From Candidatus Woesearchaeota archaeon (GTDB taxonomy: Archaea; Nanobdellota; Nanobdellia; SCGC-AAA011-G17; PNOQ01): DNA of 20,280 nucleotides. The stretch is from contig JBDRML010000025.1 in assembly GCA_043812195.1 (NCBI GenBank), positions 1 to 20,280 of the forward strand, read 5' to 3'. Positions within the stretch are counted from its first letter, which is position 1; the number at the start of each line of letters is the position of its first letter. The notes under the pieces are model-generated. The model had not been told where the DNA came from and did no database searches. It was given only the letters and a program-made list of their open reading frames with translations. This document shows positions 1-20,280 of this stretch, one piece after another. Position numbers and translations under genes: made by a program.

Positions 1-85
1 AACCACAATATAAACATCTTACTCTTTTTTTAACCTGAGTACTATCTATTGCTCTTCCACAATTAAAACATTTATATTCAACCAT
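1..85 (-). CDS. rpoP: DNA-directed RNA polymerase subunit P (Rpo12), 3' end runs off the window
   Basis: Not in the ORF track. Manual translation from ATG at 85 gives MVEYKCFNCGRAIDSTQVKKRVRCLYCG..., a CxxC...CxxCG zinc ribbon. It lies directly downstream of rpl37ae, the usual archaeal order. Confidence 0.9.
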   Translation of the reverse strand, partial: MVEYKCFNCGRAIDSTQVKKRVRCLYCG

Positions 86-87
86 TT

Positions 88-303
88 TTATTCCTTTAAT
101 GAATATGCTCTTCCAGCAAATTTAGTATCGCACTTAGTGCATAGCCAAATTCCATATGACACTCTTTTAACCTTATTTTTTAAACACAAAGGACATGAAT
201 ATTTAGCCTTTTGTTTTTTTTCTATTAAAGAGATCTTTCCTTTTAGAGATCTACCATATCTTGCTCCAAACCTACTAGCGCTACTAGCTTTTTTCTTTGC
301 CAT
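88..303 (-). CDS. rpl37ae: 50S ribosomal protein L37Ae (eL43)
   Basis: RFGARYG motif, CPLC...VKRVSYGIWLCTKC zinc finger, FAGRAY C-terminus. Confidence 0.96.
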   Translation of the reverse strand: MAKKKASSASRFGARYGRSLKGKISLIEKKQKAKYSCPLCLKNKVKRVSYGIWLCTKCDTKFAGRAYSLKE

Positions 304-359
304 TTTTATAAAACTATGTATTCTGTGACAAATTCCCTTTTAAAAAGCTTTCCATAAGG

Positions 360-366
360 AAAAAAA
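360..366 (-). terminator. Oligo-T tract directly after tRNA-Pro (likely archaeal terminator)
   Basis: T7 run on the minus strand immediately after the discriminator base at 367. Confidence 0.5.
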
Positions 367-401
367 TGGGGCTGCGAGGATTTGAACCCCGGTTGGCAGG
401 T

Positions 402-432
402 TTCTTGCATTCCGGATTGTATCCCAAAAAGA
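402..432 (-). other. Canonical 37/38 tRNA intron (31 nt)
   Basis: BHB: U32-G35 (TTTG) pairs with intron CAAG; bulges GG|T and AA|A; internal GGAT/ATCC stem. Confidence 0.9.
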
Positions 433-467
433 CCCAAACCTGCAGTCATACCAAACTAGACCACAGC

Positions 468-500
468 AAAATGCTATAACACATTTAAGTGAAATATAGT
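468..500 (-). other. Non-canonical tRNA intron at position 3/4 (33 nt)
   Basis: Removing it restores a GGGGCTG/CAGCCCC acceptor stem. Strict BHB: central helix GATG/CATT, bulges GG|A and TT|G, flanked by CTATA/TATAG and a leader:exon helix. Confidence 0.85.
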
Positions 501-542
501 CCCATCCTGTGATTTAGCCACTATTTCATCCACTAAATCTTA

Positions 543-550
543 TTTATAAA
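543..550 (-). promoter_or_regulatory. TATA box for tRNA-Pro
   Basis: TTTATAAA; typical spacing puts the start site near 520, giving a leader of about 17 nt. Confidence 0.6.
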
Positions 551-566
551 TCTATTGTTATTTATT

Positions 567-1364
567 TTAGAATGCTTTTCTTTTTTTCTTATCGAGTATT
601 TCTATTAATCTCTTATTCTTTCTAGGATTGCTAAAACCTATATTTTCAAAATAAGACTTAAGATATCTACTAGGAATTCTCAATAAATATAGATCTTTTT
701 GATTTCCTCCACGTCTTTTAACTGTAATCTTTGGAACAATATCAATTTTAAACAAAATATCCTTCAAATCCTCAATAAGCTCATTTGAAACAGAACCACA
801 AGCCACACTACAACTTTCAACAAATCCATCTGTATCCATCAAACCCCTAGCGAATCCACACAAAAAATCTTTACTATGCTCTTTATCTTTTCTTAATCTT
901 ACAGAATAAGTTTTTGGTTTTTCCCAACAAAGATCAGTTTGAATAAATTTTAATAACTCTACAGAACGAGTAGAAATATAAAGGCAACTCGGTTTTCCCA
1001 TAAATTTTGTTGTATACAAACTAACAGATAAACCCATATCTTTCAATATTGAAGATAAATATTCTACATACTTTTTATCATCACGATAAGATAAATAGAA
1101 TCTTATATTGTGGTTACCGCCTCTTCTAGATTTATCATGAAAATAAGAACCATCACCAGCAAAAGCCCCAATAAGTTCTCCCTTTACAAAATCAGAAGAA
1201 GGTAGCTTAATTTGTTTTATTCTCTTTCTATCACTTTTTCTGTTTACATGATATTGAATTGTACTTAAAGAAGTATTAGTTAAATTTTGAATAGATCTTA
1301 AACTTAAGCCAATATTTGACAATTTCTTTATCTCATTTATTTGGAGTTCACTTAGCTTTTTCAT
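567..1364 (-). CDS. Free-standing LAGLIDADG (DOD) endonuclease-family protein with N-terminal helix-turn-helix
   Basis: Two LAGLIDADG motifs, ELIGAFAGDGSY and FARGLMDTDGFV; C-terminal IGFSNPRK typical of intein-type DOD domains; N-terminal GLSLRSIQNLTNTSLSTIQYHV HTH. Confidence 0.88.
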   Translation of the reverse strand: MKKLSELQINEIKKLSNIGLSLRSIQNLTNTSLSTIQYHVNRKSDRKRIKQIKLPSSDFVKGELIGAFAGDGSYFHDKSRRGGNHNIRFYLSYRDDKKYVEYLSSILKDMGLSVSLYTTKFMGKPSCLYISTRSVELLKFIQTDLCWEKPKTYSVRLRKDKEHSKDFLCGFARGLMDTDGFVESCSVACGSVSNELIEDLKDILFKIDIVPKITVKRRGGNQKDLYLLRIPSRYLKSYFENIGFSNPRKNKRLIEILDKKKRKAF

Positions 1365-1399
1365 ATACTTATATGGTAAAATTCATTTATAAATACAGT

Positions 1400-1447
1400 G
1401 TCAGTGTTTGGCAACCTTGTAGACCTCTGTTGTAATCATAAAATGGT
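1400..1447. repeat. Dispersed intergenic repeat, copy 1 (partner at 10132-10179)
   Basis: 39/48 nt identical to copy 2; core CAACCTTGT(A/C)GACCTCTGTTGTAAT 24/25 identical; adjacent to TTTATAAA at 1386-1393. Confidence 0.8.
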
Positions 1448-1477
1448 GTTATAAAAAATCTTACTACTCAAAGAACT

Positions 1478-1966
1478 CTACTTCTTTTTAACTTCTTTTT
1501 TCTTCTCTTCTGGTTTCTTCTCAGATTCTCCTTCTTTCTTCTCTTCTTCTTCCTTAGGAGCTTCTTCAGATTCTGGTTTCTTCTCTTCTTCCTTCTCTAA
1601 TGCTTCTTTCTCCTTAGCCAACATTGCATTAACACTTATTAATTCTTCTTGTAATTTCTTTTTCTTTTCATCACTAATATCTATTTTCTCTTCATTAATC
1701 TGTTTATCATAAACCCCATTATCAATATCGACACAAATTTCTTTAGCCTCTTTACTCTCAACTAAAACACCCAAAGAACCACAAGTACCGACAACACTTT
1801 TAACAGCTCCCTTAAAATTATTAACTAACATATCATTTTTTTTCTCTTTAGCAACTTTAATAACTTGCTCTATCGCTAAATTACCTGATTTAACTAAATG
1901 AGGAGTACCAGAACCTTTCTCCAATCCTAATTCCTTCTTAATTAAATCAGATGTCTTTTCACTCAT
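1478..1966 (-). CDS. rpl11: 50S ribosomal protein L11 (uL11), C-terminal rRNA-binding domain only, with charged tail
   Basis: TSDLIKKELGLEKGSG...GNLAIEQVIKVAK...VVGTCGSLGVLVE matches the archaeal uL11 C-terminal domain. Start ATG at 1966 overlaps the spt5 stop (ATGAGTGA). Confidence 0.88.
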   Translation of the reverse strand: MSEKTSDLIKKELGLEKGSGTPHLVKSGNLAIEQVIKVAKEKKNDMLVNNFKGAVKSVVGTCGSLGVLVESKEAKEICVDIDNGVYDKQINEEKIDISDEKKKKLQEELISVNAMLAKEKEALEKEEEKKPESEEAPKEEEEKKEGESEKKPEEKKKEVKKK

Positions 1967-2432
1967 TTTCATCCTCTTCATCATCTTCTCTTCTTATAAC
2001 TTTAACAGAATCTAAATGTACAGTAATTGGAATTGGAACAGCAGCCTCTAACAATTCAACAATAACCTCTTCCTTATCTTTATCAATTCTAATAACCTTA
2101 GCCTTTTCTCCTTTAAATCCCGGTCCAGAAATAATTTCAACAATATCTCCTTTCTGAATATTAACTTGTGCCTTAACATGTTCAAGCATATGTTCAACTT
2201 CTTCATAAGGTAATGGATTAGGTAATAAACCTCTTGTGTAAGGAACACCAAAATAAGCTTCCTCAGCAGCATTCTTATCTTCTGCTTCAATAAAAATATA
2301 ACCTCTCATCCCATGAGGTCTAAAAATACTATAAACAGCAATGCCCTTTCTATTAACATTAGCTTCTATAAAATCTAAAACTTGATCTTCTCTGTTTGCA
2401 GTTGTCCTCATAACAAATATCAATCCGCTCAT
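1959..2432 (-). CDS. spt5: Transcription elongation factor Spt5/NusG
   Basis: NGN domain (RTTANRE, MRGYIFIEA) plus KOW (GDIVEIISGPGFKGEKAKV). Start likely ATG 2432, overlapping the secE stop (ATGA). Confidence 0.95.
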   Translation of the reverse strand: MSGLIFVMRTTANREDQVLDFIEANVNRKGIAVYSIFRPHGMRGYIFIEAEDKNAAEEAYFGVPYTRGLLPNPLPYEEVEHMLEHVKAQVNIQKGDIVEIISGPGFKGEKAKVIRIDKDKEEVIVELLEAAVPIPITVHLDSVKVIRREDDEEDENE

Positions 2433-2632
2433 CCTATTAATAATCTCCATAATATATGGATTATAAAACCAACTAATCCAATTAAGAGTATACCTAATCC
2501 AGAAACTTTCACAATAATCTTAAACTCTTCATTACTAGGTTTCTTAGTTATCCTTAATACTCTTTTACATTGCAAAGCAAAGCTTTTTGTTTTTGTCCAA
2601 AAGCTTCTTTTTTCTTGTGTTTGTTGTTCCAT
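2429..2632 (-). CDS. secE: Protein translocase subunit SecE / Sec61-gamma
   Basis: CKRVLRITKKPSNEEF followed by one TM helix (GLGILLIGLVGFII); lies between ftsZ and spt5. Confidence 0.95.
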   Translation of the reverse strand: MEQQTQEKRSFWTKTKSFALQCKRVLRITKKPSNEEFKIIVKVSGLGILLIGLVGFIIHILWRLLIG

Positions 2633-2688
2633 ATTCTATTCCTGTATATTTTTAACAGAAGTTCTAAAAAGTAAGGAAAAATGGCTAT

Positions 2689-2979
2689 TTATAAAGTTTT
2701 TGAATTCTTGCTTTTCCCATTCTTTAATTGATTCTTTTTTATCCTTCCAATCACAATCTCAGCTTCAGCCTCAGTTTTGAGAACAACAAAGATGGCAGTA
2801 ATTAATAAAACAGTGGAAACAATAGCAACTATGAAACTATACAATACTTCATTTCCTGGAGGCAGAATAACGTTCAAAAATGTAATTAAAAAGTCTCTCC
2901 AAATCAAAGCAACTGCGATACTAAAACCAGTTACAATAGCAGTTTTAAGAACCCCCCCAAAAGTTACATTATCAACCAT
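2689..2979 (-). CDS. Small two-TM membrane protein (DUF5654-like)
   Basis: Two hydrophobic segments with an ALIWRD motif; family assignment is from recalled resemblance only. Confidence 0.6.
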   Translation of the reverse strand: MVDNVTFGGVLKTAIVTGFSIAVALIWRDFLITFLNVILPPGNEVLYSFIVAIVSTVLLITAIFVVLKTEAEAEIVIGRIKKNQLKNGKSKNSKTL

Positions 2980-3035
2980 AACAAAAAATTTAATTTAGTC
3001 ATTAATAAAATTTACTAAAAAAAGAAAAAAAGAAA

Positions 3036-4160
3036 TTAATCTATAAACTCAATACCTAGCTCTCTTTCTATATCTTTCTGCTTTTCAGCTTTCATAGCAG
3101 GAGTAACTTTGCCTCTTATCTGTGGGCTTGAAACACCAGTAACAATTATTAAGACTCTCATTGTTTTATCCAAATCTTCTGAAATCTGTGCCCCCCAAAT
3201 AAGCCGTGCATCATCATCTAATTTTTCAGAAACACATTCAACGACTTTCTTAGCTTCTTCAAGAGTCATATCAGATCCTCCAAAAATATTGATTAGAGCA
3301 CCATTAGCTCCAGATACATCAACATCCAAAAGGGGATTATTAAGTGCTTTTTCAACAGCCTCAACAGCTCTATTCTCAGTGTCAGATTCACCCACACCAA
3401 TCATAGCTACACCCCCCTTTCCCATGACAGTTCTAATATCAGCAAAGTCTAAATTAACTAATCCAGGTTTAGTTACTAATTCAGCAACACCCTTAACAGC
3501 ATTAGTCAATATTTCATCAGCAACCTTAAATGCAGTATGCAATGGCAAGTCAGGAGCTAATTCTAATAATTTATCATTTGGTATAACAATTAAAGTGTCA
3601 ACAATACTTTCCAATTTCTCAAGTCCAATAATAGCATTTTCATATCTTCTATTACCTTCCATCTGAAATGGTAAAGTTACAATTGCAACAGTTAAAATCC
3701 CTAATTTCTTAGAAATATCTGCGATAATAGGAGCACTTCCAGTTCCAGTTCCACCACCGAGACCACAAGTAACAAACACTAAATCAGCACCCTTTATTAC
3801 TTCTCTCAATTCATGTTCACTCTCTCTGGCAGCCTCTTCTCCAACCTGAGGAACACTTCCAGCACCAAGCCCTCCAGTAATTTCCCTTCCTATCAATATT
3901 TTTCTATTAGCATTAGTATACAAAAGATCTTGAGCATCTGTGTTTACAGCTATAGTTTCAGCACCCGAAACACCAACTTCAGAAAGTCTGTTTATTGTGT
4001 TATTACCAGCACCACCAGTACCAATCACTCTAATTTTTGCTTTTTGTTTAGATAAAATTTCTTCTAATTCTTCATCAATAGCAGTTAATCTACTTGGCAT
4101 CTGCCGTTGCAATTGATTTTCGGAACTCATCCTTATGCTATTAATCATACTATCCATCAT
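3036..4160 (-). CDS. ftsZ: Cell division protein FtsZ
   Basis: [26 protein letters not shown] tubulin signature, NLDFAD. SD GAGGTG precedes ATG ATG at 4160/4157. Confidence 0.98.
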
Positions 4161-4212
4161 AAACACCTCAGTAAGCTTTATTGAGTGAATACAGACTTGC
4201 TTTTAAAGATAA

Positions 4213-4902
4213 TTATTCTTTAGTAGTTATTTTCTTTTCAGATTTTTTCTCTACTGAGAACTCAATTTTCTTAATTTGGGGTACTAATTTCTTAGTTTTC
4301 TCTTCAAAATTCTTCCTAAACTGCTCAGGAAGGTCTATCTTAGTGTTAATTTTCAACACATCTTCCTCCACATCTAAACTATAAAGATTCTTATTTGGTA
4401 ACAAATTAAATTTAGCAACACACTCAACCTGCTTTTTAACATCATCAACTTTCCCAATAACTTTAAAATCATAAATTAAATCTCTTCCAGCCAAAGGATG
4501 ATTAAAATCTACAATAACCCTTCCACCAGTTACACTTCTAACAACACCAAAATGTCCTTCAGCATTAATCTGTAATCCAGGATAAGGATTCATATTCTGT
4601 TTTTTAAACATAGTCATAGAAACAACTCTAATCAGTTTAGCATCTTTTTTACCAAAAGCTTCTTCATGATTAAATTCTTTTTCATAACCTTTTCCAATTT
4701 CTTTACCTTCAATCTCTTTATCTAAAAATTCAATAATATTTTTCTCACCAACACAAATAATTATTGGCCCATATTCAATACCTTCAGTTCGAATACTTTC
4801 TTGTTTAGCTAAAGATTCATCTGTTGTATCAAACAATTTATTATCATTTTTCAATCTACCAGAATATTCAATTTCCACGAAATCTCCTTTCTTTACTTCC
4901 AT
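4213..4902 (-). CDS. FKBP-type peptidyl-prolyl cis-trans isomerase (archaeal long SlyD-like)
   Basis: KGDFVEIEYSG, LFDTT, AFG, VDFNHPLAG motifs; start ATG at 4902. Confidence 0.92.
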   Translation of the reverse strand: MEVKKGDFVEIEYSGRLKNDNKLFDTTDESLAKQESIRTEGIEYGPIIICVGEKNIIEFLDKEIEGKEIGKGYEKEFNHEEAFGKKDAKLIRVVSMTMFKKQNMNPYPGLQINAEGHFGVVRSVTGGRVIVDFNHPLAGRDLIYDFKVIGKVDDVKKQVECVAKFNLLPNKNLYSLDVEEDVLKINTKIDLPEQFRKNFEEKTKKLVPQIKKIEFSVEKKSEKKITTKE

Positions 4903-4983
4903 AAAAACAAGCAAATATACAACATATTTAAAGCTTTCCTAAACAAAAATTTTATAAACACTCTCTAAAACATAAATGTAGAA

Positions 4984-5373
4984 ATGGCAAAGAAATTAGA
5001 ATCAGCATCAAACCTTAAAGTTGGTGGTTACATAATATTAGATGGAAAAGCATGTAGAATTTCAGATATACAAATCTCAAAAACAGGAAAGCACGGTCAT
5101 GCAAAATGTAAAATAGCTGCAGTAGCATTAAAAGACAACACAAAAATAATCAAAGTTTTCCCAGGACACGACAAAGTTGAAGTTCCAATCATAGAAAAAG
5201 AATCAGCTCAAGTCTTATCAGTTCATGAAGAAACAGCAAATGTTATGGACAATAAGACATATGAAACATTTGATATAAAAATCCCAGAAGAAATGAAAGA
5301 TATAGTAAAAGAAGGAGAAACTGTAATTTACTGGATAATAATTGGAGAAAGAGTATTGAGACAGTCTAAATAA
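4984..5373 (+). CDS. eif5a: Translation factor aIF5A
   Basis: Hypusine-site motif SKTGKHGHAK; MDNKTYETF. Confidence 0.97.
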   Translation: MAKKLESASNLKVGGYIILDGKACRISDIQISKTGKHGHAKCKIAAVALKDNTKIIKVFPGHDKVEVPIIEKESAQVLSVHEETANVMDNKTYETFDIKIPEEMKDIVKEGETVIYWIIIGERVLRQSK

Positions 5374-5375
5374 AA

Positions 5376-5540
5376 ATGGCAAAATTCAAAGAAGCACAAG
5401 ATAGATTATTCAAAAATACATTTGTATGTAGGAAATGTAAAACTAAACAAAAGTCCACTATGCAAAAAATTTTAAGAGGTGAATTGCTTTGTCGCAAGTG
5501 TGGTGGAAAAGCATTTAGAGCAATTAAAAAATCTAAATGA
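5376..5540 (+). CDS. rpl40e: 50S ribosomal protein L40e (eL40)
   Basis: Not in the ORF track. Translates as MAKFKEAQDRLFKNTFVCRKCKTKQKSTMQKILRGELLCRKCGGKAFRAIKKSK (54 aa) with two CRKC motifs. Its stop overlaps the next ATG. Confidence 0.85.
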   Translation: MAKFKEAQDRLFKNTFVCRKCKTKQKSTMQKILRGELLCRKCGGKAFRAIKKSK

Positions 5541-6748
5541 GCACAGACCTAATATTATTAATTATTTTTGGTATAATTTTATTAATTTTTATTTTGACAC
5601 ATAAGAAAAAAGTAGAATTTCAAAAAATACTTGGTCCTGTTGTTTATTTCGTATTATACAGAACAAAAATAGGGTTAGTTCTTATGGATAAATTAGCTAA
5701 GAGATCACCAAGATTTCTTAATGTATTAGCATACGTTTCAATATCTGTAGGTTTTATAGGTATGGCATTCATTCTATATTTCTTAGTTCAAGGAGCATAC
5801 GGATTTTTCTTCCAAAATCAACCTTCTCCAGTAGGATTAATATTACCAGGAGTAAAAGTTCCAGGTTTACCAACATTATCATTCTTCCATTGGATAGCAG
5901 CAATCTTTATTTTAGCAGTAGTTCACGAATTTTCACATGGAGTTTTCGCAAGACTATATGATATTAAGATAAAATCATCTGGTTTTGCATTCTTTGGAAT
6001 TATACTTCCAATAATACCTGCAGCATTTGTAGAGCCAGATGAAAAACAATTAGTAAGTGCTCCAAAAAAACAACAACTAGCAATCCTCTCAGCAGGATCA
6101 TTTGCTAATGTAATTACAGCTTTAGTTTTCTTATTGATACTGTTCTTTGTAATGACTCCAGGAGTAAATTCAGTAGTAGAATTAAAAGGTGTTACGTTAG
6201 CAATTATAGAAGATAATTCTCCAGCATTTGAAGCAGGAATGCAAGCAGGAGAAGAAGTAATATCAATCAACAATATAGAAATCAAAGACATAAAAGAATT
6301 CACAGGAGAACTTTCAAAGTTAGTTCCACATCAAAAAGTAACAATAGTCACAAAAAACAATACTTATACACCCACATTAGGTGAAAATCCAGATAATAGT
6401 TCAAAAAGTTATTTGGGAGTACAAGTAACGCCAACTGAGAAAGGTTACACAGCAGATGCATTGGCAAAATACGGAAAAATTCCTCTAGATGTGTTCATGT
6501 GGTTAAGCATTTTAGTAATGTGGGCATTTATAGCAAATCTTGGAGTTGGATTATTCAACTTACTTCCTCTAGGTCCATTAGATGGTGGAAAGATGTTCCA
6601 TGTTGCACTTCAAGCAATATTCAAAGATGAGAAAAAAGTCAAAGTCATCTGGGGCGCTTTAGCAATATTCTTAGTAATATTATTAATAATTTTATTAGCA
6701 CCTCAATTATACAACTTATTACTTAAACCAATAATCGGATTATTCTAA
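5537..6748 (+). CDS. Site-2 protease (M50 family intramembrane metalloprotease) with PDZ domain
   Basis: HEFSH zinc motif, AFVEPDE, NLLPLGPLDGG, PDZ segment SPAFEAGMQAGEEVISIN, multiple TM helices. Confidence 0.95.
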   Translation: MSTDLILLIIFGIILLIFILTHKKKVEFQKILGPVVYFVLYRTKIGLVLMDKLAKRSPRFLNVLAYVSISVGFIGMAFILYFLVQGAYGFFFQNQPSPVGLILPGVKVPGLPTLSFFHWIAAIFILAVVHEFSHGVFARLYDIKIKSSGFAFFGIILPIIPAAFVEPDEKQLVSAPKKQQLAILSAGSFANVITALVFLLILFFVMTPGVNSVVELKGVTLAIIEDNSPAFEAGMQAGEEVISINNIEIKDIKEFTGELSKLVPHQKVTIVTKNNTYTPTLGENPDNSSKSYLGVQVTPTEKGYTADALAKYGKIPLDVFMWLSILVMWAFIANLGVGLFNLLPLGPLDGGKMFHVALQAIFKDEKKVKVIWGALAIFLVILLIILLAPQLYNLLLKPIIGLF

Positions 6749-6785
6749 CCAAAATACTTAAAAGTTAACTAGCTTATTTAATTCT

Positions 6786-7523
6786 ATGTTAATAGACGTT
6801 CACACACACCTAGATTTTCCAGACTTCAAAAAAGATTTAGATAAAGTTATTTCTAGATGTAAAAATTTCGCAGTAATAATTTCAAACGGAACAGATCCTG
6901 AAAGCAACAGAAAAGTCTTAGAATTATCAAAAAAATTCAAATTAATAAAACCAGCACTAGGATTTTATCCAACAGATATAGAAAGAGCTACAGAAAAAGA
7001 AATAGATAAAGAAATTGAATTCATAAAAACACAAAAACCAATAGCAATAGGAGAAGTTGGTTTAGATTATTTTGTCGGAAAAAATCCAGAAAAACAGAAA
7101 AAAGCATTTAAAAAATTCATAAAATTAGCAGAAAATCTAAATATACCAATAATAGTTCATTCTAGAAATGCTGAACAAGATACATTAAATGTTTTAGAAG
7201 AATCAAAATATAAAAAAGTAATTATGCACTGTTTCAGCGGAAATGCAGAACAAACAAAGAAAGCTAGCGATTTTGGTTATTATTTTTCTATTCCAACTTC
7301 AATTGTCAGAAACAAATCCTTTAAAAAATTAGTCAAAAGAATTGATATCAAAAATATTTTGACAGAAACAGACGCACCCTTCCTATCTCCATATGAAGAT
7401 AAAAAAAGAAACGAACCATCTTTCATTAAAGAATCTATTAAAAAAATCTCAGAAATAAAAAAAATATCACCAAAAGAAATAGAAAAAAAAATCTATGAAA
7501 ATTATAAAAGAATGTTTAAATAG
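6786..7523 (+). CDS. tatD: TatD family deoxyribonuclease
   Basis: DVHTHLD, IGEVGLDY, VHSRNA, MHCFSG, LTETDAPFL motifs. Confidence 0.95.
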   Translation: MLIDVHTHLDFPDFKKDLDKVISRCKNFAVIISNGTDPESNRKVLELSKKFKLIKPALGFYPTDIERATEKEIDKEIEFIKTQKPIAIGEVGLDYFVGKNPEKQKKAFKKFIKLAENLNIPIIVHSRNAEQDTLNVLEESKYKKVIMHCFSGNAEQTKKASDFGYYFSIPTSIVRNKSFKKLVKRIDIKNILTETDAPFLSPYEDKKRNEPSFIKESIKKISEIKKISPKEIEKKIYENYKRMFK

Positions 7524-7528
7524 GAAGA

Positions 7529-8341
7529 TTATTCTCCTCTTAAAACAGATTGAGCTCGATGAAGCCTTTCTAACTTTTCTCTTGTTTTAGCTTCTTCAGC
7601 TTTAAATTGTGCAATATAGGTTTCCAAATTCGGCGAAGCAGCTCCGCCGCTTATAATTTGTACCCGGCCATAGCCATTAGAGTACAACAGATTGCCGTTC
7701 CTGGCATCCAAGCCGTCATTCCTGCCATGATAAAGCCTCCTGAGACCAGATTGATCATTTGGAGTCCATACTGAAACACCATCATTTGAACTTACTAAAT
7801 TTTCCTTAGAAGAATCATAAGCTACTCTCCCATCTTTTCTTAGGAAAGGTGCTTCAACAACCCTCATATAATCTGTTCCTGTAAATTTAAATCCAAGACT
7901 ATTGTCTGTTCTTTCAACACCTAAACCACTTACAATTAATGGAAGTTTAGAACTTTTCCCTGTTATTTTTAGCACCTCTTGTCTTAGTTCTTCATTTGGT
8001 CCTGGATTTGGATACAATGAAATTCCATCAGTATCAGCATAAGTTAGTCCTTTTTCATGAATTACATCCCAAAATCTAATAACTTGCTCAGGGCTCAATA
8101 ATGTAATATTCCCATTAGTTAATTTTCTTAATTCTTGGTTCATCCCAAGAACTCTTGGAACATTTGAATAAGAAATTGGCTCATCTGCTTTGTGTTTTTG
8201 AATGTATTCTATTCTATCAACACCATTGAATTTTTCATTAAATTTAGCAATAACTTCTTTTCCTAAATCATCATATACAAGATTTCCTATAACAGGAACT
8301 TCTACAACATGATTTCCTCTTAATTGATATTTTTCTTTCAT
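7529..8341 (-). CDS. Putative DGR target protein 1 (variable region, probably C-type lectin fold), with short C-terminal helical extension
   Basis: Paralog of 8358-9122. Contains SGLRRLYHGRNDGLDARNGNLLYSNGYGRV, encoded by the variable repeat. SD GGAG at 8357-8354. Confidence 0.85.
   Translation of the reverse strand: MKEKYQLRGNHVVEVPVIGNLVYDDLGKEVIAKFNEKFNGVDRIEYIQKHKADEPISYSNVPRVLGMNQELRKLTNGNITLLSPEQVIRFWDVIHEKGLTYADTDGISLYPNPGPNEELRQEVLKITGKSSKLPLIVSGLGVERTDNSLGFKFTGTDYMRVVEAPFLRKDGRVAYDSSKENLVSSNDGVSVWTPNDQSGLRRLYHGRNDGLDARNGNLLYSNGYGRVQIISGGAASPNLETYIAQFKAEEAKTREKLERLHRAQSVLRGE
7636..7652 (-). promoter_or_regulatory. Stem-loop 3' of VR1 (candidate DGR cis-acting hairpin)
   Basis: AAGCGGC-GGA-GCTGCTT: 7-bp stem (one G.T), GGA loop, 2 nt after the repeat end. 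Confidence 0.7.
7655..7768 (-). repeat. DGR variable repeat VR1 (candidate IMH at 7655-7669)
   Basis: 98/114 nt identical to 8391-8504; all 16 mismatches at codon positions 1 or 2. Confidence 0.88.
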
Positions 8342-8357
8342 TATTAATTATATCTCC

Positions 8358-9122
8358 TTATTTTTTTGCGAGACCCTTCGGGTCTTGAAAAATTTGTACC
8401 CGGCCATCGTCACTAGAGCTCAACAGATCGTCGACCCTGGCACCCAAGACGCCACTCCCGCCACGACAAAGCCTCCTGAGACCAGATTGATCATTTGGAG
8501 TCCAAACATATCTTGCTCCTTTATCTTCTATTGCACAGGATTCTAGACTATTTGTTTTTGGATTATATCTTACATATCCCTCTTGTCTTAGCCACTCTGC
8601 CTCTTTTGGTTCTTGAGTAAGACCCTTCTTTCTTTTAAATCTAAACTTTTGATCATTATCAGCAGCATATTCAAACCCCAATCTAGGAACAACAAAGGGA
8701 ATTTTTGGGTTTCTTATTCCCATTATATCCATAACTTCTTGCCTTAGGTTTTCATTAGGACCTTCATTAGGATATACTACAATAGAATTTGTATCTGCAT
8801 ATGTTGAACTTACTTCTGGAATAACTCCTAATTCTAAGAATCTAATTACTTCTTCAGGTGACAATAAGTGAATATGACCGTACATTTTTGGGTCTAATTC
8901 TGCTAATTTTTGATCAATAAATAATGCTCTAGGAACATTTGAATAAGAAATTGGCTTGCCTTCTTCAACATTAGTAAGAGAAATTCTAGGAGCTTTTTCA
9001 AATTCTTTGTTTAATTCATCTATAATTCTCTTTCCTAAATCATCATATAAAAGATTTCCAACTTTTGGTAAACCCTTTGGATTTTCTACAACTACATTTC
9101 CTTGTAAATTATATTGTGTCAT
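8358..9122 (-). CDS. Putative DGR target protein 2 (C-terminal variable region, probably C-type lectin fold)
   Basis: Paralog of 7529-8341 (shared GNLxYDDLGK, PISYSNVPR, LLSPE, TYADT, YPNxGPNExLRQEV). Ends SGLRRLCRGGSGVLGARVDDLLSSSDDGRVQIFQDPKGLAKK. Confidence 0.85.
   Translation of the reverse strand: MTQYNLQGNVVVENPKGLPKVGNLLYDDLGKRIIDELNKEFEKAPRISLTNVEEGKPISYSNVPRALFIDQKLAELDPKMYGHIHLLSPEEVIRFLELGVIPEVSSTYADTNSIVVYPNEGPNENLRQEVMDIMGIRNPKIPFVVPRLGFEYAADNDQKFRFKRKKGLTQEPKEAEWLRQEGYVRYNPKTNSLESCAIEDKGARYVWTPNDQSGLRRLCRGGSGVLGARVDDLLSSSDDGRVQIFQDPKGLAKK
8371..8385 (-). promoter_or_regulatory. Stem-loop 3' of VR2 (candidate DGR cis-acting hairpin)
   Basis: AGACCC-GAA-GGGTCT: perfect 6-bp stem, GAA loop, 5 nt after the repeat end. 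Confidence 0.75.
8391..8504 (-). repeat. DGR variable repeat VR2 (candidate IMH at 8391-8405)
   Basis: 98/114 nt identical to 7655-7768; 14 of 16 mismatches have A in one copy on the coding strand. Confidence 0.88.
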
Positions 9123-9152
9123 TTTTTATATGTTTTTAGCATAATTAATCTA

Positions 9153-9160
9153 TTTATAAA
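9153..9160 (-). promoter_or_regulatory. TATA box upstream of the two DGR-target genes
   Basis: TTTATAAA about 30 nt upstream of ATG 9122. Confidence 0.55.
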
Positions 9161-9201
9161 TCTTTTGATTATAACACCACTACTAAGAAACAACAAAATC
9201 T

Positions 9202-9804
9202 CTAAATCTCAATAACTTTCCCAACCGGTCCTGGATTAATCAATAAAGTATTTCCCAATTTATCCAACTTACCTTCACTTTCATGAATATGTCCAGAAAT
9301 ATACAAATCAGGTTTTAATTTAATAATAGCCTTTCTATAAGATTTACTACCTACATGACCAAGTCCAGGAATTCTATCTAATTCAGTATTATAAGGCGGA
9401 GCATGAGTAACAATTATTAACTTTTTATAAGTATCAGCCATTTTTGAAAACTTATCTACTATCTCTTCAAATTCTTTATCCACAACTTCAAAAATACTTT
9501 CACCATATCCTAAAAAACAGTATTCACCAAGAGAATAGAGTCCTCTATTAAAATTAATTACAAAATCTTTATATTTTTTACACATTTTTTTGAATTCAGG
9601 TATATCTTCATGGTTTCCAGGGATCATAAGAAGAGGTTTACCTGCTTCTTTTAGTTTTTCAATCAATTTAATTAAATCTTCTCCCCAATCACACAAATCT
9701 CCAGCACATATCATTAAATCAACATTTCTCTTTTTTGCAGTTCTGACTATATTATCCAATAGAGCTAAATTTCCCTGTATATCCGAAAATGCTAATATTT
9801 TCAT
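9202..9804 (-). CDS. Calcineurin-like metallophosphoesterase (Icc-related)
   Basis: SDIQG, AGDL, PGNHE, THAPP, SGHIHE, INPG motifs. Confidence 0.92.
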   Translation of the reverse strand: MKILAFSDIQGNLALLDNIVRTAKKRNVDLMICAGDLCDWGEDLIKLIEKLKEAGKPLLMIPGNHEDIPEFKKMCKKYKDFVINFNRGLYSLGEYCFLGYGESIFEVVDKEFEEIVDKFSKMADTYKKLIIVTHAPPYNTELDRIPGLGHVGSKSYRKAIIKLKPDLYISGHIHESEGKLDKLGNTLLINPGPVGKVIEI

Positions 9805-9842
9805 AAATAATTATAAAAAAGAAAGATATAAAAAAATATTGT

Positions 9843-9959
9843 TTATGCGTTCACAGGCTCTTCACAGTATCCAGCCATAAAAGCTAAGTCAACAAGGTTT
9901 TGAGCATCACTATCTTCCATCTCGCTCCAGTCTTCAGCACAATATATATCCAATATCAT
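9843..9959 (-). CDS. Small acidic peptide (38 aa), hypothetical
   Basis: Not in the ORF track. MILDIYCAEDWSEMEDSDAQNLVDLAFMAGYCEEPVNA; SD GGAGGTGA at 9974-9967; TAATG overlap with the upstream ORF. Confidence 0.7.
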   Translation of the reverse strand: MILDIYCAEDWSEMEDSDAQNLVDLAFMAGYCEEPVNA

Positions 9960-10078
9960 TAAACCATCACCTCCCCAAGATTACCTCTTACTAATTTATT
10001 GATATTCTCCCAAAACTCTGCGTCGCCCTCTTTCACACTAAACTCATCCCAATCCACATAACTTTTCTTCTTAAACAT
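9959..10078 (-). CDS. Small peptide (39 aa), hypothetical
   Basis: Not in the ORF track. MFKKKSYVDWDEFSVKEGDAEFWENINKLVRGNLGEVMV; SD GGAGGTGA at 10091-10084; TATA TTTATAAA at 10116-10123. Confidence 0.65.
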   Translation of the reverse strand: MFKKKSYVDWDEFSVKEGDAEFWENINKLVRGNLGEVMV

Positions 10079-10131
10079 CTTTATCACCTCCAATTACTAA
10101 ATCTATTGGGAACTCTTTATAAATAGCTGAC

Positions 10132-10179
10132 GCCGGTGGTTGTCAACCTTGTCGACCTCTGTTGTAATTATGGAATAGT
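10132..10179. repeat. Dispersed intergenic repeat, copy 2 (partner at 1400-1447)
   Basis: Same orientation as copy 1. Contains palindrome GGTTGTCAACC and tandem GGTCGACAA/GGTTGACAA 9-mers on the minus strand. Confidence 0.8.
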
Positions 10180-10231
10180 TATCTAAAAACCCCCAAAAAC
10201 TATATAAATCCAAACATAAACCACTTTCAAG

Positions 10232-10546
10232 ATGGACGAAATAGGAATTTTTTACTCAACAAAAGAAAACAGAGTTCTCTATGTCGAAGGTACACTTACA
10301 TTTTTCAGACAATATCATAAAGACATACAAAATCCCACCACAAAAAGAGCAATTATCCCTCAAAGCATATTTTATGATTTAGTAAAAAAAAATCCAAAGC
10401 TAATAGAATGGAATTTAAAAGACGTTTTAGAACATGATATCTCTAATGAATTAGAATTTCCGCTAGAATCTATTACAGAATTACCAGACTTGCCACCATC
10501 ACAAGAAGAAATAGAAAGAGCATTTTGGGTTCCAGATAGAAGATAA
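10232..10546 (+). CDS. Hypothetical protein
   Basis: 104-aa ORF with a TATATAAA box at 10201-10208; no recognised motif. Confidence 0.6.
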   Translation: MDEIGIFYSTKENRVLYVEGTLTFFRQYHKDIQNPTTKRAIIPQSIFYDLVKKNPKLIEWNLKDVLEHDISNELEFPLESITELPDLPPSQEEIERAFWVPDRR

Positions 10547-11593
10547 TTAAAACTCAGTCAATTTCTTGCTATAATTAACAACAGGAGATTTACCTTTCTT
10601 ATCACCCATATCTATCATATTATTTTTATCCAATTCTTCTATCTTCCTATAAAATGTTCTATAAGACATATCATTTCCGTATAGATTATACAAGTCACTA
10701 ATTTTCAGCCCAGAATTTTCTTTAACCAATTCCAAGATTCTCTGAGCTTCAGGATCAAACTCATCACAATCTTTAATCTTAAATTCTTCCAATTTAGAAA
10801 CAGCACTAGAAGCATATTCAGCTATAATTTTCTTAGAAGATTTCATTTCAGCCAAATTACCAGATTCTCTCAATAAAAACAACCCAACCCTAATATCTTT
10901 AGCAGTGTAACATTTTTTATTAACAACATCTAGAGCTTCATTTTCCCAAATATCAGGCACAAACGCATAATCAATTCTTTTTTTCAAGATTCCTTTAATC
11001 TCATCAAAATTATAAGGTTTAAATTCTAAAGATTCAGCCATCAATCTAGATCTTACTCTAGCATCTAAATTAGCTAACCAATTTCTATCATTTGCAAGAA
11101 CAAGAATAACTTTTTTAGTTAAGTCTTCACAAAGAGAATACAAAATATCCAATTCCTTAACTCTATCAACTTCATCCAAACAAATAACAACAGATTTCTT
11201 ATTTAAAATAGTTGAAATAACTCTCATTAATTCATCTGTTCTTTTATTGTGTGTCCACTTATACCCAATCTGATCACAAATATCCATCAAAACTTTATAA
11301 CTAGAATCTTTTTTCCAACAATTAACATAAATTGGAATTACATCATCAGTATTATTCTCCAACTCTCTAAAAATATATTTAATTGCAGCAGTCTTACCAA
11401 TTCCAGGAGAACCAAATATAAATAAATTTCTTCCAGATCTACTATTAAATAAAGGTTTCATACAATCTGCAATATAATGTTGTTGATTTTCTCTATAAGG
11501 AATCTCTTTAGGAATATAATCATAATCTAAGGCTAATTCATCTACAAACAAACCTTCATCTCCTTTCAAAACATCATCAAAAAGTCCACCCAT
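10547..11593 (-). CDS. cdc6: Orc1/Cdc6 family replication initiator (AAA+ ATPase)
   Basis: YIPKEIPYRE, Walker A GSPGIGKT, YVNCW, Walker B LDEVD, RVRSRL, FKPY, short C-terminal winged helix. Confidence 0.92.
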   Translation of the reverse strand: MGGLFDDVLKGDEGLFVDELALDYDYIPKEIPYRENQQHYIADCMKPLFNSRSGRNLFIFGSPGIGKTAAIKYIFRELENNTDDVIPIYVNCWKKDSSYKVLMDICDQIGYKWTHNKRTDELMRVISTILNKKSVVICLDEVDRVKELDILYSLCEDLTKKVILVLANDRNWLANLDARVRSRLMAESLEFKPYNFDEIKGILKKRIDYAFVPDIWENEALDVVNKKCYTAKDIRVGLFLLRESGNLAEMKSSKKIIAEYASSAVSKLEEFKIKDCDEFDPEAQRILELVKENSGLKISDLYNLYGNDMSYRTFYRKIEELDKNNMIDMGDKKGKSPVVNYSKKLTEF

Positions 11594-11681
11594 TTTATCA
11601 AAAAAGAAAGCTAAACTACCAATATAAACCTTTCTAAACCAAAATCAAAATCTATTTAAAAGATTTTCACAAAAATTTATT

Positions 11682-12512
11682 ATGCCAAAAAAAGAAAAGA
11701 AGGCTGAAAGGGTTAGCAAATCCCTAACATGGGAAATAGAAGTACCTGTTAAAACATATTTAGCAAAAAAATTACCAGAATTTATAGGTCCTGACACACT
11801 AACTATATTAGGTTTAATTTCAGCGCTTATAATCGGTCTATGTTTTTATTTATCAACTTTTAATAAATTTTGGTTACTTGGTTCTATATTCTTTTTAATC
11901 GTTCATTGGTATGCTGATTCATTAGATGGAACAGTAGCAAGAATAAGAAAGATAGAAAGAGAGCACTTTGGATATTTTGCAGACCATATGGCAGATATGT
12001 TTACTATAATATTCATAATGGTTGGTTTAGGTCTTTCTCCATTAATGGATATTTATTTAGCACTCATATTTATAATAGTTTATTTTTTGACTTCGATTAA
12101 TGTATATCTAGCCGCATATACTCATGGAATTTTTAATCTTTCTATGGGAAAAATTGGACCAACAGAAATCCGAATCTTAACGATTTTATTAATAATCGCA
12201 GTTATGCCTTTTTATCCAGGTATTATTTCTATAGTTGGACTAAAAATAAAACTCTTTAACATATCTATACTAATTGCAGCTATTGGAATATTCATACTAA
12301 CACTAATTTCAATAATAAAAAATCTTAGATACCTAAATGAAATAGACAAAAAGAAATACAAAGAAATAACAGTATACGAATATCTTCAAAAAAGCGAATT
12401 TATGAACAAGATTAAAAATATGAAATTAGGAAACGCAGAAAATAATGAAATTTTAAACTTCTTTAATTCCTTCTCCCATAGAAGAAACAACAAATCTAAA
12501 CCCAACACCTAA
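11682..12512 (+). CDS. CDP-alcohol phosphatidyltransferase family protein
   Basis: PDTLT and the signature DSLDGTVAR...GYFADHMAD; GPTEIR; multiple TM helices. Confidence 0.92.
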   Translation: MPKKEKKAERVSKSLTWEIEVPVKTYLAKKLPEFIGPDTLTILGLISALIIGLCFYLSTFNKFWLLGSIFFLIVHWYADSLDGTVARIRKIEREHFGYFADHMADMFTIIFIMVGLGLSPLMDIYLALIFIIVYFLTSINVYLAAYTHGIFNLSMGKIGPTEIRILTILLIIAVMPFYPGIISIVGLKIKLFNISILIAAIGIFILTLISIIKNLRYLNEIDKKKYKEITVYEYLQKSEFMNKIKNMKLGNAENNEILNFFNSFSHRRNNKSKPNT

Positions 12513-12812
12513 TTTTATTAGAGCACCCATCAATCCCATATGTTCTTTTCCAGAGCCAGATACAAAGTTAACAGAGACTTCACCTTTCACTTTACCTTTC
12601 AAAGCATTAATAATCTCATCTCTTATCTCAAAAGCTTCACCATTAGTTTTTACAACAATTAATTCTGTTTTCTCATTAGCTTTGAAATTTTCTTTTCCAA
12701 AATCATTAGTAATAAGATAAATTTTATCCCATTCTTGTCCAGTAATCACTCCATTAACATGCCCCCAAGTTCCTTTTCCAGTCGATAAAACTGCAATTAA
12801 ATCTGTCATCAT
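12453..12812 (-). CDS. Conserved hypothetical protein, possible CARF-like Rossmann domain
   Basis: LIAVLSTGKGTW beta-loop, KIYLIT strand, VSVNFVSGSGKEHM resembling the CARF (D/N)xTGGxK loop. Confidence 0.55.
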   Translation of the reverse strand: MMTDLIAVLSTGKGTWGHVNGVITGQEWDKIYLITNDFGKENFKANEKTELIVVKTNGEAFEIRDEIINALKGKVKGEVSVNFVSGSGKEHMGLMGALIKLGVGFRFVVSSMGEGIKEV

Positions 12813-12892
12813 GTTTCAAACAAATACCACTATATAAATATTTGTATAATAAAAACCAAACTTATTTAAACAATAATAAAGATATTTAAGCT

Positions 12893-13351
12893 ATGCCAAA
12901 AAAAATATCAAAAGATACACCACTTTCAGAATTAACATTGAGAAAATATGAAAAACCATATACCACATCAAAAAGAGAATCAATCAGAAAATTATGTTTG
13001 TCTATAGGTTTATTACAACCAGGAGACTCAAGAGACATAATAGTTGATATCTTACAAGTTCTGTTAAACAATTCAAAAAGAAAACTACTAATGAACTCTG
13101 AAGAAATAAGATCAAAAGTAATAGCAAGCAGGAAAAAACAAAAACTAACAATTAACGGTGTAGCATCATCAAATATAAGAAGACAATTAAAAAGATTAAA
13201 AGACATATACTTAGCAGAGAGTATAAAGAATCAATACAGAATCACAGAATTCGAAGACCCAATAACAATTTTTGATAAACATATAAAAAGTTTCTATTTA
13301 AAAAATATCATAGAAAGAGTTGAAGAACACTTTAAAGTTGTGAATCAATAG
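12893..13351 (+). CDS. Putative winged-helix DNA-binding protein
   Basis: ELTLRKYEKP, SIGLLQPGDSRD, then an HTH-like SSNIRRQLKRLKDIYLAE with a wing (NQYRIT). Confidence 0.6.
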   Translation: MPKKISKDTPLSELTLRKYEKPYTTSKRESIRKLCLSIGLLQPGDSRDIIVDILQVLLNNSKRKLLMNSEEIRSKVIASRKKQKLTINGVASSNIRRQLKRLKDIYLAESIKNQYRITEFEDPITIFDKHIKSFYLKNIIERVEEHFKVVNQ

Positions 13352-13676
13352 TATAATCATCACTTTCTACCAAATCTCCAACCATAGTCCTATAGTTGGG
13401 CATTTTATCATATAACTCTTCAACAAGAGAATCTACATGAATTGTGCAACCCATTTCACAAAATGTTTTTAATAAATCCATCTTATCAACCAAATCATTA
13501 ACATAGGCTCTTATACTTGGCCATATATGGGGTTCAGAATCAATAAGCCCCCTTAAAATAGTAACACATTCATCTAATTCAATAGCCGCAAGTCTATAAT
13601 CTTCATCTTTTATTGGAGGCATTATATAATTATCAAAATAATCAAGTTCACTTCTCAGCGTATCTGAAAATTCCAT
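13332..13676 (-). CDS. Hypothetical acidic helical protein
   Basis: ORF from ATG 13676 with TTTATAAA about 25 nt upstream; no recognised motif. Confidence 0.6.
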   Translation of the reverse strand: MEFSDTLRSELDYFDNYIMPPIKDEDYRLAAIELDECVTILRGLIDSEPHIWPSIRAYVNDLVDKMDLLKTFCEMGCTIHVDSLVEELYDKMPNYRTMVGDLVESDDYTIDSQL

Positions 13677-13768
13677 CAAAACTTAGATTAGAGAGTAATT
13701 TATAAATTTTTCTTTTAAGACCATATTAGAAACCTTTAAAAACCACCCAACTCCCTCATTTTCCTAAA

Positions 13769-14218
13769 ATGGCAAGCGATATAGAAAAAGAATACAATAA
13801 GCTAGCAAAAAAGCATCCAAATTTACCTAATTATTCAAACCTAGATAAGGAATTTGATATAGAAATGAATATAGGAGATAAAGAAATACCTTCTAGAAAT
13901 ATCCTAAGAGGAATTTCAAATGCTTGTGCCAATTATTTACACTTTTTTATAGATTATTTACATAACACTATGTTTCCAAATCAATCTTCATTAATCACAA
14001 TGGAAGAAGCAAAAATATTCAATGAAGAAGAAAAAAAGAAAATAGAGATAATACTAAAAAAATTAGTATACTTAAGTAGATTAAATATTTCTTTAGTTAA
14101 TCTAAAAAATGAAAAAGAAGATGCAGAATTCATAACAAAGATTTACAGAGATTGGAAAACTCTCAAAAAACAAATTCAACCATTATTAGAAAAATCTAGA
14201 GATCATTGGAAATCATGA
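13769..14218 (+). CDS. Hypothetical protein
   Basis: 149-aa helical ORF whose stop overlaps the next ATG (ATGA). Confidence 0.7.
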   Translation: MASDIEKEYNKLAKKHPNLPNYSNLDKEFDIEMNIGDKEIPSRNILRGISNACANYLHFFIDYLHNTMFPNQSSLITMEEAKIFNEEEKKKIEIILKKLVYLSRLNISLVNLKNEKEDAEFITKIYRDWKTLKKQIQPLLEKSRDHWKS

Positions 14219-14757
14219 TATACGAACCAAGAGAAGATTCTTATTTATTACAAGAGCAAGTTAAGAAATACGCAAAAGGTAAAGTTCTCGATATAGGGAC
14301 AGGCTCAGGCATACAAGCTGAAACAGCAAAAGAACAGGGAGCAGAAGTTCTAGCAGCAGATATTAACCCAGAATGTGTTGAACATGTTAAAAATAAAGGC
14401 ATTAATATTATACAATCAGATTTATTTTCAAACATAAAAGATAAGTTTGATTTAATAATTTTTAACCCACCCTATTTACCAGAAGAACCATTAGAACCAA
14501 AAGATTCCTCATTATCAACAACAGGTGGAAAAAAAGGAAATGAAATTTTAGAAAAATTCTTATCACAATCTAAAGATTACTTAAATGAAAACGGAAAAAT
14601 TCTAATTGTAGTAAGCTCATTAACACCAGATGTAGAAAAATTAATAGAAAAATATAATTTCAAACACAAAAAACTCTCAGAACAAAACTTACCTTTCTTC
14701 GAAAAATTAATAGTTTATTTATTAGAAACTGGAATCACACTTTCAGAAATCAAATAA
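14215..14757 (+). CDS. HemK2/Mtq2-like SAM-dependent methyltransferase (release-factor glutamine methyltransferase family)
   Basis: IYEPREDSYLL, VLDIGTGSG, SDLF, IFNPPY, GGKKG motifs; start ATG at 14215. Confidence 0.9.
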   Translation: MIYEPREDSYLLQEQVKKYAKGKVLDIGTGSGIQAETAKEQGAEVLAADINPECVEHVKNKGINIIQSDLFSNIKDKFDLIIFNPPYLPEEPLEPKDSSLSTTGGKKGNEILEKFLSQSKDYLNENGKILIVVSSLTPDVEKLIEKYNFKHKKLSEQNLPFFEKLIVYLLETGITLSEIK

Positions 14758-15158
14758 TTTTCATAACGAACTCTAATCGTAATAGTTTGACCTTCTTCTA
14801 AAGAATCAAAACCAAATTCAGAAATTGGTAAAAAATATTCATGATTTCCACTATAACCAACACCTTCAAATCCTATATCTTCAAACTTACCTTCTCTTAA
14901 TTCATATTCATCACCTGTTTTGTCTATAAATTCTTTAAAAGTCATTTTAGATAAAGAATCAACCAATAAAACTTCAACAATTGAATTTTCAGGCATCACA
15001 ACAAATTCATAAGTAGATATTTTTATATTAGCATCATAACTTTGATCTCTAACAGCAAAACCAGTTATATTAGGATCTACAATAAGAAATCCAGCTATTA
15101 TCAACAAACTAACAACAGGCAATAAATAAGGCATGAATTGTTTCATATTATTAAACAT
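14715..15158 (-). CDS. Membrane-anchored or secreted hypothetical protein
   Basis: N-terminal hydrophobic helix followed by ITGFAV, then a beta-rich acidic domain; exact start uncertain (15158 or 15146). Confidence 0.65.
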   Translation of the reverse strand: MFNNMKQFMPYLLPVVSLLIIAGFLIVDPNITGFAVRDQSYDANIKISTYEFVVMPENSIVEVLLVDSLSKMTFKEFIDKTGDEYELREGKFEDIGFEGVGYSGNHEYFLPISEFGFDSLEEGQTITIRVRYENYLISESVIPVSNK

Positions 15159-15198
15159 AAATGACAAGTTTTATAAATTTTATCTATTTCCCTAAACC

Positions 15199-15567
15199 AT
15201 GGAGCAAAATGCACAAGAATGGTCATACATAATTTTAAGAAATAACGGAAAGATTACTTATAATGGTTCACAATTAAATACAGCACACAATGTATTATAT
15301 CAAGACCAAAGGAAAAATCAAAAATATACTCTATTAATGGTGGGGGTAGATGGAAAATCCGTGTTTGTTAGTTATAATGGCAATGTTGCGAAAGTGAAAG
15401 AAAATGATGAAGAAAATGAAAAATGTGTAGAAAAAAATATTGTTAGGCAAAGATTGACTCTTTATCAATTTAAATTTTTAGGAGAATTTCCTCAAAGAGT
15501 ATCTGGAGACATAGGAGTAGCTTCAAGAGCATATAAACATAGCCTTAGCGACAGGGTTCAGGAATAA
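15199..15567 (+). CDS. Hypothetical protein
   Basis: 122-aa ORF with TTTATAAA upstream; no recognised motif. Confidence 0.55.
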   Translation: MEQNAQEWSYIILRNNGKITYNGSQLNTAHNVLYQDQRKNQKYTLLMVGVDGKSVFVSYNGNVAKVKENDEENEKCVEKNIVRQRLTLYQFKFLGEFPQRVSGDIGVASRAYKHSLSDRVQE

Positions 15568-15667
15568 AATTTATAAACTTTTACAATAATACAAATCAAA
15601 ATCTTTATAAATACCTTATTTTACCAACTTTTAACCCATTATTACTACCAAAGGTAGGAGGGAATAA

Positions 15668-16402
15668 ATGAATCAAGAAGCAATATTAGAATCAATAAAG
15701 AAAGTAAGAGAAATTTCTAAGAAAAGAAAATTCCCACAATCTTTCGACTTAATCATAAATCTAACTCAATTAGATATTAAAAATCCAAATGATAAAATAG
15801 ACTTATTCGTTATCTTAAATCATCCAAAAGGAAAAACTCCAAAAATATGTGCATTAGTTGGTTCAGAATTAGAGTCTAAGGCAAAAATATTTGACAAAGT
15901 AATAAATAAAGATGAATTCCCACAATATCAAAAAGATATAAAGAAAGTTAAAAAACTAGCAAGAGAATACGATTATTTTATAGCACAAGCAAATTTAATG
16001 GGAGAAATAGCAGCAGCTTTCGGTAAAGGTTTAGGTACTGTAGGAAAAATGCCTAACCCAAAAGCAGGTTGCATTGTTCCACCAGTTATTCCCAAATTAG
16101 ATCCTATAAAAGAAAAGCTAAACAAAACAATCAGACTTCTTACAAAAGATCAATTAATCATAAAATCAATTATAGGTAAAGAAGATATGAAAGACGAAGA
16201 AATAGCTGAAAATATTCAAACAGCATACAGTGCATTACTTCACGCTTTACCAAAAGAAATGAACAATCTAAAATCAGTTTTCATTAAATTAACAATGAGC
16301 CCGTCAGTTGAAATAACAGACAAGGGTCCAGTCTTGCATAAAAAAATAGAAGAACCTAAAGAAAATGAAAAAGATACCGGAAAAGAAAATAAAGGAAGTT
16401 AA
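15668..16402 (+). CDS. rpl1: 50S ribosomal protein L1 (uL1)
   Basis: KRKFPQSFDLIINL, YDYFIAQA, GKMPNP, FIKLTMSP; SD GGAGG. Confidence 0.96.
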   Translation: MNQEAILESIKKVREISKKRKFPQSFDLIINLTQLDIKNPNDKIDLFVILNHPKGKTPKICALVGSELESKAKIFDKVINKDEFPQYQKDIKKVKKLAREYDYFIAQANLMGEIAAAFGKGLGTVGKMPNPKAGCIVPPVIPKLDPIKEKLNKTIRLLTKDQLIIKSIIGKEDMKDEEIAENIQTAYSALLHALPKEMNNLKSVFIKLTMSPSVEITDKGPVLHKKIEEPKENEKDTGKENKGS

Positions 16403-17375
16403 AAATCTAAAAAAACTCCTATCAGAGGATGTTAATATAGGTATAGTAGATTTAACTAATCTTCCATCCGCACAGTTCCAATCATTAAGAAACAAATTAA
16501 AGAATGAATTAAATATAAGAACATCAAAAAAGAAATTAATAATTTTGGCATTAGAAGAAATTAAAAAATCTAAAAAAGATATAGAAAAATTAGAGAAATA
16601 TCTTGAAAATGCAATTCCAGCATTAATATTCACAAAAGAAGATTCTTTCAAATTAGCAAAAACAATAAAGAAAAATAAGTCAAACTTACCAGCAAAACCA
16701 GGTCAAGTTTCACCAAAAGATATAGTAATACCTTCAGGACCAACAAAATTCCCACCAGGACCAATCATTGGAGAACTAGGTGCAGCAGGAATTAAAGCAG
16801 CTATTGAAGGTGGAAAAGTTGTTATAAAACAAGATGTTCATTTAGTTAGAGAAGGAGATGTAATAACACAAAAGCAAGCAGATCTTTTAGCTAAATTCGG
16901 AATTCAACCAATGGAAATAGGTCTAAACTTACTAGCAATTTATCAAAAAGGTGATTTATTCGATAAAGAAGTCCTATTCATAGACGAAGCAGAATACTTT
17001 AAGAAATTTAAAACAGCAGCTTCAGAAGCACTTAATCTTGCAGTCTATGCTGTTTACCCAGCAAATGAAACTATAAAGATACTATTACAAAAAGCTGAAA
17101 GAGAAAAACTAGCTATTGAAAGCAAAATTGACATAAAAAAAATACCAGAAGAACCTAAAGAAGAAAAGGCTGAAGAGCTACAACAAGAACAACAAGAACC
17201 AGAAACAATAGAAGAAACACAACAAGAACAACCAAAAGAAGAAGAACAGCAAGAAAATCAAGTTCAAGAGCCAAAAAAAGAAGAACCACAACAATTAAAA
17301 AACCCAACAGGATACAACGAAGAAGACGCAAAAAAGGCTCAAGATATAATCAATCAAATGAAAGATAAAGGCTAA
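16365..17375 (+). CDS. rpl10: 50S ribosomal protein L10 (uL10 / aP0) with Q/E-rich tail
   Basis: [48 protein letters not shown]; follows rpl1. Confidence 0.95.
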
Positions 17376-17386
17376 TGGAGGTCAAA

Positions 17387-17677
17387 ATGGAAATAATTTA
17401 TGCAGCATTACTGCTTCACAAGTCGGGAACTGAAATCAGTGAAGATAACCTTAAGAAAGTCCTCGAATCAGCCGGAGCTAAAGTAGACGATTCTAAAATC
17501 AAAGCTTTAGTAGCATCTCTTGATAGCATAAACATAGAAGAAGCTATCAAAGAAGCCGCAACTGTTAGCGTTGTACCAGCAGCAGAACAAGCTCCTGCAG
17601 AAAAGAAGGAAGAGAAAAAGGAAGAAAAGAAAGACGATGCAGCTGCCGCAGCAGGATTAGGTAGTTTATTCGGCTAA
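17387..17677 (+). CDS. rpl12: 50S ribosomal stalk protein P1 (aL12)
   Basis: [20 protein letters not shown]-terminal [10 protein letters not shown]; SD GGAGGT at 17377-17382. Confidence 0.96.
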
Positions 17678-17706
17678 ATTTATCTTTTTTCACTTTTTTA
17701 TTAAAG

Positions 17707-18540
17707 ATGGACAATAAACCAGACATAAACAATCTCAAAAGGGAAGTTTCTAATCTTAAGAGACAATTAAACGAACTCAATGTAGAAAAAGAAAAATGGT
17801 TTTCTATAAAAGAGAATCTTAAGAAAGATGTATCAGATCTAATCAAGAAAATAAAAAATTTTAAGTCAGATAAAGATAAAACAGACAAAGAGTTTCAAAA
17901 TTTAAAAGAAAAAAGAGATAGTTATAACAAACAAGTTCAGGATTTAATAAAAGGTTTCAAAGAACTTAATTCTCAAAAACGCAAAACACTCAAAGAAAAA
18001 AAAATAGAATTCAATCCACATGATATCATCAAAAACATAGAAAGCTTAGAAATGAAAATAGAAACAGAAGTGATTTCTTTTCAAAAAGAACAGCAAATTA
18101 TGAAGCAAATAAAACTTTTTAAAAAACAACTAGCTGAAGTTGGAGAAACTCAAGACGTTTTCAAACAGCTAAAACATTTATCAGAAAGAATAACAGAGAT
18201 GAAGAAAAAGGCAGACGAATACCATAATTTAATGCAAAAAGCTGGGAAAACCACATATCACGAATTAATGGAGATGTCCAAACAAATAAACGAATTAAAG
18301 AAAAAACAAGAAGATGCATTCAAGAAATTTATAGATTCAAAAGATAAATTCTCAAAAATAAATGAAGAGCTAAAAGATAAATTAAGACACGCAAAAGATT
18401 ACAACATGACAAAATCTATCATAAAATTAGAGAAGCAAGAAAGAGAGATAGATGAAAAAGTAAGGCAAGTAAAGGAAAAACTTAAGAAAAAGAAAAAACT
18501 CACCACAGAAGATTTACTTATACTACAAGAAGAAAAATGA
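17707..18540 (+). CDS. Archaeal coiled-coil protein (COG1340-like)
   Basis: Continuous heptad pattern ending KKLTTEDLLILQ. Confidence 0.75.
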   Translation: MDNKPDINNLKREVSNLKRQLNELNVEKEKWFSIKENLKKDVSDLIKKIKNFKSDKDKTDKEFQNLKEKRDSYNKQVQDLIKGFKELNSQKRKTLKEKKIEFNPHDIIKNIESLEMKIETEVISFQKEQQIMKQIKLFKKQLAEVGETQDVFKQLKHLSERITEMKKKADEYHNLMQKAGKTTYHELMEMSKQINELKKKQEDAFKKFIDSKDKFSKINEELKDKLRHAKDYNMTKSIIKLEKQEREIDEKVRQVKEKLKKKKKLTTEDLLILQEEK

Positions 18541-18992
18541 ATAATTTACTAAATGTTATTCTTTTAAGCATAATACCAATCTCAGAATTAAGAGGTGCTA
18601 TCCCTTTAGGAATTTTAAACGGATTAAGTTGGGAGTTAGTTTTTATTGTAGCAACAATTTCAAACATAGCGATTATACCAATAATTTTCCTTTTCTTAGA
18701 TTATTTACACAAACATTTCAGCAAATCAAAATACTATAAATATGTTTTCAATAAATTAGTTAATAGAACCAGGAAAAAAATAGAGCACAAAATTGGAACT
18801 AAATGGGAATTACCAGCCCTATTATTATTAGTAGCTATTCCCCTTCCCGGAACAGGAGCATACACAGGAACCTTAGCAGCTTGGTTATTTAATATAGAAA
18901 GAAAAAGAGCTTTAGTAACAATAATGCTTGGAGTTTTAATAGCAGCAATAATAACAACTTTAGTAACTTTAGGAGCTATTTCTTTCTTCTAA
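18537..18992 (+). CDS. Small multidrug export-type membrane protein (COG2426-like)
   Basis: PISELRGAIP and AIPLPGTGAYTG motifs; about 4 TM helices. Confidence 0.85.
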   Translation: MNNLLNVILLSIIPISELRGAIPLGILNGLSWELVFIVATISNIAIIPIIFLFLDYLHKHFSKSKYYKYVFNKLVNRTRKKIEHKIGTKWELPALLLLVAIPLPGTGAYTGTLAAWLFNIERKRALVTIMLGVLIAAIITTLVTLGAISFF

Positions 18993-19506
18993 ATAAACTC
19001 TTATCATACAATTCTTTCAAATCAGAATAAATAGGTATAGACTTAATTTTGAATTTCCTAACCATAACTATCCAAACTAAAGCAACATAGATTCCAGCTA
19101 TAAATTTCCAAAATATCATATGCACAACATCAAAATAAGTTTTTCCAGCTTCTAAAAATAATATTATTAACAAATCAATTCTAATAATATTCATAACTAA
19201 TATCAAAGCAGTACCAACAACCAATAACTTCAAAGAAGTTTTCAAGCTCAAACCTTTAGTAAATACAATTAACAAGAATAACAAATAATACGCAGATAAA
19301 GCAACACAAGCTTCTATAAAAATAAAATTTACATTGCTAAAAACTAAATTATTACCAAAAACACCAATATCATATCCAAGGACTTTTAACAAAATCCAGC
19401 TACTATATATTGTCGCAGGAGTAAAAATAAGATAAAAGAAATTATAAAGGCCAGTCACCAAAATAGCAAGAATAGTTCTTAAAATTAAATTACTCTCATA
19501 TTTCAT
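18976..19506 (-). CDS. Archaeosortase/exosortase family protein (pacearchaeosortase-like)
   Basis: Multi-TM protein with catalytic-type Cys (IEACVA), Arg (NIIRI) and His (VHMIFW). Confidence 0.8.
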   Translation of the reverse strand: MKYESNLILRTILAILVTGLYNFFYLIFTPATIYSSWILLKVLGYDIGVFGNNLVFSNVNFIFIEACVALSAYYLLFLLIVFTKGLSLKTSLKLLVVGTALILVMNIIRIDLLIILFLEAGKTYFDVVHMIFWKFIAGIYVALVWIVMVRKFKIKSIPIYSDLKELYDKSLFRRKK

Positions 19507-19584
19507 ACAATTATTTTATTATTAATCTTTATATTATTTCCTAAAAAAACATTTATATACTCTTAATTTAAAAATTATAGCATA

Positions 19585-20187
19585 ATGGTTGACCCAATTC
19601 AATTATCATCAGTAGGAACATTTTTCTCCCAATTGCTTAGCAGATCAATAGAAATAGTAGAAGCACCAAAAAGCAATCCAGAAGCAATTTGGTTATTAGC
19701 ACCATTAATGGTAACCATAATCCTTATGGAGTTCTATTTTGGAAGATATTCAAAAGAAGAACTAGGCTGGAACACAGCATTTGGAAATTCATTAGTTCTA
19801 ATATTCATAGCAGCATTTCTTTTCAAATATATTCATGAAAACAATCTCTGGTTAGATTCTACAAAAATGGCAGTTATGGCAATATTAATTTCTGTTGGCC
19901 TAATCTTAACAATAGTAGACTATCTCCATCTAATACCTAAAAAATTAGCATTTACTATATCTTCAAAACTACCATTAAATTATTTAGCATACGCAGTAAT
20001 TGTATTAGTATACACAGATATTCCAGTAGAAGCACTAACAATATTATCATTTATAGTCCTTTTCATAGCTTTTTCTATATTTGTCTGGTTTATTCATGTT
20101 ATGGCACCACAAATAAAAGACACAATTTTTCCAGGATCAGTACCCGAACCAAGCCCAGAATCACCACAATACAAAGAATCAACCTAA
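19585..20187 (+). CDS. Hypothetical integral membrane protein
   Basis: About 5 TM helices with an EELGWNTAFGNSLVL segment. Confidence 0.75.
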   Translation: MVDPIQLSSVGTFFSQLLSRSIEIVEAPKSNPEAIWLLAPLMVTIILMEFYFGRYSKEELGWNTAFGNSLVLIFIAAFLFKYIHENNLWLDSTKMAVMAILISVGLILTIVDYLHLIPKKLAFTISSKLPLNYLAYAVIVLVYTDIPVEALTILSFIVLFIAFSIFVWFIHVMAPQIKDTIFPGSVPEPSPESPQYKEST

Positions 20188-20280
20188 TTTTACATATTTC
20201 GCAAACTTTATAAGCTTTTCACCATTTCCAAATTGTAACACATTATTAACAATTCAGGGGGTTAAAGAATGAATAAAAAA

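What the first reader, a model, noticed from the sequence alone, without database searches (positions are those of the whole stretch)
455..520. Hidden position-3/4 intron in tRNA-Pro whose splice motif is built from the 5' leader
Seen: the tRNA body starts TTTGCTG instead of the GGGGCTG needed to pair with CAGCCCC. The missing GGG lies 33 nt upstream (503-501). The intervening A-CTATA-tttcacttaaatgtgt-TATAG-CATT-TT forms a strict BHB: central helix G-3 A-2 U-1 G1 with CAUU, and bulges G2G3|A and UU|G4. The outer helix is leader nt -4 to -16 (507-519) paired with tRNA nt 5-17 at 12 of 13 positions (three G.U). The TATA box at 543-550 predicts a leader of about this length. Established: archaeal EndA cuts BHB motifs; to my knowledge 3/4 introns are rare and mostly reported from Thermoproteales. 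Inference: the precursor must unfold its acceptor and D arms and be spliced before 5' leader removal, with a first exon of only 3 nt. Standard scanners may miscall this gene as truncated or a pseudogene.
Basis: partly seen in the sequence, partly recalled or inferred. Interest (0 to 1): 0.85.

Follow-up and report, generated by a model that had tools for sequence, protein, structure and literature searches.

The report
Hidden position-3/4 intron in tRNA-Pro
An archaeal proline tRNA gene hides its first three bases behind a 33-base intron whose cutting signal is built with the gene's own leader, and it sits beside a homing-endonuclease gene that may show how such introns spread.

Summary
Window 503-367 (minus strand) is a tRNA-Pro(UGG) gene in three exons. 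A 33-nt intron sits at position 3/4 (500-468) and a 31-nt canonical intron at 37/38 (432-402). The 3/4 intron sits in a strict 3-4-3 bulge-helix-bulge. Its outer helix is 5' leader -16..-4 paired with tRNA nt 5-17 (12 of 13 pairs). Chance is excluded: 0 of 200,000 shuffles reproduce it. The same architecture occurs in 24 genomes from 13 families of the same order, whose named kin are Woesearchaeota (DPANN). All three helices show compensatory changes. The promoter lies 10-25 nt further upstream than in intron-less alleles. The genome encodes one EndA, RtcB and RNase P RNA, and no other tRNA-Pro was found. Position 3/4 introns are already in print for Thermoproteales, so this is a new lineage and variant, not a new kind. 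There is no RNA evidence.

One unexpected extra emerged. A LAGLIDADG homing-endonuclease gene, or a remnant of its last codons, lies directly upstream in 16 of 24 intron-bearing alleles and in none of the intron-less alleles checked; one more allele (G038) has the gene beside the tRNA's 3' end. Nine of the genome's 13 small LAGLIDADG ORFs adjoin interrupted tRNA genes. This suggests endonuclease-driven spread of tRNA introns.

The parts
543..550 (-). TATA box (TTTATAAA) of the tRNA-Pro promoter; the predicted transcription start is near 520.
   Evidence: Sequence. The first nt of the TATA box lies about 46-47 nt before G1 here and 44-59 nt before G1 in 11 intron-bearing alleles. In 10 intron-less alleles the distance is 31-36 nt. 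The start site is inferred from a recalled rule of thumb (box centred at about -26/-27), not measured.
521..562 (-). Decayed last codons of an older LAGLIDADG gene, reading NNNRFINKI*WMK*, which contain the TATA box.
   Evidence: My reading. The homologous intact reading ...KFIKEIGWxK* ends real LAGLIDADG ORFs in G168, G043, G061, G097 and G053, and survives as a remnant in 6 alleles that have lost the ORF. This window copy fails the regex used and was judged by eye.
504..519 (-). 5' leader (predicted, about 16 nt). Positions -16..-4 form the outer helix with tRNA nt 5-17. Positions -3..-1 plus G1 form the 5' strand of the central 4-bp helix.
   Evidence: the MFE fold keeps this helix. Leader-exon duplex energy averages -12.4 kcal/mol in 11 intron-bearing alleles against -6.0 in 11 intron-less alleles.
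501..503 (-). Exon 1: GGG, tRNA nt 1-3.
   Evidence: G1:C is invariant in 25 of 25 aligned sequences.
468..500 (-). Intron 1, 33 nt, at position 3/4. It has a hairpin (CUAUA/UAUAG), then CAUU (the 3' strand of the central helix), then UU.
433..467 (-). Exon 2: tRNA nt 4-37 (35 nt), with anticodon UGG.
402..432 (-). Intron 2, 31 nt, at the canonical position 37/38. It has a 3-4-3 BHB with one U.U mismatch in the inner helix.
   Evidence: The geometry was read. It failed my strictest filter and passed the relaxed one.
367..401 (-). Exon 3: tRNA nt 38-73. CCA is not encoded.
360..366 (-). Run of 7 T, the likely terminator.
567..1364 (-). Free-standing LAGLIDADG homing-endonuclease-like gene (265 aa), with an N-terminal HTH and two LAGLIDADG-type motifs (..AFAGDGS.., ..LMDTDGF..).
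   Evidence: Pfam PF14528 at 1.1e-16 and HTH_38 at 1.9e-4, below its cut-off. A weak match to the first domain appears. The motifs were read by eye.
88..303 (-). Ribosomal protein eL43 (L37ae) gene, the conserved downstream neighbour that marks the locus as orthologous in relatives.
   Evidence: Pfam PF01780 at 6e-24. An eL43-like ORF lies downstream in 15 of 24 intron-bearing and 9 of 15 intron-less loci by a GRFG motif test, which misses the window's own SRFG.

Best explanation
Window 503-367 (minus strand) is the working tRNA-Pro(UGG) gene of a small-genome DPANN archaeon. The genome is 0.94 Mb and 29% GC, and its named kin are Candidatus Woesearchaeota.

The gene has three exons: GGG, nt 4-37 and nt 38-73. 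In the primary transcript (predicted start near 520) the leader pairs with tRNA nt 5-17. Leader -3..-1 plus G1 pair with CAUU near the intron's 3' end, and the intron folds into its own hairpin. Together these give a strict helix / 3-nt bulge / 4-bp helix / 3-nt bulge / helix motif.

The genome's single splicing endonuclease EndA cuts after G3 and before G4. RtcB joins the ends. Only then can the acceptor stem form and RNase P remove the leader. The canonical 37/38 intron is removed by the same enzymes.

Shown here: the geometry, its conservation with compensatory changes across 24 genomes, the upstream shift of the promoter, and the presence of the enzyme genes. Inferred: that splicing happens, the transcription start, and the order of events.
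For: Geometry at the stated coordinates.

In-silico removal of both introns yields an ARAGORN tRNA-Pro(tgg) with a 7/7 acceptor stem. The alternatives give mismatched stems.

Chance: 0 of 200,000 shuffles give GGG plus a strict BHB plus 12 or more of 13 outer pairs.

Relatives: a pattern search of 240 genomes of the order hit 14 places in 13 genomes. Eleven places are tRNA-Pro genes with this intron and 3 are coding-region chance hits. A covariance model searched in 151 genomes hit 28. By my reading these are 22 with the intron, 5 intron-less and 1 unclear. Together that is 24 clean loci in 13 families.

Pair counts on 25 sequences: the central helix is 100% paired, and 3 of its 4 pairs change on both sides (UA10/GU7/GC5/AU1/CG1; AU22/GC2; UA22/CG2). 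The inner helix is 94.5% paired, and all 5 of its pairs change on both sides. The first outer pair is GC22/AU3. No shuffle of 500 reached the observed pairing or covariation score, and slid controls gave 26-49% paired against 93.6% observed.

A4:U69 replaces G4:C69 in G012 and G097, which fixes the splice point at 3/4.

Leader-exon duplex: mean -12.4 kcal/mol against -6.0 in intron-less alleles.

The TATA box lies 44-59 nt before G1 in intron-bearing alleles and 31-36 nt in intron-less ones.

Machinery: EndA of 181 aa with both Pfam domains, RtcB and RNase P RNA at 148 bits.

No other tRNA-Pro was found in the assembly.
Against: No RNA evidence: the one RNA run that holds part of the stretch covers only 698-856, and no joints were seen.

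MFE folds do not draw the weak 4-bp central helix, and their z-scores are modest (-1.7).

In relatives the outer helix has 1-nt bulges, so in an ungapped register only 53% of its cells pair. Self versus cross leader-exon energies differ only modestly (-12.4 versus -9.5).

Alignment A2 was fitted to the model's structure, which favours pairing.

The assembly is 90% complete, so a second tRNA-Pro cannot be excluded.

The genomes are kin, so counts across them are not independent.
Confidence: 0.88

Rival explanations
1. A decayed or 5'-truncated tRNA-Pro pseudogene whose upstream sequence mimics a BHB by chance.
For: ARAGORN finds nothing and Rfam scores only 30 bits. Minimal BHB-like pairings are common in this AT-rich DNA, at about 40 per 400-nt region.
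Against: 0 of 200,000 shuffles reproduce the full motif. The same architecture with compensatory changes occurs in 24 genomes. It is the only tRNA-Pro found. The promoter has shifted to cover the leader.
Confidence: 0.03
2. The gene is real, but its 5' end is made another way. Either a separately transcribed 5' piece is joined in trans, as in split tRNAs, or the tRNA works with a mismatched UUU start.
For: Split tRNAs joined through leader and trailer helices exist in another DPANN archaeon, N. equitans (PMC4090602, section 4).
Against: All parts lie in cis, in order, behind one TATA box. No other Pro-like piece was found by blastn-short. A UUU start would leave three mismatches opposite CCC. 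The conserved BHB would have no role.
Confidence: 0.04
3. The intron is real, but the long leader-exon helix is not needed for cutting. EndA needs only the 3-4-3 core, and the leader pairing is a passive by-product of how the cassette arose.
For: The distal outer helix varies, with bulges and 53% ungapped pairing. Archaeal EndA is described as reading the BHB itself (PMC4090602, section 4).
Against: Every one of 11 alleles keeps a leader-exon duplex of -6 to -15 kcal/mol, although both strands change. Intron-less alleles lack it. This EndA is collinear with the M. jannaschii alpha4 enzyme without inserts, a type described as limited to strict motifs with flanking helices (PMC5829648).
Confidence: 0.1

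Closest known systems
Position 3/4 BHB introns of Thermoproteales tRNAs (Sugahara et al. 2008, as cited by Yoshihisa 2014, PMC4090602 section 4)
   Same: The same extreme position, three nucleotides into the acceptor stem. EndA-type BHB splicing. [quoted passage not shown]
   Different: The lineage differs: DPANN/Woesearchaeota rather than Crenarchaeota. Here there is a single EndA collinear with the alpha4 type, rather than the (alpha-beta)2 enzyme with a specificity loop. The intron is conserved at one orthologous tRNA-Pro locus across 13 families. It is linked to a LAGLIDADG gene. I could not read Sugahara 2008 itself or its supplements, so whether those introns also pair with the leader is not known to me.
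Split tRNA genes of Nanoarchaeum equitans and permuted tRNA genes
   Same: Sequence outside the mature tRNA (leader and trailer) supplies a helix of the BHB (PMC4090602 sections 4-5; PMC4033280).
   Different: Those join two transcripts or pass through a circular intermediate. Here everything is in cis on one transcript, and the motif is strict, not relaxed.
Archaeal rRNA BHB introns that encode LAGLIDADG homing endonucleases
   Same: A BHB intron associated with a LAGLIDADG gene. HEGs in archaeal BHB introns are mentioned in PMC6125680 (introduction). The named examples I-DmoI and I-PorI are recalled, not from a call.
   Different: Here the endonuclease gene lies outside the 33-nt intron, upstream of exon 1, and carries the tRNA promoter in its last codons. 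The host is a tRNA gene. The same genome does have one tRNA intron with the ORF inside (Lys-UUU).
Collaborative homing: free-standing F-CphI beside the intron-containing psbA of cyanophage S-PM2 (Zeng et al. 2009, as described in PMC6083498, background)
   Same: A free-standing endonuclease gene next to an intron-containing gene. The endonuclease is absent from intron-less alleles.
   Different: That case involves a group I intron and a phage. Cleavage of the intron-less allele and protection by the intron were shown there, and nothing of that kind is shown here.

Membership tests
Archaeal EndA-dependent BHB tRNA intron | Two 3-nt bulges separated by a 4-bp helix, with the splice sites placed symmetrically in the bulges. 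| tested here: met
   The central helix is paired in 25 of 25 sequences, and the bulges are 3 nt.
Archaeal EndA-dependent BHB tRNA intron | Flanking helices on both sides (the strict hBHBh' form). | tested here: met
   The inner helix is 5 bp and the outer helix 12 of 13 bp. Both are conserved with compensatory changes.
Archaeal EndA-dependent BHB tRNA intron | Removal restores a canonical cloverleaf tRNA. | tested here: met
   ARAGORN calls tRNA-Pro(tgg) after in-silico removal of both introns.
Archaeal EndA-dependent BHB tRNA intron | The host encodes EndA and an RNA ligase. | tested here: met
   EndA. RtcB.
Archaeal EndA-dependent BHB tRNA intron | Cleavage and ligation observed in RNA. | not testable with these tools
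   The only RNA run does not cover the locus.
Position 3/4 intron class | The intron lies between tRNA nt 3 and nt 4. | tested here: met
   The position is unambiguous because the bases at both junctions differ. A4:U69 covariation in G012 and G097 confirms it.
Free-standing homing endonuclease with collaborative homing | An endonuclease gene adjacent to the intron-bearing allele and absent from intron-less alleles. | tested here: met
   11 of 24 against 0 of 15 loci. Remnants of the last codons are present in 6 more intron-bearing loci and in 0 of 13 intron-less loci.
Free-standing homing endonuclease with collaborative homing | The endonuclease is catalytically intact. | tested here: inconclusive
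   Pfam LAGLIDADG_3 match. Two motifs with acidic residues were read by eye. No structure or assay.
Free-standing homing endonuclease with collaborative homing | The enzyme cuts the intron-less allele at or near the intron insertion site, and the intron protects its own allele. | not testable with these tools
   This needs a cleavage assay.

The most novel reading that the evidence does not exclude
The 3/4 intron is one half of a mobile cassette. A free-standing LAGLIDADG homing endonuclease gene carries a replacement promoter, leader and GGG in and after its last codons. The short BHB intron splits the endonuclease's target in the 5' end of tRNA-Pro. This would be collaborative homing with a protein-spliced archaeal intron.

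More broadly, LAGLIDADG endonucleases would drive the gain of non-canonical tRNA introns in this DPANN lineage. That would give a concrete route of arrival for archaeal tRNA introns, a question a 2026 preprint still calls open (10.64898/2026.10.13.758758, abstract and section 2.5).

Support:
- 11 of 24 intron-bearing against 0 of 15 intron-less tRNA-Pro loci hold the gene.
- 6 more intron-bearing loci hold its terminal remnant, against 0 of 13 intron-less.
- At least four divergent LAGLIDADG lineages occupy the same site.
- In this genome 9 of 13 small LAGLIDADG ORFs lie within 110 nt of a tRNA gene; random placement gives 0.51, and 0 of 20,000 runs reach 9.
- By my classification, 11 of 23 interrupted and 0 of 12 uninterrupted tRNA genes are so flanked.
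- tRNA-Lys(UUU) carries the ORF inside a 652-nt strict BHB intron.
- The nearest relatives with 0-1 LAGLIDADG hits have few interrupted tRNAs.
Probability: 0.4. Interest if true: 0.85.

Novelty: new variant of a known kind. Interest (0 to 1): 0.62.

Why it matters
The locus appears to be the only tRNA-Pro of this organism, yet standard scanners miss it or call it truncated. tRNA complements of DPANN genomes are therefore likely under-counted for this reason. Kaneta et al. 2018 (PMC5829648) already suspected unidentified disrupted tRNA genes in DPANN.

The locus also shows that an extreme-position intron can be kept for a long time (13 families) by an organism whose single EndA has no specificity loop, provided the motif stays strict. 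It forces an order of processing, with splicing before RNase P, that can be tested.

If the link to LAGLIDADG genes is causal, it offers a testable mechanism for how protein-spliced tRNA introns are gained and spread.

Tried and rejected
A second call sent in the same batch failed on a missing field. The tool was not tried again, so no earlier findings were used.

RNA evidence: one RNA run (X4) holds only 698-856, inside the upstream ORF. There was no cover of the tRNA and no joints. A DNA run's contig covers 421-571 with no differences, but it may be the source sample.

BLAST-type search with the leader and intron was dominated by promoter-like AT-rich hits. Eight places that matched the intron interior were coding regions or chance. 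A pattern search and a covariance model were used instead.

Self versus cross leader-exon duplex energies gave only a modest contrast, so intron-less alleles were used as the control.

MFE folding does not recover the central helix.

My strictest BHB filter did not solve the Pro gene, because the canonical intron has a U.U mismatch in its inner helix. A relaxed filter solved it.

My census of the genome's tRNA introns is incomplete. About 8 loci stayed unresolved. The split into 23 interrupted and 12 uninterrupted genes rests on my reading, and includes 4 ARAGORN-only loci that may be false.

A second EndA subunit was sought and not found.

tblastn with the window's LAGLIDADG protein alone found only 2 of 24 loci. 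phmmer with 21 queries replaced it.

The idea that the long Lys intron is a group I intron found no Rfam support.

No remnant of an older promoter plus GGG was recognisable upstream of the LAGLIDADG gene.

Papers not held: PMC1852824 and PMC1370505. Sugahara 2008 and Fujishima 2010 were not read, and supplements were closed, so lists of 3/4 introns and of DPANN tRNA predictions may bear on novelty.

Searches for prior description used the term sets. They found no paper on 3/4 introns in DPANN or on LAGLIDADG genes beside tRNA BHB introns.

Not used: structure prediction, complex prediction and the protein atlas.

Full report
OBSERVATION. On the minus strand the window reads TATA box TTTATAAA (550-543), then GGCUAAAUCACAG (519-507), GAU (506-504) and GGG (503-501). 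Next come a 33-nt stretch, A-CUAUA-16 nt-UAUAG-CAUU-UU (500-468), and then GCUGUGGUCUAGUU..., the body of a tRNA. The central helix is GAUG/CAUU. The bulges are GG|A and UU|G. The inner helix is 5 bp. The outer helix is 12 of 13 pairs with three G.U. The 3' acceptor strand CAGCCCC needs GGGGCUG, and only the distant GGG supplies it. Rfam's tRNA model matches only positions 4-67 at 30 bits, and its alignment shows a 34-nt insertion in the anticodon loop. ARAGORN reports nothing in the window.

ANATOMY. The gene has:
- exon 1 at 503-501
- intron 1 at 500-468 (position 3/4)
- exon 2 at 467-433
- intron 2 at 432-402 (position 37/38, 31 nt)
- exon 3 at 401-367, ending in A73
- seven T at 366-360

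CCA is not encoded. I wrote a small search that removes BHB-bounded stretches and hands the products to ARAGORN. Only removal of the 33-nt and 31-nt stretches gives a tRNA-Pro(tgg) with a perfect 7-bp acceptor stem. The MFE fold of the whole predicted precursor keeps the leader-exon helix and the intron hairpin, but not the weak 4-bp helix. Its z-score is -1.7.

CHANCE. Minimal BHB-like pairings are frequent in this 29% GC DNA, at about 40 per 400-nt region, so geometry alone proves little. A GGG in the right place plus a strict BHB onto this exon arose in 28 of 200,000 shuffles of the upstream 150 nt. With 12 or more of 13 outer pairs it arose in none.

RELATIVES. The assembly (G000; 938 kb, 45 contigs, 90% complete) is the only species of its genus in the collection. 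Named relatives of its EndA are Candidatus Woesearchaeota or Nanoarchaeota MAGs.

A first search of 60 relatives showed the same leader-GGG-intron design in G012 and G053, and intron-less tRNA-Pro(UGG) genes in others. A pattern search over 240 genomes of the order hit 14 places in 13 genomes. Eleven are tRNA-Pro genes with this intron and 3 are coding-region chance hits. A covariance model built from the 11 hit 28 of 151 genomes. By my reading these are 22 with the intron (one, G125, looks like a 4/5 variant with a mismatch), 5 intron-less Pro genes and 1 unclear (G189). Together there are 24 clean loci in 13 families. One is a tRNA-Pro(GGG) gene, in G207. Intron length runs from 14 to 33 nt.

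On 25 aligned sequences:
- The central helix pairs in every sequence. Three of its four pairs change on both sides, and only G1:C, fixed by the tRNA, is invariant.
- All five inner-helix pairs change on both sides.
- The first outer pair follows tRNA nt 5 (GC22/AU3).
- Shuffles never reach the observed values (0 of 500), and sliding the partner drops pairing from 93.6% to 26-49%.

This alignment was fitted to the model, which favours pairing. The earlier MAFFT alignment of 11 gave the same picture for the central and inner helices. Further out, the outer helix carries 1-nt bulges, so an ungapped count gives only 53%. As free duplexes the 11 leaders bind their own exon 2 at -6.2 to -15.0 kcal/mol, mean -12.4. 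For 11 intron-less alleles the mean is -6.0. In G012 and G097 exon 2 starts with A, and position 69 is U. This fixes the junction at 3/4.

PROMOTER. The first base of the TATA box lies 44-59 nt before G1 in the 11 intron-bearing alleles. It lies 31-36 nt before G1 in 10 intron-less alleles; an eleventh follows another tRNA and has no TATA box. I recalled a rule of thumb for archaeal promoters, with the box centred near -26/-27. By that rule the leaders are about 14-29 nt against 1-6 nt. The intron-bearing alleles therefore transcribe the strand that forms the outer helix.

MACHINERY. There is one EndA gene (181 aa, with N- and C-terminal Pfam domains). Its best solved relative is the N. equitans alpha subunit (3e-34). 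It is collinear with the M. jannaschii alpha4 enzyme and lacks the six residues that the N. equitans protein has before the catalytic His. No second subunit was found among all ORFs of 70 aa or more. Kaneta et al. 2018 describe alpha4 enzymes as limited to strict BHB unless they carry an extra loop. They also note that incomplete tRNA sets in DPANN point to unidentified disrupted genes (PMC5829648; passages read). A strict, well-conserved motif is what such an enzyme would need. RtcB and archaeal RNase P RNA (148 bits) are present. No other tRNA-Pro-like sequence was found.

MECHANISM. The leader supplies one strand of the outer helix and three of the four 5'-strand bases of the central helix. 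RNase P cleavage first would therefore destroy the motif. Conversely, the acceptor stem cannot form until nt 1-3 are joined to nt 4-7. Splicing should therefore come first. At that moment the 5' exon is leader plus GGG, held on exon 2 by the outer helix. This order is inferred, not shown.

WHAT IS KNOWN. [quoted passage not shown] The kind is therefore known. New here are the lineage, the conservation at one locus across an order, the co-shifted promoter, and the link below. My literature searches found no description of 3/4 introns in DPANN. I could not read Sugahara 2008 or any supplements.

GENOME CONTEXT. Eight of 31 Rfam tRNA matches in the genome cover only part of the model. Reading them shows non-canonical introns in several genes:
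- Ser(GCU): 20 nt after nt 8
- Glu(UUC): 33 nt in the D region
- His: 15 nt in the T loop
- Asp: T loop
- Cys: near nt 9
- several genes with two or three introns

Three of these (Ser, Glu, His) passed my strictest BHB filter.

LAGLIDADG LINK. The ORF just upstream of the tRNA (567-1364) is a LAGLIDADG-type homing-endonuclease homologue. In 11 of 24 intron-bearing tRNA-Pro loci a LAGLIDADG ORF lies beside the gene. In 10 it is directly upstream on the same strand, and in G038 it lies convergent at the 3' end. None of 15 intron-less loci has one. Fisher's exact test gives p = 0.0024, but kin are not independent.

These ORFs fall into at least four divergent groups. In the commonest group the last codons...KFIKEIGWxK*, contain the tRNA's TATA box. 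The same reading survives as a remnant in 6 of the 13 intron-bearing loci that lack the ORF, and in 0 of 13 intron-less loci scanned. The window itself keeps a decayed copy (562-521) below its own, different LAGLIDADG gene. The downstream neighbour, eL43, is shared by both kinds of allele, so they are the same locus.

Genome-wide, PF14528 matches 26 places in 21 distinct ORFs, of which 13 are small (213-428 aa stop-to-stop). Nine of the 13 lie within 110 nt of, or overlap, a tRNA gene. Random placement gives 0.51, and 0 of 20,000 runs reach 9. By my classification the 11 tRNA genes so flanked are all interrupted. None of the 12 uninterrupted genes is flanked (p = 0.0055).

tRNA-Lys(UUU) has a 652-nt strict BHB intron after nt 31 in ARAGORN's count, with a 213-aa LAGLIDADG ORF inside. 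Rfam finds no group I intron there. One LAGLIDADG ORF reads through exon 1 of tRNA-Ser into its intron.

The four nearest relatives have 1, 0, 5 and 0 LAGLIDADG matches and mostly uninterrupted tRNAs. In G003, 3 of the 5 ORFs adjoin tRNA genes by my reading of the coordinates.

This pattern resembles collaborative homing, in which a free-standing endonuclease targets the intron-less allele and the intron protects its own allele (PMC6083498, background). No cleavage data exist, so this stays a hypothesis at about 0.4.

LIMITS. Everything is computational. There are no RNA ends or junctions. The transcription start is predicted. The assembly is incomplete. The related genomes are not independent samples. 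Several classifications, namely intron-bearing versus intron-less among the covariance-model hits, interrupted versus uninterrupted tRNAs, and the remnant in the window, rest on my reading of printed sequence.

Noticed in passing
window 567-1364 (-): A free-standing LAGLIDADG_3 plus HTH ORF (265 aa) ends 64 nt before tRNA-Pro G1. Homologous or analogous ORFs occupy the same place in 10 relatives that have the 3/4 intron and in none without it.
   Followed up: yes
window 521-562 (-): A decayed reading frame, NNNRFINKI*WMK*, matches the C-terminus (KFIKEIGWxK*) of a different LAGLIDADG lineage found at this site in relatives. The tRNA's TATA box lies inside it. This suggests successive invasions of one site.
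   Followed up: partly
G000:C29:46198-46924 (L167): tRNA-Lys(UUU) has a 652-nt strict BHB intron (46229-46880), after nt 31 by ARAGORN's count, that holds a 213-aa LAGLIDADG ORF. A review gives 11-129 nt as the range for archaeal tRNA introns (PMC4090602). Rfam finds no group I match.
   Followed up: partly
G000, whole genome: There are 26 LAGLIDADG_3 matches. Thirteen small ORFs carry them, and 9 of those adjoin interrupted tRNA genes. The other matches lie in ORFs of 1068-1500 aa and may be inteins; these were not examined.
   Followed up: partly
G000:C29:109590-110345 (-) and tRNA-Ser(GCU) 109508-109603: The LAGLIDADG ORF reads through tRNA-Ser exon 1 (8 nt) and stops inside the 20-nt intron. 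No TATA box is visible in the 90 nt upstream, so the tRNA may be co-transcribed with the endonuclease mRNA.
   Followed up: no
G000:C45:36170-36226, C29:46084-46190, C45:65546-65650, C26:4810-4907, C16:89082-89213, C45:66627-66786: These loci carry further non-canonical introns: His and Asp in the T loop, Glu(UUC) in the D region, Cys near nt 9, and two genes with apparently three introns. About 8 tRNA loci stayed unresolved by my search.
   Followed up: partly
L141 (G053), L145 (G176), L144 (G179), L075 (G165), L154 (G061): In these relatives the tRNA-Pro genes with the 3/4 intron also carry an intron between G53 and U54 in the T arm. G012 and G038 carry further introns in the D loop. G207 has the 3/4 intron in tRNA-Pro(GGG). 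G125 looks like a 4/5 variant with a mismatched central helix.
   Followed up: no
L158 (G189:C35:8625-8693): A covariance-model hit (33 bits) lies before a different, tandemly repeated tRNA-like sequence. It may be the same kind of intron in another tRNA.
   Followed up: no
G001-G004 against G000: The four nearest relatives (0.6-0.7 Mb) have mostly uninterrupted tRNA genes and 0-5 LAGLIDADG matches. G000 (0.94 Mb) has about 23 interrupted tRNA genes and 26 matches. The load of endonuclease genes and the disruption of tRNA genes rise together in this small sample.
   Followed up: partly
window 1478-1984 (-) and 88-303 (-): Ribosomal protein L11 and eL43 genes flank the LAGLIDADG/tRNA-Pro unit. 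In many relatives a protein with a Lys/Glu-rich tail lies upstream instead.
   Followed up: no

What the first reader, a model, noticed from the sequence alone, without database searches (positions are those of the whole stretch)
7655..8504. Two tandem paralogs with adenine-specific variable repeats: DGR targets with no RT or TR in the window
Seen: the genes at 7529-8341 and 8358-9122 are clearly diverged over most of their length but share a 114-nt block (7655-7768 vs 8391-8504) that is 98/114 identical. The differing codons are TAT/TGT, CAT/CGT, AGG/GGG, AAT/AGT, GAC/GGC, GGC/GTC, GAT/GGT, AAC/GTC, GGC/GAC, AAT/GAT, TAC/AGC, AAT/AGT, GGC/GAC and TAT/GAT. All 16 changes are at codon positions 1 or 2, every changed codon is non-synonymous, and 14 of 16 changes have A in one copy. 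The other two fit an AAY template codon. Established: DGRs mutate template adenines, favour AAY codons, and occur in DPANN archaea with C-type lectin-fold targets. Inference: both genes are diversified from one shared template located elsewhere, since no reverse transcriptase or template repeat is visible in these 20 kb. They sit between housekeeping genes (tatD and a phosphoesterase) as a remote target cassette.
Basis: partly seen in the sequence, partly recalled or inferred. Interest (0 to 1): 0.92.

Follow-up and report, generated by a model that had tools for sequence, protein, structure and literature searches.

The report
Archaeal hypervariable lectin genes missing their template
Two neighbouring genes of a tiny groundwater archaeon carry a protein tip that was rewritten by a diversity-generating retroelement, but the template that wrote it is not in the assembled genome; this kind of partial element is already known in such archaea.

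Summary
Genes 7529-8341(-) and 8358-9122(-) share a 114-nt block with 16 differences, all at codon positions 1 or 2. Third positions differ at 0 of 38 codons inside the block and 95 of 199 outside it.

The DGR reading of the variable stretch is strongly supported.
- Four natural alleles vary at 22 sites. 20 of these are adenines in real template repeats that sit beside reverse transcriptase genes in related genomes G010 and G021 (Fisher p 1.5e-11).
- The proteins model as C-type-lectin-like folds.
- Each variable repeat ends in an IMH-like motif followed by a GC hairpin.

The genome has one canonical DGR on another contig: RT, RT-16 RNA, template and two targets. Its template cannot have written these repeats, with 30 mismatches at non-adenine positions.

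No cognate template was found in the 938-kb, 90%-complete assembly, nor in the metagenome, viral or genome collections.

So this is a "partial DGR", as described for Nanoarchaeota in 2015. I put about 0.5 on it being orphaned and about 0.38 on it being served in trans by an unassembled template. It is a new member of a known kind, of moderate interest.

The parts
8358..9122 (-). Gene B, 254 aa, upstream member of the tandem pair. A DGR-type variable protein that ends 11 codons after the variable repeat.
   Evidence: ORF. 50% aa identity to gene A. No Pfam family at E<=1.
7529..8341 (-). Gene A, 270 aa. A DGR-type variable protein with a C-type-lectin-like fold and a C-terminal helix (residues 239-267) after the variable repeat.
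   Evidence: ORF. AlphaFold2 model with mean pLDDT 93.2. VIA-align best rows are C-type lectin/FGE-type folds, including three solved DGR variable proteins, Z 5.4-7.6.
7655..7768 (-). VR-A: the 114-nt block shared with gene B. The sites seen to vary lie at 7672-7738.
   Evidence: A second natural allele differs at 13 sites within 7672-7738.
8391..8504 (-). VR-B: the 114-nt block shared with gene A. The sites seen to vary lie at 8403-8474.
   Evidence: A second natural allele in run X3 differs at 12 sites within 8403-8461.
7660..7669 (-). IMH-like 3' end of VR-A (CGGGTA core). Template repeats of relatives and of the C29 DGR read CGAATA at the same place.
   Evidence: Sequence. The same GG-versus-AA contrast is described for nanoarchaeal DGRs (PMC4372165, passage).
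8396..8405 (-). IMH-like 3' end of VR-B.
   Evidence: Sequence.
7631..7649 (-). GC-rich hairpin (8-bp stem, 3-nt loop) inside gene A, 10 nt after the IMH-like motif.
   Evidence: DNA fold, not significant on its own (z -1.03). The one allelic change here (7640) falls in the loop.
8371..8385 (-). GC-rich hairpin (6-bp stem, GAA loop) inside the last codons of gene B.
   Evidence: DNA fold, not significant on its own (z -0.96). The same hairpin follows the variable repeat of G010 (z -2.03).

Best explanation
Shown: the two genes encode C-type-lectin-like proteins. The last ~29 codons of the fold were written by a diversity-generating retroelement, and both copies came from one template.

How it works, from established DGR biology: an RNA copy of a template repeat is reverse-transcribed with random bases put in opposite adenines. 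The cDNA then replaces the variable repeat, guided by the IMH-like end and the hairpin.

Shown: related genomes hold that type of template, and in each relative inspected it lies directly downstream of the target gene(s), with the reverse transcriptase gene following it in four of the five. Here a TatD gene abuts gene A's stop codon instead. The only DGR found in this genome, on another contig, has a non-cognate template.

Inferred, my committed reading: the pair is a severed 'partial DGR' (targets, variable repeats and cis elements only). It is no longer being rewritten in this genome and keeps the last written versions.

Odds: DGR origin of the repeats about 0.93; orphaned now about 0.5.
For: DGR origin:
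- There are 16 differences at codon positions 1 or 2 and none at position 3. The other 98 of 98 block positions are identical, while the rest of the genes differ at 48% of third positions.
- Four natural alleles (window A and B, a second A allele in runs X1-X3 and in a JGI contig, a second B allele in X3) vary at 22 sites of 93. 21 of these are at codon position 1 or 2.
- 20 of the 22 sites are adenines in the real template repeats of G010 and G021, against 7 adenines among 62 constant sites (Fisher p 1.5e-11). For G031 the figure is 17 of 22 (p 1.6e-7).
- Relatives show the layout target(s), RT-16 RNA, template, RT.
- The fold is C-type-lectin-like and includes matches to solved DGR variable proteins.
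- The IMH-like end and hairpins are present.

Severed or orphaned:
- No cognate template was found in the own assembly. A masked scan gave a best non-VR hit of 45/98. blastn with relatives' templates and with the inferred template found none.
- The assembly has only one RT and only one RT-16 RNA.
- A framework motif found only this locus in 241 million metagenome records, nothing in viral contigs, and only G019's template in genome contigs.
- VR-B is identical in the window, X1, X2 and the JGI contig. The second VR-A allele is identical in four data sets.
- That allele sits in a tract of raised divergence: 14 further differences inside gene A against 6 in about 3.9 kb outside it. This looks like recombination rather than fresh homing.
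- Decayed copies exist here (copy C) and in G043.
Against: - Both ORFs, both IMH-like ends and both hairpins are intact, and no ordinary mutation separates VR-A from VR-B. Any orphaning must therefore be recent.
- The bin is only 90% complete and holds no contig under about 2.1 kb. RT cassettes of this lineage often lie on contigs of 1.4-2.5 kb.
- Relatives carry 1 to 4 RT genes per genome, so a second cassette could simply be missing from the bin.
- The runs were available only as contigs, which hide rare variants. Within-sample hypervariability was not testable.
- One variable site (8403, third codon position, C/T) and one site that is G in relatives' templates do not fit by proxy.
- The 21 nt upstream of the expected template start are also identical between A and B, although their adenines never vary. 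This is unexplained.
Confidence: 0.5

Rival explanations
1. Same DGR origin, but the pair is still diversified in trans. A cognate template lies in the ~10% of the genome that is not in the bin, on a short unbinned contig, or on a mobile element. It may have its own RT, or it may be used by the RT on contig C29.
For: - ORFs and cis elements are intact.
- 98 of 98 constant positions are identical between the two repeats.
- At least two alleles of each repeat exist in nature.
- The bin is 90% complete with a smallest contig of about 2.1 kb.
- Many RT cassettes of this lineage sit on 1.4-2.5 kb contigs.
- Relatives hold 1-4 RT genes each.
- Contigs in X1 break at both repeats (table 8).
- Trans action on distant targets is established for DGRs (PMC5758913, passages).
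Against: - No template was found in the assembly, in the metagenome collection that holds the sister strain's 12.5-kb contig, or in viral contigs.
- The same alleles recur in data sets from several studies.
- Among the best 120 of over 7254 RT homologs, none carries an N-terminal extension matching the inferred template, apart from G019's own.
Confidence: 0.38
2. The repeats are diversified by the DGR found on contig C29, using its own template repeat.
For: It is the only RT in the assembly. It looks functional: a 418-aa open frame, and 14/14 and 16/16 mismatches of its two adjacent variable repeats lie at template adenines. Its repeats have the same 29-codon length and the same kind of IMH-like end.
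Against: The template differs from VR-A at 45 of 87 positions and from VR-B at 50 of 87. In each case 30 mismatches are at non-adenine template positions.
Confidence: 0.02
3. No retroelement is involved. Gene conversion between the paralogs homogenised the block, and diversifying selection then changed surface residues.
For: The block is flanked by diverged sequence. The 21 nt at its 5' end are identical without any variation. A recombination-like tract surrounds the second VR-A allele.
Against: Selection does not explain why 20 of 22 variable sites coincide with adenines of templates in other genomes. It also does not explain the absence of synonymous change, or the IMH-like end and hairpin shared with complete cassettes.
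Confidence: 0.03

Closest known systems
Partial DGRs (target gene, VR and cis elements only) of DUSEL4 Nanoarchaeota, Paul et al. 2015, Nat Commun 6:6585 (PMC4372165; section 6 and passages read)
   Same: Both are small DPANN-type archaea with several DGRs. The target genes show adenine-type variation at sites without an RT. The IMH reads GG where the template reads AA. A trinucleotide-loop hairpin lies inside the target gene. The targets have no sequence family. That paper left open the same alternative: fossil, or diversified remotely.
   Different: Here the two targets are tandem paralogs written from one template. The cognate cassette type can be seen intact in related genomes. Natural alleles from several metagenomes are on hand.
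Remote (non-adjacent) DGR targets, e.g. Treponema denticola; survey of Wu et al. 2018, NAR 46:11 (PMC5758913; passages read)
   Same: The variable repeats lie far from any RT. Trans action is accepted for DGRs.
   Different: Remote targets are defined by a matching template in the same genome. None was found here.
Solved C-type-lectin-fold DGR variable proteins: TvpA (2y3c), TaqVP (5vf4), nanoarchaeal AvpA (5ioo)
   Same: The predicted fold aligns with them (Z 6.2, 6.5 and 5.4). The variable residues lie at the C-terminal end of the fold.
   Different: There is no detectable sequence similarity (Pfam none; PDB profile search none; Foldseek none at E<=0.001). The family is small, with 133 representatives among 1.84 billion.

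Membership tests
Diversity-generating retroelement (complete cassette) | DGR-type reverse transcriptase at the locus or in the genome | tested here: met
   None in the window. One in the genome, on contig C29 (PF00078, 88.7 bits, 418-aa open frame). It carries LGNLTSQ and YVDD motifs (sequence). That these motifs mark DGR RTs is recalled, not tested.
Diversity-generating retroelement (complete cassette) | Cognate template repeat differing from the variable repeat only at template adenines | tested here: not met
   Not found in the 938-kb assembly or in three collections. The C29 template has 30 non-adenine mismatches. By proxy only, 20 of 22 variable sites are adenines in the templates of G010 and G021.
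Diversity-generating retroelement (complete cassette) | Variable repeat at the 3' end of a target ORF, with variation avoiding third codon positions | tested here: met
Diversity-generating retroelement (complete cassette) | IMH at the end of the VR, non-identical IMH* in the template, GC-rich inverted repeat downstream | tested here: inconclusive
   The motif and hairpins are present at the expected places in all 7 of 7 repeats folded, and they match complete cassettes. Single hairpins are not better than shuffles (z from +0.29 to -2.03), and the own IMH* is unknown.
Diversity-generating retroelement (complete cassette) | Hypervariability within populations confined to these sites | tested here: inconclusive
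   Two alleles of each repeat occur across samples, differing at adenine-type sites. Only contigs were available, so within-sample diversity was not measured.
Partial DGR / DGR fragment (Paul et al. 2015) | Target gene with adenine-type VR and cis elements, with no RT or template at the site | tested here: met
   A TatD gene ends 5 nt from gene A's stop codon.
C-type-lectin-fold variable proteins | CLec/FGE-type fold with the variable residues in its C-terminal part | tested here: inconclusive
   The model is confident (pLDDT 93.2). Nearly all of the 50 listed VIA rows are C-type lectin or FGE/EgtB-type by title, including three DGR variable proteins. However, the best Z is 7.6, which the tool rates as middling, and Foldseek found nothing at E<=0.001.

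The most novel reading that the evidence does not exclude
The pair is kept hypervariable by a template that is not part of the cell's own chromosome. The template could be on a virus, a plasmid or another short mobile element that carries only template and RT. Alternatively, the C29 RT could serve a second, separately encoded template. Targets and diversifier would then be inherited apart.
Probability: 0.1. Interest if true: 0.65.

Novelty: new member of a known kind. Interest (0 to 1): 0.33.

Why it matters
Whether target-only "partial DGRs" in DPANN archaea are fossils or are served in trans has been open since 2015. This locus is a convenient test case. The cognate cassette type is known from relatives, about 21 diagnostic sites are defined, and at least five public groundwater data sets hold the locus with two alleles per repeat. 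It also annotates a small unnamed protein family (133 representatives, no Pfam) as C-type-lectin-like DGR variable proteins. Otherwise it is an ordinary, if well-documented, DGR target pair.

Tried and rejected
- Pfam on both proteins: no family at E<=1.
- PDB profile search: only chance-level xylose isomerase, E 2.5.
- Foldseek against PDB: nothing at E<=0.001.
- Motif scan of viral contigs: 0 matches. Genome contigs: only G019's template. Metagenome contigs: only the same locus of a sister strain.
- Search for the template as an N-terminal extension of RT proteins. Of the best 120 of at least 7254 homologs, 8 share at least one 5-residue word with the inferred template translation. None shares more than 5 words except G019's own. 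This was not exhaustive.
- Hairpin folding gave no significant z-score on its own.
- Run X4 has no cover over 8416-8718. I do not read this as absence.
- ARAGORN found no tRNA in the window.
- A permissive Rfam scan of the window gave only the weak tRNA match.
- The repeat finder on a minus-strand reference returned an error and was not repeated.
- Supplementary tables of the DGR surveys (PMC5758913, PMC8144416) were not opened. They may already list this cassette type or protein family.

Full report
**1.

The window is a whole contig (C25) of a 938-kb assembly in 45 contigs, 90% complete. Genes A (7529-8341, minus strand, 270 aa) and B (8358-9122, minus strand, 254 aa) are tandem paralogs, 16 nt apart. 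They are about 50% identical in protein.

They share a block, 7655-7768 and 8391-8504, that is 98/114 identical. Five are at codon position 1, eleven at position 2 and none at position 3, and all change the residue. Outside the block the aligned genes differ at 95 of 199 third positions. Inside it they differ at 0 of 38. This is not chance, and it is not ordinary paralog divergence.

**2. What wrote the block**

The own genome holds a third, more diverged copy on contig C29 (copy C). It also holds a complete DGR about 70 kb further along that contig:
- an RT gene (PF00078, 88.7 bits);
- upstream of it, a match to the Rfam family RT-16 (RF03019, 51.3 bits, gathering score 50);
- an asparagine-codon-rich template repeat;
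- two adjacent target genes. Their repeats differ from that template at 14 and 16 positions, every one a template adenine.

These targets are distant members of the same protein family as A and B (19-21% identity in alignment A2). Their repeat has the same 29-codon length.

That template cannot have written the window's repeats. It differs from VR-A at 45 and from VR-B at 50 of 87 positions, 30 of them at non-adenine positions in each case.

**3. Relatives show the cognate cassette**

A DNA search with the block in 60 related genomes found matches in 6: four of the same family and two of the same order.
- In G019 the layout is a B-like repeat at the contig start, then an A-like 270-aa gene, then RT-16 RNA (91 bits), a template and the RT.
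- G010, G021 and G031 have one or two targets followed by the template and the RT. G043 has target and template, but a different ORF where the RT would be.
- The non-coding stretch between target and template is conserved among the five.
- The templates of G010 and G021 are 72 and 70 of 84 positions identical to the template inferred for the window.

**4. Natural alleles**

Logan contigs of four groundwater runs were laid on 6800-9800.
- X4 carries the window's alleles where it covers them.
- X1, X2 and X3 carry another VR-A allele, with 13 differences at 7672-7738.
- X3 carries another VR-B allele, with 12 differences at 8403-8461.
- A 12.5-kb JGI metagenome contig holds the same second VR-A allele and the window's VR-B.

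Over the four alleles, 22 of 93 positions vary, 21 of them at codon position 1 or 2. 20 of the 22 are adenines in the real templates of G010 and G021, against 7 adenines among 62 constant positions (Fisher p 1.5e-11). For G031 the count is 17 of 22 (p 1.6e-7). The two misfits are 8403, a synonymous C/T change, and one site where the relatives' templates have G.

This is the DGR signature, tested against templates that were not used to define the sites. Kin are not independent, so the p-values overstate.

**5. Cis elements and protein**

Both repeats end in a CGGGTA-type motif where all templates seen read CGAATA. A GC hairpin lies 10 nt (gene A) and 10 nt (gene B) further on, inside the ORF. 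All 7 repeats folded have such a hairpin. None is significant by itself (z from +0.29 to -2.03).

The same GG/AA contrast, and trinucleotide-loop hairpins inside the target gene, are described for nanoarchaeal DGRs (PMC4372165, passage).

The protein family is small, with 133 representatives at E<=0.001 among 1.84 billion, and has no Pfam family. A model of gene A from a 63-sequence alignment is confident (pLDDT 93.2). Foldseek finds nothing at E<=0.001.

The search that aligns every representative chain lists almost only C-type lectin and FGE/EgtB-type chains. The best is 1byf at Z 7.6. The list includes the DGR variable proteins TaqVP (5vf4, Z 6.5), TvpA (2y3c, Z 6.2) and nanoarchaeal AvpA (5ioo, Z 5.4). 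By title I could not classify 5aoh and 8oks. That EgtB, PvdO and PorK-type chains share the FGE/CLec-like fold is recalled. The tool rates Z under 8 as middling, so the fold call is probable, not proven.

Gene A has an extra C-terminal helix (residues 239-267) that gene B lacks.

**6. Where is the template?**

It was not found in the assembly:
- A scan of every position of both strands for the 98 constant positions gave 98/98 for A and B, 70/98 for copy C and at most 45/98 elsewhere.
- blastn with relatives' templates and upstream RNA, and with the inferred template, hit only A, B and C.
- tblastn with three RTs hit only C29.
- RT-16 occurs once.

It was not found in public collections either. 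A 33-letter framework motif matched only the sister-strain contig in the metagenome collection, nothing in viral contigs, and only G019's template in the genome collection.

Against reading this as loss:
- The bin lacks about 10% of the genome and holds no contig under about 2.1 kb.
- Many RT homologs of this lineage are known only from contigs of 1.4-2.5 kb.
- Relatives carry 1 to 4 RT genes each. Only 5 of 24 other family members have any.

For loss:
- In each of the five relatives whose loci I inspected, the template lies directly downstream of the target gene(s), and the RT follows it in four of them. Here TatD ends 5 nt from gene A's stop codon.
- VR-B is identical in two strain backgrounds, and the second VR-A allele is identical in four data sets.
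- That allele lies in a tract of raised divergence. There are 14 further differences within gene A, against 6 in about 3.9 kb outside it. This looks like an imported recombination tract rather than fresh homing.
- Decayed copies exist. Copy C is a 112-aa ORF joining the first ~65 codons directly to a repeat-like tail. A G043 paralog has a stop inside its repeat.

I put 0.5 on orphaned and 0.38 on still served in trans.

**7. Comparison and novelty**

Paul et al. [quoted passage not shown] They left open whether these are fossils or are diversified remotely (PMC4372165, section 6 read).

Remote targets with a matching template are common in the survey of Wu et al. (45 of 372 DGRs; PMC5758913, passage). 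Roux et al. note that metagenome surveys cannot see remote targets (PMC8144416, passage).

Sources name close RT homologs as Woesearchaeota or Nanoarchaeota. The window has an archaeal Cdc6/Orc1-type gene.

So this is a new member of a known kind. It is well documented, with a usable set of diagnostic sites and public alleles, but it is not surprising to a specialist.

**8. Unexplained**

The 21 nt upstream of where relatives' templates begin (7748-7768 and 8484-8504) are also identical between A and B, including third positions. Their adenines never vary in four alleles. Either the lost template reached further 5' and selection removes variants there, or a conversion event is superimposed.

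Noticed in passing
L011 7088-10098 (= G000:C29 about 89087-92097): A complete DGR in the same genome: two tandem targets (287 and 258 aa), an RT-16 RNA match, an Asn-codon-rich template and an RT. All 30 template-repeat mismatches are at adenines.
   Followed up: yes
L003 1309-1647 (= G000:C29:18686-19024): Copy C is a 112-aa ORF that joins the first ~65 codons of the family directly to a repeat-like tail. It lies between an enolase-like and a radical-SAM-like ORF, which I named by eye and did not scan. It has synonymous changes in the framework and no template. It is probably a decayed target.
   Followed up: partly
L029 about 1400-1440 and L027 about 3870-3900: The template repeats of G019 and G043 carry a similar A/T-rich insertion of about 18-24 nt that their variable repeats lack. 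Indels in multiples of 3 between template and repeat are reported in the literature (PMC5758913).
   Followed up: no
L027 4243-5316 (G043:C6): Downstream of a target and template, where the RT is expected, lies a 357-aa ORF on the other strand with a C-terminal Cys-rich motif. It looks like a transposon-type nuclease by eye, and I did not scan it. The contig ends there.
   Followed up: no
window 1404-1457 and 10136-10189: A ~40-54-nt element just downstream of TATA-like boxes. It holds two short palindromes and has at least six further partial copies on other contigs of the genome. There is no Rfam match.
   Followed up: partly
window 371-467 (-): A weak Rfam tRNA match, 97 nt long (30 bits, gathering score 29). 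ARAGORN does not call it. It may be an intron-bearing archaeal tRNA.
   Followed up: partly
window 8290 to 9084 (run X4) and 8507-8637 (run X3): Contigs of related populations differ here. One joins the 5' parts of A and B, skipping 793 nt with 21 other letters between them. Another replaces 129 nt upstream of VR-B with 126 other letters. These are structural variants of the pair in nature.
   Followed up: no
window 7557-8021: Between the window and a sister-strain contig, 27 of 33 differences in 4 kb fall in this 465-nt stretch of gene A, 13 of them in the variable repeat. It looks like a recombination tract.
   Followed up: partly
L021 1564-2208 (G043:C29): A family member whose ORF stops inside the repeat, on a contig without an RT. 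It is 82% identical in DNA to the target on G043:C6. This is another decaying remote copy.
   Followed up: partly
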